NCBI RefSeq assembly: GCF_024502345.1
Contig: NZ_JALDNN010000001.1
Source of the DNA: Escherichia coli
GTDB lineage: Bacteria > Pseudomonadota > Gammaproteobacteria > Enterobacterales > Enterobacteriaceae
Strand: one strand, 5' to 3'
Length of the DNA stretch: 64,000 nucleotides
Shown piece after piece: positions 1-64,000 of the stretch (positions are counted from its first letter, which is position 1; each line of letters begins with the position of its first letter). The position numbers and the translations under genes are program-made. The notes below the pieces were generated by a model that was given only the letters and a program-made list of their open reading frames with translations, was not told the origin of the DNA and searched no databases.

Positions 1-2
1 GT

Positions 3-524
3 TTGCGGACTTCCATTCGCCTCAATGCTGCCAGCGTGACCTGCGCGTATCGTCGTGATGAAGTCAGTATGCCGGGCTCGCGCAAAGAGGTGGTCAATGC
101 GCGCGAGGAAGGTGTCGAGTTTCAGTTCAATGTTCAGCCGCAATATATCGCTTGTGACGAAGATGGGCGTTTAACTGCAGTGGGCCTGATTCGTACCGCC
201 ATGGGGGAGCCGGGGCCGGATGGTCGCCGTCGTCCTCGTCCGGTAGCGGGTTCAGAGTTTGAATTGCCCGCCGATGTTCTCATTATGGCCTTTGGTTTCC
301 AGGCGCATGCCATGCCGTGGTTGCAGGGCAGCGGAATTAAACTCGATAAATGGGGCCTGATTCAAACCGGTGACGTCGGGTATTTACCTACCCAGACGCA
401 TCTGAAAAAAGTCTTTGCTGGTGGGGATGCAGTTCATGGCGCGGATCTGGTTGTCACTGCCATGGCCGCAGGAAGGCAGGCGGCGCGCGATATGTTAACT
501 CTGTTTGATACGAAGGCATCGTGA
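3..524 (+). CDS. ygfT: 3' end of GltD-like NAD(P)H-dependent oxidoreductase (partial, start lies outside window)
   Basis: ORF 3..524 translation has FAD/NAD-binding C-terminal motifs ([25 protein letters not shown]); gene order matches the recalled reference arrangement next to ygfS. Confidence 0.75.
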
Positions 525-1012
525 TGAAATCGTTAATTATCGTTAATCCGGCTGACTGTATTGGCTGCCGTACTTGTGAAGTGGCCTGTGTGGTCGCTCA
601 CCCTTCAGAACAGGAGTTGAATGCCGATGTCTTTTTACCCCGGCTGAAGGTACAGCGACTGGACTGCATCAGTGCGCCGGTGATGTGCCATCAGTGTGAA
701 AACGCCCCTTGTGTTGGCGCTTGCCCCGTGGGGGCGCTGGCGATGGGCGAGCAGGTGGTGCAGACCAATTCTGCCCGTTGTATTGGCTGTCAGAGCTGTG
801 TCAGTGCGTGTCCGTTTGGGATGATCACCATTCAGTCGTTGCCGGGGGATACCCGGCAACAAATCGTGAAATGCGATCTCTGTGAACAGCGGGAAGAGGG
901 GCCAGCCTGCGTTGAATCTTGCCCGACACAGGCGCTGCAGTTGCTTACTGAAAGAGAACTCAGGCGAATCCGCCAGCAGCGTATTGTTGCCAGCGGTGAG
1001 AATCCTCTCTGA
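521..1012 (+). CDS. ygfS: 4Fe-4S ferredoxin-type electron transfer subunit
   Basis: 163 aa ORF with several CxxCxxCxxxCP clusters; start overlaps the ygfT stop. Confidence 0.8.
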
Positions 1013-1047
1013 AAGAAATCTCCGCGCTGAAAGGCGCGGAGAATCTA

Positions 1048-2415
1048 TTAGATTGCCCAACCACCCGCGTAAAATGCGACCAGTGCGGCAGTAATGATCA
1101 CCGTACCAATATTCAGCTTTTGCCATTCGCGTGCAAAGACGCGGCCTACGACCAGTGTCACAAAGCCCAGCATAATACCGGTAACGATATTACAAGTTAG
1201 AACGATGAACACGGCACACACCAGGCCAGCCATAGCGTCAATAAAATCATTGAAATCCAGCTTCGAGACGTTACTTAACATCAGCAAACCTACGTACATC
1301 AGAGCGGGTGCAGTGGCGTAACCAGGGATCAAAAATGACAGCGGTGATAAGAACAGAATCAGCAGGAATAACGCCCCCACTACGGTTGCGGTTAACCCTG
1401 TTTTACCCCCGGCGGCGGTTCCTGCCGCTGATTCGATATAAACCGCTGCGGGCGCTGCGCCCACCAGGCCGGAGAATATTGAACTTACTGAGTCACTGGT
1501 CAGGGCTTTGCCGCCGTTGATGATCTGGTTGTCTTTATCCAACAAATTCGCCTGACCGGCGACGGCACGGATGGTGCCAGTGGCGTCGAACACTGCGGTC
1601 ATCACCAATGCCAGTACACTCGGAAGTACAGTTGGCTGGAGTGCGCCCATAATATCGAGGCTAAAAATCAGAGACTTACCATCTTCGCCAGTCAGGCTTG
1701 GCATCGCCACCAGACCGTGGTATTTCACCGCTGGATCAAAGATTAAGCCGATGATCGAGATGGCAATAATCACCAACAAGATCCCGCCGGGTACGCGGCA
1801 CTTTTCCAGGCCGAAGATGACCGCCAGCCCCAGCAAGCTCATCATCACCGGGAAGGAGGTAAACGCACCGAGCGCCACTGGCAAGCCTTCAATCGGGTTT
1901 TTGATAACCATTCCCACACCGTTAGCAGCAATCAGCAGCAGAAACAGGCCGATACCGATACCTGTACCGTGAGCTATCCCCATCGGTAAATTACGTAAGA
2001 TCCAGGTACGCACCCCGGTTACGGAAATGGCGGTGAAGATGACGCCCATCAGAAAGACCGCGCCCAGTGCGACAGGAACGCTAATTTGTTGCCCGAGTAC
2101 CAGACTGAATGCGGTAAACGCCGTCAAGGAAATCGCGCAACCAATCGCCATTGGCAAATTGGCCCATAATCCCATCAGCAACGAGCCGAAGCCCGCGACC
2201 AGACAGGTGGCAACAAACACAGCTGCGGGAGGAAAACCTGCTTTGCCCAGCATTCCCGGAACGACGATAACGGAATAAACCATGGCCAGAAAGGTCGTTA
2301 AGCCAGCCAGTACTTCCTGACGAACAGTACTGCCACGAGCGGTAATTTTAAAATAATTATCCAGCGCGCCCTGTGGCTTTGGTGCGTCCGGTGTTTGTAG
2401 GATGTCTCCAGACAT
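1048..2415 (-). CDS. ghxQ: guanine/hypoxanthine permease (NCS2 family)
   Basis: 455 aa polytopic membrane ORF, N-terminus [45 protein letters not shown] typical of AzgA-like purine permeases. Confidence 0.85.
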
Positions 2416-2450
2416 AATGATGTCCTCACGAGGATGTAAAAGTTTTATTA

Positions 2451-3770
2451 TTAGTTGCGTTCGTACACCAGACGACCATCAACGTAGGTGCGGTAGATCG
2501 AACGGTCATCGCCCAACGTCATCATCACGAACAATTTGTCGACTAAAGAAACAGAGTTGTCATAGCGCAGCTGCTGTAGCGGAGTGGCGGTGGGTTCCAT
2601 CACCACGAAATCAGCCTCTTTGCCAGGTAAAAAGTTGCCAATCAAATCGTCAAGGCCCAGAGATTTCGCTCCGCCGAGCGTGGCCAGGTAAAACGCTTCA
2701 TATGCCGAGAGGCGATAGCCTTGTAATTGCAACACTTTGTAGGCTTCGTTCAGCGTTTGCAGCATGTTGAAAGTGGTTCCGGCACCGATATCCGTTCCCA
2801 TGCCCACTTTGACTTTCTTCTGCCATGCTTTTTTCAAGTTGAATAAGCCGCTGCCGAGGTAAAGGTTGGAGGTCGGACAGAAAGCAATGCTGGATTTGGT
2901 TTCGCTGAGACGATCCCACTCTTTTTCTTCGAGATGGACGCAGTGAGCAAAGACACAGTTTTTACCGGTCAGGCCGTACTGATGGTAAACATCCAGATAA
3001 CCATCATGGTCAGGATAAAGCGAGTTCACCCAGGCAATTTCATCTTTGTTTTCACAGAGATGGGTATGTACCCACGTATCCGGATATTCCTCTTTCAGGC
3101 GTTGCGCCATCGCCATCTGTTCAGGAGAAGAAGTAGGGGCGAAGCGTGGTGTAATCGCATATAGCAGACGACCATTTTTGTGCCAGCGTTCAATCAGTTC
3201 TTTGCTTTGGTGATAGCTGCTTTCGGCAGTGTCGAGCAGATAATCCGGTGCGTTACGGTCCATCATCACCTTACCGGCAATCATACGCATATTGATATGA
3301 CTGGCGGCTTCAAACAGCGCATCAACGGATTGCGGATGAACAGTGCCAAACACCAGCGCCGTGGTGGTTCCGTTACGTAAAAGCTGCTTGATGAAGAACG
3401 CCGACATTTCGCGGGCGTACTCTAAATCCTCATAACGCCGTTCAGTAGGGAAGGTGTGTTTATTCAACCACTCCAGCAATTGCTCACCATAGGCCCCCAC
3501 CATTTCACTTTGCGGATAATGGATATGTGTATCGACAAAGCCCGGTACTATCAGTTTGCCGCGATAGTCGCGCACGCGAATGGTGTCAGGAATTTGATGC
3601 TTTCCGTTTTCCCATTCGCCAAACCATTCCACTTTTCCCTGTTTAATGAGTAATAAACCATCCTCAATAAACCGCAGCGCAGAGGCAATCTCTTCCGGGT
3701 TATCGACCGTACGGGTGACATCAATAAAACTGCCTCGTACCGCTTTTAACGTGTGTTCTCCTGACATCAT
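2451..3770 (-). CDS. guaD: guanine deaminase
   Basis: ORF 2451..3890 trimmed to the ATGATG at 3770 ([11 protein letters not shown]...); amidohydrolase metal-binding HxH motif ([12 protein letters not shown]); 439 aa. Confidence 0.85.
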
Positions 3771-3784
3771 TGACTCCTTTACTG

Positions 3785-5185
3785 TTAATCCATCTCTTCC
3801 GCTGAGGTAATACCAGGCAGAACGTTTTCCTGTCGGTAGCCACCAGGGAGGATAATATTTAATAAAATCGCAGTTAACCCGCCAGCACAAATAGGGTTTT
3901 CAACTAATACATAAATAGAGGCTGGCAATATTTTAAAAATTTCGGGATCGTAGGAGACGCCAAGCCCTAAACCTAAAGAAGTGGCGACAATAAGTGTTTC
4001 ACGCCGCTTTAATCCGTTGGTGATGATGATGCGAATCCCAGCGATGGCAATCATGGAAAACATCAACGTCATTGCGCCTCCCAGAACTGCCGAGGGAATG
4101 GTCGTGAAGAAGCCGCCAATCATCGGAAATAAGCCGAGGATAACCAGCATTACCGCGATGGTTCGCCCGACATAACGTGAAGCGACGCCAGTCATCTGAA
4201 TAACCCCATTATTTTGCGCAAACGTGGTTAATGGTAATGAACCGACAGCGGAGGCGATAACAGAAACCAGACCATCTGCCAGCACGCCGCCTTTCAGTCG
4301 GGACTGATACTCTTCCCCCTGAATGGGGCGGCGGGAAACCATTGCCGTGGCGGTGATATCGCCGACTGCTTCCAGCACGCTAAGCAGATAAATCGTGCCA
4401 ACCACCAGGAACTGATGGAAGCTAAAACTAAAGCCGTATTTGAACGGATGCGGGATGGTGATTAACGGCAAATTGCGCATACTGCTGAAATCCACCATGC
4501 CCAGGCATAACGATGCGATATAGCCGACACATAGCCCAATGGCGATCCCTCCCATGCGTAGCAACGGACTGCGACAGCAGTTAAAGCCGATCACCACAAT
4601 TAAAACCAATAAACCAACGCCGAGATGTTCGTAATTGCCGAACGTACCGCTGCTTTTGGCTGCAAATCCTCCACCAAAATCGATAATGCCGACTTTAATC
4701 AGGCTTAAGCCGATCATCAGTACCACAATACCGCTGACGGTAGGCGTAATAACCCGACGTAAATAGGGCAAGATAAATGAAGATCCGACAACCAGAAATG
4801 CGCCAACGAAGGAGACGCCGAGAAGCGACGACATGATTAACTCTTCGTGAAAACCGTCGCTTTTCATGCTGCTGCCCAGCGCAATCATGACCGTAACAAA
4901 TGAAAAATTGACTGACTGAATTGAGAGTAGGCCAGAACCGACGATGCCGTAGCGGTTTACTTGTAACCAGGTACCAATACCAGAGGCGATCATCGCCATA
5001 GAAACAAGATAGGCGGTTGTTTCAGCGGAAAGCTGTAAGGCCGCACCCACGATTAACACGGGGGTTACCATCGGAACGAAAATTGCCAACAGATGGGTAA
5101 TGGCACCAACGAGAGCCTGATGAAAGGGAGGGCGATCCTCCAGTTCAAATATAAGGTCAGAACCTGCATGGTTTATATCAGACAT
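3785..5185 (-). CDS. xanQ: xanthine permease (NCS2 family)
   Basis: ORF 3785..5242 trimmed to internal Met (MSDINHAGSDLIFELEDRPPFHQAL...); 466 aa membrane protein. Confidence 0.85.
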   Translation of the reverse strand: MSDINHAGSDLIFELEDRPPFHQALVGAITHLLAIFVPMVTPVLIVGAALQLSAETTAYLVSMAMIASGIGTWLQVNRYGIVGSGLLSIQSVNFSFVTVMIALGSSMKSDGFHEELIMSSLLGVSFVGAFLVVGSSFILPYLRRVITPTVSGIVVLMIGLSLIKVGIIDFGGGFAAKSSGTFGNYEHLGVGLLVLIVVIGFNCCRSPLLRMGGIAIGLCVGYIASLCLGMVDFSSMRNLPLITIPHPFKYGFSFSFHQFLVVGTIYLLSVLEAVGDITATAMVSRRPIQGEEYQSRLKGGVLADGLVSVIASAVGSLPLTTFAQNNGVIQMTGVASRYVGRTIAVMLVILGLFPMIGGFFTTIPSAVLGGAMTLMFSMIAIAGIRIIITNGLKRRETLIVATSLGLGLGVSYDPEIFKILPASIYVLVENPICAGGLTAILLNIILPGGYRQENVLPGITSAEEMD

Positions 5186-5304
5186 CCCTTCACTCCTTTT
5201 AAAGTAAATTTGATCATCTGAATTAGTAAAATAAATTCCCACGAATTTGGGGCGCAGGACGCCTTGAGAACGGCTTATCTCATTTTCGCAGTCACTATTT
5301 AGTC

Positions 5305-5340
5305 ATCGTCCAAACAGAGAAACAGGCCGCCGAAGCGGCC
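5305..5340 (-). terminator. putative intrinsic terminator downstream of xdhD
   Basis: GC stem GGCCGCTTCGGCGGCC (5325..5340) followed on the minus strand by a T-rich tract (TGTTTCTCTGTTTGG). Confidence 0.4.
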
Positions 5341-5349
5341 ATTTATTAT

Positions 5350-8220
5350 TTATATCTTTTCCAGCGCGGTGAGTATTTTCTCCGGTGTGAAATGCCATTC
5401 GCGTAACCAGATGCCGCATGCATCGTGAATTGCGGTAGCAATCGCCGGAGCTGCGCCATTTACACCGATTTCCGAGATCGATTTCGCCCCGAACGGGCCG
5501 ACTTTATCGTCGCTCGGCACCAGCACTGCGCGGAAATCACGCGGAATGTCACCAATTTTCGGTGCGCCGTAGCTGCGTAAATCACGCGTTAACGGGTGAC
5601 CTTCGGCGTCATAAATGATCTCTTCGCTCATACTGTGGCCGATAGCTCGCAGGGTAGCACCGTAGATTTGTCCCAATGCTAATTCCGGGTTGACCGGTGT
5701 ACCGCAGTCCAGCAAGGCGTAGAATTTATCCAGGCGGATTTCACCCGTACGCGTGTTGACGGCAACTTCAGCGAAGTTTGCGCCATACGGGAAGGCGAAA
5801 TCAGGCGTGATATAACTGCCAGTTCCCACCAGTGAACCAAAGCCGGTGCCGGTTTCGCCTTTATGAGCAATATCCCCGAAGCTGACTTCGCCTTTCTTGC
5901 CGCGCACGACGCCCGGCGTTGCCAGTTGAACATCTGCCACTGCCTCACCCAACATTTGCGCGCCGTGGAACAGAATTTTCTCCCGCAGATTTTCCGCTGC
6001 CAAACGCGCCGCGTTACCTGAGAAGCAAGTACCGGACGAGGCATATGCGCCTTTATCAAACAACGCATGATCGGTATCACCGGAGATAACATGCACGTCC
6101 TGCGGTGGGCAGTGCAGCACTTCTGCTGCCAGTTTCGTCACTACAGTATCCAGACCAGTACCAATATCCGCACCGCCAGAATGAACGATAAAGGTGCCGT
6201 CCGATTCCAGTTTGATCATGCAGTTAGCCTGATCGATATCCGGGATACCCGATTTCTGCATGATAATGGCGACGCCGCGACCGATGTGCCAGTCACCATT
6301 TTGCGGTTTCGGTGACGACCATTGGATCATCTCGCGACCCTGACGCAGGATCTCTTCCAGTGCACAGCTGGCGGCGGAAGGAACGGAGGTCGGCGCTTTA
6401 CCTTCACCGATTGCACCGAGAATTTTCAGCTCTTGCCCTTCGTGTACCCGGTTACGTTCGATAATTTCCAGTTGGTCGATCTGTAACTGTTCAGCCAGTT
6501 CCGCTAATGCCATGGTGATAGCGAAGTTACCTTTCGGTGCGCCATAACCCTGATAAGCACCATTTGGGCAAATGTTGCTGTAGTAGGTGGTGACCTGGAA
6601 ATCGACGTTATCGCACGGATATAACGGCAGCGACAGCGCCGGTCCGTTACACGGTACGGTGAGTGAGTGGTTGCCGTAAGGGCCAGTGTTGGCGCGGAAA
6701 TCCATCTTCACTGCCGTCAGGCGACCATCTTTTTTCGCTCCCAGTTTGACGGTGACTTTCGCGACGTGACGAGAGGTGTTAGCAATAAACTCTTCTTCAC
6801 GGGTGTAGCGGAACAGGACCGGACGCCCGGTCACGCAGGTTGCCCAGGCGCACACTTCTTCCAGCAGGATGTCCTGTTTGGAACCAAAACCGCCGCCAAC
6901 TCGTTCTTTAATGACATGAACTTTATGCTGTTTCATGCCCACGAGGCGCGCGACCTGGCGGCGTAAGTGCCATGGTACCTGGGTGGAGGCGTGGATAACC
7001 AGACGATCGCCGTCCATACGAGTAAAGCAGATATGTGTTTCAGTCGGGCACTGCTGCGCTTGCGTTGAGTTATAGGTTCGCTCAATGATCACATCGGCAT
7101 CGGCAAAGCCTTTGTCCATATCGCCAATATGACCATGAATACTGGCGGCGATATTTTTGCGTGGACGAGAACCGATCGGGAAGTTGATGATCATATGCTC
7201 GCCGCGCTGGGCTGCATGGCTGTTATCGTCTTCCAGAGTATCTGGCGCACCAGCAACATACACAACCGGTTCATCGTGCACGACAGGCGCATCTTCCGCC
7301 ATTGCTTCGTCGATCGACATTACCGGTTTAAGCACTTCATATTCAACGTCGATGAGCTTCAATGCTTCAAGCGCAATTTCTTCACTTTCAGCGACGACCG
7401 CAGCAACACGATCGCCGACGTGACGCATTTTCTTGCCGAACATACGGCGGTCAAGCGGTGACGGTTCCGGTGCGCTCTGCCCCCCCGGGGTATAGTAGAT
7501 ATCCGGGCAATTCAGATGAGTAATAACGTGAACGACGCCCGGTAAGGCTTCAGCTTTGCTGACATCCAGATGAGTAATCAGTGCGTGAGCGTGTGGGCTA
7601 CGTAACATTTTAATGACGCAGGCGTCAGCCGTTACGCGGTCTTCAACATAGCAGGGCTTCGCCTGCACCATTTTTGCGGCATCAGTTTTAGGATAATGCT
7701 TACCAATGACTTCAAGGTCGTCACGGAAAGTCGGAGCGATATCAATGGTGGCCTGCGGATTATTTTTACGTGCAACCGCCAGTTCAATGACCTGATAGTA
7801 TTGTTGCCAGCCTGCATCGCGGCTGAACAAACCAGAAAGCGCGTCGTCGATCTCTTCGCGGGTAGGTGCGGCGATGCGATCGAGAAGATCGGTGATAATC
7901 AGAGCCGCAGCTGGATCGTTATAACCAGACTGCACCACGCCAACATCAACCATTGCCTGTTGAACCAGACTTAACTCGTTCCATTTGCCCAGAGATTCTG
8001 CGGTACGAATATCTGCCTTCTCTAACTGTGCGGCAATAAGCAAGGACGCGTTAACGATATTACCGTTAAAGATAATTGCGTCAGAACCGGCAAACCCGAA
8101 GCCATCATCACTGTTGCGTACAGAGTGCATTCCCATGTTAAACAACAGCTTTTGCACGTTTTCGCCTAGATTAACGGTTAGCTCCTGAGGCGCGCCATTT
8201 AAAGTAAAGTGGATGATCAT
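5350..8220 (-). CDS. xdhD: molybdopterin-dependent hydroxylase (xanthine dehydrogenase family) with N-terminal Fe-S domain
   Basis: 956 aa ORF; aldehyde oxidase/xanthine dehydrogenase molybdopterin-binding domain motifs (GGGFGSK, GTGLDTV). Confidence 0.85.
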   Translation of the reverse strand: MIIHFTLNGAPQELTVNLGENVQKLLFNMGMHSVRNSDDGFGFAGSDAIIFNGNIVNASLLIAAQLEKADIRTAESLGKWNELSLVQQAMVDVGVVQSGYNDPAAALIITDLLDRIAAPTREEIDDALSGLFSRDAGWQQYYQVIELAVARKNNPQATIDIAPTFRDDLEVIGKHYPKTDAAKMVQAKPCYVEDRVTADACVIKMLRSPHAHALITHLDVSKAEALPGVVHVITHLNCPDIYYTPGGQSAPEPSPLDRRMFGKKMRHVGDRVAAVVAESEEIALEALKLIDVEYEVLKPVMSIDEAMAEDAPVVHDEPVVYVAGAPDTLEDDNSHAAQRGEHMIINFPIGSRPRKNIAASIHGHIGDMDKGFADADVIIERTYNSTQAQQCPTETHICFTRMDGDRLVIHASTQVPWHLRRQVARLVGMKQHKVHVIKERVGGGFGSKQDILLEEVCAWATCVTGRPVLFRYTREEEFIANTSRHVAKVTVKLGAKKDGRLTAVKMDFRANTGPYGNHSLTVPCNGPALSLPLYPCDNVDFQVTTYYSNICPNGAYQGYGAPKGNFAITMALAELAEQLQIDQLEIIERNRVHEGQELKILGAIGEGKAPTSVPSAASCALEEILRQGREMIQWSSPKPQNGDWHIGRGVAIIMQKSGIPDIDQANCMIKLESDGTFIVHSGGADIGTGLDTVVTKLAAEVLHCPPQDVHVISGDTDHALFDKGAYASSGTCFSGNAARLAAENLREKILFHGAQMLGEAVADVQLATPGVVRGKKGEVSFGDIAHKGETGTGFGSLVGTGSYITPDFAFPYGANFAEVAVNTRTGEIRLDKFYALLDCGTPVNPELALGQIYGATLRAIGHSMSEEIIYDAEGHPLTRDLRSYGAPKIGDIPRDFRAVLVPSDDKVGPFGAKSISEIGVNGAAPAIATAIHDACGIWLREWHFTPEKILTALEKI

Positions 8221-8996
8221 ACGGCTTCCTCCCCAGCCTGTTGGCAGTCGGCATACAGGTCGGCTACCAGAACTCCCGTGATATAGCGTTTATAGGCCAC
8301 GCTGCCCCGCAAATCTTCCTGCGGGAAAATGGCGTTGGCGACAGCCTGTTCAAGTGCATTGCCTTCCAGATTTTGTTTTTCGACATCGTGCAGACGCAGT
8401 GCTTTACTGGCGACGCCATCCAGCGCAATTCGCATACCGTCGTGGTCTGTCATTGCAACGGCTGCCGTCACGACGGTTAAACCTGCCTGAGAACGGCTAA
8501 TTTTGCGGGTCGCACAGGTGCGATACGGATCTTTAATGATAATTTCGGTTAGCAGGCGATCGCATGGGCAGGTCAGGTAGTCCTCGATTGACAGCGTTTC
8601 GCCGTTGCCAAAAACCAGTTCAGCATCCAGTGCCAGCAGGACGGGAAGCAGCACCGACTCTTCCTGCCGGGCGGCGATTTCACCACCAATGGTCGACTGA
8701 TTACGAACATGGCGTGAGTAAACAAAACCGAGGGCTTCACGCAGCGCTGCAGGAATAAATCGCGCATCACGCAGTGGCTGCAAGCGAGACATTGCGCCAA
8801 TCCGCAGTGCACCGTTATCCCAGTCAACCCAGTCCAGTTCCAGATCCTGTAAGGAAATGGCAATCTTTTTATCGGTACGGGTTGGTGTAGCATTGAGTTT
8901 GCTGCCCCCGGCGAACCAGACGGCTTCATCTTGGTAGCGGCGCTTCAGTTCCAGCGCCTGTTCGACAGAGTCGGGCCTGAAAAATTGTTCAATCAT
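8217..8996 (-). CDS. ygfM: FAD-binding subunit of molybdopterin hydroxylase (CoxM/XdhB-like)
   Basis: 259 aa ORF; stop overlaps the xdhD start (translational coupling). Confidence 0.8.
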   Translation of the reverse strand: MIEQFFRPDSVEQALELKRRYQDEAVWFAGGSKLNATPTRTDKKIAISLQDLELDWVDWDNGALRIGAMSRLQPLRDARFIPAALREALGFVYSRHVRNQSTIGGEIAARQEESVLLPVLLALDAELVFGNGETLSIEDYLTCPCDRLLTEIIIKDPYRTCATRKISRSQAGLTVVTAAVAMTDHDGMRIALDGVASKALRLHDVEKQNLEGNALEQAVANAIFPQEDLRGSVAYKRYITGVLVADLYADCQQAGEEAV

Positions 8997-9046
8997 CTTC
9001 TTTCCTTATTTAACCCTCTTCCCTGCGGGAAGAGGGCATCTGTCAT

Positions 9047-10375
9047 TTATGCCAGCGCATCCATCCGACGCCACATACTGGCAGCGGCTTTTCTGGCTTG
9101 TGCATAAATGGAATCGCAATCGAAGTTAAACTGACGGTCTTCATAGACCATCACACCATTGACCATTACGCTGTGAACGCTGCCTGAGCCCATACCGAAA
9201 GCGATATGCCCGGCGATATTGTCTGCCAGCAGCGGCGTCGGCGAGTTGTAATCGCAAATGGTTAAATCAGCTTTGTAACCGGCTTCCAGAAGCCCAAATT
9301 TCGCGCCAAAGTTGCGGCTCATCAGTTCGTTACCGTTAGTCAGGGCTTTGGCAAAACTGTCAGGCCACAGCGGATCACCCGCATCGCGATGTTTAAAGAA
9401 GGCAAATTTCATCTCTTCAAACATGTCCGAACCAATGCCGTCCGTTCCCAACGCCAGATTGCGGATGTCGCTAAGGTGATGGTTGTAGCCGACATGGTTG
9501 TTCATGTTTGAACGGGCGTTATGCACCAGGAACGCATCGCGCTGATTGAGTAGGGCGATGTCATCTTTCGACAAGTACAGCCCATGAGCGACCAGCGTTT
9601 TGCTGTCGATGAGATCGAATTGCGCCAGTCGTGCCAGCAGGTCTTTGCCGTACCAGTGGTGACTGTAGGAAACGTCGTAAAGGTCTTCCGCAGCGTGAAT
9701 ATGCAAACCACGGCCTGTGGCTTTCACGGCTTCACGCAGCATCTCCAGACCGGCATCCGGCACGGTAAACGGCGCGTGAGCACCGATATGTGCTTCCACC
9801 AGATACGGCTCGCTTGTCGCTTTCTTCGCCTCATCAATCAAACGGGCGAAACGGATGTTTTCTTCTACACCTTCCTGCAACTCTTTGATGCCGTTGTTAC
9901 GGTCAGTAGTTTCAAAACAGGTCATTGCGCGCAGGCCAACTTTTAAAAATGCGTCGCGCAATGTGGAGAGCGACCCGCCGATATACGCCGGAGAGGCATG
10001 GTGATCGATAACCGATGTACATCCGCTCTTAATCGCTTCCAGGGAACAAATCAGTCCGCTGTAATAGAGCGACTCTTCATCAAGGGCGCGATCGAGCCGC
10101 CACCAGAGATTTTTCAGCGTTGAGATGAAATCCGGGCAGGGGGCGATGTTTGCCATAATTCCGCGGGAAAGCCCCGAGTAAAAATGGTTGTGCGAGCAGA
10201 CAATTCCCGGCATCACAATCCGACCATGCATCTCTTTGTAGCTGGCATCGGGGTCGCGTTGCGTCAGGGCATCGCCGATAGCGACAATCACGTCATTTTC
10301 GATAGCGATATCAACGCCTTCCTGTACTTTCGCCGGGTGTAACTGCACTGCGGTGACATTCTTCAGAATCAACAT
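9047..10375 (-). CDS. ssnA: amidohydrolase-family protein (putative aminohydrolase)
   Basis: ORF 9047..10441 trimmed to MLILKNVTAVQLHP...; 442 aa; amidohydrolase HxH motif (VCSHNHFY). Confidence 0.8.
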   Translation of the reverse strand: MLILKNVTAVQLHPAKVQEGVDIAIENDVIVAIGDALTQRDPDASYKEMHGRIVMPGIVCSHNHFYSGLSRGIMANIAPCPDFISTLKNLWWRLDRALDEESLYYSGLICSLEAIKSGCTSVIDHHASPAYIGGSLSTLRDAFLKVGLRAMTCFETTDRNNGIKELQEGVEENIRFARLIDEAKKATSEPYLVEAHIGAHAPFTVPDAGLEMLREAVKATGRGLHIHAAEDLYDVSYSHHWYGKDLLARLAQFDLIDSKTLVAHGLYLSKDDIALLNQRDAFLVHNARSNMNNHVGYNHHLSDIRNLALGTDGIGSDMFEEMKFAFFKHRDAGDPLWPDSFAKALTNGNELMSRNFGAKFGLLEAGYKADLTICDYNSPTPLLADNIAGHIAFGMGSGSVHSVMVNGVMVYEDRQFNFDCDSIYAQARKAAASMWRRMDALA

Positions 10376-10377
10376 GA

Positions 10378-13300
10378 TTACACCTCCACGCGGCCCAGCA
10401 GATAATGATGATGCTGGTGGACATGGCTGATGATGCGGCACATATCGTTCAGCTCCGGTGGTACGTTGTTAAACTGACCTTCGCTGTCGATGTTTAACAC
10501 CCAGCTTTGGTTATTCAGACGTACTCGTACCCGGCAATCTTCCACAAGGAAGCCTGGGTTGCTGCTGTTATCAAAGTCTTGCGCCAGGCTGAAGACGGTG
10601 ATTTTGTCTTTGTATGGTTTACCGTTCCACGGACAGAACTGAGCGCAGTTGCCGCATTCGTTACAGTAAGCGTCGAGGTGCAGCGTCTGGAATCTATTCT
10701 GGAAGCCAGGGACTGCAATGGAGACGTTGGCGCGGTTCGGGCAGACATCCACGCACTTGCTGCAAACGTAGTTACATTCAAGGCAGCGAGCAGCTTCCTG
10801 CGCGACAAACGCATCACGATCGTCACTGTTCACCAGCGTGATAGAGATATCGCCTTTACGTTGATAGATTTCCGCCGGATTGACGTTGTTCCAGTATTTA
10901 TTGTTCTGGTGGGAACGGATATTTTCCCGACTAAGGATGGCATCGGTCGCCCGACGCGCGGTTCCGACAGCAGCGACAATGGAGGATGGTCCGCGCTGTA
11001 CGTCGCCGATCATAAAGACGTCAGTCAGACGAGTTTCGCCATTATGGTCGACGTCTGGCCAGCCGTTTTTGTCCAGCGGTACGCCCATCGCATTCAGGGC
11101 TTCAGTATCCTGCTGTTCACCGATGGCGGTGATCAGACTGTCTACATGCAGTGTTACTGTTTCGTTGGTTTCAACCGGACGGCGACGACCTTTCTCATCG
11201 GGTTCGCCAAGCGACATAACGCGCAAGGTTAAGGTGCCATCAGCATCGAAACATTCCGGATTATTCAGGAAACGGAACTCCACGCCGTCGTGCAACGCTT
11301 CTTCATACTCTTCGCGCCATGCGGGCATCTCTTGCAGTGAACGACGGTAAACGATCGTTGCTTTTTCTACGCCTGGAACGCGTAACGCCGCACGAGCGCA
11401 GTCCATTGCGGTGTTACCCGCCCCGACAACGACCACATGTTTGCCCAGCTTGAGCGCTGTACCCTTGTTGTATTCACGCAGGAAGGGGAGTGATTTCCAG
11501 ACATTTTGGTTGTCGCCCGCCAGTTTCACACCGCTATTTTTATCAGTGCCGGTGGCAATCAGAACATAGTGGAAGCCCTGATTTTTTAACTGTTCAACGG
11601 TCAAATCGGGTGAGCAGCCATACTCAAATTTCACGCCGTGAGCGGCAACAAAATCGATATCGTGCTGAATTAACTCTGCAGGAATACGGAACTGAGGGAT
11701 GATATTTTTCACCACGCCGCCCGCATTGGCTTCGCGTTCAAACAGCGTAACCGGATGGCCCGCTCTGGCAAGGAAGTAACCTGCAGCCAGACCCGCCGGA
11801 CCTGCACCAATCACTGCAACCGGATGGCGTGAACCAGAACCGGCTGGTTTGTGCCAGCGTTGCTTATATTCATCCCAACCTTTTTCCAGCGCGACTTTTT
11901 TCAGTTCGCGGATATTCAGTGCACTGTCGTAATCCAGGCGGGTACAGTTGTATTGGCACTGGTGATCGCAAATATGACCGGTAATGGCGGGCAGGGCGTT
12001 GCGTTGGTAGATAAGTTCCAGCGCGTCGGCATAGCGGTGTTCGCCAAGCAGACGGATGTATTCCGGAATATCTTGCTTGATCGCGCAGGCAGTAACACAG
12101 GGGGCAACGTAGCAGTCGGTCAGCGGCAGGTCTTCTGCCACTTCAATACGCTCTTCTGGCTTCCAGTGTTTCTGGGTGTATTCCATGGTTAGCGCGTCTG
12201 CTGCCAGTCTGTTCAGTCGTTCGACGTCAACATGGTCAAGTCCCCAGGCGTCGGAGCCTTCCAGCTCGCGCATGCAGGCACTTAAACGCAGATAGCCACC
12301 AGGTTTCAGCAGGTCGGTTGCCATAGTAATAGGGCGAATACCTGTATCAAAAATATCGCGGATAGTCAGCTGACTGGCACCACCGGAATAAGAAATGGGC
12401 AGTTTGCCGTCAAAGGCGCGAGAGAGAACTGCTGCAACATTGATGGAGAGCGGGAACAGCGCACGGCCTGACATATACATCTCTTCACCAGGCAGTGCGC
12501 CTTTATTGTTGATGGTGCCGAGAGTGTTAGTCAGTTTTACGCCAAAGCCGAGTGATTTTTCTTTTGCCAGTGCCATCAGGCGTTCCAGCATTTCCAGTGC
12601 TTGCGTCAGCTTGAGGTCGTGATCAAATGACTCTTCTTTTAAGCCTATGTAACCGAAACCGCAGACATCGAGGATCTCACGAACACGCGCGTACCCCAGT
12701 AAGGTCGGGTTGAGTTTCACAAAGGTGTTGAGCCCTTTTTCTTCCAGCATGTAGCGGCAAATGGCTTCGATTTCATGCGGAGGACAGCCGTGCATGGTGG
12801 AGAGGGTGACGCCCTGCACCATACTGGTGGGGATGCGAGCGGGTAAGGCTTGCAAGCTTTCGCGTTTTTCCTGCAATCCGTGGCGGGCTAAAAATGCGTC
12901 ATCCTGGAGTAATTTATTCAGCGTATCGCGATATTGCGCGAATTTCGGATGGTCAGATGCGTCCATCATATTGTCGATGAACTGTTGCATCGGCGGTTGC
13001 TTAATACCTTCAAGGTTGTAACCGACGCTCATATTAAAGATGAACGATTTACCGGAATCAGAAGGCTGGAACATCGCTTCGAGAAGGTGCAGGGCAAACC
13101 AGGCTTTGAGGTATTCATCCCAGGCTTTAAGCAGGGTAAATTCGGTAGACCATTCGGTGTTAAAGCACTCGTCTTCGGCATCGATACAGGGCTTTTCCAG
13201 CTCCAGGCGGTCAAGAATTTGGACGGTTTTTAGTTCGATGAAGCGTCCGCCAGTCAGCCAGGAAGTGACAATATTTTGCGCGAGCTGCGTGTGCGGGCCA

Positions 13301-13476
13301 GCGGCAGGGCCGACGGGAGTGGCACAGGTTTCACCGAAGACGCTAACAGTTTTACCTTTTACAGGTGAGTAAAACTGTTGCTCGGGAATACCAAAGATTG
13401 AGCGTTGTTGTTGGTATTCATCAAATATGCGCGTCAAAAGTTCCTCAAACGGAATGGGACGCATAATATCCCCCAT
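10378..13476 (-). CDS. ygfK: large Fe-S/FAD oxidoreductase (GltD-like domain fused to a dihydropyrimidine dehydrogenase-like domain)
   Basis: 1032 aa ORF; nucleotide-binding GAGPAG motif and C-terminal cysteine clusters; stop immediately precedes ssnA. Confidence 0.85.
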   Translation of the reverse strand: MGDIMRPIPFEELLTRIFDEYQQQRSIFGIPEQQFYSPVKGKTVSVFGETCATPVGPAAGPHTQLAQNIVTSWLTGGRFIELKTVQILDRLELEKPCIDAEDECFNTEWSTEFTLLKAWDEYLKAWFALHLLEAMFQPSDSGKSFIFNMSVGYNLEGIKQPPMQQFIDNMMDASDHPKFAQYRDTLNKLLQDDAFLARHGLQEKRESLQALPARIPTSMVQGVTLSTMHGCPPHEIEAICRYMLEEKGLNTFVKLNPTLLGYARVREILDVCGFGYIGLKEESFDHDLKLTQALEMLERLMALAKEKSLGFGVKLTNTLGTINNKGALPGEEMYMSGRALFPLSINVAAVLSRAFDGKLPISYSGGASQLTIRDIFDTGIRPITMATDLLKPGGYLRLSACMRELEGSDAWGLDHVDVERLNRLAADALTMEYTQKHWKPEERIEVAEDLPLTDCYVAPCVTACAIKQDIPEYIRLLGEHRYADALELIYQRNALPAITGHICDHQCQYNCTRLDYDSALNIRELKKVALEKGWDEYKQRWHKPAGSGSRHPVAVIGAGPAGLAAGYFLARAGHPVTLFEREANAGGVVKNIIPQFRIPAELIQHDIDFVAAHGVKFEYGCSPDLTVEQLKNQGFHYVLIATGTDKNSGVKLAGDNQNVWKSLPFLREYNKGTALKLGKHVVVVGAGNTAMDCARAALRVPGVEKATIVYRRSLQEMPAWREEYEEALHDGVEFRFLNNPECFDADGTLTLRVMSLGEPDEKGRRRPVETNETVTLHVDSLITAIGEQQDTEALNAMGVPLDKNGWPDVDHNGETRLTDVFMIGDVQRGPSSIVAAVGTARRATDAILSRENIRSHQNNKYWNNVNPAEIYQRKGDISITLVNSDDRDAFVAQEAARCLECNYVCSKCVDVCPNRANVSIAVPGFQNRFQTLHLDAYCNECGNCAQFCPWNGKPYKDKITVFSLAQDFDNSSNPGFLVEDCRVRVRLNNQSWVLNIDSEGQFNNVPPELNDMCRIISHVHQHHHYLLGRVEV

Positions 13477-13558
13477 AACCCTCTCCTTAGCTTATACAGA
13501 TATCATTGAGTGACCGGTGTTGAGAAATCCGGTGGTTTAGGGGGATAGAGCAACAATC

Positions 13559-13574
13559 GCACCACTCTTGCCAG
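13559..13574 (-). promoter_or_regulatory. candidate sigma-54 (-24/-12) promoter upstream of ygfK
   Basis: minus-strand sequence CTGGCAAGAGTGGTGC: GG and GC dinucleotides at the canonical 10-nt spacing; about 85 bp upstream of the ygfK start. Confidence 0.3.
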
Positions 13575-13797
13575 GTTTGGCGGGAAATATAAAAAAATGT
13601 GAGGCGGCTCGAAACTTAAGGGCTTTTTGTGAATGAACTCACAGGTGCTAAATGAGAATTAAAATCACTCCTGAAAATTATTATTGCCAGCCCATTTATC
13701 ACTTTTTCTCTTTTCTCAAAATCAGTGATTCCTTATCATTATGATAAAGAGTGCCGGAAGGATTAAATATTTGAACGCAATCGTTTAACTACGTTTT

Positions 13798-14376
13798 CTA
13801 AATTTCTGTATACCTTTTCTTCGCTGTAATAAAGTCGTCCGGAGTATCAATATCTAAAATTATTTCTGCATTTTCTATTTCGACGGAATAATGATCTCCC
13901 ATAAGGAGTGCCTGACGCATATTGGTGACATTGGGTCGCTGGATTGCCTGCATCAGGCATGGTTTTGACACTAAAATCGGATGGCCGGGGATGCCATTAT
14001 GGAGTGGCAGTATTGCGCCATCATTTCGTAACGACCAGATTTTTCTAAAAATATCGATGGTGAGGGTTGGCATGTCACCGTGGGTGAGAAAACAATGTTC
14101 TGTTTGCACCGCGGGTACTGCGGCCTTTACTGATGTTAGTAAACCCTGCGCATAATCTGGGTTGTGGATAATAGTGATATTGCTCTGGTTCGCATAACGT
14201 TCGTGCAGTTCATTACCACGATAGCCGGTGACTAAAATAATTCGGCTACAAAACTGCAACGCATTTTTGATACTTGTATCAAGAATTGTTCCCTGTTGCC
14301 AGGGTAACATCATTTTCCATTGCCCCATTCTTGATGATAATCCGGCAGCGGTAATTATACAGTCGATGGCTGACAT
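13798..14376 (-). CDS. mocA: molybdenum cofactor cytidylyltransferase
   Basis: 192 aa ORF; MobA-like nucleotidyltransferase N-terminus (IITAAGLSSRMG). Confidence 0.8.
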   Translation of the reverse strand: MSAIDCIITAAGLSSRMGQWKMMLPWQQGTILDTSIKNALQFCSRIILVTGYRGNELHERYANQSNITIIHNPDYAQGLLTSVKAAVPAVQTEHCFLTHGDMPTLTIDIFRKIWSLRNDGAILPLHNGIPGHPILVSKPCLMQAIQRPNVTNMRQALLMGDHYSVEIENAEIILDIDTPDDFITAKKRYTEI

Positions 14377-14478
14377 AGTGGTTCCATTATTTATAGGGGC
14401 TAATAACGCCTGATAATTGCGTTACTTCCTGATGCATTAAGTTGGGGATAATTTATCCCAGAGAGGTCATAAAGACTC

Positions 14479-15249
14479 GTGAAAAGTATAGTTGACCCAT
14501 CGGCATTAGTCATTGATTTAGGCGCGCAGAAACGTCCCACTGTGATTTCTGTTGTTGGTGCTGGGGGGAAAACCAGCTTGCTTTTTTGGCTGGCAGAACT
14601 GCTCCAGGCTAGCGGCAGGCGTGTGTTAATCACGACGACAACACATATGTTTATGCCAACGTCTCACTGGCCCGTGGTTTTCTGTCGTGATCCCGCCATG
14701 CTTCCTCATGCGTCTCTTACATCCCCCATTTCATTTTGTTTTCACAGCTGGAAAGCGAACCAGGGAAAAGTGCAGGGATTTACGCCAGAAGCGATTGATG
14801 CACTGGTGCAACGACCAGAGTGTGACGTAATTCTCATTGAAGCAGATGGCTCGCGTGGAATGCCGTTAAAAGCGCCTGATGAGCACGAACCTTGCATACC
14901 CAAAAGCAGTTGCTGCGTGATTGCTGTGATGGGAGGACATACTTTGGGCGCGAAAGTGAGCACAGAAAATGTCCATCGCTGGTCGCAGTTTGCTGATATT
15001 ACCGTGTTAACACCTGATGCAACCTTGCAACTGAGCGATCTCGTTGCGCTGGTTCGCCACCCTCAGGGGGCGTTTAAAAACGTACCGCAAGGTTGTCGGC
15101 GAGTCTGGTTCATTAACCGTTTTTCTCAATGTGAGAATGCGATTGCACAAAGCGAGCTCCTTCAACCGCTGCAACAACACGACGTAGAGGCAATCTGGCT
15201 GGGCGATATACAAGAACATCCTGCAATCGCGCGCAGATTTGTGAATTAG
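14479..15249 (+). CDS. yqeC: uncharacterized protein with P-loop-like N-terminus, possible selenium/molybdenum cofactor accessory factor
   Basis: 256 aa ORF with Walker-A-like motif (VVGAGGKTSL); divergent from mocA. Confidence 0.7.
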   Translation: MKSIVDPSALVIDLGAQKRPTVISVVGAGGKTSLLFWLAELLQASGRRVLITTTTHMFMPTSHWPVVFCRDPAMLPHASLTSPISFCFHSWKANQGKVQGFTPEAIDALVQRPECDVILIEADGSRGMPLKAPDEHEPCIPKSSCCVIAVMGGHTLGAKVSTENVHRWSQFADITVLTPDATLQLSDLVALVRHPQGAFKNVPQGCRRVWFINRFSQCENAIAQSELLQPLQQHDVEAIWLGDIQEHPAIARRFVN

Positions 15250-15296
15250 CGGCCCGGGTATTCCGGGTTACTGAAAGGATATCCATTGAGGTTGGT

Positions 15297-16922
15297 ATGA
15301 ATATTTTCACAGAGGCTGCAAAACTCGAAGAGCAAAATTGTCCGTTTGCGATGGCGCAAATTGTTGATAGCCGAGGCTCGACTCCCCGCCATTCTGCACA
15401 AATGTTAGTGCGCGCCGATGGTTCTATCGTCGGTACAATTGGTGGCGGAATGGTTGAGCGGAAGGTGATTGAAGAGTCACTTCAGGCATTGCAGGAACGT
15501 AAGCCGCGATTATTCCATGGACGTATGGCTCGTAACGGTGCGGATGCTGTCGGGTCAGATTGTGGAGGTGCAATGTCAGTATTTATCAGCGTCCATGGTA
15601 TGCGTCCACGTCTGGTGTTGATTGGCGCGGGGCATGTCAACCGGGCGATAGCCCAGAGTGCGGCGCTATTAGGATTTGATATTGCCGTTGCCGATATTTA
15701 TCGCGAAAGCCTCAATCCTGAACTATTCCCTCCATCAACCACGCTTCTCCATGCTGAGTCGTTTGGTGCAGCAGTGGAAGCACTGGATATTCGCCCTGAT
15801 AATTTTGTCCTGATTGCCACGAATAATCAGGATCGTGAAGCCCTCGACAAACTCATTGAACAGCCCATTGCATGGTTGGGGTTGCTGGCAAGTCGCCGCA
15901 AGGTTCAGCTTTTCCTGCGTCAATTGCGTGAGAAAGGCGTGGCTGAAGAACATATTGCCCGTTTACATGCGCCCGTTGGTTACAACATAGGTGCGGAAAC
16001 GCCGCAGGAGATCGCCATCAGCGTGCTGGCAGAAATATTACAGGTGAAAAATAACGCGCCGGGTGGGCTGATGATGAAACCTTCTCATCCTTCCGGACAC
16101 CAGCTGGTGGTGATTCGCGGTGCGGGAGATATCGCCAGTGGTGTGGCGCTACGTCTGTATCATGCGGGTTTTAAAGTGATCATGCTGGAAGTGGAAAAAC
16201 CGACAGTGATTCGTTGTACCGTGGCGTTTGCCCAGGCCGTGTTCGATGGCGAAATGACGGTCGAAGGCGTCACTGCTCGCCTGGCAACCAGCTCTGCGGA
16301 AGCGATGAAACTTACCGAACGCGGATTCATCCCTGTGATGGTAGATCCCGCCTGTTCATTGCTTGATGAACTGAAACCGCTTTGCGTGGTGGACGCTATT
16401 CTGGCGAAACAGAATTTGGGAACGCGGGCAGATATGGCACCAGTAACAATCGCGCTTGGGCCGGGCTTTACTGCAGGGAAGGATTGTCATGCGGTAATTG
16501 AAACAAATCGCGGGCACTGGCTCGGTCAGGTGATTTACTCTGGTTGTGCGCAGGAGAATACCGGTGTTCCTGGCAATATTATGGGGCATACCACCCGACG
16601 GGTGATCCGTGCTCCTGCTGCAGGCATTATGCGATCCAACGTGAAATTAGGCGATCTGGTGAAAGAGGGCGATGTGATTGCCTGGATTGGTGAGCATGAA
16701 ATTAAAGCACCGTTGACGGGGATGGTGCGTGGCTTGTTGAACGACGGCCTGGCAGTGGTCGGTGGTTTTAAAATTGGTGATATCGATCCTCGTGGTGAAA
16801 CGGCTGATTTCACCAGTGTTTCTGATAAAGCCCGGGCGATTGGCGGCGGCGTACTTGAGGCGTTAATGATGTTGATGCATCAGGGCGTGAAAGCGACAAA
16901 AGAAGTGCTGGAAGTGGCTTAA
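15297..16922 (+). CDS. yqeB: XdhC/CoxI-family molybdenum hydroxylase accessory protein
   Basis: 541 aa ORF; XdhC-CoxI family-like N-terminus and Rossmann-like region. Confidence 0.8.
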   Translation: MNIFTEAAKLEEQNCPFAMAQIVDSRGSTPRHSAQMLVRADGSIVGTIGGGMVERKVIEESLQALQERKPRLFHGRMARNGADAVGSDCGGAMSVFISVHGMRPRLVLIGAGHVNRAIAQSAALLGFDIAVADIYRESLNPELFPPSTTLLHAESFGAAVEALDIRPDNFVLIATNNQDREALDKLIEQPIAWLGLLASRRKVQLFLRQLREKGVAEEHIARLHAPVGYNIGAETPQEIAISVLAEILQVKNNAPGGLMMKPSHPSGHQLVVIRGAGDIASGVALRLYHAGFKVIMLEVEKPTVIRCTVAFAQAVFDGEMTVEGVTARLATSSAEAMKLTERGFIPVMVDPACSLLDELKPLCVVDAILAKQNLGTRADMAPVTIALGPGFTAGKDCHAVIETNRGHWLGQVIYSGCAQENTGVPGNIMGHTTRRVIRAPAAGIMRSNVKLGDLVKEGDVIAWIGEHEIKAPLTGMVRGLLNDGLAVVGGFKIGDIDPRGETADFTSVSDKARAIGGGVLEALMMLMHQGVKATKEVLEVA

Positions 16923-16962
16923 ATGAAAATGGCCGGATGGTATTACCCCCCCGGCCTTAAAA

Positions 16963-17895
16963 TTACTGACAAATCACCGTTCCGGTTTTGCCTTCAATCC
17001 CTTCTTTCGCTTTGCTCAATACGGTAATCAGTGCTTCACGACCTGCGCGAGAGCGAGCAAACGAGGCGGCAGCTTCCACTTTAGGCAGCATAGAACCTTT
17101 CGCAAAATGACCTTCTTCGATAAAGCGTTCAGCATCACTTAATGACAGGCGATCGAGCCACTGTTCATTCTCTTTACCGAAGTTAATGGCCACTTTTTCT
17201 ACCGCAGTCAGAATGATCAGCATATCGGCATCAATCATTTCTGCTAAACGGGCGCTGGCCCAGTCTTTATCGATAACCGCGCTGGCACCACGCAGATGGT
17301 TACCTTCACGAATAACAGGAATACCACCACCGCCAACGGTGATCACCACCTGGCCTGCATCTACCAGAGCTTTAACCGTTTCTTTTTCAATAATATCAAC
17401 CGGTTTTGGCGAGGCAACAACACGGCGATAGCCGCGACCAGCATCTTCTTTCAGAGTGTAACCCTGTTTTGTCAGTTGCTCTGCTTCTTGCTCGGTAAAG
17501 AACGAACCGATCGGCTTGGTCGGGTTGAGGAATGCCGGATCGTTAGCGTCGACTTCGACCTGAGTAACCAGCGTTGCTACCGGTTTATTAATGCCCCGAG
17601 AAAGCAGTTCTTCTCTTAAGGCGTTTTGTAGATCGTAACCAATATAACCCTGGCTTAAGGCAACGCAGACAGACATCGGCAGCATTGGCGAGTGCGCTTC
17701 AGTTTTTGCAGCAGCTTCAAAGGCCTGGTTAATCATGCCCACCTGCGGCCCGTTACCATGAGTGACGATAACTTCATGTCCTTGGGCAATTAAATCAACA
17801 ATTGCCTGAGAAGTAATTTTTACCGCTTTCATTTGTCCGGCCAGGTCATCGCCCAGCGCATTCCCGCCCAGGGCGAGAACAATTTTCTTACTCAT
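16963..17895 (-). CDS. yqeA: carbamate kinase-like protein
   Basis: 310 aa ORF with the amino-acid kinase fold N-terminus (KIVLALGGNALG). Confidence 0.8.
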   Translation of the reverse strand: MSKKIVLALGGNALGDDLAGQMKAVKITSQAIVDLIAQGHEVIVTHGNGPQVGMINQAFEAAAKTEAHSPMLPMSVCVALSQGYIGYDLQNALREELLSRGINKPVATLVTQVEVDANDPAFLNPTKPIGSFFTEQEAEQLTKQGYTLKEDAGRGYRRVVASPKPVDIIEKETVKALVDAGQVVITVGGGGIPVIREGNHLRGASAVIDKDWASARLAEMIDADMLIILTAVEKVAINFGKENEQWLDRLSLSDAERFIEEGHFAKGSMLPKVEAAASFARSRAGREALITVLSKAKEGIEGKTGTVICQ

Positions 17896-17942
17896 TTTTC
17901 CTCACTCATCATTCTTGATTGTGTATAGATCCCTGACAGTGG

Positions 17943-19328
17943 TTAGAGCACGGGAGGGACAAACGGTTTGCGTCGCAGGAAACGACCTCGCCCGGCTTTG
18001 CCTGTAAAGGTGCCGTCACAGAAAATCGTTTCACCACGGGATAAGGTTCTGACAATCGCGCCCTGACAGGTAAAACCCTCCCATGGCGAGTAGTCGGCGT
18101 TGTCGTGGAGATGGCGATGCTGAATTTGTTGGCTCTGACGTGGGTCGATAATCACCACGTCGCCATCGGAACCGGGCGCTAATAATCCTTTTTGCGGCCA
18201 CAGGCCAAACAGCCTGGCGGGCATTGCGCTGGTTAATTCAACAAAGCGTTCCGGTGTTATACGTCCCGTCATCACGCCACTGGAAAACAGTAACTGCATG
18301 CGGTTTTCCACACCGGGTAAGCCATTTGGGCAGCGACTGAAATCGCCTTTAGAAATTTGCAGGCGTTGAGCCATCGAGAAGGTGCAGTGATCGGTCGCCA
18401 CCACGTCAATCGCACCATCGCTGATGCCACACCACAGTTTGTCCTGCTCGCGTACGTTACGCAGCGGTGGGCTAAGAATGAACTTCATGCCATCTTCTGT
18501 ATCGTAACTGCGTTCGTCCAACAGGAGATATTGTGGGCAGGTTTCAACCCAGACTGGCTGGTGATTCGCACGGGCAAGACGCAGATAATCCAGACCTAAG
18601 CCGTTAGACAGGTGCACGATATAGAGCGGGGCGTTACCGGCAATTTGTGCCAGGTTAATCATGCGGGCGATGGCTTCCGCTTCGCATTCCAGAGGGCGAC
18701 TCAAGGCATGATAGCGCGGCGCGGTTAACCCTGCGGCGATAAATTCCGCCCGCTTGCTGGCGATAGCCGCATCATTTTCCGGGTGCACGGTGGTCAGCGC
18801 GCCGGATTCATGCAGACGGCGTAATGCCTGCAAAACCTCGTCATCGTTGAGTTTGTATTGATAGGTTAAATAGAGTTTAAAACTGCTCAGTCCTTCCTCG
18901 ACCATCATCGGGATTTCGTCGAGGATTGCGTGATTAATGTGCTGGATCACACCGTGAAAGCTGTAATCGATGACCGCTTTATGGGCGGCATAACCACGAT
19001 AAACCTCCAGTTGATGGCGTAACCGACAGCCGTTTGGGCCAAATCCCATATGGTCAATAATGGTTGTTGTACCGCCACACGCAGCTGCGCGGGTACCGGT
19101 AAAAAAATCATCACAACTGCGCGCGATGCCGACATCAATATTGAAATGCGTATGGACATCCACGCCGCCAGGGAAAACGTAACAGCCAGTGGCATCAATT
19201 TCTTCATACGGGAGCTGCGGCGAAATATTGTTGCCCAACTGGCGAACAATCCCGCTTTCAATCAGCAAATCCTGTTTGGCTTGTCCATCTGCGTTAACGA
19301 CAGTGCCGTTTTTGATCAATACGCGCAT
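17943..19328 (-). CDS. hyuA: D-phenylhydantoinase / dihydropyrimidinase-like cyclic amidohydrolase
   Basis: ORF 17943..19340 trimmed to MRVLIKNGTVVNADG...; 461 aa; metal-binding HxH (VDVHTHF). Confidence 0.85.
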   Translation of the reverse strand: MRVLIKNGTVVNADGQAKQDLLIESGIVRQLGNNISPQLPYEEIDATGCYVFPGGVDVHTHFNIDVGIARSCDDFFTGTRAAACGGTTTIIDHMGFGPNGCRLRHQLEVYRGYAAHKAVIDYSFHGVIQHINHAILDEIPMMVEEGLSSFKLYLTYQYKLNDDEVLQALRRLHESGALTTVHPENDAAIASKRAEFIAAGLTAPRYHALSRPLECEAEAIARMINLAQIAGNAPLYIVHLSNGLGLDYLRLARANHQPVWVETCPQYLLLDERSYDTEDGMKFILSPPLRNVREQDKLWCGISDGAIDVVATDHCTFSMAQRLQISKGDFSRCPNGLPGVENRMQLLFSSGVMTGRITPERFVELTSAMPARLFGLWPQKGLLAPGSDGDVVIIDPRQSQQIQHRHLHDNADYSPWEGFTCQGAIVRTLSRGETIFCDGTFTGKAGRGRFLRRKPFVPPVL

Positions 19329-19380
19329 AGCAAACTCCAAAAACCCTCCGGCGAACCGGAGGGGAATAAGTGAAGAGTAA

Positions 19381-20592
19381 TTACTCTGTTGCCAGCCAGC
19401 TTAACGGGATTGCAGCGTACATCGCGGCACAGGTCACCAGGTGAGATTTCCAGGTTTTTTCGTTAGGTGCATGCGCTTCAGGTTCTTTACCCGGGCCAAA
19501 GCCGATCACCGGAATGCCGTGACGGCCCATGATAGATACGCCGTTAGTTGAGAAGGTCCACTTATCAACAACCGGCGCTTTGCCAAACAGCCCTTCGTAG
19601 GCATTCACCAGTGCTTTAACGGTGAAGTGATCTTCTTCCACTTTCCAGGTCGGGAAGTAGCATTCGGTTGGGTAAACCAGGCCAGTCCAGGACGGACGGT
19701 CGTAGTTGTACATAGAAACAACCGCGTTAGCTTTCTGTACTGCAGGCAGGGCGCGGATTTCGTCCAGCGCGCCTTCCCAGGTTTCGCCCCAGGTCAGACG
19801 GCGGTCAATAGAGACGGCGCAGCTATCTGCTACAGCGCAACGGCTTGGGGATGTGAAGAAGATTTCAGAAACGGTGAGGGTGCCTTTGCCGAGGAATTCG
19901 TCATAACCCAGACGTTGGGAGAGTTCTTGTAATTCGCCAAGAATCGGACCCATTTTGAAAATGGCGTTGTCACCGCGTTCTGGCGCAGAACCGTGGCAGC
20001 TAACACCCTGAACATCAATACGAATTTCCATACGACCGCGCTGACCACGGTATACCTGGCAGTCGGTTGGTTCGGTACTGACCACAAATTCCGGGCGAAT
20101 GCCGGATTGTTCAATAATGTACTGCCAGCACAGACCGTCGCAGTCTTCTTCCTGCACAGTACCGGTAACCAGCAGGGTATATTCATCTTCCAGACCGAGG
20201 TCTTTAATGATTTTACCGGCATAAACCATAGATGCCATGCCGCCTTCCTGGTCGGAAGTACCGCGACCACCGATCAGCTCATCAGTTTCCATGCCTTCGT
20301 ACGGATCGAAGTCCCAGTTTTTGATGTTGCCAATGCCGACGGTATCGATATGAGCGTCCATTGCCACCAGACGCGGGCCGTGGCCGATATAACCGAGAAC
20401 GTTACCCATCGGGTCGATTTCAACTTTATCGAAGCCGACTTTTTCCATCTCTTCTTTAATACGATGTACTACGCGTTTCTCGTCGCAGCTTTCACTGGGA
20501 ATAGCAACCATGTCGCGCAGGAAGCGAGTCATATCCGCCTGGTAATCTTTTGCTTTTTCAAGAATCAGTTTGAATGGAATATTCTTAGCCAT
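19381..20592 (-). CDS. ygeY: M20-family peptidase / amidohydrolase
   Basis: 403 aa ORF; ArgE/DapE-like metallopeptidase motifs. Confidence 0.8.
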
Positions 20593-20649
20593 TATTTTTC
20601 TCCAGATTTTTTACTCCCCGTTTTGCAGGGAGCAGTTCCAATAGGGTGA

Positions 20650-21846
20650 TTAAGGTGCTACAGCGTGTTTGCCTTCCCAGACAACTTCGCGGTAGTGCTT
20701 CACGTCGGTGTCGCCTTCAGTGCTGATAACCAGCACTACGGCATCTTTGTTCAGCGCCAGTTTTTCCATCAGGCTTTGACGTTGCGGGTGATAATGAACC
20801 GCCGCGAGAACGCCCAAACCGACAGCGCCGGATTCACCGGAGATGATGCGCGGGTCGTTGCCGTACGGATTACCCAGCACGCGCATACCTAATGCGGCAA
20901 CGCTGTCCTGGCAGGAGATGAATTGGGTGGCGCAGTTACGTAGGATTTCCCAGCCCAGCGGGTTAGGTTCGCCACAGGCCAGGCCCGCCATGATGGTGGC
21001 CATATCACCGCCAACGTTGACGATGTCGCCTTTGACGCCGGAGCGATAAATACAGTCAGCTTTGTCAGGTTCAACAATAATGCTATGCAGATTTTGCGGG
21101 CTGTAGACGTCGACCAGATAACCCAGCACACCACCGGCCATTGCACCGACACCAGCTTGCAGCAGAACGTGCGTCGGGGTTACGCCCATTTCACGCATTT
21201 GCTCGACGGCTTCATCTGCCAGGGTTGCGTAGCCTTGCATGATCCAGGATGGGATTTTGGTGTAACCTTCCCATGCCGTGTCCTGTACTACTTCCCAGCC
21301 GTGCTGCTGCGCGTGTTGCATGGTCAGGCGAACGGTATCGTCATAGTTCATATCCGTGACGATGCACTCGGCACCGAGGTTCAGAATGGCGTCAACGCGT
21401 TCCTGAGCAGAACCTTTCGGCATGTAAATCACCGCATTCTGTCCGAGTTGCTGCGCTGCCCACGCCACACCGCGCCCGTGGTTGCCGTCGGTGGTGGTGG
21501 CGAAAGTCATTTTTTCGCCGATGGCATTTTTCAGGTGCTCAAATGACAGCGTTTCGATATCAAGATGATATTTTTCACACAATAATTGAGCGATAGCGTA
21601 CGCACCGCCGAGCATTTTGAAGGCGTTCAGACCGAATCGTTTTGATTCGTCTTTGACAAGAATTTTCTTCACACCAAAAAGGTTTGCGAGATCGTCCAGC
21701 GCACAAAGCGGTGTTGGGCGATAACCAGCTATTTTCTGGTGGAACTGGCGCGCCAGTTTGGCCTGGCTTTGCGAAAAGAGCGGTGATGTTTCGCCGTTGA
21801 AAAATTTGTTATCGGCGATATCAATCTTCAATGAGAAAACGGACAT
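20650..21846 (-). CDS. dpaL: 2,3-diaminopropionate ammonia-lyase (PLP-dependent)
   Basis: 398 aa ORF; PLP fold-type II features; synonym ygeX. Confidence 0.85.
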   Translation of the reverse strand: MSVFSLKIDIADNKFFNGETSPLFSQSQAKLARQFHQKIAGYRPTPLCALDDLANLFGVKKILVKDESKRFGLNAFKMLGGAYAIAQLLCEKYHLDIETLSFEHLKNAIGEKMTFATTTDGNHGRGVAWAAQQLGQNAVIYMPKGSAQERVDAILNLGAECIVTDMNYDDTVRLTMQHAQQHGWEVVQDTAWEGYTKIPSWIMQGYATLADEAVEQMREMGVTPTHVLLQAGVGAMAGGVLGYLVDVYSPQNLHSIIVEPDKADCIYRSGVKGDIVNVGGDMATIMAGLACGEPNPLGWEILRNCATQFISCQDSVAALGMRVLGNPYGNDPRIISGESGAVGLGVLAAVHYHPQRQSLMEKLALNKDAVVLVISTEGDTDVKHYREVVWEGKHAVAP

Positions 21847-21903
21847 ATCCTATCCTTTTGGCCTCTGGAAATAGAGGGCCGACCAGCTGATCGGCCCGAG
21901 GGG

Positions 21904-23094
21904 TTATTTCACGCGTTCTTGCGCTTCTTTCAGCAGTTGCTCGAGCAGTGCACCTGGTTTGGCGTATTTACGGGACAGGATCATCGCGGCGATGATATAA
22001 GGCTTCCAGCTGGCTTCTTTGTAGGTAGCGATACGGTATTTTTCGAATACGCCTTCAGTCACTTCACCTTCTTTGCAGGATACGCCGCTGATATCAGCTG
22101 GCAGGCAGTGCATGTACAGGGCTTCGCCATCACGGGTCAGTTCCATCATCTCTTCAGTACAATGCCAGTCTTTGTGTTGCGCGTTCTGTGCCAGACACTG
22201 TTTTTCCAGTGCTTTTAAGCCTTCGTGGTCGTTCGCACGCAGCAATTCAGTACGCTCTTCCATCACTTTGTAAGGTGCCCATGACTTCGGATAAACGATG
22301 TCTGCATCTTTGAACGCTTCTTCCATGCTGGTGACCTGACGGAAGCTACCGCCAGATGCTTTAGCATTGTTTTTCGCCACTTCAACCACATCCGGGATCA
22401 GGTCGTAGCCTTCCGGATGGGCCAGGGTGACATCCATACCGAAGCGAGTCATCAGACCGATGATGCCTTGTGGTACAGAGAGCGGTTTGCCATAGCTTGG
22501 AGAGTAGGCCCAGGTCATGGCGATTTTTTTACCTTTCAGGTTTTCCAGTGAACCAAAGTGTTCACGTAACCACGCGAGGTCAGCCATTGACTGAGTCGGG
22601 TGGTCAATATCGCATTGCAGGTTCACTAAAGCCGGACGCTGTGGCAGTACACCCTGCTTGTAACCGTCATCAAGTGCAGCGCCAACTTCACGCATATAGG
22701 CGTTGCCTGCGCCCAGATACATATCGTCGCGAATACCAATAGCGTCGGCGCAGAAGGAGATCATATTGGCGGTTTCACGCACGGTTTCGCCGTGAGCGAT
22801 TTGTGATTTGCCTTCGTCGAGATCTTGTTGTGCAAGGCCGAGCAGGTTAAGCGCGGAAGCATAAGAGAAGCGGGTACGGGTGGAGTTGTCGCGGAATACG
22901 GAAATACCTAATCCACTATTAAAGACTTTGGTTGAGATGTTTTCAGCACGCAGTGCTTTTAATGCTGCGGCAACGTCCAGTACTTGTTTCAGTTCATCTG
23001 GCGTCTGTTCCCACGTTAACAAAAAATCTTTCTCGTGAAGGTGAGAGGTCAGCGAATTGATATCCTTAATCAGCTCATTAACAGTTTTCATCAT
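21904..23094 (-). CDS. ygeW: transcarbamylase-family protein (ornithine/aspartate carbamoyltransferase-like)
   Basis: 396 aa ORF; carbamoyl-phosphate-binding STRTR motif. Confidence 0.8.
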   Translation of the reverse strand: MMKTVNELIKDINSLTSHLHEKDFLLTWEQTPDELKQVLDVAAALKALRAENISTKVFNSGLGISVFRDNSTRTRFSYASALNLLGLAQQDLDEGKSQIAHGETVRETANMISFCADAIGIRDDMYLGAGNAYMREVGAALDDGYKQGVLPQRPALVNLQCDIDHPTQSMADLAWLREHFGSLENLKGKKIAMTWAYSPSYGKPLSVPQGIIGLMTRFGMDVTLAHPEGYDLIPDVVEVAKNNAKASGGSFRQVTSMEEAFKDADIVYPKSWAPYKVMEERTELLRANDHEGLKALEKQCLAQNAQHKDWHCTEEMMELTRDGEALYMHCLPADISGVSCKEGEVTEGVFEKYRIATYKEASWKPYIIAAMILSRKYAKPGALLEQLLKEAQERVK

Positions 23095-23184
23095 AAAGTC
23101 CCGGTAGTGGAATGACAGGCAAAGTGGTTTATTTCACTGTGACTTGCCAAAGTGATTGGTGTTTTCACAGCTATACCTGGGACT

Positions 23185-23200
23185 AACAATAAGTGTGCCA
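23185..23200 (-). promoter_or_regulatory. weak candidate sigma-54 promoter upstream of ygeW
   Basis: minus-strand sequence TGGCACACTTATTGTT: perfect -24 TGGCAC, but the -12 element is TTGT rather than TTGC; about 100 bp upstream of the ygeW start. Confidence 0.2.
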
Positions 23201-23569
23201 GAATTATCCGCGCGGCTGCAAAAGACTAATTTGACGGATAATGTGTGGGGTTGATCACAAATTGATGCCAGCTTCTGGTTGTTTGTAAAATACGAAAACG
23301 TTTGGCTTTTTTTATCGCGTTATTTATTTGCTGCTAAGTATCAGAAATAAGATAAAGGGGCAGGCTATCTCTCTTCAGTTTGATAAACTCACCGCCGTAA
23401 TTCTCATATTGATATAGAAATGTGATATCTCTTCCATAATTTCATTAGAAAATGATAAAAATCTTATGTTTTTATCAAAGCCAATTTCGCCTGAGTTAAT
23501 ATCATCATGATCTGTGAACCATCAACGTCTTCAATGATCGACTTTTAAGTAAGTCTGGAAGGTAAAGCT

Positions 23570-25348
23570 ATGGAGCTTGCTACTACGCAGTCAGTATTGA
23601 TGCAAATTCAACCGACAATTCAGCGTTTTGCCAGAATGCTTGCCAGCGTTTTGCAGCTTGAGGTTGAGATCGTTGATGAAAACTTGTGTCGCGTCGCCGG
23701 AACGGGCGCGTATGGGAAGTTTCTTGGTCGCCAGTTGAGCGGCAACTCACGCCTGCTCCGCCACGTCCTGGAAACGAAAACTGAAAAAGTTGTGACACAG
23801 TCTCGCTTCGATCCCCTTTGCGAAGGTTGCGATAGTAAAGAAAATTGCCGCGAAAAAGCATTTCTGGGTACGCCTGTCATTTTACAGGATCGTTGTGTTG
23901 GGGTGATAAGTTTGATTGCCGTTACCCACGAGCAACAAGAGCATATCAGTGATAATTTACGCGAATTTTCTGATTATGTTCGCCATATATCCACCATTTT
24001 TGTTTCGAAACTTCTGGAGGATCAGGGGCCAGGAGATAACATCAGTAAAATATTCGCGACCATGATCGATAATATGGATCAGGGCGTATTAGTTGTTGAT
24101 GATGAAAGTCGGGTTCAGTTTGTTAATCAGACTGCCTTAAAAACACTTGGTGTTGTACAAAATAATATTATTGGGAAACCTATCCGTTTCAGACCATTAA
24201 CATTTGAGAGTAATTTTACTCATGGACATATGCAGCATATTGTTTCGTGGGACGATAAAAGTGAATTAATCATTGGTCAATTGCATAACATTCAGGGCCG
24301 ACAATTATTTTTAATGGCATTTCACCAATCGCATACCAGTTTTTCTGTAGCAAATGCACCTGATGAACCACATATTGAACAATTGGTTGGCGAGTGCCGT
24401 GTTATGCGGCAATTAAAACGACTCATTAGCCGTATTGCACCCAGCCCATCCAGCGTTATGGTGGTTGGTGAAAGTGGCACGGGTAAAGAAGTCGTCGCCC
24501 GAGCAATCCATAAGTTGAGCGGAAGACGGAATAAACCCTTTATTGCTATCAACTGTGCCGCGATTCCGGAGCAGCTTCTGGAAAGCGAACTGTTCGGTTA
24601 TGTTAAAGGCGCATTTACTGGCGCTTCTGCCAACGGTAAAACAGGGTTGATTCAGGCGGCGAATACGGGCACGCTGTTTCTCGATGAAATAGGTGATATG
24701 CCATTAATGTTGCAGGCTAAATTACTGCGCGCTATTGAGGCGCGTGAAATTCTGCCGATTGGTGCCAGTAGCCCAATACAAGTCGACATTCGCATCATTT
24801 CTGCAACTAATCAGAATTTGGCCCAGTTCATTGCCGAAGGTAAATTCCGCGAAGATCTCTTCTACCGACTTAATGTTATCCCGATAACTCTGCCACCGCT
24901 GCGTGAACGTCAGGAAGATATTGAACTATTGGTGCATTACTTTTTACATCTGCATACCCGTCGTCTGGGATCGGTTTATCCTGGCATTGCTCCCGATGTC
25001 GTCGAAATATTGCGTAAGCATCGTTGGCCCGGAAACCTGCGCGAGTTAAGCAATTTGATGGAATATCTGGTTAACGTAGTTCCTTCAGGTGAAGTTATCG
25101 ACAGCACGCTATTGCCGCCAAATCTGCTGAATAATGGCACAACGGAGCAAAGTGATGTAACAGAGGTCAGTGAGGCGCACCTGTCACTCGATGATGCGGG
25201 CGGCACGGCGCTGGAGGAGATGGAAAAGCAAATGATCCGCGAGGCGCTTTCACGTCATAACAGCAAGAAGCAAGTTGCTGATGAACTGGGCATCGGCATT
25301 GCTACGCTCTATCGCAAGATTAAGAAATATGAGTTGTTAAACACATAA
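23570..25348 (+). CDS. ygeV: sigma-54-dependent transcriptional activator (bacterial enhancer-binding protein)
   Basis: 592 aa ORF; AAA+ sigma-54 interaction domain with Walker A (GESGTGKE) and GAFTGA motif; C-terminal Fis-type HTH. Confidence 0.85.
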   Translation: MELATTQSVLMQIQPTIQRFARMLASVLQLEVEIVDENLCRVAGTGAYGKFLGRQLSGNSRLLRHVLETKTEKVVTQSRFDPLCEGCDSKENCREKAFLGTPVILQDRCVGVISLIAVTHEQQEHISDNLREFSDYVRHISTIFVSKLLEDQGPGDNISKIFATMIDNMDQGVLVVDDESRVQFVNQTALKTLGVVQNNIIGKPIRFRPLTFESNFTHGHMQHIVSWDDKSELIIGQLHNIQGRQLFLMAFHQSHTSFSVANAPDEPHIEQLVGECRVMRQLKRLISRIAPSPSSVMVVGESGTGKEVVARAIHKLSGRRNKPFIAINCAAIPEQLLESELFGYVKGAFTGASANGKTGLIQAANTGTLFLDEIGDMPLMLQAKLLRAIEAREILPIGASSPIQVDIRIISATNQNLAQFIAEGKFREDLFYRLNVIPITLPPLRERQEDIELLVHYFLHLHTRRLGSVYPGIAPDVVEILRKHRWPGNLRELSNLMEYLVNVVPSGEVIDSTLLPPNLLNNGTTEQSDVTEVSEAHLSLDDAGGTALEEMEKQMIREALSRHNSKKQVADELGIGIATLYRKIKKYELLNT

Positions 25349-25357
25349 CCTCAGTGA

Positions 25358-25381
25358 ATCCGGCCTGAATTCAGGCCGGAT
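25358..25381. terminator. bidirectional stem-loop between convergent ygeV and xdhC
   Basis: perfect inverted repeat ATCCGGCCTGAATTCAGGCCGGAT in the 39-bp gap between the two stop codons. Confidence 0.5.
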
Positions 25382-25387
25382 ATCCTT

Positions 25388-25867
25388 TTACTTCGTTTTC
25401 TCGCAATCCAGAACTGTATTTACAATCATCTGATACCCCGTGCAGCGACAAAGATTTCCCGCCAGTCCGCGACGAATTTCCGTAATGGTTAATGGCTTCT
25501 CGCGTGGTTTCGCCAGCATTGCCGTGGTAGCCATAATCAGGCCAGGCGTACAAAACCCGCACTGCACTGCGCCGGATTTCGCATAAGCCTGCTGAACATG
25601 AGAAAGTTTTCCGCCTTTCGCTTCACCTTCCAGCGTGCGGATCTCTTTTCCTTCAGCCCAGGCGGCAAGGTATAAGCAACTGTCTATTGCTGTGCCGTCG
25701 ACCAACACCGTACAGGCACCACATTCACCCACGCAGCACCCTTGTTTGACACTTAGCAGTCCTTGTTCGCGGAGTAATTCCGAGAGCGGCGTGCCTGGTG
25801 CGGCGTGAAGCTGAAAAGGCATCCCGTTAATGGTGCATTCGATGGTAATTGTTTCGCTGTGATTCAT
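25388..25867 (-). CDS. xdhC: xanthine dehydrogenase 2Fe-2S subunit
   Basis: 159 aa ORF; ferredoxin-like cysteine clusters ([16 protein letters not shown]). Confidence 0.85.
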
Positions 25868-26742
25868 TGCAATTTTCCCCCCGCCGCGGCGACGGCTTCG
25901 CTAATCACTTTTTTGGTCATCGTCTGGATGAGATGCAGACGAAACTCTTTACTGGCCCGCCATGAAGAACGCGGGGCGACATCTTGCAGGACAGATTCGC
26001 TGATAGCTTCCAGCGTTTGCAGGTTTAATGGCGCATTTTGTGCAGTCTGTTCGGCATGTTGGCAGCGAATCGGCGTTGGCGCGGCAACACCAAATGCCAG
26101 GCGTAATTCGCTGAAATTGTCGTTATCCAGTCGGCAATGTGCGGCGCAGCCAATCGTTGAAATATCCATTGCGTCGCGCATGGCATATTTAAAATGCGCG
26201 CTGCCCGCGTGTTCTTTCGGCTGTGGCGGAAAATGAAAGGCGACGAGGATTTCGTCATGCTCAAGAGACACTTTGCCCGGCCCGGTGTGAAAGCCATTAA
26301 TCGGGACGAAACGAACACCGCGCGGGGAGTGGATCTCCAGTTTCGCGTCATAAATTAGCGTTGGCGTGGCAGAATCTGCGCTGGTGGCACCGTTGCAAAT
26401 ATTTCCACCGTAGGTAGCGACGTTACGGATCTGCGGTCCAGCAATGGACGTGGCCGCAGCACATAACGCCGGGAGATGACGTTGAGTTATAGGATCTTCT
26501 ATTAGCTGGGTAAATGTCGTTGCAGAGCCGATACGTAGCGAGCCATCTTCCGCCAGCGTAATTCCCCGCAGCTCCGCCAGATTATGAATATCAACAATAT
26601 GGCGATAACGGTCATTGTGATGGTGGAGCTGAATCAGTACGTCAGTGCCACCGGCGAGCAGTTTGGCCTGCGGGTTGTCAGCCAGCAGGTTGATGGCATC
26701 GGCAAGGGTTGCTGCGCGATGGTAAGAAGCAAAATCAAACAT
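25864..26742 (-). CDS. xdhB: xanthine dehydrogenase FAD-binding subunit
   Basis: 292 aa ORF; stop overlaps the xdhC start. Confidence 0.85.
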
Positions 26743-26752
26743 GATGTTATCC

Positions 26753-29011
26753 TCAAATCAATCCTGCCAGATGGAACTCTTCATATAACCGTTTTGGCGT
26801 CAGCGGCAGTGTATTGATTGCAACACCGGTAGCCATCTTCACCGCGTTACGAATAGCAGCGGCAACAGGAATTATTGGTGGCTCACCCAGTGACTTATGT
26901 CCGTATGCGGATTGCGGCTCATTGATTTCGACGAACGCGCTTTCCAGTTGTGGCAGATCCGGCATGGTCGGCATTTTGTAATCCAGCAGATTGGGGTTAC
27001 GGACCACGCCGCTTTTAGCATCGATGATCATCTCTTCAAATAGCGCCCAGCCAATGCCCATTCCCATTCCGCCGTGTACCTGACCTTCTGCCAGCAGTGG
27101 ATTAAGAATATGCCCTGAATCATGAACGTTGAGGATGCGGTTGATGGTGACTTTGCACAGCGCAATATCGACCGTCAGATCAACAAAGGTACAGCCAAAC
27201 GCCGGTGGGTTAGTGGTGGTTTTGATGGAGCTTTCAGCAGAGAGCTGCCCGCCGCGTTCAGGGTGGTAGAAAGCGTCCATCGCCAAATCTTTTAACGACA
27301 TTAACGGCTCTTCCGGTCGTTCAACCAGCACGATATGGCCTTTTATCAGGGTCAGATTCATCGCTGACTGATGTAGCATGACTGCGGCGTGAGCGATGAT
27401 TTTCTCTTTTAATAATAGTGCCGCACTGCGCAGCGCAGGCGCGGCAACATAGCTCTGGCGTGAGGCAAATGCGCCGGGATCGAACGGCGTAACGTCGGTA
27501 TCTTGAGTTGAAATAACGCGAACGTCGCTGACCGGAACCCCCACGGTTTCTGCCACCATTTGCGAGAAGACGGTGTCGGCACCCTGACCGATTTCCGTCG
27601 CGCCGCTTTGCACGTTGATGGTTCCATCCTGATTCATCAGAAGGCGCGCGCCTGCTATTTCTACGCCGACAGGCCAGGTGTTAGAGGTGTAGCTAAAACA
27701 GGCGACGCCAACGCCGCGGCGCAAATTGCCTTGCTGGTTCTGGCATTCTGCACGGCGTTTTTCCCATTCAAAGATTTTCCGGCCTTTTTCAAGACACTCC
27801 GGCAACCCTGCGCTGTAAATACGTTTGCCCGTGAGCGGATTAGCATCTCCTTCGCGGGCGGCGTTGCGTAAACGAATTTCAACAGGATCAATACCTAACG
27901 CTGTCGCGGCGTCATCAAGCATAGACTCAACGGCAAATACGACTTGTGGCGCGCCATAACCACGCATCGCACCAGCCGAGGGGAGGTTGGTATAGCAGGT
28001 CTTTGAACTGTAAGCGTAGGCACAACGAGGATAAAGGTAAGCGACTTTATTCCCCCCCGCAGAAGCGATGGAGTGCCCGTGAGATGCATAAGCGCCGGTG
28101 TTAGACAGAACATCCAGACTATAACCTTTCAATGTTCCGTCGCGGTTCACGCCCATTTGCCCGTCAATGGTAAAAGCGTGGCGGGTACGGGTTGCGAGGA
28201 AACACTCTTCACGGCTAAGGGAAACTTTCACCGGAATGCCGCCAAGCTTGCTGGTCAGGAATGCCGCCATTGGCTCTTCCAGTACATCCTGTTTATTACC
28301 AAAACCGCCACCGACAAATGGTTTGATGACTCGTACGCATGACCAGGGAATATCCAGCGCCTGACCAACCACGCGGCGAACAATGTGCGGGATCTGGGTG
28401 CTGGAAACGATGGTAATTCGCGAGTCATCCTCCATCCACGCCAGCGATGTTACGCTTTCCATGTGACAATGTTGAATAACGGGGGTCTGATAGTGCCCCT
28501 GTACCTGGTAGTCGGCGGCATCGATTGTTTGTTGGACATTACCCGTCGACATCGTGCTTTGTTTCAGTAAATTGCCACCGTTATGGATTGGTGCAGCGTC
28601 TTCTGCCAGCGCCGCTTCTGGCGTGGTGATAACGGGTAATTCTTGCCACTCAATGCTGACCAATTGCGCCGCTTTTTCTGCCGTGAGTTCATCGCGGGCC
28701 ACGACGATGGCAACGGCGTCACCATGATGACGAACATGGCGAGTTAGCAGTGCGCGATCGGCGGTATCGCGCTTGTTTTCGTCAAGTGTCCAGGCATGCC
28801 CAGCTGTAGCGAATGGAATATCAGGCACATCTTCCCAGGTAAAAATCGCCAGTACGCCCGGCAAACTTCTGGCTTGTTCATCATTAATACTTACGGCATA
28901 ACCATGTGCGATAGGGCTACGTACATATTTCGCATAACACATGCCCGCCATAACATAATCGTCAGTATATCGTGCCCGCCCGGTGACCTTAGCAATGGCA
29001 TCGACGCGCAT
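26753..29011 (-). CDS. xdhA: xanthine dehydrogenase molybdopterin-binding subunit
   Basis: ORF 26753..29050 trimmed to MRVDAIAKVTGRARY...; 752 aa; molybdopterin hydroxylase motifs (GGGFGNK). Confidence 0.85.
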   Translation of the reverse strand: MRVDAIAKVTGRARYTDDYVMAGMCYAKYVRSPIAHGYAVSINDEQARSLPGVLAIFTWEDVPDIPFATAGHAWTLDENKRDTADRALLTRHVRHHGDAVAIVVARDELTAEKAAQLVSIEWQELPVITTPEAALAEDAAPIHNGGNLLKQSTMSTGNVQQTIDAADYQVQGHYQTPVIQHCHMESVTSLAWMEDDSRITIVSSTQIPHIVRRVVGQALDIPWSCVRVIKPFVGGGFGNKQDVLEEPMAAFLTSKLGGIPVKVSLSREECFLATRTRHAFTIDGQMGVNRDGTLKGYSLDVLSNTGAYASHGHSIASAGGNKVAYLYPRCAYAYSSKTCYTNLPSAGAMRGYGAPQVVFAVESMLDDAATALGIDPVEIRLRNAAREGDANPLTGKRIYSAGLPECLEKGRKIFEWEKRRAECQNQQGNLRRGVGVACFSYTSNTWPVGVEIAGARLLMNQDGTINVQSGATEIGQGADTVFSQMVAETVGVPVSDVRVISTQDTDVTPFDPGAFASRQSYVAAPALRSAALLLKEKIIAHAAVMLHQSAMNLTLIKGHIVLVERPEEPLMSLKDLAMDAFYHPERGGQLSAESSIKTTTNPPAFGCTFVDLTVDIALCKVTINRILNVHDSGHILNPLLAEGQVHGGMGMGIGWALFEEMIIDAKSGVVRNPNLLDYKMPTMPDLPQLESAFVEINEPQSAYGHKSLGEPPIIPVAAAIRNAVKMATGVAINTLPLTPKRLYEEFHLAGLI

Positions 29012-29105
29012 GCATGATTCACCCGTAGCGGTTGCTTCCCGCGCTTCCATAGAAATCCCCTCGATTTGAACATTTGGTTCTTATGGCAAAGATTTAGTCT
29101 AAGCA

Positions 29106-29122
29106 GGCAAGATTTACGCCAG
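29106..29122 (-). promoter_or_regulatory. candidate sigma-54 (-24/-12) promoter upstream of xdhABC
   Basis: minus-strand sequence CTGGCGTAAATCTTGCC: matches YTGGCACG-N4-TTGCW at the GG and TTGC core positions; about 95 bp upstream of the xdhA start. Confidence 0.35.
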
Positions 29123-29464
29123 AAACGACGATAAGCGTTAGGGGAGGTAGGAAGTGTGATGACGTTAAAAAAACACAGATATGATACGAAACAGGACTCT
29201 GAATAGGGGCAGTGATACGTATCAATATGAGTGGCGATAAAATCAATGTGATAAATTGGGATTATTACGCATCAGGATGGGAAATAGGGTAAAAAGTCAG
29301 GAACTTCGATACCTCTACAGCGAATATTTTGCTGATGATACTTCCCTTTGCCAAATGAAATTAACCTCTTTCTCTATTACCACGTTTTTCCAGAAGCAAG
29401 AGATTGGGTATCAAGAGGCTGGCTGCTATGATAAGGCGTCTTGTTTTTTAAGCGAGGAAAGATT

Positions 29465-30220
29465 TTGAGTGCGGGACGCCTGAATAAAAAATCTCTGGGT
29501 ATCGTGATGTTGTTATCGGTTGGACTGCTTTTGGCGGGCTGTTCGGGTAGCAAATCATCCGATACAGGAACGTATTCCGGCTCCGTTTACACCGTGAAAC
29601 GGGGGGATACGCTATATCGTATTTCGCGCACCACGGGAACCAGCGTAAAAGAACTGGCGCGACTGAACGGCATTTCCCCCCCTTACACCATTGAAGTTGG
29701 TCAGAAACTAAAACTGGGTGGGGCGAAAAGTAGCAGTAGTACACGTAAATCAACCGCCAAATCAACGACCAAAACCGCATCGGTTACACCGTCATCAGCG
29801 GTACCGAAATCTTCCTGGCCGCCAGTAGGGCAACGTTGTTGGTTATGGCCAACGACAGGGAAAGTTATCATGCCGTATTCGACAGCAGATGGCGGCAATA
29901 AAGGGATTGATATCTCAGCTCCACGGGGTACACCTATTTACGCCGCGGGTGCAGGAAAGGTGGTGTATGTGGGCAACCAGCTGCGTGGCTACGGTAATCT
30001 CATCATGATTAAACACAGTGAAGATTACATTACGGCTTACGCCCATAATGACACGATGCTGGTAAATAATGGGCAAAGCGTGAAGGCTGGGCAAAAAATC
30101 GCCACTATGGGGAGCACGGATGCGGCATCTGTTCGCCTGCATTTCCAGATTCGTTACCGTGCAACGGCAATTGATCCGCTACGTTACTTGCCGCCGCAGG
30201 GCAGCAAGCCAAAATGCTGA
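29465..30220 (+). CDS. ygeR: LysM-domain / M23-peptidase-family lipoprotein
   Basis: lipobox LLAGCSG after a signal peptide, LysM motif (YTVKRGDTLYRISRTTG) and C-terminal M23 domain; the ORF track starts at TTG 29441, a TTG at 29465 is the more likely start. Confidence 0.8.
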   Translation: MSAGRLNKKSLGIVMLLSVGLLLAGCSGSKSSDTGTYSGSVYTVKRGDTLYRISRTTGTSVKELARLNGISPPYTIEVGQKLKLGGAKSSSSTRKSTAKSTTKTASVTPSSAVPKSSWPPVGQRCWLWPTTGKVIMPYSTADGGNKGIDISAPRGTPIYAAGAGKVVYVGNQLRGYGNLIMIKHSEDYITAYAHNDTMLVNNGQSVKAGQKIATMGSTDAASVRLHFQIRYRATAIDPLRYLPPQGSKPKC

Positions 30221-30298
30221 TGGCGAATTAATCAGCAGTCAGCAGCGCGGCACTTGCTAAGGAGAGCGTAAGGTTTATAATGCCTTACGCATCTCGAA

Positions 30299-30372
30299 GC
30301 GGGCGTAGTTCAATGGTAGAACGAGAGCTTCCCAAGCTCTATACGAGGGTTCGATTCCCTTCGCCCGCTCCA
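30299..30372 (+). tRNA. glyU: tRNA-Gly (anticodon CCC)
   Basis: 74-nt sequence GCGGGCGTAGTTCAATGGTAGAACGAGAGCTTCCCAAGCTCTATACGAGGGTTCGATTCCCTTCGCCCGCTCCA with cloverleaf and CCC anticodon. Confidence 0.95.
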
Positions 30373-30563
30373 ATTTATCTTCACCTGATCAATCTGCCAT
30401 TTTTGCTGTATCTGATTTTCTATATTATCTTAATTCAATCGCTTCAGGCTTTTCGCAATCGCTGTAACACTTCCCCATTTTTTTGTAAATAAAAAGCGTT
30501 TACGCAATGCAATCCTTTTGTAACAACCCAGGTAAAACACCTTATTTTCAAGTTGTTAAATAA

Positions 30564-31139
30564 GTGGTTATCTACGCTTTTAACAAACGATTGATGGAAT
30601 ATTTTATGAAAGGGAAATCTGCATTAACTCTTCTGCTCGCTGGTATATTTTCGTGCGGCACATGCCAGGCGACAGGGGCAGAAGTGACGAGTGAATCTGT
30701 ATTTAACATTCTTAATTCCACGGGGCAGCAACAGATAAAAGTTATTTATCGTTAAATCCAGATAAGTACCCTAATTATCGTCTTCTGATTCACTCAGCCA
30801 AATTAAAAAATGAAATAAAGAGCCACTATACCAAAGACGAAATTCAAGGGTTGTTAACATTAACAGAAAACACACGAAAGTTAACGTTGACGGAGAAACC
30901 CTGGGGAACATTTATTCTTGCTTCTACTTTCGAAGATGACAAAACAGCGGCAGAAACCCACTATGATGGTGTCTGGCTGAGGGATAGTTTATGGGGCTAT
31001 ATGGCATTAGTATCAGATCAGGGAAATAGTGTAGCCGCAAAAAAGGTTCTGCTCACCCTGTGGGATTATATGTCTACGCCCGACCAGATTAAGCGGATGC
31101 AGGACGTCATTAGCAACCCCAAACGACTGGATGGAGTTC
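30564..31139 (+). pseudogene. frameshifted, 3'-truncated island gene remnant (signal-peptide protein, possibly ygeP/ygeQ-like), cut by the IS3 end
   Basis: two ORFs in different frames (30564..30755 with a signal peptide; 30851..31156) in AT-rich DNA next to glyU; the second ORF runs into the IS3 terminal repeat at 31140. Confidence 0.4.
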
Positions 31140-31169
31140 TGATCCTACCCACGTAATATGGACACAGGC

Positions 31170-32036
31170 CTAAGCGAGGTTCTGGTTTTCAAATTGTTCC
31201 GGACTGAGGCCGCCACACCAACTGTGCCGCCGCCACCGATTGTAATCACATTCGATATAATTAAACACCGTTGCCCGCATTATTTCCCGGCTGATAAAGT
31301 GTTCTCCATGGATACATTCCACTTTCAGCGAATGAAAGAAGCTTTCCACGCAGGCATTATCGTAGCAGCAACCTTTTGCGCTCATACTTCCACGCAGATT
31401 ATGCCGCTTCAGTTGCGCCTGATAATCTGCTGAACAGTACTGGCCTCCACGGTCCGTGTGAACGATAACGTTCCGGGGCCTCTTACGCCGCCACAGCGCC
31501 ATCTGCAGGGCATCGCAGGCCAGTTGCGCCGTCATGCGTGGCGACATTGACCAGCCAATAACGGCACGTGACCACAGGTCAATGACCACTGCCAGATACA
31601 GCCAGCCTTCATCTGTACGTAAGTACGTGATGTCTCCTGCCCACTTCTGGTTCGGGCCACTGGCGTAAAAATCCTGCTCCAACAGATTTTCTGACACAGG
31701 CAGGCCGTGTGCGCGGTAGCTGACCGGGCTGAACTTCCGGGAGGCCTTTGCCCTCAGTCCCTGACGGCGCAGGCTTGCCGCCACGGTTTTTACGTTAAAG
31801 GGGTAACCCTGAGCACGCAGTTCATCCGTCAGGCGTGGGGCACCGTAACGCTGTTTTGACCGGGTAAAAGCCGCGAGGACAACGCTGTCGCAGTGTTGGC
31901 GGAACTGCTGACGCGTGCTTATCCTTGTCCGCCGCTGACACCACGTATACCAGCCGCTGCGGGCCACCCGGAGCACGCGGCACATTGCTTTGATGCTGAA
32001 CTCAGCCTGATGTTTTTCAATAAAGACATACTTCAT
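31170..32036 (-). CDS. insF: IS3 transposase OrfB (DDE integrase domain)
   Basis: 288 aa ORF matching IS3 InsF ([32 protein letters not shown]...). Confidence 0.9.
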
Positions 32037-32062
32037 TTCAGGCGCTTCGCGAAGTATGTCGC

Positions 32063-33283
32063 TGTAGATTCAATTGGTCAACGCAACAGTTATGTGAAAA
32101 CATGGGGTTGCGGAGGTTTTTTGAATGAGACGAACATTTACAGCAGAGGAAAAAGCCTCTGTTTTTGAACTATGGAAGAACGGAACAGGCTTCAGTGAAA
32201 TAGCGAATATCCTGGGTTCAAAACCCGGAACGATCTTCACTATGTTAAGGGATACTGGCGGCATAAAACCCCATGAGCGTAAGCGGGCTGTAGCTCACCT
32301 GACACTGTCTGAGCGCGAGGAGATACGAGCTGGTTTGTCAGCCAAAATGAGCATTCGTGCGATAGCTACTGCGCTGAATCGCAGTCCTTCGACGATCTCA
32401 CGTGAAGTTCAGCGTAATCGGGGCAGACGCTATTACAAAGCTGTTGATGCTAATAACCGAGCCAACAGAATGGCGAAAAGGCCAAAACCGTGCTTACTGG
32501 ATCAAAATTTACCATTGCGAAAGCTTGTTCTGGAAAAGCTGGAGATGAAATGGTCTCCAGAGCAAATATCAGGATGGTTAAGGCGAACAAAACCACGTCA
32601 AAAAACGCTGCGAATATCACCTGAGACAATTTATAAAACGCTGTACTTTCGTAGCCGTGAAGCGCTACACCACCTGAATATACAGCATCTGCGACGGTCG
32701 CATAGCCTTCGCCATGGCAGGCGTCATACCCGCAAAGGCGAAAGAGGTACGATTAACATAGTGAACGGAACACCAATTCACGAACGTTCCCGAAATATCG
32801 ATAACAGACGCTCTCTGGGGCATTGGGAGGGCGATTTAGTCTCAGGTACAAAAAACTCTCATATAGCCACACTTGTAGACCGAAAATCACGTTATACGAT
32901 CATCCTTAGACTCAGGGGCAAAGATTCTGTCTCAGTAAATCAGGCTCTTACCGACAAATTCCTGAGTTTACCGTCAGAACTCAGAAAATCACTGACATGG
33001 GACAGAGGAATGGAACTGGCCAGACATCTAGAATTTACTGTCAGCACCGGCGTTAAAGTTTACTTCTGCGATCCTCAGAGTCCTTGGCAGCGGGGAACAA
33101 ATGAGAACACAAATGGGCTAATTCGGCAGTACTTTCCTAAAAAGACATGTCTTGCCCAATATACTCAACATGAACTAGATCTGGTTGCTGCTCAGCTAAA
33201 CAACAGACCGAGAAAGACACTGAAGTTCAAAACACCGAAAGAGATAATTGAAAGGGGTGTTGCATTGACAGATTGAATCTACA
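32063..33283 (+). mobile_element. IS30 insertion sequence (1221 bp) with 2-bp GC target-site duplication
   Basis: terminal repeats TGTAGATTCAATTGGTCAACGC (32063) and its complement ending ...GATTGAATCTACA (33283); flanking GC at 32061..32062 and 33284..33285. Confidence 0.9.
32125..33276 (+). CDS. insI: IS30 transposase
   Basis: 383 aa ORF (MRRTFTAEEKASVFELWKNGTGFSEIANILG...), DDE transposase. Confidence 0.9.
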   Translation: MRRTFTAEEKASVFELWKNGTGFSEIANILGSKPGTIFTMLRDTGGIKPHERKRAVAHLTLSEREEIRAGLSAKMSIRAIATALNRSPSTISREVQRNRGRRYYKAVDANNRANRMAKRPKPCLLDQNLPLRKLVLEKLEMKWSPEQISGWLRRTKPRQKTLRISPETIYKTLYFRSREALHHLNIQHLRRSHSLRHGRRHTRKGERGTINIVNGTPIHERSRNIDNRRSLGHWEGDLVSGTKNSHIATLVDRKSRYTIILRLRGKDSVSVNQALTDKFLSLPSELRKSLTWDRGMELARHLEFTVSTGVKVYFCDPQSPWQRGTNENTNGLIRQYFPKKTCLAQYTQHELDLVAAQLNNRPRKTLKFKTPKEIIERGVALTD

Positions 33284-33555
33284 GCGGCCTTTTGGAGGAT
33301 AGCCAGCTCTTCATCCCGTTCTGCCAGCTGGCGTTTGAGACGTGCAATCTCGGTAGACATCTCCAGTTCACGTTCAGAAGACGTCTGCTGATTTTGCTGT
33401 TTACTGCGCCAGTTGTAGAGCTGTGATTCATACAGGCTGAGTTCACGGGCTGCGGCAGTAACACCGATGCGTTCAGCAAGCTTCAGGGCTTCACTGCGAA
33501 ATTCAGGCGAATGCTGTTTACGGGGTTTTTTACTGGTTGATACTGTTTTTGTCAT
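33284..33555 (-). pseudogene. insE: IS3 OrfA (InsE), 3'-disrupted by the IS30 insertion
   Basis: translation MTKTVSTSKKPRKQHSPEFRSEALKLAERIGV...AILQKAA, then reading continues into the IS30 end. Confidence 0.7.
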
Positions 33556-33620
33556 GTGAGTCACCTCTGACTGAGAGTTTACTCACTTAGCCGCGTGTCC
33601 ACTATTGCTGGGTAAGATCA

Positions 33621-34231
33621 TAGATGCTACGGATATCCATATCCAGAACTTCAGCAATCTGATATGGATTATAACCAGAAACCATATACCCCATTATGGT
33701 GAATTCCATCTGAGTTAATGTGTTACCTCTGGTAAATGATAAATAACGACCAATAAATAGTTGTCTGATCTTTTCATTGGCAACATCAAGACCATCATCA
33801 TTATATATGACAGCAGATATTGCTGAGTTGTGTTTTCGCCAGTAATTAGCTAACGATTGCATATTGCGGTCGCTGACTAAAACAATCCCCATGTCAGTAC
33901 TTGCAAGATAGTCAATCCAGTCTTTTTCAAGGAATAGACGTAAAAAACTTACTGAAAAATCGACAAAAATATATCCGCTTAATCTCGCATTGTGGTTTTT
34001 AGTTAAGATACCTTCTACCACACCACGATTAAAATATGAACTTTCTTCGGGCCACATACAAAAACACGAGTTTGCGCAGTACTGCAAACGCGGTGACTCT
34101 TCTGGCATTATTTGGCAATGCATTGAGCAACTATTGCATGTAAGACTTTTATAACGACTACAAAGCCCCATGTTAAGAACCTCCCTATCCGTATATAATT
34201 GCATAATTTCATTGGTGATTGATGATGTCAA
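33621..34231 (-). pseudogene. LuxR-type HTH regulator (yqeH-like), C-terminally truncated by the IS3 insertion
   Basis: ORF 33602..34231 has a GerE/LuxR-like HTH at its C-terminus (LTQMEFTIMGYMVSGYNPYQIAEVLDMDIRSI); its last 6 codons and stop are supplied by IS3 sequence. Confidence 0.5.
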
Positions 34232-34630
34232 TACACCATGATTTTGTAATTTTGCTGGGAAAAATTGCGATTAATCTGTATTTGCTATAATTCTGATTAA
34301 GACATTTTAAAATGCATTTCTCGTTATTAAATATGATTATGTTTCACTGATTTAATCTTACCTGGTTGAGGGTGGTTCAGATAACTATCTCATGGTATGA
34401 GAATATCTATATCGCAAATTGTTTTTGAATGACCAGAAGATATCTTGCGAATCTAAGTTATGCATCTTAAATGGTCTTATTTAAGATGTTCAGATCTCTT
34501 TGTGTGTTTAACTAACTGATAATACTAGGATATGATGAGAGAAGTGATAGGGCGGAATAATAACGAATGAACATTATGAAAACTGGAATGGTTCAAAATT
34601 GTAGCAATTTTGAACCATTCACAATGGATA

Positions 34631-34864
34631 TCAGCTAAAGAACATTACCGATACGCACAGGATACCCACGATCAGCGTAATCAGATTTCCGATGGAACGC
34701 CAGGGTTTAAGCGCCGGGATCAGATACGTTGACAACGTAGGCATGATGAAAAGTATCATGGCAATGAGCGGGCCGCTGATCGCGTAAATCATCGAAATCG
34801 CGTTCGGGTTAATGCAACAAACAATGAAGGTGATCAGCGATACCAACATAATTGATAGTGCGCG
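34631..34864 (-). pseudogene. 3' fragment of a membrane transporter gene (yqeG-like), 5' part replaced by the IS903-family element
   Basis: 78 codons of hydrophobic C-terminal sequence ending at a stop codon; the reading frame upstream runs straight into the IS terminal repeat. Confidence 0.5.
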
Positions 34865-35922
34865 GGGCTTTGTTGAATAAATCGAACTTTTGCTGAGTTG
34901 AAGGATCAGATCACGTATCTTCCCGACAACGCAGACCGTTCCGTGGCAAAGCAAAAGTTCAAAATCACCAACTGGCCCACCTACAATAAAGCCCTCATCA
35001 ACCGTGGCTCCATAACTTTCTGGCTGGATGATGAAGCTATTCAGGCCTGGTATGAGTCAGCAACACCTTCTTCACGAGGCAGACCTCAGCGCTATTCTGA
35101 CCTTGCCATCACGACTGTGCTGGTCATTAAACGCGTATTCAGGCTGACCCTGCGCGCTGCGCAGGGCTTTATTGATTCCATTTTTTCTCTGATGAACGTT
35201 CCGCTACGCTGCCCGGATTACAGCTGTGTCAGCAGGCGGGCAAAGTCGGTTAATGTCAGTTTCAAAACGCCCACCCGGGGTGAAATCGCACACCTGGTAA
35301 TTGATTCCACCGGGCTGAAGGTCTTCGGTGAAGGCGAGTGGAAAGTCAAAAAGCATGGCCAGGAACGCCGCCGTATCTGGCGTAAGCTGCATCTCGCCGT
35401 TGACAGTAAAACACATGAAATCATCTGCGCTGACCTGTCGCTGAACAACGTTACGGACTCAGAGGCCTTCCCCGGGTTAATCCGGCAAACCCACCGGAAA
35501 ATCAGGTCAGCCGCCGCCGATGGCGCTTACGATACCCGGCTATGTCACGATGAACTGCGGCGTAAGAAAATCAGCGCGCTTATCCCTCCCCGAAAAGGTG
35601 CGGGTTACTGGCCCGGTGAATATGCAGACCGTAACCGTGCAGTGGCTAATCAGCGAATGACCGGGAGTAATGCGCGGTGGAAATGGACAACAGATTACAA
35701 CCGTCGCTCGATAGCGGAAACGGCGATGTACCGGGTAAAACAGCTGTTCGGGGGTTCACTGACACTGCGTGACTACGATGGTCAGGTTGCAGAGGCTATG
35801 GCCCTGGTACGAGCGCTGAACAAAATGACGAAAGCAGGTATGCCTGAAAGCGTGCGTATTGCCTGAAAACACAACCCGCTACGGGGGAGACTTACCCGAA
35901 ATCTGATTTATTCAACAAAGCC
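34865..35922 (+). mobile_element. IS903-group (IS5 family) insertion sequence, 1058 bp, no target-site duplication
   Basis: 18-bp terminal inverted repeats GGCTTTGTTGAATAAATC at both ends (34865 and, as complement, ending 35922); flanking 9-mers differ (TAGTGGCGG vs CATTCTTCT). Confidence 0.9.
34898..35866 (+). CDS. IS903-family DDE transposase
   Basis: 322 aa ORF containing ...AADGAYDTRLCHDELRRKKISALIPPRKGAGYWPGEY...; the true start may be an internal Met. Confidence 0.85.
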   Translation: MKDQITYLPDNADRSVAKQKFKITNWPTYNKALINRGSITFWLDDEAIQAWYESATPSSRGRPQRYSDLAITTVLVIKRVFRLTLRAAQGFIDSIFSLMNVPLRCPDYSCVSRRAKSVNVSFKTPTRGEIAHLVIDSTGLKVFGEGEWKVKKHGQERRRIWRKLHLAVDSKTHEIICADLSLNNVTDSEAFPGLIRQTHRKIRSAAADGAYDTRLCHDELRRKKISALIPPRKGAGYWPGEYADRNRAVANQRMTGSNARWKWTTDYNRRSIAETAMYRVKQLFGGSLTLRDYDGQVAEAMALVRALNKMTKAGMPESVRIA

Positions 35923-35942
35923 CATTCTTCTTACTTTTATGA

Positions 35943-35966
35943 CCCTGCCGCATGGCAGGGTTTTTT
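35943..35966 (+). terminator. intrinsic terminator, presumably the remnant 3' end of the deleted upstream gene (kduD in the reference arrangement)
   Basis: stem CCCTGCCGCATGGCAGGG followed by TTTTTT, 20 bp after the IS right end. Confidence 0.5.
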
Positions 35967-36133
35967 ATATCTGTAGATCATCATAATCCATATCATGGTT
36001 ATGAAATAATCCATATCAATTATCAATTAATGAACTTTATGAATTTTATCTGCTGTAAAATTAGGTGATTAATAATAATATCAATAATTCAACTTAATTT
36101 GAAAATTGGAATATCCATCACATAACGACATGT

Positions 36134-36194
36134 CGTAGCAATTTAATCCATATTTATGCTGTTTCCGACCTGACACCTGTGTGAGTTGTTCACG
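36134..36194 (+). promoter_or_regulatory. araE promoter region with AraC-type and CRP-type binding sites
   Basis: TAGCAATTTAATCCATA resembles the araI1 half-site TAGCATTTTTATCCATA; TGTGAGTTGTTCACG matches the CRP consensus TGTGA-N6-TCACA; 40 to 100 bp upstream of araE. Confidence 0.45.
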
Positions 36195-36231
36195 TATTTT
36201 TTCACTATGTCTTACTCTCTGCTGGCAGGAA

Positions 36232-37653
36232 AAAATGGTTACTATCAATACGGAATCTGCTTTAACGCCACGTTCTTTGCGGGATACGCGGCGTATGAAT
36301 ATGTTTGTTTCGGTAGCTGCTGCGGTCGCAGGATTGTTATTTGGTCTTGATATCGGCGTAATCGCCGGAGCGTTGCCGTTCATTACCGATCACTTTGTGC
36401 TGACCAGTCGTTTGCAGGAATGGGTGGTTAGTAGCATGATGCTCGGTGCAGCAATTGGTGCGCTGTTTAATGGTTGGCTGTCGTTCCGCCTGGGGCGTAA
36501 ATACAGCCTGATGGCGGGGGCCATCCTGTTTGTACTCGGTTCTATAGGGTCCGCTTTTGCGACCAGCGTAGAGATGTTAATCGCCGCTCGTGTGGTGCTG
36601 GGCATTGCTGTCGGGATCGCGTCTTACACCGCTCCTCTGTATCTTTCTGAAATGGCAAGTGAAAACGTTCGCGGTAAGATGATCAGTATGTACCAGTTGA
36701 TGGTCACACTCGGCATCGTGCTGGCGTTTTTATCCGATACAGCGTTCAGTTATAGCGGTAACTGGCGCGCAATGTTGGGGGTTCTTGCTTTACCAGCAGT
36801 TCTGCTGATTATTCTGGTGGTCTTCCTGCCAAATAGCCCGCGCTGGCTGGCGGAAAAGGGGCGTCATATTGAGGCGGAAGAAGTATTGCGTATGCTGCGC
36901 GATACGTCGGAAAAAGCGCGAGAAGAACTCAACGAAATTCGTGAAAGCCTGAAGTTAAAACAGGGCGGTTGGGCACTGTTTAAGATCAACCGTAACGTCC
37001 GTCGTGCTGTGTTTCTCGGTATGTTGTTGCAGGCGATGCAGCAGTTTACCGGTATGAACATCATCATGTACTACGCGCCGCGTATCTTCAAAATGGCGGG
37101 CTTTACGACCACAGAACAACAGATGATTGCGACTCTGGTCGTAGGGCTGACCTTTATGTTCGCCACCTTTATTGCGGTGTTTACGGTAGATAAAGCAGGG
37201 CGTAAACCGGCTCTGAAAATTGGTTTCAGCGTGATGGCGTTAGGCACTCTGGTGCTGGGCTATTGCCTGATGCAGTTTGATAACGGTACGGCTTCCAGTG
37301 GCTTGTCCTGGCTCTCTGTTGGCATGACGATGATGTGTATTGCCGGTTATGCGATGAGCGCCGCGCCAGTGGTGTGGATCCTGTGCTCTGAAATTCAGCC
37401 GCTGAAATGCCGCGATTTCGGTATTACCTGTTCGACCACCACGAACTGGGTGTCGAATATGATTATCGGCGCGACCTTCCTGACGCTGCTCGACAGCATT
37501 GGCGCTGCCGGTACGTTCTGGCTCTACACTGCGCTGAACATTGCGTTTGTGGGCATCACTTTCTGGCTCATTCCGGAAACCAAAAATGTCACGCTGGAAC
37601 ATATCGAACGCAAACTGATGGCAGGCGAGAAGTTGAGAAATATCGGCATCTGA
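36232..37653 (+). CDS. araE: arabinose:H+ symporter (MFS sugar porter)
   Basis: 472 aa; [50 protein letters not shown]...; the ORF track's extended start 36181 is rejected. Confidence 0.9.
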
Positions 37654-37659
37654 TTTCAC

Positions 37660-37691
37660 GGGCCGGATGTGCTGTACATCCGGCCCTTTTT
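37660..37691 (+). terminator. intrinsic terminator of araE
   Basis: GGGCCGGATGT-loop-ACATCCGGCCC followed by TTTTTT immediately after the araE stop. Confidence 0.6.
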
Positions 37692-37781
37692 TCGTTAATA
37701 GAGATCGGGCACTTGGCCGTTGAGGCGTTTGTCTCGTTCCTTATTCAGCCTTGTTGCGGTAACACACATCAGGAGAGAGGA

Positions 37782-38474
37782 ATGAAAACAATTGGTTTGC
37801 TGGGAGGAATGAGCTGGGAATCCACCATTCCTTACTATCGTTTGATAAATGAAGGCATTAAACAGCGGCTTGGTGGGCTTCACTCTGCGCAAGTGCTGCT
37901 ACATAGCGTCGATTTTCATGAAATAGAAGAGTGCCAGCGTCGCGGGGAATGGGATAAAACCGGGGACATTCTGGCTGAGGCGGCGCTTGGCTTACAGCGG
38001 GCGGGCGCAGAAGGTATTGTGTTATGTACCAATACGATGCATAAAGTGGCGGATGCCATTGAGTCACGTTGCACTCTGCCTTTCTTACACATTGCGGATG
38101 CCACCGGACGTGCAATTACCGGGGCCGGAATGACTCGTGTGGCGCTGCTGGGTACGCGTTACACCATGGAACAGGATTTTTATCGCGGGCGGCTGACGGA
38201 ACAATTTTCCATCAATTGTCTTATTCCTGAAGCGGATGAACGGGCGAAGATTAATCAGATTATTTTTGAAGAACTGTGTCTGGGGCAATTCACCGAAGCG
38301 TCACGCACTTATTATGCGCAAGTGATTGCTCGCCTGGCAGAACAGGGGGCGCAGGGTGTCATTTTTGGCTGCACAGAGATTGGTTTACTGGTGCCAGAAG
38401 AGCGCAGTGTTCTGCCTGTGTTTGATACTGCGGCGATCCATGCCGAGGATGCTGTCGCTTTTATGCTGTCGTAG
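37782..38474 (+). CDS. ygeA: Asp/Glu/hydantoin racemase-family protein
   Basis: 230 aa from the ATG at 37782 ([23 protein letters not shown]...), preceded by a GGAGAGAGG ribosome-binding site; the longer ORF from 37407 is a frame run-through. Confidence 0.85.
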
Positions 38475-39396
38475 CTGACGACAGAATAGCGTCAAGAGAA
38501 GTGACCAGTTTCGGTAATCCCGCTTGTAAATGCTCACTAAACGCCTGCACCAGCGCTGATGACGGGCGATGCAGAGGGCGGATCAGGCTGACGGTAAACG
38601 GAACCGCAATACTGAACCGCCGCACCACTAAACCGCTTGCCGCATAATCCAGTGCGGTGAGCGGGTTAACCACCGAAACACCTACCCCCGTCCGTACCAT
38701 TGCGCACACTGACGCGGCGCTGTGGGTTTCTACGATCATGCGTCGTTTAACCTGATGTTCAGTAAATAGCTGATCCAGCAACTGGCGATAGCTGTCAGTA
38801 CGGGAAAGGCTGATGTAGTTCTCACCCTGAAAATCATCCGGCGTTAATACCTTTTTTACCGCCAGCGGATGACCCGGAGGTAACACACACACTTCATCTA
38901 AAGAGAGTAATTCAGTACGTTCTGTTCCCGCAGGCGTATGGAGTGTCTCAGTGAGTCCTAAATCATGACGCTGTGCCGAGAGCCACTCTTCAAGTAGCGG
39001 TGATTCCTGGGGCACAATATTTAAGCTGACATCGGGATAACGTGCCAGAAAGGGTTGCAGGAGCTGCGGTAAAAAAGATTGCGAAAAGACCGGCAGGCAG
39101 GCAATAGACAGTTCTCCCTGGCGAAACTCGCGCAGACTTTCTGCGGCGCTGACAATGCGATCCAGTCCGTACCAGGATCGTTGCACTTCTTCAAACAGAC
39201 GCAGTCCTTGCACGGTAGGATGTAATCGTCCACGTACGCGCTCAAACAATTTCAGCCCGATCACCTTCTCAAAGCGCGCCAGTTCGCGGCTGACGGTTGG
39301 CTGTGAGGTGTGTAGCAGGTGTGCTGCCTCAGTCAGGCTTCCGGCGGTCATTACCGCATGAAAAATTTCAATATGACGTAAGTTAACGGCGGCCAT
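38461..39396 (-). CDS. lysR: LysR-family transcriptional activator of lysA
   Basis: 311 aa; N-terminal HTH ([43 protein letters not shown]); divergent from lysA. Confidence 0.9.
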
Positions 39397-39517
39397 TAGC
39401 GCTCTCTCGCAATCCGGTAATCCATATCATTTTTGCATAGACTCGACATAAATCGATATTTTTTATTCTTTTTATGATGTGGCGTAATCATAAAAAAGCA
39501 CTCATCTGGAGTTTGTT

Positions 39518-40780
39518 ATGCCACATTCACTGTTCAGCACCGATACCGATCTCACCGCCGAAAATCTGCTGCGTTTGCCCGCTGAATTTGGCTGCCCGGT
39601 GTGGGTCTACGATGCGCAAATTATTCGTCGGCAGATTGCAGCGCTGAAACAGTTTGATGTGGTGCGCTTTGCACAGAAAGCCTGTTCCAATATTCATATT
39701 TTGCGATTAATGCGTGAGCAGGGCGTGAAAGTGGATTCCGTCTCGTTAGGCGAAATAGAGCGTGCGTTGGCGGCGGGTTACAATCCGCAAACGCACCCCG
39801 ATGATATTGTTTTTACGGCAGATGTTATCGATCAGGCGACGCTTGAACGCGTCAGTGAATTGCAAATTCCGGTGAATGCGGGTTCTGTTGATATGCTCGA
39901 CCAACTGGGCCAGGTTTCGCCAGGGCATCGGGTATGGCTGCGCGTTAACCCGGGGTTTGGTCACGGACATAGCCAAAAAACCAATACCGGTGGCGAAAAC
40001 AGCAAGCACGGTATCTGGTACACCGATCTGCCCGCCGCACTGGACGTGATACAACGTCATCATCTGCAGCTGGTCGGCATTCACATGCACATTGGTTCTG
40101 GCGTTGATTATGCCCATCTGGAACAGGTGTGTGGTGCTATGGTACGTCAGGTCATCGAATTCGGTCAGGATTTACAGGCTATTTCTGCAGGCGGTGGGCT
40201 TTCTATTCCTTATCAACAGGGTGAAGAGGCGGTTGATACCGAGCATTATTATGGTCTGTGGAATGCCGCGCGTCAGCAAATCGCCCGCCATTTGGGCCAC
40301 CCTGTGAAACTGGAAATTGAACCGGGTCGCTTTCTGGTAGCGCAGTCTGGCGTGTTAATTACTCAGGTGCGGAGCGTCAAACAAATGGGTAGCCGCCACT
40401 TTGTGCTGGTTGATGCCGGGTTCAACGATCTGATGCGCCCGGCAATGTACGGTAGTTACCACCATATCAGTGCCCTGGCAGCTGATGGTCGTTCTCTGGA
40501 ACACGCGCCAACGGTGGAAACCGTCGTCGCCGGGCCATTATGTGAATCGGGCGATGTCTTTACCCAGCAGGAAGGGGGAAATGTTGAAACCCGCGCCTTG
40601 CCGGAAGTGAAGGCGGGTGATTATCTGGTACTGCATGATACAGGGGCATATGGCGCATCAATGTCATCCAACTACAACAGCCGTCCGCTGTTACCAGAAG
40701 TTCTGTTTGATAATGGTCAGGCGCGGTTGATTCGCCGTCGCCAGACCATCGAAGAATTACTGGCGCTGGAATTGCTTTAA
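39518..40780 (+). CDS. lysA: diaminopimelate decarboxylase
   Basis: 420 aa PLP-dependent decarboxylase (fold-type III). Confidence 0.9.
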   Translation: MPHSLFSTDTDLTAENLLRLPAEFGCPVWVYDAQIIRRQIAALKQFDVVRFAQKACSNIHILRLMREQGVKVDSVSLGEIERALAAGYNPQTHPDDIVFTADVIDQATLERVSELQIPVNAGSVDMLDQLGQVSPGHRVWLRVNPGFGHGHSQKTNTGGENSKHGIWYTDLPAALDVIQRHHLQLVGIHMHIGSGVDYAHLEQVCGAMVRQVIEFGQDLQAISAGGGLSIPYQQGEEAVDTEHYYGLWNAARQQIARHLGHPVKLEIEPGRFLVAQSGVLITQVRSVKQMGSRHFVLVDAGFNDLMRPAMYGSYHHISALAADGRSLEHAPTVETVVAGPLCESGDVFTQQEGGNVETRALPEVKAGDYLVLHDTGAYGASMSSNYNSRPLLPEVLFDNGQARLIRRRQTIEELLALELL

Positions 40781-40786
40781 CTGCGG

Positions 40787-41818
40787 TTAGTCGCTGGTTG
40801 CATGATGACTGGCCTCCAGCGACGGAGTTGACACTGAATGGCGACGTACCAGCGTCGGACTAAAGACATTAGTGATTTCCGGGAGAGGGCGATTATCCGC
40901 CAGCGCCAAAGCCAGTTCGGCAGCCTGGGTCGCCATCGTCACGATTGGGTAACGCACGGTGGTCAGGCGCGGGCGCACATAGCGTGACACCAGCACATCA
41001 TCAAAGCCAATTAACGAAATTTCGCCCGGTACATCAATACCATTATCATTGAGAACGCCCATCGCACCCGCCGCCATTGAATCGTTATAACAGGCTACCG
41101 CAGTGAAATTTCTTCCTCGTCCCAAAAGCTCGGTCATTGCCTGTTCGCCGCCGCTTTCGTCTGGTTCGCCAAATGTCACCAGCCGATCATTGGCCGGAAT
41201 ACCACTTTCAGCAAGGGCATCGTAATACCCTTGCAGACGATCTTCGGCGTCAGAAATAGAGTGGTTAGAGCACAGATAACCAATGCGGGTATGACCTTGC
41301 TGAATTAAATGACGCGTTGCCAGCCAGGCACCGTAACGATCGTCAAGAGCAATACAACGGTTTTCAAAGCCAGGCAGGATACGGTTGATCAGCACCATAC
41401 CGGGCATTTGTTTCATTAATGAGGCTAAATCGGCATCCGGGATCATTTTGGCATGGACGACCAACGCAGCACAGCGATGGCGGATCAGTTGCTCAATAGC
41501 CTGACGCTCTTTTTGTTCGTTGTGGTAACCGTTGCCAATCAATAAGAAATTACCGGTGTGATAAGCCACCTGTTCGACCGCTTTCACCATTGCACCGAAA
41601 AACGGATCGGAAACATCACCAACGACCAGACCGACCGTTTCAGTGGTCTGCTGCGCCAGCGCACGGGCGTTGGCGTTCGGGTGATAGCTAAGAGACTCCA
41701 TTGCACTATGCACAGCCAGCCGGGACGCTTCGCTGGCTTTGGGTGAATTATTAATGACGCGGGAAACGGTGGCGACTGAAACGCCTGCCAGTCGGGCTAC
41801 ATCCTTTATGGTCGCCAT
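40787..41818 (-). CDS. galR: galactose repressor (LacI family)
   Basis: 343 aa; N-terminal HTH MATIKDVARLAGVSVATVSRVINN. Confidence 0.9.
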   Translation of the reverse strand: MATIKDVARLAGVSVATVSRVINNSPKASEASRLAVHSAMESLSYHPNANARALAQQTTETVGLVVGDVSDPFFGAMVKAVEQVAYHTGNFLLIGNGYHNEQKERQAIEQLIRHRCAALVVHAKMIPDADLASLMKQMPGMVLINRILPGFENRCIALDDRYGAWLATRHLIQQGHTRIGYLCSNHSISDAEDRLQGYYDALAESGIPANDRLVTFGEPDESGGEQAMTELLGRGRNFTAVACYNDSMAAGAMGVLNDNGIDVPGEISLIGFDDVLVSRYVRPRLTTVRYPIVTMATQAAELALALADNRPLPEITNVFSPTLVRRHSVSTPSLEASHHATSD

Positions 41819-42031
41819 GAAAATACCTTAGTGGGTAAACGCTTACATTCTTTCAGTGTTACGGAAAACGCCCGTTGGTTCAAGGGGCGGCGTGTTTTCA
41901 TCGTGGGAATGTGAGCCAAACGCAAATAAGTAAGACAAAAAAAGAGATTGCAAACCTTTGGTTACACTTTGCGAAACGCTGTTGCGATTGACCGCTGGTG
42001 GCGTTTGGCTTCAGGTTGCTAAAGTGGTGAT

Positions 42032-42114
42032 CCCAGAGGTATTGATAGGTGAAGTCAACTTCGGGTTGAGCACATGAATTACACCAGCCTGCGCAGATGC
42101 GCAGGTTTTTTTTT
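42032..42114 (+). ncRNA. omrB: small regulatory RNA OmrB
   Basis: CCCAGAGGTATTGATAGGTGAAGTCAACTTCGGG...CCTGCGCAGATGCGCAGG followed by a T-run; shares conserved 5' and 3' ends with the adjacent OmrA copy. Confidence 0.85.
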
Positions 42115-42228
42115 GCCGGTCATCAAACTGTAACAGTAACCGACAATTTACACACCTCGTTGCATTTCCCTTCATTCCTTTGCGTTTTCTCGCTGGCGAA
42201 GAGTCGTCGTGCAGACCACAATCAAGAT

Positions 42229-42316
42229 CCCAGAGGTATTGATTGGTGAGATTATTCGGTACGCTCTTCGTACCCTGTCTCTTGCACCAACCTGCGCGGA
42301 TGCGCAGGTTTTTTTT
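42229..42316 (+). ncRNA. omrA: small regulatory RNA OmrA
   Basis: CCCAGAGGTATTGATTGGTGAGATTATTCGGTACGC...CCTGCGCGGATGCGCAGG followed by a T-run; terminator hairpin plus poly-U. Confidence 0.85.
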
Positions 42317-42382
42317 CGCACCTAATTTACTGTCGCTCGCGTTCTTTATCTCGTGTAATCTCCCTCCATTCGCTTTTACTGA

Positions 42383-45749
<3,367 letters not shown>

Positions 45750-45755
45750 TATTTA

Positions 45756-45777
45756 ACGCCGGTTTTAACCGGCGTTA
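45756..45777. terminator. bidirectional stem-loop between convergent lplT and tas
   Basis: inverted repeat AACGCCGGTTTTAACCGGCGTT. Confidence 0.5.
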
Positions 45778-45780
45778 ATC

Positions 45781-46821
45781 TTATGGTGCCGGATAAGTAT
45801 AAACCTGATGCACCGCTTCAATTTCAGCTAATACGTCTTCGCTTAACTCCAGATGCAAACTTTCGATGTTAGTTTTCAGCTGATCCATCGTGGTTGCGCC
45901 CAGCAGAGTGCTGGCAACAAACGGTTGACGGCGTACAAACGCGAGCGCCATCTGAGCAGGGTCCAGGCCATGACGTCTGGCGATATCAACATACGCCGCG
46001 ACGGCTTTTTGCGTTTGCTCACCGCTATAGCGGGTGAACCGACTAAAGAGCGTATTACGTGCGCCAGCGGGTTTTGCACCATTGAGATATTTCCCGGTCA
46101 GCGTGCCGAAACCCAGGCACGAATAGGCCAGCAGTTCGACCCCTTCATACTGGCTGACTTCTGCCAGACCTACTTCAAAACTGCGGTTTAACAGACTGTA
46201 AGGGTTCTGAATGGTGACAATACGCGGCAGATCGTGTTTGTCCGCCAGATGCAGGTAGCGCATTACGCCAAATGCAGTTTCGTTCGACACGCCGATATAA
46301 CGAATTTTTCCCGCGCGTTGGTACTCTGCCAGTGCGTCCAGCGTATCCAGCAGCGAAACCGCAGGCGCAGAATCCGTCCAGCTATAACCGAGTTTGCCGA
46401 AGCAGTTGGTCGGGCGCTGCGGCCAGTGCACCTGATAAAGATCGAGGTAATCAGTCTGTAGGCGCTTGAGGCTGTCATGCAGCGCTTCGCGGATATTCTT
46501 CCGATCCAGCGCCTGATCCGGGCGGATGCCCTTGTCATTATTGCGCGACGGTCCGCTCACTTTGGAGGCGATAATTAACTTTTCGCGGCTGCCATGTTTC
46601 GCCAGCCAGTTGCCGACGTAGGTTTCGGTTAACCCTTGCGTTTCGGGGCGCGGAGGTACTGGGTACATTTCGGCAACGTCGATAAGGTTAATGCCCTGAG
46701 CGACGGCATAGTCGAGTTGTGCGTGGGCGTCGGCTTCGCTGTTCTGTTCACCAAACGTCATCGTGCCAAGCCCCAGCGTGCTGACTTCCAGCGAACTGTG
46801 GGGTATACGGTGATATTGCAT
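45781..46821 (-). CDS. tas: aldo-keto reductase
   Basis: 346 aa; AKR family. Confidence 0.9.
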   Translation of the reverse strand: MQYHRIPHSSLEVSTLGLGTMTFGEQNSEADAHAQLDYAVAQGINLIDVAEMYPVPPRPETQGLTETYVGNWLAKHGSREKLIIASKVSGPSRNNDKGIRPDQALDRKNIREALHDSLKRLQTDYLDLYQVHWPQRPTNCFGKLGYSWTDSAPAVSLLDTLDALAEYQRAGKIRYIGVSNETAFGVMRYLHLADKHDLPRIVTIQNPYSLLNRSFEVGLAEVSQYEGVELLAYSCLGFGTLTGKYLNGAKPAGARNTLFSRFTRYSGEQTQKAVAAYVDIARRHGLDPAQMALAFVRRQPFVASTLLGATTMDQLKTNIESLHLELSEDVLAEIEAVHQVYTYPAP

Positions 46822-46928
46822 AGCCGTTTCCTTTTTATAATCACGACATAAGGAATATAAAAATGGCAGAGGGAAGGGAAAAGGGAAAGAGAAAAATCTT
46901 AAGGCCAGCCGGATGCTGACCTTATTTG

Positions 46929-47147
46929 TTAACGTTCAATAATTTGCGAAACATCATCACGGTTAATTTGCATCGCGTTACCTTGCTGATCGTGATAACT
47001 CACCAGCCCGGTATCATCATCAATTTCAGGTTTTCCATCGGTCAAAATCATACGGCCATCTTTGGTCGCCATGACGTAATCACTGGAACACCCGGAAACA
47101 GCAAACGCCAGTCCGACTGCAGAAATTATTACTGCCCATTTTTTCAT
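46929..47147 (-). CDS. ygdR: small lipoprotein
   Basis: 72 aa; signal peptide with lipobox (AVSGCSS). Confidence 0.85.
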
Positions 47148-47284
47148 CCGGTTATCCTCATTTGGCCTACCTATGATAATAGTCTGTTTATAAACCGACG
47201 TTATATATCTTGAAAGCAGGAAAATCTTAAACTGTGAGGGTAAAAGGAGTGAGTACGCCCTCCCGCAGGAGAGCGTACGGAGTA

Positions 47285-47998
47285 TCAGAGCGGATTCTTT
47301 TTGTTGCGAATCAAGTTGAGGCTTTCAACCGCAATAGAGAAGAACATCGCGAAGTAGATGTAACCTTTCGGTACGTGGATGTCGAAACTTTCCAGAATCA
47401 GGGTAAAGCCCACCAGAATCAGGAAAGAGAGCGCCAGCATTTTTACCGAAGGATGGCGTTCGACAAAATCACCAATCGAGCGCGCGGCGAACATCATCAC
47501 GCCTACGGCAATCACCACGGCTGCCATCATAATAAACAGGTGATCTGACAGACCCACAGCCGTAATCACCGAGTCGAGGCTAAAGATAATATCCAGCAGC
47601 ATAATCTGCACGATAGCGCCGAGGAATGATGAAACGCGTGTTTTCAGCCCTTCTTCTTCACCTTCAATGGATTCGTGGATTTCCTTGCTGGCTTTCCAGA
47701 TAAGGAACAAGCCACCCAGAAGCAGAATCAAATCACGGGCAGAAATTTCCTGACTGAATATTGTAAAAAGCGGATTTGTCAGGCGCGTAACCCAGGCGAT
47801 TGATGCCAGCAGCGCCAGACGCATAACCATGGCTCCCGCCAACCCCAGACGGCGCGCATGAGCACGTTGTGCTGTGGGAAGCTTTGCCACCACCAGAGAA
47901 AGGAAAATAATATTGTCGATCCCAAGAACGATCTCCAGCAGCGTCAGCGTACCGAGCGCAAGCCAGGCGTTAGGATCGGTTATCCATGCAAATAACAT
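47285..47998 (-). CDS. ygdQ: TerC-family inner membrane protein
   Basis: 237 aa polytopic membrane ORF. Confidence 0.85.
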
Positions 47999-48066
47999 CT
48001 AAAAAGCCCTGCCAAAAAAATGAAGCGGTAATTATATGCCCGGAAAGCGGCAGGTCAAAGCGATGG

Positions 48067-48756
48067 CTACTGGATCAGAAAATGACGGGCCAGTAGTGCA
48101 CTGGTGAAATTCTTCTTCAAATAAAAGCCGCGTGGCAGCGTCAGAATCCGTTCGCCCCGGGCACCAATGGCTTCGGTAAGCGCTTTCGCATTCGCTGCTT
48201 TCGGTCTTATCTGTAAATATTCCCCGTGACGAGCGGTGATCCGCTCAACCTGACCGAGAACAATCATATCCATTAATTCTTCCCAGTCTTCGCGTAGCTG
48301 TCGGTCTTCCTCTTCATTCGGGCTCCACAGCAACGGGGATCCTACGCGACGCTGCGCCAGCGGGATGCTGCGCTCGCCTTCAACCGGTATCCACAGTACG
48401 CGTTTGAGCTTGTGGCGCACGTGGCTGGTTTCCCAGGTCACCCCGCTATTACCCGTTAACGGGGCAACACAAACGAATGTTGTTTCCAGCGGACGACCAA
48501 GACTATCCACAGGGATAGTTTTAAGTTCCACGCCCAGAGCGGCAAAATCTTGCTCAGGTTTACTCCCTGCGCTGGCACCTAGCCAGATCTCCAGTAACAC
48601 GCCAATCCAGCCCTTATCGCGTTTTAAATTCTCTGGCGTAACCAGCCCGGCAAGTGCCGCCAGTTCTCCCAATGTATAACCAGAAAGTTGCTGTGCTTGC
48701 GCTAACAACTGTTCTTCAGTTTCGGGAGGAGAGAGCAGTGGGCGAGGTTGGGACAT
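48067..48756 (-). CDS. mutH: methyl-directed mismatch repair endonuclease
   Basis: 229 aa; [33 protein letters not shown]... Confidence 0.9.
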
Positions 48757-48944
48757 GTCATGATACCTTGATTAAAAAACAAACAGCAATTATGTGCCGA
48801 ATATTCGCAGTGTAACTTTTTCCACATGTGTTGTTCAATTCTCTGATTTATATTGCTTTTTAGGCTGCCGGTAATCGAGTTGCGCAACACTGCAATAGGT
48901 TTTCCAAATCTGGTCACTGAAAATAAACAGGATCTTACACCATG

Positions 48945-49269
48945 TTATCCACAGAAAGCTGGGATAACTGTGAAAAACCTCCACTACTGTTTCCATTTAC
49001 AGCCTTGACGTGCGATGAAACTCCAGTTTTTAGTGGTTCAGTGCTTAACTTAGTGGCACATTCTGTGGATAAATACGGCATTGGTTGATCTTTCGCCAAC
49101 CCGTAAATGAGAGGTGTGACCTGGGTCACGAATTACTCTTTTTCATTACTCAAATTACATGTAATGCATTGACTAATAATGAATATTTTAAAATGTCTAT
49201 ATCGGGTTTATTCAGAATGCTCCGGGTTTTCCCGTAGTAATTCCGTAGTTCTTCACAACTCTATCCACA
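48945..49269. promoter_or_regulatory. DnaA-box cluster consistent with the DARS2 DnaA-reactivating sequence
   Basis: perfect TTATCCACA on the plus strand (48945..48953), perfect TTATCCACA on the minus strand (49064..49072) and CTATCCACA (49261..49269) within an AT-rich 684-bp non-coding gap between mutH and rppH. Confidence 0.45.
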
Positions 49270-49440
49270 GAAAAGGTGAATAAAAACGGCTATTCACCCC
49301 TTCCTCTGTTTATAACTCTGCACATAACTGTGAGTTATTCAATTGTTATTAGTGTGTAATGCCCTGCAGAGAGTGGTTTACCGTCTTCCTGGAGTATGAA
49401 ACAATCATTCGTATATAAAGCTTTATTTTGAGGTAGTCCG

Positions 49441-49971
49441 GTGATTGATGACGATGGCTACCGCCCAAACGTAGGTATCGTGATTTGTAATCGCCAGGGG
49501 CAGGTAATGTGGGCCCGGCGATTTGGTCAGCACTCCTGGCAATTTCCGCAAGGCGGAATCAACCCCGGAGAATCCGCAGAGCAGGCGATGTACCGTGAAT
49601 TGTTTGAAGAAGTAGGATTAAGCCGCAAAGACGTTCGAATCCTTGCTTCAACGCGTAACTGGTTGCGCTACAAATTACCGAAACGTTTGGTGCGTTGGGA
49701 CACGAAGCCGGTTTGTATCGGCCAAAAACAAAAATGGTTTCTCTTGCAGCTGGTAAGCGGCGATGCAGAAATCAATATGCAAACCAGCAGTACACCAGAG
49801 TTTGACGGCTGGCGATGGGTAAGTTACTGGTATCCGGTCAGACAGGTGGTGTCATTTAAACGTGATGTCTACCGTAGGGTAATGAAAGAGTTCGCGAGTG
49901 TGGTGATGTCACTGCAGGAAAATACGCCAAAACCACAAAACGCATCTGCTTATCGACGTAAAAGAGGTTAA
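49441..49971 (+). CDS. rppH: RNA pyrophosphohydrolase (Nudix)
   Basis: 176 aa, GTG start ([14 protein letters not shown]...); Nudix box [22 protein letters not shown]. Confidence 0.9.
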
Positions 49972-49983
49972 GTCACGCCAATT

Positions 49984-52230
49984 ATGCTCACTCGCCTGCG
50001 CGAAATAGTCGAAAAGGTAGCCAGCGCACCACGCCTGAATGAGGCGTTAAATATTCTGGTTACCGACATCTGTCTTGCGATGGATACCGAGGTCTGTTCG
50101 GTCTACCTGGCCGATCATGATCGACGTTGTTACTACCTGATGGCGACCCGGGGGCTGAAAAAACCACGCGGTCGCACTGTAACGCTCGCGTTTGATGAAG
50201 GGATCGTCGGCCTGGTTGGCAGGCTGGCGGAACCGATAAACCTTGCAGATGCGCAAAAGCACCCCAGCTTCAAATACATCCCCTCCGTAAAAGAAGAACG
50301 TTTCCGCGCGTTTTTAGGCGTACCAATTATTCAACGTCGCCAGTTGCTTGGTGTACTGGTGGTACAGCAACGAGAGTTGCGCCAGTATGACGAAAGTGAA
50401 GAATCCTTCCTGGTGACGCTTGCCACCCAGATGGCAGCTATTCTTTCTCAGTCGCAGTTGACTGCCTTGTTTGGGCAATATCGCCAGACGCGAATCCGCG
50501 CATTACCGGCAGCACCTGGTGTGGCGATTGCCGAAGGCTGGCAGGATGCCACGTTACCTTTAATGGAACAGGTGTATCAGGCATCAACGCTGGATCCGGC
50601 TCTGGAACGCGAACGACTGACCGGGGCGCTGGAAGAAGCGGCAAACGAGTTTCGCCGCTACAGCAAACGCTTTGCCGCCGGAGCACAAAAAGAAACGGCG
50701 GCTATTTTCGATCTTTACTCGCACCTACTTTCGGACACCCGGCTGCGTCGCGAATTGTTTGCCGAGGTTGATAAAGGCTCGGTGGCAGAGTGGGCGGTAA
50801 AAACGGTCATTGAAAAATTTGCCGAACAGTTTGCCGCGCTAAGCGATAACTATCTCAAAGAGCGGGCTGGCGATTTACGTGCGCTGGGTCAGCGATTGCT
50901 GTTTCATCTTGATGACGCTAATCAAGGGCCGAACGCCTGGCCGGAACGTTTCATTCTGGTGGCAGATGAACTGTCAGCGACAACTCTTGCTGAGCTGCCC
51001 CAGGATCGCTTAGTCGGTGTTGTCGTGCGAGATGGCGCAGCCAACTCCCATGCTGCGATCATGGTACGTGCGCTGGGGATCCCTACCGTGATGGGCGCGG
51101 ATATTCAGCCTTCGGTGCTGCATCGTAGGACGCTGATCGTTGATGGCTATCGCGGTGAATTGCTGGTCGATCCGGAGCCGGTACTGCTGCAAGAATATCA
51201 GCGGCTAATTAGTGAAGAGATTGAGCTTAGCCGTCTGGCGGAAGATGACGTCAATTTACCCGCGCAGTTAAAAAGCGGTGAGCGTATAAAAGTCATGCTC
51301 AATGCTGGTTTAAGCCCGGAACATGAAGAAAAACTGGGCAGCCGTATTGATGGCATCGGTCTTTATCGCACTGAAATCCCATTCATGCTGCAAAGTGGTT
51401 TCCCGTCGGAAGAAGAACAGGTGGCGCAGTATCAGGGGATGCTGCAAATGTTCAATGATAAACCCGTCACCTTGCGTACGCTGGATGTCGGAGCAGATAA
51501 GCAGCTGCCTTACATGCCGATCAGCGAAGAGAATCCATGCCTGGGTTGGCGTGGGATTCGCATTACGCTCGATCAGCCGGAGATCTTCTTGATCCAGGTG
51601 CGGGCGATGCTGCGTGCTAATGCCGCTACGGGCAACCTGAATATTCTGTTGCCGATGGTCACAAGCCTCGATGAAGTTGATGAAGCACGCCGCCTGATTG
51701 AACGTGCCGGACGTGAAGTCGAGGAGATGATCGGTTACGAAATTCCCAAACCACGTATCGGCATCATGCTGGAAGTGCCGTCAATGGTATTTATGCTGCC
51801 GCATCTGGCAAAGCGGGTCGATTTCATCTCTGTTGGCACCAACGATCTGACTCAATACATTCTGGCCGTTGATCGCAACAATACCCGGGTGGCGAACATT
51901 TATGACAGTCTTCATCCTGCAATGTTACGAGCTCTGGCGATGATCGCCCGGGAAGCGGAAATACATGGTATCGATCTCCGTTTGTGCGGTGAAATGGCGG
52001 GCGATCCCATGTGCGTGGCAATCCTCATTGGGCTTGGGTATCGCCATCTGTCTATGAACGGACGTTCTGTAGCGCGGGTAAAATACCTGCTGCGGCGCAT
52101 TGATTTTGCCGAAGCAGAAAATCTTGCGCAGCGTAGTCTGGAAGCGCAACTGGCGACCGAAGTTCGCCATCAGGTTGCAGCCTTTATGGAGCGTCGCGGC
52201 ATGGGCGGGCTGATTCGCGGAGGGTTATAG
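49984..52230 (+). CDS. ptsP: nitrogen-PTS enzyme I (GAF domain-containing)
   Basis: 748 aa; N-terminal GAF domain, C-terminal PEP-utilizing enzyme domain. Confidence 0.9.
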   Translation: MLTRLREIVEKVASAPRLNEALNILVTDICLAMDTEVCSVYLADHDRRCYYLMATRGLKKPRGRTVTLAFDEGIVGLVGRLAEPINLADAQKHPSFKYIPSVKEERFRAFLGVPIIQRRQLLGVLVVQQRELRQYDESEESFLVTLATQMAAILSQSQLTALFGQYRQTRIRALPAAPGVAIAEGWQDATLPLMEQVYQASTLDPALERERLTGALEEAANEFRRYSKRFAAGAQKETAAIFDLYSHLLSDTRLRRELFAEVDKGSVAEWAVKTVIEKFAEQFAALSDNYLKERAGDLRALGQRLLFHLDDANQGPNAWPERFILVADELSATTLAELPQDRLVGVVVRDGAANSHAAIMVRALGIPTVMGADIQPSVLHRRTLIVDGYRGELLVDPEPVLLQEYQRLISEEIELSRLAEDDVNLPAQLKSGERIKVMLNAGLSPEHEEKLGSRIDGIGLYRTEIPFMLQSGFPSEEEQVAQYQGMLQMFNDKPVTLRTLDVGADKQLPYMPISEENPCLGWRGIRITLDQPEIFLIQVRAMLRANAATGNLNILLPMVTSLDEVDEARRLIERAGREVEEMIGYEIPKPRIGIMLEVPSMVFMLPHLAKRVDFISVGTNDLTQYILAVDRNNTRVANIYDSLHPAMLRALAMIAREAEIHGIDLRLCGEMAGDPMCVAILIGLGYRHLSMNGRSVARVKYLLRRIDFAEAENLAQRSLEAQLATEVRHQVAAFMERRGMGGLIRGGL

Positions 52231-52380
52231 CGCGGATCATATACATATCTTTTAACGGTATTCGGCAACTAGCCAGGTCCCCTTGTGCTATTATTCGCAC
52301 CTTTGGAGCGCCTGAAACCTGCGGCGCGCATTTCAATCGCTGTTCTCTTTCAGCGAAATAACAAGAACTTGTGGTGACAG

Positions 52381-53256
52381 ATGACCAGTAGCTATCTGCA
52401 TTTTCCGGAGTTTGATCCGGTCATTTTCTCAATAGGACCCGTGGCGCTTCACTGGTACGGCCTGATGTATCTGGTGGGTTTCATTTTTGCAATGTGGCTG
52501 GCAACACGACGGGCGAATCGTCCGGGCAGCGGCTGGACCAAAAATGAAGTTGAAAACTTACTCTATGCGGGCTTCCTCGGCGTCTTCCTCGGGGGACGTA
52601 TTGGTTATGTTCTGTTCTACAATTTCCCGCAGTTTATGGCCGATCCGCTGTATCTGTTCCGTGTCTGGGACGGCGGCATGTCTTTCCACGGCGGCCTGAT
52701 TGGCGTTATCGTGGTGATGATTATCTTTGCCCGCCGTACTAAACGTTCCTTCTTCCAGGTTTCTGATTTTATCGCACCACTCATTCCGTTTGGTCTTGGT
52801 GCCGGGCGTCTGGGCAACTTTATTAACGGTGAATTGTGGGGCCGCGTTGACCCGAACTTCCCGTTTGCCATGCTGTTCCCAGGCTCCCGTACAGAAGATA
52901 TTTTGCTGCTGCAAACCAACCCGCAGTGGCAATCCATTTTCGACACTTACGGTGTGCTGCCGCGCCACCCATCACAGCTTTACGAGCTGCTGCTGGAAGG
53001 TGTGGTGCTGTTTATTATTCTCAACCTGTATATTCGTAAACCGCGCCCAATGGGAGCTGTCTCTGGCTTGTTCCTGATTGGCTACGGCGCGTTTCGCATC
53101 ATTGTTGAGTTTTTCCGCCAGCCCGACGCGCAGTTTACCGGTGCCTGGGTGCAGTACATCAGCATGGGGCAAATTCTTTCCATCCCGATGATTGTCGCGG
53201 GTGTGATCATGATGGTCTGGGCATATCGTCGCAGCCCACAGCAACACGTTTCCTGA
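52381..53256 (+). CDS. lgt: prolipoprotein diacylglyceryl transferase
   Basis: 291 aa membrane protein. Confidence 0.9.
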
Positions 53257-53262
53257 GGAACC

Positions 53263-54057
53263 ATGAAACAGTATTTAGAACTGATGCAAAAAGTGCTCGA
53301 CGAAGGCACACAGAAAAACGACCGTACCGGAACCGGAACGCTTTCCATTTTTGGTCATCAGATGCGTTTTAACCTGCAGGATGGATTCCCGCTGGTGACA
53401 ACTAAACGTTGCCACCTGCGTTCCATCATCCATGAACTGCTGTGGTTTCTGCAGGGCGACACTAACATTGCTTATCTACACGAAAACAATGTCACCATCT
53501 GGGACGAATGGGCCGATGAAAACGGCGACCTCGGGCCAGTGTATGGTAAACAGTGGCGCGCCTGGCCAACGCCGGATGGTCGTCATATTGACCAGATCAC
53601 TACGGTACTGAACCAGCTGAAAAACGACCCGGATTCGCGCCGCATTATTGTTTCAGCGTGGAACGTAGGCGAACTGGATAAAATGGCGCTGGCACCGTGC
53701 CATGCGTTCTTCCAGTTCTATGTGGCAGACGGCAAACTCTCTTGCCAGCTTTATCAGCGCTCCTGTGACGTTTTCCTCGGCCTGCCGTTTAACATTGCCA
53801 GCTACGCGTTACTGGTGCATATGATGGCGCAGCAGTGTGATCTGGAAGTGGGCGATTTTGTCTGGACGGGGGGCGACACGCACCTGTACAGCAATCATAT
53901 GGATCAAACTCATCTGCAATTAAGCCGCGAACCGCGTCCGCTGCCGAAGTTGATTATCAAACGTAAACCCGAATCCATCTTCGACTACCGTTTCGAAGAC
54001 TTTGAGATTGAAGGCTACGATCCACATCCGGGCATTAAAGCGCCGGTGGCTATCTAA
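53263..54057 (+). CDS. thyA: thymidylate synthase
   Basis: 264 aa; [38 protein letters not shown]...; active-site region [10 protein letters not shown]. Confidence 0.95.
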
Positions 54058-54078
54058 TTACGAAACATCCTGCCAGAG

Positions 54079-54106
54079 CCGACGCCAGTGTGCGTCGGTT
54101 TTTTTT
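54079..54106 (+). terminator. intrinsic terminator after thyA
   Basis: stem CCGACGCCAGTGTGCGTCGG followed by TTTTTTTT. Confidence 0.6.
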
Positions 54107-54241
54107 ACCCTCCGTTAAATTCTTCGAGACGCCTTCCCGAAATTTTGCAACGTCCTGCAACGGCGTAAATAGTCCGGAAGATGCGCCGAAGAAATAGAAA
54201 CTGGCCCTCGTCTTTTTTTCTCCTCGCTCCATACTGCCGGC

Positions 54242-54712
54242 ATGAAAACACAACGTGGTTATACGCTGATTGAAACGCTGGTCGCGATGCTGATTTTGGT
54301 CATGCTAAGCGCAAGTGGACTCTATGGCTGGCAATACTGGCAGCAGTCGCAACGGCTATGGCAAACCGCCAGCCAGGCGCGGGACTATTTGCTCTATTTA
54401 CGTGAAGATGCCAACTGGCATAACCGCGACCACAGTATCAGCGTTATCAGGGAGGGGACGTTATGGTGCCTTGTGAGTTCCGCTGCTGGGGCCAATACCT
54501 GTCATGGCAGTTCACCATTGGTCTTTGTGCCACGCTGGCCCGAAGTCGAAATGAGCGACCTGACACCTTCGCTTGCTTTCTTTGGCCTGCGCAATACCGC
54601 ATGGGCCGGGCATATTCGCTTCAAAAACTCAACGGGCGAGTGGTGGCTGGTGGTTTCGCCGTGGGGAAGACTCCGGCTTTGTCAGCAAGGAGAAACAGAA
54701 GGATGCCTGTAA
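54242..54712 (+). CDS. ppdA: prepilin-type N-terminal cleavage/methylation domain protein
   Basis: 156 aa; N-terminal [13 protein letters not shown] pseudopilin leader motif. Confidence 0.85.
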
Positions 54713-55266
54713 AAGAGCAAGGTTTTTCTCTGCTGGAAGTGTTGATTGCTATGGCGATCAGTAGCGTATTGTTGCTGGGGGCTGCACGCTTTCTGCCTGC
54801 GTTACAGCGTGAAAGTTTAACGAGCACCCGTAAGCTGGCGCTGGAAGATGAAATCTGGCTGCGGGTATTTACCGTCGCGAAGCATCTCCAGAGGGCGGGT
54901 TATTGTCATGGCAGCTGTACCGGCGAAGGGCTGGAAATTGTCGGACAGGGTGACTGTATCATTGTGCAGTGGGATGCGAACAGTAACGGTATCTGGGATC
55001 GCGAACCGGTAAAAGAGTCTGACCAGATTGGATTTCGTCTGAAGGAGCATGTGCTGGAAACGCTACGCGGTGCGACATCCTGTGAAGGTAAGGGCTGGGA
55101 TAAAGTCACTAATCCGGATGCCATCATTATCGACACTTTTCAGGTCGTACGTCAGGATGTCAGCGGCTTCTCGCCGGTGTTGACGGTTAATATGCGTGCT
55201 GCCAGTAAGTCTGAACCGCAAACCGTGGTGGATGCCAGCTATAGCGTGACAGGATTCAACCTGTGA
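54703..55266 (+). CDS. ppdB: prepilin-type N-terminal cleavage/methylation domain protein
   Basis: 187 aa from the internal ATG at 54703 ([21 protein letters not shown]...); the ORF track start 54463 is rejected. Confidence 0.85.
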
Positions 55267-55670
55267 ACCGCGAAAAAGGTGTTTCGTCACTGGCTCTGGT
55301 CCTGATGCTGCTGGTTTTGGGTAGCTTGCTATTGCAAGGAATGAGTCAGCAGGATCGCAGTTTTGCCTCTCGCGTGAGCATGGAAAGTCAGTCATTGCGC
55401 CGCCAGGCCATCGTTCAGTCGGCGCTGGCGTGGGGAAAAATGCACTCCTGGCAGACGCAGCCAGCAGTTCAGTGCTCGCAGTACGCTGGAACCGATGCCC
55501 AGGTTTGTTTGCGTTTACTGGCAGATAATGAAGCCTTATTGATTGCCGGTTATGAAGGCGTTTCGTTGTGGCGAACAGGCGAAGTCATTGATGGAAAAAT
55601 TGTTTTTTCGCCACGCGGCTGGAGCGATTTTTGTCCGCTGAAAGAGGGGGCATTATGTCAGCTTCCCTGA
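55263..55670 (+). CDS. ygdB: small exported protein co-located with the ppd genes
   Basis: 135 aa, GTG start; hydrophobic N-terminal segment. Confidence 0.8.
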
Positions 55671-55978
55671 AGAATCAACAAGGCTTTAGCCTGCCGGAGG
55701 TAATGGTTGCGATGGTGCTGATGGTGATGATTGTCACTGCGTTATCGGGTATCCAGCGAACATTAATGAACAGTCTCGCCAGCAGAAACCAGTACCAACA
55801 GCTCTGGCGGCATGGTTGGCAGCAAACGCAACTGCGCGCGATTTCGCCACCTGCCAACTGGCAGGTCAACCGAATGCAGACATCGCAGGCGGGATGTGTC
55901 AGCATCAGCGTTACGCTAGTTTCACCCGGGGGCAGAGAAGGCGAGATGACCCGCCTGCATTGCCCGAATCGTCAGTAG
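55655..55978 (+). CDS. ppdC: prepilin-type N-terminal cleavage/methylation domain protein
   Basis: 107 aa from the ATG at 55655 ([21 protein letters not shown]...). Confidence 0.8.
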
Positions 55979-55990
55979 TCAGGAGCCGCT

Positions 55991-58900
55991 ATGTTAAGGG
56001 TCTACCATTCCAATCGTCTGGACGTGCTGGAAGCGTTGATGGAGTTTATTGTCGAACGCGAACGGCTGGACGATCCTTTCGAACCAGAGATGATTCTGGT
56101 GCAAAGTACCGGTATGGCGCAGTGGCTGCAAATGACCCTGTCGCAAAAGTTTGGTATTGCGGCAAACATTGATTTTCCGCTGCCAGCGAGCTTTATCTGG
56201 GATATGTTCGTCCGGGTGTTACCGGAAATCCCCAAAGAGAGCGCCTTTAACAAACAGAGCATGAGCTGGAAACTGATGACTCTGCTGCCGCAATTGCTGG
56301 AGCGCGAAGACTTTACCCTGTTGCGGCATTATCTGACTGACGATAGCGACAAGCGAAAACTGTTCCAGCTTTCCTCAAAAGCGGCGGACCTGTTTGACCA
56401 GTATCTGGTCTATCGTCCGGACTGGCTGGCACAGTGGGAAACAGGACATTTGGTTGAAGGGCTGGGAGAAGCACAGGCCTGGCAAGCCCCGTTGTGGAAG
56501 GCGCTGGTGGAATATACCCATCAACTCGGGCAACCGCGCTGGCACCGCGCCAATCTCTATCAGCGCTTTATCGAAACGCTGGAGTCCGCGACGACCTGCC
56601 CGCCGGGGTTACCTTCGCGCGTCTTTATATGCGGTATTTCCGCGTTACCGCCTGTTTATCTCCAGGCGCTACAGGCGCTGGGTAAACATATTGAAATCCA
56701 TCTCCTGTTTACCAACCCCTGCCGTTATTACTGGGGCGATATTAAAGATCCTGCTTATCTGGCGAAACTGCTGACTCGTCAGCGTCGACACAGTTTTGAA
56801 GATCGCGAATTGCCGCTATTTCGCGATAGCGAAAATGCCGGACAGCTCTTTAACAGCGATGGTGAACAGGATGTCGGCAACCCGCTGCTGGCCTCATGGG
56901 GGAAGCTTGGGCGCGACTACATTTATCTCCTTTCTGACCTGGAGAGCAGCCAGGAGCTGGACGCTTTTGTCGATGTGACGCCAGATAACCTGCTGCATAA
57001 CATTCAGTCTGACATTCTGGAACTGGAAAACCGCGCCGTTGCGGGTGTGAACATCGAAGAGTTTTCCCGTAGCGATAACAAACGCCCGCTTGATCCACTG
57101 GATAGCAGTATCACATTCCACGTTTGCCATAGCCCGCAGCGTGAAGTTGAAGTTTTACACGATCGCTTGCTGGCGATGCTGGAGGAAGACCCGACACTTA
57201 CTCCGCGCGACATCATCGTGATGGTGGCTGATATCGACAGCTACAGTCCGTTTATTCAGGCAGTGTTTGGTAGCGCACCTGCGGATCGTTACCTGCCTTA
57301 CGCCATTTCCGACCGTCGTGCGCGGCAGTCACATCCGGTACTGGAAGCGTTTATCAGCCTGTTATCACTGCCTGACAGTCGCTTTGTGTCAGAGGATGTG
57401 CTGGCGCTGCTGGATGTGCCGGTGCTGGCGGCGCGGTTTGACATCACCGAAGAAGGGCTGCGTTATTTACGCCAGTGGGTCAACGAGTCCGGCATTCGTT
57501 GGGGGATAGATGACGACAACGTTCGCGAGCTGGAACTCCCCGCTACCGGTCAACACACCTGGCGGTTTGGCCTGACGCGCATGTTGCTGGGTTACGCGAT
57601 GGAGAGCGCGCAGGGCGAGTGGCAATCGGTTCTACCTTATGATGAATCGAGCGGCTTAATTGCAGAACTGGTGGGGCATCTGGCTTCCCTGCTAATGCAG
57701 CTAAACATCTGGCGTCGCGGGCTGGCACAGGAGCGTCCGCTAGAAGAGTGGTTGCCGGTTTGTCGCGATATGCTCAACGCCTTCTTCCTGCCGGATGCGG
57801 AAACCGAAGCGGCGATGACGCTGATCGAACAACAATGGCAGGCGATTATCGCCGAAGGTTTAGGTGCGCAGTATGGCGACGCGGTGCCGCTGTCACTATT
57901 GCGTGATGAACTGGCACAGCGTCTGGATCAAGAACGTATCAGCCAGCGTTTTCTCGCCGGACCGGTTAACATTTGTACTCTGATGCCAATGCGTTCAATT
58001 CCGTTCAAAGTGGTTTGCCTGCTGGGAATGAACGACGGCGTTTATCCACGTCAGCTTGCGCCATTGGGCTTTGACCTGATGAGCCAGAAACCGAAGCGTG
58101 GCGACCGTAGCCGTCGCGATGACGACCGCTACCTGTTCCTGGAAGCGTTAATTTCCGCGCAGCAAAAACTCTATATCAGCTATATCGGGCGTTCCATTCA
58201 GGATAACAGTGAACGTTTCCCGTCGGTACTGGTGCAGGAACTGATCGACTACATCGGGCAAAGTCATTATCTACCGGGCGATGAAGCGCTCAACTGTGAT
58301 GAAAGCGAGGCAAGGGTAAAAGCGCATCTTACTTGCCTCCATACCCGGATGCCGTTTGATCCGCAAAACTACCAGCCAGGCGAACGACAAAGCTATGCTC
58401 GTGAATGGCTACCTGCGGCCAGCCAGGCTGGTAAAGCACATTCTGAATTTGTTCAGCCGCTGCCGTTTACCTTACCGGAAACCGTGCCGCTGGAAACGCT
58501 ACAACGATTCTGGGCACATCCGGTGCGGGCGTTCTTCCAGATGCGTTTGCAGGTGAACTTCCGTACTGAAGACAGCGAAATCCCAGACACCGAGCCATTT
58601 ATTCTGGAAGGGCTTAGCCGTTATCAAATCAATCAGCAGTTATTGAATGCACTGGTTGAGCAGGATGATGCCGAACGCTTGTTCCGCCGCTTCCGGGCGG
58701 CAGGGGATTTACCGTATGGCGCTTTTGGTGAAATTTTCTGGGAAACACAGTGCCAGGAGATGCAGCAGCTTGCCGACAGAGTCATTGCCTGTCGCCAGCC
58801 TGGGCAGAGTATGGAAATTGATCTCGCCTGCAACGGTGTGCAGATAACTGGCTGGTTGCCGCAGGTGCAGCCGGATGGCCTGTTGCGCTGGCGTCCCTCT

Positions 58901-59359
58901 TTATTAAGTGTGGCGCAGGGAATGCAACTTTGGCTGGAACACCTTGTCTACTGTGCCAGCGGTGGTAATGGTGAAAGTCGCCTTTTTCTACGCAAAGACG
59001 GCGAGTGGCGTTTTCCGCCGCTTGCAGCCGAACAGGCTTTGCATTACCTCTCACAACTGATTGAGGGGTATCGTGAAGGGATGTCCGCGCCATTGCTGGT
59101 GTTACCTGAAAGTGGCGGCGCGTGGCTAAAAACCTGTTATGACGCGCAAAACGATGCCATGCTGGATGACGATTCCACGTTGCAAAAAGCCCGTACGAAA
59201 TTCCTTCAGGCTTACGAAGGCAACATGATGGTGCGTGGCGAAGGTGATGATATCTGGTATCAAAGGCTCTGGCGGCAATTAACACCAGAGACAATGGAGG
59301 CCATCGTTGAACAGTCGCAACGTTTCCTGTTACCGCTGTTTCGCTTTAATCAGTCATGA
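55991..59359 (+). CDS. recC: exodeoxyribonuclease V gamma subunit
   Basis: 1122 aa; MLRVYHSNRLDVLEALMEFIVERERLDDPFEPEMILVQSTGMAQWLQ... Confidence 0.95.
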   Translation: MLRVYHSNRLDVLEALMEFIVERERLDDPFEPEMILVQSTGMAQWLQMTLSQKFGIAANIDFPLPASFIWDMFVRVLPEIPKESAFNKQSMSWKLMTLLPQLLEREDFTLLRHYLTDDSDKRKLFQLSSKAADLFDQYLVYRPDWLAQWETGHLVEGLGEAQAWQAPLWKALVEYTHQLGQPRWHRANLYQRFIETLESATTCPPGLPSRVFICGISALPPVYLQALQALGKHIEIHLLFTNPCRYYWGDIKDPAYLAKLLTRQRRHSFEDRELPLFRDSENAGQLFNSDGEQDVGNPLLASWGKLGRDYIYLLSDLESSQELDAFVDVTPDNLLHNIQSDILELENRAVAGVNIEEFSRSDNKRPLDPLDSSITFHVCHSPQREVEVLHDRLLAMLEEDPTLTPRDIIVMVADIDSYSPFIQAVFGSAPADRYLPYAISDRRARQSHPVLEAFISLLSLPDSRFVSEDVLALLDVPVLAARFDITEEGLRYLRQWVNESGIRWGIDDDNVRELELPATGQHTWRFGLTRMLLGYAMESAQGEWQSVLPYDESSGLIAELVGHLASLLMQLNIWRRGLAQERPLEEWLPVCRDMLNAFFLPDAETEAAMTLIEQQWQAIIAEGLGAQYGDAVPLSLLRDELAQRLDQERISQRFLAGPVNICTLMPMRSIPFKVVCLLGMNDGVYPRQLAPLGFDLMSQKPKRGDRSRRDDDRYLFLEALISAQQKLYISYIGRSIQDNSERFPSVLVQELIDYIGQSHYLPGDEALNCDESEARVKAHLTCLHTRMPFDPQNYQPGERQSYAREWLPAASQAGKAHSEFVQPLPFTLPETVPLETLQRFWAHPVRAFFQMRLQVNFRTEDSEIPDTEPFILEGLSRYQINQQLLNALVEQDDAERLFRRFRAAGDLPYGAFGEIFWETQCQEMQQLADRVIACRQPGQSMEIDLACNGVQITGWLPQVQPDGLLRWRPSLLSVAQGMQLWLEHLVYCASGGNGESRLFLRKDGEWRFPPLAAEQALHYLSQLIEGYREGMSAPLLVLPESGGAWLKTCYDAQNDAMLDDDSTLQKARTKFLQAYEGNMMVRGEGDDIWYQRLWRQLTPETMEAIVEQSQRFLLPLFRFNQS

Positions 59360-59534
59360 GTGCTGTATAAAAATTGCGCAATCTATCCGCTTACTTTATG
59401 ATGCGCACCAGTCACGGACTGATGGTTATATAAACATAGGCTGACTCGTGCAGCACAAGATTAAATTCTGGCAGATGATTTGCGTTAACGTGTTGAATCT
59501 GGACAGAAAATTAAGTTGATTATGAGGTCCGTGA

Positions 59535-62423
59535 ATGCCCCGCAGCACCTGGTTCAAAGCATTATTGTTGTTAGTTGCCCTTTGGGCACCCTTAAGTCAG
59601 GCAGAAACGGGATGGCAGCCGATTCAGGAAACCATCCGTAAAAGTGATAAAGATAACCGCCAGTATCAGGCTATACGTCTGGATAACGGTATGGTGGTCT
59701 TGCTGGTTTCTGATCCGCAGGCAGTTAAATCGCTCTCGGCGCTGGTGGTGCCCGTTGGGTCGCTGGAAGATCCCGAGGCGTACCAGGGGCTGGCACATTA
59801 CCTTGAACATATGAGTCTGATGGGGTCGAAAAAGTACCCGCAGGCTGACAGTCTGGCCGAATATCTCAAAATGCACGGCGGTAGTCACAATGCCAGCACT
59901 GCGCCGTATCGCACGGCTTTCTATCTGGAAGTTGAGAACGACGCCTTGCCTGGTGCGGTAGACCGCCTGGCTGATGCTATTGCAGAACCCTTGCTCGACA
60001 AGAAATACGCCGAACGTGAGCGTAATGCAGTGAACGCTGAATTAACCATGGCGCGTACGCGTGACGGGATGCGCATGGCACAGGTCAGCGCAGAAACCAT
60101 TAACCCGGCACACCCCGGTTCAAAGTTTTCTGGTGGTAACCTCGAAACTTTAAGCGACAAACCTGGTAATCCGGTGCAGCAGGCGCTGAAAGATTTCCAC
60201 GAGAAGTACTATTCCGCCAATCTGATGAAGGCGGTTATTTACAGCAATAAACCGCTGCCGGAGTTGGCAAAAATGGCGGCGGACACCTTTGGTCGCGTGC
60301 CGAACAAAGAGAGCAAAAAACCGGAAATCACCGTGCCGGTAGTCACCGACGCGCAAAAGGGCATTATCATTCATTACGTCCCGGCGCTGCCGCGTAAAGT
60401 GTTGCGCGTAGAGTTTCGTATTGATAACAACTCGGCGAAATTCCGTAGCAAAACCGATGAATTGATTACCTATCTGATTGGTAATCGCAGCCCAGGTACA
60501 CTTTCCGACTGGCTGCAAAAGCAGGGATTAGTTGAGGGCATTAGCGCCAACTCCGATCCTATCGTCAACGGCAACAGCGGCGTATTAGCGATCTCTGCGT
60601 CTTTAACCGATAAAGGTCTGGCGAATCGCGATCAGGTTGTGGCGGCTATTTTTAGCTACCTCAATTTGTTACGTGAAAAAGGGATCGATAAACAATACTT
60701 CGATGAACTGGCGAATGTGCTGGATATCGACTTCCGTTATCCGTCAATCACCCGTGATATGGATTACGTCGAATGGCTGGCAGATACCATGATTCGCGTT
60801 CCTGTTGAGCATACGCTGGATGCAGTCAATATTGCCGATCGGTACGATGCTAAAGCAGTAAAGGAACGTCTGGCGATGATGACGCCGCAGAATGCGCGTA
60901 TCTGGTATATCAGCCCGAAAGAGCCGCACAACAAAACGGCTTACTTTGTCGATGCGCCGTATCAGGTCGATAAAATCAGCGCACAAACTTTCGCCGACTG
61001 GCAGAAAAAAGCCGCCGACATTGCGCTCTCTTTGCCAGAGCTTAACCCTTATATTCCTGACGATTTCTCGCTGATTAAGTCAGAGAAGAAATACGACCAT
61101 CCAGAGCTGATTGTTGATGAGTCGAATCTGCGCGTGGTGTATGCGCCAAGCCGTTATTTTTCCAGCGAACCCAAAGCTGATGTCAGCCTGATTTTGCGTA
61201 ATCCGAAAGCCATGGACAGCGCCAGCAATCAGGTGATGTTTGCGCTCAATGATTATCTCGCAGGGCTGGCGCTTGATCAGTTAAGCAACCAGGCGTCGGT
61301 TGGTGGCATAAGTTTTTCCACCAACGCTAACAACGGCCTTATGGTTAATGCTAATGGTTACACCCAGCGTCTGCCGCAGCTGTTCCAGGCATTGCTCGAG
61401 GGCTACTTTAACTATACCGCTACGGAAGATCAGCTTGAGCAGGCGAAGTCCTGGTATAACCAGATGATGGATTCCGCAGAAAAGGGTAAAGCGTTTGAGC
61501 AGGCGATTATGCCCGCGCAGATGCTCTCGCAAGTGCCGTACTTCTCGCGAGATGAACGGCGTAAAATTTTGCCCTCCATTACGTTGAAAGAGGTGCTGGC
61601 TTATCGCGACGCCTTAAAATCAGGGGCTCGACCAGAGTTTATGGTTATCGGCAACATGACCGAGGCCCAGGCAACAACGCTGGCACGCGATGTGCAAAAA
61701 CAGTTGGGCGCTGATGGTTCAGAGTGGTGTCGAAACAAAGATGTAGTGGTCGATAAAAAACAATCCGTCATCTTTGAAAAAGCTGGTAACAGCACCGACT
61801 CCGCACTGGCAGCGGTATTTGTACCGACTGGCTACGATGAATACACCAGCTCAGCCTATAGCTCTCTGTTGGGGCAGATCGTACAGCCGTGGTTCTACAA
61901 TCAGTTGCGTACTGAAGAACAATTGGGCTATGCCGTGTTTGCATTTCCAATGAGCGTGGGGCGTCAGTGGGGCATGGGCTTCCTTTTGCAAAGCAATGAT
62001 AAACAGCCTTCCTTCTTGTGGGAGCGTTACAAGGCGTTTTTCCCAACCGCAGAGGCAAAATTGCGGGCGATGAAGCCAGAAGAGTTTGCGCAAATCCAGC
62101 AGGCGGTAATTACCCAGATGCTGCAGGCACCGCAAACGCTCGGCGAAGAAGCATCGAAGTTAAGTAAAGATTTCGATCGCGGCAATATGCGCTTCGATTC
62201 GCGTGATAAAATCGTGGCCCAGATAAAACTGCTGACGCCGCAAAAACTTGCTGATTTCTTCCATCAGGCGGTGGTCGAGCCGCAAGGCATGGCTATTCTG
62301 TCGCAGATTTCCGGCAGCCAGAACGGGAAAGCCGAATATGTGCATCCTGAAGGCTGGAAAGTGTGGGAGAACGTCAGCGCGTTGCAGCAAACAATGCCCC
62401 TGATGAGTGAAAAGAATGAGTGA
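59535..62423 (+). CDS. ptrA: protease III (pitrilysin, M16 family)
   Basis: 962 aa; signal peptide and inverted zinc-binding HxxEH motif (HYLEHM). Confidence 0.95.
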   Translation: MPRSTWFKALLLLVALWAPLSQAETGWQPIQETIRKSDKDNRQYQAIRLDNGMVVLLVSDPQAVKSLSALVVPVGSLEDPEAYQGLAHYLEHMSLMGSKKYPQADSLAEYLKMHGGSHNASTAPYRTAFYLEVENDALPGAVDRLADAIAEPLLDKKYAERERNAVNAELTMARTRDGMRMAQVSAETINPAHPGSKFSGGNLETLSDKPGNPVQQALKDFHEKYYSANLMKAVIYSNKPLPELAKMAADTFGRVPNKESKKPEITVPVVTDAQKGIIIHYVPALPRKVLRVEFRIDNNSAKFRSKTDELITYLIGNRSPGTLSDWLQKQGLVEGISANSDPIVNGNSGVLAISASLTDKGLANRDQVVAAIFSYLNLLREKGIDKQYFDELANVLDIDFRYPSITRDMDYVEWLADTMIRVPVEHTLDAVNIADRYDAKAVKERLAMMTPQNARIWYISPKEPHNKTAYFVDAPYQVDKISAQTFADWQKKAADIALSLPELNPYIPDDFSLIKSEKKYDHPELIVDESNLRVVYAPSRYFSSEPKADVSLILRNPKAMDSASNQVMFALNDYLAGLALDQLSNQASVGGISFSTNANNGLMVNANGYTQRLPQLFQALLEGYFNYTATEDQLEQAKSWYNQMMDSAEKGKAFEQAIMPAQMLSQVPYFSRDERRKILPSITLKEVLAYRDALKSGARPEFMVIGNMTEAQATTLARDVQKQLGADGSEWCRNKDVVVDKKQSVIFEKAGNSTDSALAAVFVPTGYDEYTSSAYSSLLGQIVQPWFYNQLRTEEQLGYAVFAFPMSVGRQWGMGFLLQSNDKQPSFLWERYKAFFPTAEAKLRAMKPEEFAQIQQAVITQMLQAPQTLGEEASKLSKDFDRGNMRFDSRDKIVAQIKLLTPQKLADFFHQAVVEPQGMAILSQISGSQNGKAEYVHPEGWKVWENVSALQQTMPLMSEKNE

Positions 62424-64000
62424 TGTCGCCGAGACACTAGATCCTTTGCGCTTGCCCTTACAGGGCGAGCGCCTGATTGAAGCCTCTGCCGGCACAGGCA
62501 AAACCTTTACGATTGCAGCGCTCTATTTGCGCCTGTTACTTGGACTAGGCGGTTCCGCCGCCTTTCCCCGCCCGCTGACCGTTGAAGAACTGCTGGTGGT
62601 CACCTTTACCGAGGCTGCCACGGCAGAATTGCGCGGTCGTATCCGTAGCAATATCCACGAGTTGCGCATCGCCTGTCTGCGTGAAACCACCGACAATCCA
62701 CTGTACGAACGCCTGCTGGAAGAGATCGACGATAAAGCGCAAGCCGCGCAGTGGTTGTTGTTAGCCGAACGGCAGATGGACGAAGCGGCAGTCTTTACTA
62801 TTCACGGCTTTTGCCAGCGCATGCTCAACCTGAATGCCTTTGAATCCGGCATGCTGTTTGAGCAGCAGCTGATTGAAGATGAGTCTCTGCTACGCTACCA
62901 GGCCTGCGCCGATTTCTGGCGTCGCCACTGCTACCCGCTGCCGCGTGAAATAGCCCAGGTCGTCTTTGAAACCTGGGAAGGGCCGCAGGCGTTGCTGCGC
63001 GATATTAATCGTTATCTGCAAGGCGAAGCGCCGGTTATCAAAGCACCGCCGCCCGATGATGAAACGCTGGCTTCCCGCCACGCGCAAATTGTGGCGCGTA
63101 TTGATACGGTAAAACAGCAGTGGCGCGACGCAGTGGGTGAACTGGATGCGCTGATCGAATCTTCTGGTATTGATCGACGCAAGTTTAACCGTAGCAATCA
63201 GGCTAAATGGATCGACAAGATCAGCGCCTGGGCAGAAGAAGAGACCAACAGTTATCAGTTGCCAGAGTCGCTGGAAAAATTCTCCCAGCGTTTCTTAGAA
63301 GATCGCACGAAAGCCGGGGGGGAAACCCCGCGACATCCACTGTTTGAGGCGATCGATCAACTGCTTGCAGAACCATTGTCGATCCGCGATCTGGTGATCA
63401 CCCGCGCATTGGCTGAGATCCGCGAAACAGTAGCGCGTGAAAAACGCCGCCGTGGCGAATTGGGTTTTGATGACATGTTAAGTCGGCTCGATTCCGCGCT
63501 GCGTAGCGAAAGCGGTGAGGTGTTGGCAGCGGCGATCCGTACGCGATTCCCGGTGGCAATGATCGATGAATTTCAGGATACCGACCCCCAGCAGTACCGA
63601 ATTTTTCGCCGTATCTGGCACCATCAGCCGGAAACCGCATTGTTGCTGATTGGCGACCCGAAGCAGGCCATATATGCATTCCGGGGTGCGGATATCTTCA
63701 CTTATATGAAGGCGCGTAGCGAAGTTCACGCCCACTACACTTTAGACACCAACTGGCGTTCCGCACCAGGAATGGTGAACAGCGTGAATAAGCTTTTCAG
63801 CCAGACTGATGACGCGTTCATGTTTCGCGAAATACCGTTTATTCCAGTGAAATCAGCCGGGAAAAATCAGGCGTTACGTTTTGTATTTAAAGGTGAAACG
63901 CAGCCTGCGATGAAAATGTGGCTGATGGAAGGCGAAAGCTGCGGCGTTGGCGATTATCAAAGTACCATGGCGCAGGTATGTGCTGCGCAAATCCGCGACT
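62416..64000 (+). CDS. recB: exodeoxyribonuclease V beta subunit (5' part; continues beyond the window)
   Basis: ATG at 62416 overlapping the ptrA stop; translation MSDVAETLDPLRLPLQGERLIEASAGTGKTFTIAALYLRLLLG... with helicase Walker A motif. Confidence 0.95.
   Translation, partial: MSDVAETLDPLRLPLQGERLIEASAGTGKTFTIAALYLRLLLGLGGSAAFPRPLTVEELLVVTFTEAATAELRGRIRSNIHELRIACLRETTDNPLYERLLEEIDDKAQAAQWLLLAERQMDEAAVFTIHGFCQRMLNLNAFESGMLFEQQLIEDESLLRYQACADFWRRHCYPLPREIAQVVFETWEGPQALLRDINRYLQGEAPVIKAPPPDDETLASRHAQIVARIDTVKQQWRDAVGELDALIESSGIDRRKFNRSNQAKWIDKISAWAEEETNSYQLPESLEKFSQRFLEDRTKAGGETPRHPLFEAIDQLLAEPLSIRDLVITRALAEIRETVAREKRRRGELGFDDMLSRLDSALRSESGEVLAAAIRTRFPVAMIDEFQDTDPQQYRIFRRIWHHQPETALLLIGDPKQAIYAFRGADIFTYMKARSEVHAHYTLDTNWRSAPGMVNSVNKLFSQTDDAFMFREIPFIPVKSAGKNQALRFVFKGETQPAMKMWLMEGESCGVGDYQSTMAQVCAAQIRD

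Follow-up and report, generated by a model that had tools for sequence, protein, structure and literature searches.

The window, that is the whole stretch of DNA that was analysed, comprises 64,000 nucleotides of Escherichia coli and contains a 684-bp gap bordered by the divergently oriented genes mutH and rppH. Downstream of rppH lies ptsP, and the gene order tas-ygdR-ygdQ-mutH / rppH-ptsP agrees with the annotation of both RefSeq and MG1655. The gap is AT-rich, as had been stated in an earlier, sequence-only reading of this DNA (38.3% GC vs 50.9% for the whole window). It is 99% identical to the rppH-mutH intergenic region of MG1655, with nine substitutions, and is present in 5424 of 5426 complete E. 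coli genomes. A 48-aa open reading frame in its centre is annotated by RefSeq as ygdT. An Rfam scan of positions 48000-50200 (E up to 1) returned a chance snoRNA match inside mutH as its sole hit and no RNA gene.

Two perfect copies of the DnaA box TTATCCACA are located in the gap in opposite orientation, about 110 bp apart, and a third box, CTATCCACA, matches at eight of nine positions; all three had been picked out in the sequence-only reading. The 64-kb window as a whole contains three perfect TTATCCACA boxes as compared to 0.39 expected. When up to one mismatch to TTATNCACA was allowed, nine boxes were counted in the gap, where the frequency in the remainder of the window predicts 0.46 (Poisson P ~2e-9). 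In 2000 shuffles that preserved the composition of the gap, the mean was 0.94 boxes and the maximum five. In the window as a whole, boxes with one mismatch are about as frequent as chance predicts (52 vs 50 expected).

Primers and oligonucleotides published for DARS2 (Kasho 2014, supplementary Table S1; Miyoshi 2021, supplement; Frimodt-Moller 2015) were mapped on the window, which they match with no or one mismatch (Table 1). The site names used here follow papers later than Fujimitsu 2009, from the same group and others, and published drawings of DARS2 correspond to the reverse complement of the window. The 455-bp DARS2 fragment is 98% identical to MG1655, from which it differs by eight SNPs. 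None of these affects boxes I-VI, the IHF 13-mers of IBS1-2 or the 21-mer that carries FBS2-3. SNPs are found at 49175 in the 3-bp spacer of the IHF 13-mers, at 49207 adjoining box IV, and at 48896 and 48897 at the site of FBS6.

Table 1. Genes, published DARS2 sites and further sequence elements of the mutH-rppH region (window positions).
Feature	Position	Strand	Sequence	Basis or remark
mutH	48067-48756	-		borders the gap
Gap	48757-49440			684 bp
Promoter-like site for mutH	48789-48826	-	GTTACA-16-CATAAT	consensus scan, prediction only
DnaA-type box	48818-48826		TTTTCCACA	abuts predicted mutH -35
DARS2 455-bp fragment (pOA61)	48852-49306			primers MutH-2 (48852-48870) and MutH-4 (49288-49306)
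Right half of fragment	48852-49072			includes box VI
FBS6 (Fis)	48882-48896	+		substitution primers Ksh-9/10; two SNPs vs MG1655
Box VI triad	48933-48967		TCTTACACC, 3 bp, TTATCCACA, 5 bp, CTGGGATAA	degenerate core geometry
ygdT (48-aa ORF)	48942-49088	+		RefSeq; spans box VI to FBS2-3
DnaA box VI	48945-48953	+	TTATCCACA	perfect; substitution primers Ksh-34/35
Near-invariant 15-mer	48995-49009		ATTTACAGCCTTGAC	55 bp after box VI
FBS2-5 oligo	49051-49102			Miyoshi 2021; 0 mismatches
DnaA box V	49064-49072	-	TTATCCACA	perfect; inside FBS2-5 oligo
Crucial 21-mer with essential FBS2-3 (Fis)	49073-49094			bounded by MutH-24/25 (delta21) and MutH-11/17
Minimal DARS2	49074-49306			deltaRight, MutH-11
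GATC	49087-49090			inside 21-mer
Palindrome	49115-49130		TGTGACCTGGGTCACG	TGTGA-N6-TCAC; right arm overlaps FBS1
FBS1 (Fis)	49124-49138	-	GAGTAATTCGTGACC	oligo FIS-1U and subFBS1 primers
IBS1-2 (IHF)	49162-49190			convergent 13-mers; centre 90 bp from core, 92 bp from FBS2-3
IHF 13-mer	49162-49174	+	TAATGCATTGACT	one mismatch to TAAnnnnTTGATW
Replaced in subIBS1-2	49169-49184			primers Ksh-16/19
IHF 13-mer	49178-49190	-	TAAAATATTCATT	one mismatch to TAAnnnnTTGATW
DnaA box IV	49208-49216	+	TTATTCAGA	substitution primers Ksh-30/31
DARS2 core	49249-49283			35 bp deleted in deltaCore; flanked exactly by MutH-14/15
Core box III	49249-49257	+	TTCTTCACA	imperfect
Core box II	49261-49269	+	CTATCCACA	one mismatch
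Core box I	49275-49283	-	TTATTCACC	imperfect
Elements beyond the 455-bp fragment	49307-49337		TGTTTATAA, TGTGAGTTA	fixed distances, 49 and 18 bp
Promoter-like site near rppH	49377-49405	+	TTTACC, 17 bp, extended -10 TGaAACAAT	read from sequence, inference only
rppH	49441-49971	+		borders the gap

The 35 bp of the core are also flanked exactly by the chromosomal deletion primers of Frimodt-Moller 2015. Read in the published orientation, from 49283 to 49249, the core has the structure TTATTCACC-TTTTC-TGTGGATAG-AGT-TGTGAAGAA (boxes I, II and III), with boxes I and II head-to-head across a 5-bp spacer and boxes II and III head-to-tail across a 3-bp spacer. DARS2 box II has been stated to carry one mismatch; the mapped box II agrees with this and is identical to the eight-of-nine box mentioned above. 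The two perfect boxes, in turn, are boxes V and VI and lie outside the catalytic core. That the consensus-perfect boxes differ from the functional core is a correction of some value.

The two IHF 13-mers are 3 bp apart, as published. IBS1-2 is essential for DARS2 activity and has been described as about equidistant between the core and FBS2-3, a description which the measured distances of 90 and 92 bp fit. The Fis consensus GnnYAnnnnnTRnnC is matched exactly in the gap by FBS1 only, the other Fis sites being placed via substitution primers. FBS1 is footprinted by Fis and non-essential, since subFBS1 is fully active, and FBS6 is likewise non-essential. The crucial 21-mer is identical to that of MG1655. 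Box IV is dispensable, as are boxes V and VI for the stimulation of initiation from a plasmid (Kasho 2014), and the right half of the fragment is unneeded in plasmid assays. Box V seeds ATP-DnaA oligomers which displace Fis, a negative feedback (Miyoshi 2021).

The element in the gap is almost certainly DARS2, the second DnaA-reactivating sequence of the E. coli chromosome, which has also been placed 'in the mutH promoter' (Hansen & Atlung 2018). The sequence-only reading had made the same assignment. It is borne out by the 99% identity to MG1655 and by published primers which delimit 455 bp inside the gap; in the alignment to DARS2, boxes I-III and the IHF and Fis sites were all located there, and the core does not lie elsewhere. 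No evidence contradicting this identity was encountered. The locus is an already known element that was correctly recognised from raw sequence, and the practical value of the analysis is a base-accurate map of all published DARS2 sites in the window. Sequence identity and the position of every mapped site are established. Because the sequence is identical to MG1655 DARS2 at the essential sites, we infer that the allele of this strain would also release ADP from DnaA. DARS2 is the main device for regenerating active ATP-DnaA, by which replication initiation in E. coli is timed to growth phase and cell cycle.

Conservation of the locus was followed in nine genera (E. coli, Salmonella, Citrobacter, Klebsiella, Enterobacter, Serratia, Yersinia, Photorhabdus and Pantoea). 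To this end genomes were scanned for the core pattern, and the loci of Salmonella, Klebsiella and Citrobacter were added through their MutH proteins; DARS2 loci of Vibrio, Aeromonas and Pasteurellaceae lie outside this comparison. In the scan, the core adjoins mutH and/or rppH in at least five genera (Enterobacter, Serratia, Yersinia, Photorhabdus and Pantoea), and uvrB and/or bioD, i.e. DARS1, in at least 12 loci.

Distances between landmarks were measured in ungapped sequences. From box VI to CAGCCTTGAC there are 55 bp in all nine genera, and from CAGCCTTGAC to box V 63 bp in eight of the nine (62 in Yersinia). Box V is separated from core box II by 199 bp, the core from TATAAC by 49 bp, and TATAAC from TGTGAGTTA by 18 bp, each in 9/9 genera. 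The spacing is thus fixed from box VI to 54 bp past the core, save for 1 bp in Yersinia. The outer distances are less constant, at 188-229 bp to mutH (eight genera; the Pantoea locus ends before mutH) and 176-251 bp to rppH. Little of the sequence between the landmarks is conserved, with for example one of 22 and two of 39 positions invariant.

All nine positions of boxes V and VI are invariant in the nine genera, and in each core box seven to eight of the nine; in a comparison of six genera, 27 of the 35 core positions do not vary. None of the nine positions of box IV is invariant, and FBS1 is unconserved too. A TG-T-GATCTTT motif of the 21-mer is conserved across genera. The mismatched position of boxes I and II is shared by all nine genera; box II begins with C or A, never with T. 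According to a 2025 result, swapping DARS1 boxes into DARS2 makes DARS2 hyperactive and causes over-initiation, and the conserved mismatches of boxes I and II fit this observation. Conservation of the core-IBS-FBS spacing has already been noted in published work; no mention that it also covers the right half and 31 bp past the fragment end was found in the literature examined.

Two elements at fixed distances are located in these 31 bp. TGTTTATAA contains TATAAC, and its reverse complement, TTATAAACA, is a box with eight of nine matches. Eight and seven of nine positions are invariant among the nine genera in TGTTTATAA and TGTGAGTTA, respectively. Both are kept in Photorhabdus, where rppH is not adjacent. 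In this genus a rearrangement has affected the rppH side, where a gene of 553 aa in convergent orientation ends at the TGTGAATTA element; up to this element the scaffold is kept beside mutH.

Around box VI, three 9-mers form a triad with a degenerate version of the core geometry, which reads TTATCCCAG-CTTTC-TGTGGATAA-CAT-GGTGTAAGA in the published orientation. Apart from the core it is the only match to the DARS-core pattern in the window (up to three mismatches; 0.03 expected). The 9-mers TCTTACACC, TTATCCACA and CTGGGATAA are invariant at 6/9, 9/9 and 7/9 positions among the nine genera, and the 3-bp and 5-bp spacers at 0/3 and 1/5. This pattern of invariant 9-mers and variable spacers points to protein-binding sites, for which the triad 9-mers are candidates. 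The outer two are poor DnaA boxes (6-7/9), and substitution of box VI alone was without effect on a plasmid (Kasho 2014). A role of the triad as a mutH promoter (-10 TAAGAT, minus strand) was considered and dropped, as no conserved -35 accompanies it.

Between boxes VI and V lies a near-invariant 15-mer with 14 of 18 positions invariant in the nine genera; Pantoea has a variant with A/C at position 5. It contains TTGACG, which has been proposed as the rppH -35 (promoter TTGACG-18-TTTAGT; Shimada 2014, PMC3946193). This assignment of the 15-mer was rejected because the -10 is unconserved and none of the nine genera has an A at its position 2. Nor did the 15-mer fit sigma-32 or sigma-54 promoter elements or sites for IHF, TyrR or FNR in a comparison by eye.

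The inverted repeat regarded in the sequence-only reading as a possible nucleoid-protein site had been misquoted as ending in CACA, at 49113-49128; the true sequence is the TGTGACCTGGGTCACG palindrome listed in Table 1. In one respect the suggestion holds, as the right arm lies inside the Fis site FBS1, but the palindrome as a whole matches the CRP core TGTGA-N6-TCACA at nine of ten positions (one mismatch to TGTGAnnnnnnTCACA). The same sequence, assigned to rppH/mutH, is listed in a 2026 Footprint-seq preprint as a previously undescribed in vitro CRP site with an inferred Kd of 2.7 nM (PMC12871828, Table 1). E. coli, Salmonella, Citrobacter, Klebsiella and Enterobacter retain GTGA-N6-TCAC, the spacer being variable, and Serratia, Yersinia, Photorhabdus and Pantoea lack it. 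The palindrome is located between the essential Fis and IHF sites, in their loop. A literature search for DARS2 and CRP together found no paper linking them.

Conservation in the centre of the gap might reflect a small protein, if ygdT were a real coding gene. It is annotated by RefSeq/PGAP and in the MG1655 record (b4610), and its frame is intact, with 48 codons, in E. coli and Salmonella. However, the frame lacks a start or contains stops in seven of nine genera, and the start is ATG in only four of nine. There is a stop at codon 40 in Citrobacter, a CTG start in both Klebsiella and Enterobacter with stops at codons 24 and 12, respectively, no ATG and stops in Serratia, and a retained ATG followed by stops in Photorhabdus; in Yersinia the frame has no ATG and is frameshifted, and in Pantoea there is no start codon. 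The ATG of ygdT coincides with the variable 3-bp spacer of the box VI triad and its TGA lies inside the FBS2-3 21-mer, and box VI, the 15-mer and box V account for the conserved 'residues'. Comparison of E. coli with Salmonella revealed 14 nonsynonymous and four synonymous codon changes, distributed 6/10/9 over the codon positions, without third-position bias and hence without a coding signature. NCBIfam has no YgdT family, and gene callers omit ygdT in Salmonella, Klebsiella and Citrobacter. Mentions of a 'YgdT' protein that were checked in the literature turned out to be misspellings of YdgT/Cnu, and most of the full-text matches listed were unrelated to this gene. Conserved coding is therefore very unlikely to account for the gap centre, and ygdT is probably not a real gene. 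The sequence-only reading had seen no protein-coding explanation for the region; it had overlooked the RefSeq annotation and was effectively right.

Less probable still is that the cluster mainly serves the divergent promoters of mutH and rppH-ptsP as an operator or as a titration site, at which DnaA would regulate transcription or just be captured, with nucleotide exchange not being its main role. Hansen & Atlung 2018 cite the original isolation of this region (Roth & Messer 1998), in which it was obtained as a 'mutH promoter' fragment with high affinity for DnaA. Sigma-70 promoters have been proposed here for mutH and rppH (Shimada 2014, PMC3946193), the gap contains promoter-like sites, and the TTTTCCACA box adjoins the predicted mutH -35. 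At the promoter-like site near rppH, a block GTGGTTTACCG...GTGTGAAACAATCA is conserved in eight of nine genera. Boxes V and VI, too, speak for it, being perfect, deeply conserved and unneeded for reactivation on plasmids. Against this, deletion of the 35-bp core alone lowers ATP-DnaA and perturbs initiation (delay/desynchrony) in MG1655, and ADP is released from DnaA in a purified system of DARS2 DNA, IHF and Fis. The proposed rppH -10, moreover, is unconserved. The two roles are compatible, so that the right half could at most have an operator function in addition. A chance cluster of DnaA boxes, for which the AT-richness of the gap (38% GC) and the chance rate of one-mismatch boxes over the window might speak, is refuted by shuffles that never produced more than five boxes, as against the nine observed, and by boxes V, VI and a core that are invariant or nearly so in nine genera while the DNA around them has diverged.

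With the element taken as DARS2, its mode of action in this strain would follow the published mechanism (Kasho 2014, Sugiyama 2019, Miyoshi 2021, Kasho 2025). ADP-DnaA would bind to the three imperfect core boxes, where the protomers on boxes I and II would meet head-to-head via AAA+ Gln208 and box III would add a head-to-tail partner. IHF at IBS1-2 would bend the DNA sharply, stabilised by negative supercoiling, and the bend would bring Fis at FBS2-3, some 180 bp away, onto the DnaA dimer at the core. ADP would then be released, and apo-DnaA would leave and rebind ATP. Activity would be limited by Fis to exponential or fast growth and by IHF to the pre-initiation stage. Rising ATP-DnaA would finally oligomerise from box V over FBS2-5 and evict Fis, whereby DARS2 would be turned off.

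The comparison of genera suggests that selection at DARS2 preserves more than plasmid assays have revealed, and it could bear on IHF release and on the control of DARS2 by growth conditions. A doubtful though conceivable reading is that the unit selected in Enterobacterales is a rigid scaffold of about 400 bp (approximately 48933-49337) and not the minimal DARS2 of 233-256 bp, and that reactivation of DnaA on the chromosome may be gated or tuned by the box VI triad, the 15-mer and the in vitro CRP site. Tuning could occur by a second DnaA assembly on the triad, or by cAMP-CRP, which could couple DARS2 to carbon supply by competing with or re-bending the Fis/IHF loop. The scaffold, the triad and the CRP site in the IHF/Fis loop are offered as leads, not as conclusions.

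As compared to DARS2 of E. coli K-12, the element is the same at the same locus, with boxes I-VI, IBS1-2, FBS1-6 and the 21-mer at the same spacing, and the sole difference consists of the eight strain-level SNPs, none of them in an essential site. The DnaA-oligomerisation region of oriC is alike in having high-affinity boxes flanked by low-affinity ones at 2-3-bp intervals together with IHF and Fis sites, and the box V / V-a-c array of DARS2 behaves like an oriC sub-array (Miyoshi 2021). Unlike oriC, DARS2 lacks a duplex-unwinding element and does not act as an origin, and the head-to-head box pair of its core is absent from oriC. Like DARS2, datA is a non-coding chromosomal DnaA-box cluster with an essential IHF site which is timed by IHF and acts on the nucleotide state of DnaA. 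In contrast to DARS2, it promotes ATP hydrolysis on ATP-DnaA oligomers, i.e. it works in the opposite direction, and has neither a Fis requirement nor a head-to-head box pair. DARS1, located between bioD and uvrB, catalyses the same reaction, ADP release from DnaA. Its core in MG1655, TTATCCACT-ATTCC-TGTGGATAA-CCA-TGTGTATTA, has the same geometry (box I, 5 bp, reversed box II, 3 bp, reversed box III), and the DARS2 core compared with it shows no mismatch to the shared geometry pattern. The two elements differ in that DARS1 has a perfect consensus box II, does not need IHF or Fis and is about 100 bp long, whereas box II of DARS2 is imperfect and about 230-256 bp are needed.

The spacing of the DARS2 landmarks was compared between 48933-49337 of the window and eight loci from other genera (L023, L071, L072, L095, L109 and L124-L126). 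The distances from box VI (48945-48953, plus strand) to box V (49064-49072, minus strand), the core (49249-49283) and TGTGAGTTA were the same in nine Enterobacterales genera, except for 1 bp in Yersinia. The DNA between these landmarks is variable among the nine genera, and the distance of mutH and rppH from them differs between genera. The fixed-spacing unit is larger than the published minimal DARS2 of 233-256 bp and extends beyond the end of the cloned 455-bp fragment (48852-49306).

Positions of DnaA-box, Dam, CRP-type and conserved elements in the window
Feature	Position	Strand	Sequence or remark
Box VI triad	48933-48967		9-mer, 3 bp, box VI, 5 bp, inverted 9-mer
GATC of the triad	48931-48934		
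Near-invariant 15-mer	48995-49009		ATTTACAGCCTTGAC; A/C at position 5 in Pantoea
GATC at Fis sites FBS2-3	49087-49090		
CRP-type site in DARS2	49115-49130		near consensus
DnaA box (8/9)	within 49307-49337	minus	TGTTTATAA; includes TATAAC
CRP core palindrome, ygfK-mocA intergenic region	13628-13643		TGTGAATGAACTCACA; perfect
DnaA box in mocA coding sequence	14163-14171	minus	perfect; third of the window
DnaA box, one mismatch	14147-14155		TTATGCGCA; 7 bp from the perfect box in mocA

Immediately beyond the 455-bp fragment, at 49307-49337, both TGTTTATAA and TGTGAGTTA are kept across genera. In Photorhabdus cinerea, rppH is not the neighbouring gene, and a convergent gene of 553 amino acids stops at the TGTGAATTA element; despite the absence of an adjacent rppH, the TGTTTATAA and TGTGAGTTA elements still lie beside the core (L109, 3449-3475).

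At the other end of the unit, box VI is the centre of a degenerate version of the DARS-core geometry, in which the 9-mers are conserved across genera while the spacers vary; the start codon of the annotated ORF ygdT coincides with the variable 3-bp spacer. The 15-mer is located 55 bp from box VI in every genus compared (n = 9). It was considered as a promoter element (-35 TTGACG) and rejected, as no conserved -10 was found alongside. Compared by eye with the sites of sigma-32, sigma-54, IHF, TyrR and FNR, the 15-mer matched none of these proteins.

Both GATC sites are conserved across genera. An extra GATC follows the one at FBS2-3 within about 15 bp (columns ~383-395 of the cross-genus alignment A3) in the other aligned genera except Photorhabdus and Pantoea; E. 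coli does not have it. The CRP-type site within minimal DARS2 overlaps the non-essential Fis site FBS1 and has FBS2-3, which is essential, on one side and the essential IHF sites on the other. CRP is reported to bind it in vitro at 2.7 nM (2026 preprint, PMC12871828), and no link of the site to DARS2 was found in the searchable literature.

The DARS-core box pattern was also encountered in other genera. Legionella nagasakiensis carries at least eight copies in a single genome (including loci L056-L062). Because several of them have near-identical flanks (…TTATCCACAAAATCTGTGGATAAAYCTGTGARCAG…), they look more like copies of a dispersed repeat than like individual regulatory sites. Among the matches listed, Pseudomonas genomes showed the pattern at 14 or more loci (L006, L008, L011, L018, L021, L024, L025, L038, L042, L053, L065, L074, L077 and L097), with TTGTGGATAACCTTGTGAACAG common to all and two flank contexts recurring among most; neither uvrB, mutH nor rppH was detected near these listed loci. 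They may represent DARS-like elements in a genus that lacks mutH.

Follow-up and report, generated by a model that had tools for sequence, protein, structure and literature searches.

A minor-pilin operon next to recC in Escherichia coli and a candidate recC promoter within ppdC

The ppdA, ppdB, ygdB and ppdC genes of E. coli lie directly upstream of recC. Analysis of this locus in a window of 64,000 nt (the whole stretch of E. coli DNA that was analysed, to which all positions refer) points to a minor-pilin operon placed next to recC in an old synteny. We infer that ppdA is expressed from a leaderless mRNA, that transcripts of the operon read through into recC, and that recC has a promoter of its own inside ppdC. 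We consider this explanation as a whole likely. Gene anatomy, pilin folds, the missing terminator, conservation patterns and taxonomic spread were determined directly in this analysis.

Open reading frames placed all five genes on the + strand: ppdA at 54242-54712 (156 aa), ppdB at 54703-55266 (187 aa), ygdB at 55263-55670 (135 aa), ppdC at 55655-55978 (107 aa) and recC, encoding the 1122-aa gamma subunit of RecBCD, at 55991-59359. An identical E. coli genome in RefSeq is annotated with the same limits. Consecutive pilin genes overlap by 10 nt (ppdA/ppdB), 4 nt (ppdB/ygdB) and 16 nt (ygdB/ppdC), and ygdB starts with a GTG that is shared with the ppdB stop codon (GTGA). This packing agrees with the coupled expression put forward in the original prediction. 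The close fit to recC was also found, at a distance of 12 nt rather than 13. This spacer (55979-55990, + strand) contains no terminator and holds the recC Shine-Dalgarno sequence AGGAG (55981-55985), of which GGAG is invariant.

Two boxes within ppdC appear to fit a weak sigma-70 extended -10 promoter for recC, approximately 78 nt upstream of the recC ATG. The candidate promoter (55877-55913, + strand; ppdC codons 75-86) consists of a -35 element CAGACA (55877-55882), a 17-nt spacer, the TG of an extended -10 (55897-55898) and a -10 element CAGCAT (55900-55905). The predicted start at A 55913 (2,962,506 on the minus strand of NC_000913.3) would give a 78-nt leader. At positions 55877-55882 and 55895-55906, about 28 Enterobacteriaceae genomes show no variation, not even at synonymous sites, and codons Q77, T78, C83, V84, S85 and I86 show 96-100% codon identity among 23-25 genomes. 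CVSI is the top codon-conserved four-codon window of the whole region from thyA to the 5' end of recC. Among the amino-acid-conserved degenerate columns, 6 of 18 in ppdC reach at least 95% codon identity, compared to 1 of 91 in PpdA, PpdB and YgdB together. In PpdC, which otherwise evolves fast, this invariance at synonymous sites is found only at Q77-T78 and C83-I86. The box TGTGTCAGCATC is present exactly in 28 Enterobacteriaceae loci and absent from other families, and it persists even as its distance from the recC ATG increases from 84 to 187 nt. With their fixed spacing, the two boxes fit the pattern xxGACA (-35), 17 nt, TGn and nAnnAT (-10), and the A at the predicted start does not vary.

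The invariant boxes might instead form an operator or an RNA-level element, which we regard as unlikely but as the most serious alternative to a promoter. As an operator, they could bind a dimeric protein at GCAGACA-N14-TGTCAGC or at GATG-N6-CATC; as an RNA-level element, they could be a hairpin, a processing site or an sRNA/Hfq target controlling recC or ppdC. CAGACA and TGTCAG do form an inverted repeat, though an imperfect one, and the second box reads as a palindrome of 14 bp with the same borders as the conserved block GATGTGTCAGCATC, itself a small palindrome reaching 1-2 nt past the promoter elements. The position of the boxes is fixed in the ppdC frame and variable relative to the recC ATG. 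A match to the promoter consensus by itself occurs at chance frequency (2 observed versus 1.9 expected per 64 kb), and the candidate was not flagged by a stock promoter scan. However, the predicted RNA fold leaves the repeat unused and is not unusually stable (z -1.4), no Rfam match was found, and the arms are invariant, so that no covariation backs their pairing. Moreover, all bases required by the -35 GACA, the TG and A2/T6 of the -10 are invariant, at the optimal 17-nt spacing and with the invariant A at +1. We therefore favour a promoter, which in Enterobacteriaceae would supply a low constitutive level of RecC and make recC independent of read-through from the ppdA promoter.

According to the original prediction, recC is co-transcribed with the pilin genes, a view to be abandoned if recC had an independent promoter and a terminator separated it from ppdC. 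A candidate for the former is described above from sequence conservation; the latter was not found between the two genes. A scan of 53800-59700 detected no terminator from ppdA to recC (six weak terminator-like matches versus a shuffled expectation of 7.5), and the fold of the ppdC 3' end (55920-55995) has a z of 0.03. With nothing to stop them after ppdC, transcripts started at the ppdA promoter are expected to extend into recC. In normal expression recC probably does not rely on such co-transcription, since it has been treated as a separate operon (PMC12342828) and ppdC contains the conserved promoter-like island.

The stricter possibility, that recC is the promoterless fifth cistron of an obligate ppdA transcript, with recombination tied to pilin expression, is in our view very unlikely. 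One study does take ppdAB-ygdB-ppdC-recC as one operon (PMC3936743). All genes share a strand, the 12-nt spacer has no terminator, and this 12-nt junction with its AGGAG is kept in 19 of 29 Enterobacteriaceae loci. The tight junction is, however, not kept wherever the gene pair is kept, and the nucleotide-level conservation inside ppdC suggests an internal promoter, which is at odds with a single transcription unit. RecBCD is made constitutively. Yet CRP-S genes are essentially silent without Sxy (PMC1635313; PMC3330819), and the recBCD literature treats recC as a separate operon.

The ppdC-recC junction could also provide two-input control, in which the weak constitutive promoter is supplemented by Sxy-induced read-through of a leaderless ppdA transcript that raises only RecC, as recB and recD are located behind ptrA and its own promoter. 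We rate this as doubtful, only a little above the obligate operon. If true, the balance of RecBCD subunits would shift during DNA uptake and alter the fate of incoming DNA, and the persistence of the pilin-recC linkage in Enterobacterales and Pasteurellaceae would be explained.

Of the 5426 complete E. coli genomes, all but one (5425) contain the locus, and the cluster lies ahead of recC in all free-living families of Enterobacterales that were sampled. The arrangement, as had been claimed, is thus established and is not due to chance. No cluster-recC linkage was present in the sampled genomes of Vibrionaceae and Orbaceae. Among the sampled loci the length of the ppdC-recC spacer lies between -23 and +351 nt. 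Tight packing is a feature of Enterobacteriaceae (and Morganellaceae) only; spacers outside these two families measure 31-351 nt, with Serratia plymuthica (10 nt) as the single exception. In Budvicia and Erwinia mallotivora, ppdC and recC are separated by inserted genes, in one of the two on the opposite strand. Because of the variable spacer and these two interruptions, the proximity of the ppd genes to recC represents an old synteny within Enterobacterales, extending to Pasteurellaceae by literature, and not an obligate operon.

Upstream, the operon is separated from thyA by an intrinsic terminator (54075-54107, + strand) with an 11-bp GC-rich stem followed by a T run (fold energy -16.6 kcal/mol, z -3.1, U8 after the stem). 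In the upstream alignment this hairpin is kept with compensatory changes over 20 Enterobacteriaceae genera. It is followed by a block (54134-54160, + strand) of TTCC (54134-54137) and two TGCAA motifs (54146-54150 and 54156-54160), the columns of which are invariant or near-invariant, making it a candidate CRP-S/Sxy activator region. A CRP-S site is defined as a 22-bp TGCGA-N6-TCGCA with C6/G17 at a class I position; the half-site consensus T1T2T3T4G5C6G7A8 and the class I positions (-62, -73, -100) have been described (PMC1635313). The conserved half-site TTTTGCAA agrees with this consensus at 7 of 8 positions and is centred, together with TTCC...TTGCA, at -100.5 from the predicted ppdA start. 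No full TGCGA-N6-TCGCA palindrome was found upstream of ppdA, where the best full-site scores were 6-7 of 10.

The ppdA mRNA is probably leaderless and starts at the A of the AUG, because a -10-like hexamer CATACT (54230-54235, + strand) lies at -12 to -7 relative to this A, as a predicted promoter, and no Shine-Dalgarno sequence is present upstream of the start. In five Enterobacterales families, A-11/T-7 occurred in 47 of 48 loci, compared to 9.7% at random positions, and a Shine-Dalgarno-like 4-mer preceded ppdA in 1 of 48 loci. In Hafniaceae the hexamer is missing and such a 4-mer is present (3/3).

A class III signal peptide has a short, basic leader with Gly as its last residue, followed by Phe/Tyr/Met at +1, Glu at +5 and a stretch of some 20 hydrophobic residues. 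Such leaders had been claimed for all four proteins; this holds for PpdA (MKTQRG/YTLIE), PpdB (MPVKEQG/FSLLE) and PpdC (ending /FSLPE), which match the Pfam N_methyl domain (PF07963; E 3.3e-7, 6.5e-9 and 9e-8, respectively) and score above the TIGR02532 cut-off. In YgdB (leader MNREKG/) the motif is degenerate: the Gly and hydrophobic helix are kept, while Phe+1 and Glu+5 are missing, as they are across 25 orthologues (G/VSSLALV). Profile searches with YgdB gave neither PF07963 nor TIGR02532, and DUF2509 is its sole Pfam match (E 5.1e-40). Its predicted structure is nevertheless a pilin fold, a long N-terminal alpha-helix on an antiparallel beta-sheet, and loss of the motif is the exception expected for the GspK/PilX class. 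PpdC matches T2SSppdC (PF12528, E 4.5e-30). PpdA matches NCBIfam PRK10506 (E 1.1e-74) and weakly GspH (1.4e-3), and structure comparison assigned PpdB to the GspJ (PilW) class; placement of PpdA in the H class (FimU) and of PpdC in the I class (PilV) rests on weak HMM matches and a table in PMC7248040. The cluster thus holds four genes, one per class, one of which lacks Glu5. That these proteins are type II secretion pseudopilins instead of pilus or competence components is highly improbable: the name of PF12528, weak NCBIfam matches to GspH and GspJ within the set and the structural neighbours GspI, GspJ and GspK would suit this, but the core minor subunits of both systems are homologous, so that fold matches do not discriminate, no type II secretion genes lie nearby within the 64-kb window, and the literature groups the set with PpdD/Hof and reports a defect in pilus assembly on deletion.

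The pilus-assembly role and Sxy regulation are taken from the literature. A review equates PpdA, PpdC, PpdB and YgdB of E. coli with FimU/PilV/PilW/PilX and GspH/I/J/K (PMC7248040, Table 1). This review also cites that deleting these minor pilins blocks pilus assembly in EHEC, and a reconstituted E. coli pilus system uses PpdA, PpdB, YgdB and PpdC as minor pilins (bioRxiv 10.1101/856302). Regulation of the E. coli operon by Sxy is stated in PMC12616744 with reference to Sinha 2009 and Jaskolska & Gerdes 2015. The view that pseudopilin function is unclear is thus superseded by published work on core minor pilins that prime the PpdD pilus. The genes, their minor-pilin role, Sxy control and adjacency to recC (noted since 2006) are already published; the layout is not unusual and nothing about the locus as such is new.

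Taken together, the operon encodes the core minor pilins of the type IVa pilus or DNA-uptake fibre that is specified by the E. coli chromosome, with the major pilin PpdD, HofBC, HofMNOPQ and prepilin peptidase as partners. It would be silent in ordinary culture and switched on by Sxy and cAMP-CRP. Overlapping stops and starts would couple translation, which suits a stoichiometric complex. Prepilin peptidase would cleave all four products (GspH-, GspJ-, GspK- and GspI-class), which may assemble in the inner membrane into a tip complex that primes PpdD polymerisation, with YgdB, lacking Glu5, as the capping subunit.

This analysis corrects the view that recC does no more than end a pilin operon, shows how far the ppd-recC linkage extends phylogenetically and offers two cheaply testable predictions, a leaderless mRNA for ppdA and a recC promoter within codons 75-86 of ppdC. 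Where ppdC is deleted or recoded, for example to reduce a genome or to build a nanowire chassis, RecBCD levels could change without this being intended.

A close parallel in gene context is comNOPQ (HI0938-HI0941) of Haemophilus influenzae, four prepilin-like genes that are also followed directly by a recC of the same orientation. These belong to the CRP-S/Sxy regulon, and their orthology with the ppd set was judged by synteny (PMC12616744; PMC1635313), as there is no BLAST-detectable sequence similarity (PMC1635313). They are proven necessary for DNA uptake (PMC12616744), which also argues against a secretion role; natural transformation of E. coli has not been obtained (PMC3330819). [quoted passage not shown] The E. 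coli cluster differs in its order (H-J-K-I versus H-I-J-K), has no PilY1 or PilE gene attached, encodes a small YgdB, is silent unless Sxy is made and abuts recC. Compared to the GspH-I-J-K pseudopilins (ETEC GspIJK complex, PDB 3CI0), it lies outside any gsp operon, YgdB is without the large GspK insertion domain and the partner filament is the PpdD pilus. The competence pilins of Thermus thermophilus (TTHA1218-1222) belong to a distant phylum and have another gene context. Both predicted from conservation, the ppdA start resembles leaderless bacterial mRNAs such as lambda cI, with the ATG 7 nt past the -10 hexamer and no Shine-Dalgarno sequence, and the recC candidate within ppdC codons resembles promoters embedded in upstream coding sequences.

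The plus strand of the window carries the gene order ptsP-lgt-thyA-ppdA-ppdB-ygdB-ppdC-recC-ptrA. The four genes in front of recC overlap one another: ppdA (54242-54712) and ppdB (54703-55266) by 10 nt, ppdB and ygdB (55263-55670, GTG start) by 4 nt, and ygdB and ppdC (55655-55978) by 16 nt. The ppdC gene is separated from recC (55991-59359) by a gap of 12 nt, which contains AGGAG, the Shine-Dalgarno sequence of recC. The arrangement described in the original prediction is confirmed, with only the ppdC-recC distance, given there as 13 bp, off by one. The locus is an ordinary E. coli locus that is already known. A 2.1-kb stretch (54000-56100) is 100% identical to E. coli strain WEC, and the ppd locus is present in 5425 of the 5426 complete E. 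coli genomes (5428 matching places, one on a plasmid; one genome lacks the locus). Compared to MG1655 (NC_000913.3 position = 3,018,419 minus window coordinate, a conversion that was checked), 21 substitutions were found within 54100-56039, none of them in ppdA and none beyond 55816.

Downstream, ptrA (pitrilysin; 59535-62423) follows recC after a gap of 175 nt and separates it from recB. In the literature the ancestral order is taken to be recC-recB-recD, with ptrA inserted afterwards, and contiguous recC-recB-recD genes were seen in two marine loci (L085 and L086). The Chi sequence (GCTGGTGG) occurs 11 times in the window, against 2.1 expected, always on the plus strand (417, 10413, 16103, 26380, 41994, 44876, 45218, 54646, 56503, 59741, and 62592), with one copy within ppdA and another within recC. 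Such a strand-biased excess is the usual genome-wide pattern.

The extent of the ppd-recC linkage was determined in a RecC-anchored scan with one genome per species, of which the best 80 loci (Enterobacterales, Orbaceae, and Vibrionaceae) were compared. The four ppd genes precede recC, with order and strand conserved, in all free-living members sampled of seven families (Enterobacteriaceae, Erwiniaceae, Yersiniaceae, Pectobacteriaceae, Hafniaceae, Morganellaceae, and Budviciaceae). In Plesiomonas, the last, ppdC-like gene alone is visible before recC on a short contig. No prepilin gene was present upstream of recC in 12 Vibrionaceae and 5 Orbaceae loci, in reduced endosymbionts or in two marine gammaproteobacterial contigs. 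More distant RecC representatives that were looked up led to the endosymbionts and marine contigs. Linkage in the Pasteurellaceae, which lie outside the best 80 loci, is taken from the literature (PMC1635313). In the metagenomic gammaproteobacterial locus L086, a T2SS-like gspF/gspG/N_methyl cluster (1-2569 of that locus) lies on the opposite strand less than 4 kb upstream of recC, which is probably a coincidence.

The ppdC-recC junction itself varies. The spacer is 12 nt in 19 of 29 Enterobacteriaceae loci (range 7-118 nt) and measures 10-194 nt in Yersiniaceae, 31-325 nt in Pectobacteriaceae, 70-98 nt in Hafniaceae, and 75-351 nt in Erwiniaceae. The junction of the Morganellaceae is tighter than that of E. 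coli, with a 23-nt overlap of ppdC and recC (L038, L039, L040, L047, L057, and L063) and an overlap of 8 nt in Xenorhabdus (L041). That the linkage can be broken is shown by unrelated genes that separate ppdC from recC in Budvicia aquatica (L034 5537-6718, opposite strand; 393 amino acids, old-yellow-enzyme-like as read from the N-terminus) and in Erwinia mallotivora (L054 6107-6892; 261 amino acids with a signal-peptide-like N-terminus). Given the varying spacers and the two insertions, the ppd-recC arrangement is a conserved synteny and not an invariably coupled operon.

A strong intrinsic terminator follows thyA on the plus strand (54075-54107; -16.6 kcal/mol, z -3.1, then U8) and is kept with compensatory changes in the alignment of relatives. 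Between ppdA and recC no credible terminator was detected in a scan of 53800-59700 (six weak matches, fewer than the 7.5 expected), and the fold of the ppdC 3' end is unremarkable (z 0.03). Because there is no terminator between ppdA and recC, a transcript started at ppdA should continue into recC. The co-transcription with recC that was originally proposed is therefore possible as read-through across a terminator-free junction, but recC probably has its own promoter. Of the combination that had been named as evidence against co-transcription, an independent recC promoter together with a terminator, a candidate for the former was found inside ppdC, and no credible terminator was detected between ppdC and recC. 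In the literature recC is treated as its own, constitutively expressed operon (PMC12342828), and genes controlled by CRP-S sites, the 22-bp class of CRP sites that needs Sxy, are essentially off without Sxy (PMC1635313, PMC3330819).

The candidate promoter was recognized when the 3'-terminal 200 nt of ppdC were aligned across 20 Enterobacteriaceae genera. Two plus-strand boxes in this alignment show no nucleotide variation: GCAGACA (box 1, 55876-55882) and GATGTGTCAGCATC (box 2, 55893-55906). At the PpdC residues Q77, T78, C83, V84, S85, and I86, one codon is shared by 96-100% of 23-25 genomes, while the remaining invariant PpdC residues have mixed codons (40-80%), and codon identity of at least 95% is reached in just 1 of 91 comparable columns of PpdA, PpdB, and YgdB. 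CVSI is the most codon-conserved four-codon window of the entire interval from thyA to the 5' end of recC. In 28 Enterobacteriaceae loci the sequence TGTGTCAGCATC is retained without a mismatch, including two in which the recC ATG has moved farther away (128 and 187 nt). The other families, which have room for an intergenic promoter, lack it; no equivalent was seen in the Morganellaceae loci. The boxes can be read as a -35 element CAGACA, a 17-nt spacer, a TG at -15/-14 and a -10 element CAGCAT, with an invariant A at the predicted start (55913) that would give a 78-nt leader. This promoter consensus pattern by itself occurs at chance frequency, and a stock promoter/terminator scan gave nothing significant on the plus strand within the operon and did not flag the predicted promoter. 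A further caveat is that box 2 is a small palindrome. We consider a weak recC promoter embedded in ppdC moderately probable.

That the boxes represent another kind of nucleotide-level element appears unlikely. No known RNA family was found in 53900-56300 (Rfam, E up to 1). A hairpin of the two boxes was rejected, as it is not part of the minimum-energy structure (z -1.4). An alternative -10 element, TACGCT (55912-17), would place the -35 in a variable stretch and leave the invariant box unexplained, and for an antisense promoter with CTGACA as minus-strand -35 the matching -10 lacks A2 and is unconserved in the same alignment.

There is no Shine-Dalgarno sequence in front of ppdA, and a -10-like CATACT (54230-54235, plus strand) is located exactly at -12 to -7 from the A of the ATG, ending 6 nt before it. 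Of 48 loci from five Enterobacterales families, 47 carry the A-11/T-7 signature (background at random positions 9.7%), and one has a Shine-Dalgarno-like 4-mer; in Hafniaceae the signature is absent and a Shine-Dalgarno sequence is found in 3/3 loci. The missing Shine-Dalgarno sequence and this conserved geometry predict that the ppdA mRNA is leaderless. Further upstream, the thyA-ppdA intergenic region contains near-invariant plus-strand blocks, TTCC (54134-37), TGCAA (54146-50), and TGCAA (54156-60), which lie approximately 10-12 bp apart; the two TGCAA copies are arranged as a direct repeat and not as a palindrome, and the blocks may be bound by CRP-Sxy or by another protein. TTTTGCAA agrees with the CRP-S half-site from the literature at 7 of 8 positions, and the TTCC...TTGCA pair is centered at -100.5 from the predicted ppdA start, a class I position that CRP-S sites of H. 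influenzae are also reported to occupy (PMC1635313). No full CRP-S palindrome could be placed upstream of ppdA, the best matches scoring 6-7/10 and lying partly inside the thyA terminator.

At the protein level, PpdA, PpdB, and PpdC contain the canonical prepilin cleavage/methylation motif (Pfam N_methyl, E 3e-7 to 6e-9), as expected from the original prediction of four leader-motif genes. YgdB does not fit this description, since the Pfam profile search gave DUF2509 as its sole match and no N_methyl match. In its N-terminus (MNREKG|...) the glycine and a hydrophobic helix are retained, and Phe+1 and Glu+5 are missing in 25/25 aligned orthologues; absence of Glu5 is characteristic of PilX and GspK homologues (PMC7541494). 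A PDB sequence search with the four proteins gave a single marginal match, PpdB to TTHA1219 (E 0.042). Public assemblies contain YgdB-PpdC fusion ORFs of 228-237 amino acids (PF10713, PF07963, and PF12528; P0008, P0018, P0035, and P0039), presumably frameshifts or assembly errors in the 16-nt ygdB/ppdC overlap.

The function of the four proteins, described as unclear in the original prediction, has been published. A review assigns the genes to known minor pilin classes (ppdA=FimU=GspH, ppdC=PilV=GspI, ppdB=PilW=GspJ, and ygdB=PilX=GspK) and states that EHEC cannot assemble the pilus when they are deleted (PMC7248040). A reconstituted E. coli pilus system includes them as minor pilins, alongside hofBC, hofMNOPQ, gspO, and ppdD (10.1101/856302). 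Cameron and Redfield (2006) noted that the four prepilin-peptidase-dependent genes adjoin recC in Enterobacteriaceae and Pasteurellaceae and equated them with the CRP-S-regulated pulG-HI0941 (comNOPQ) operon of H. influenzae (PMC1635313). A 2025 paper restated the linkage to recC and reported that the E. coli operon is Sxy-regulated, with the strongest induction for ppdA (PMC12616744). Compared to this known locus, the candidate recC promoter embedded in ppdC and the predicted leaderless start of ppdA are small additions.
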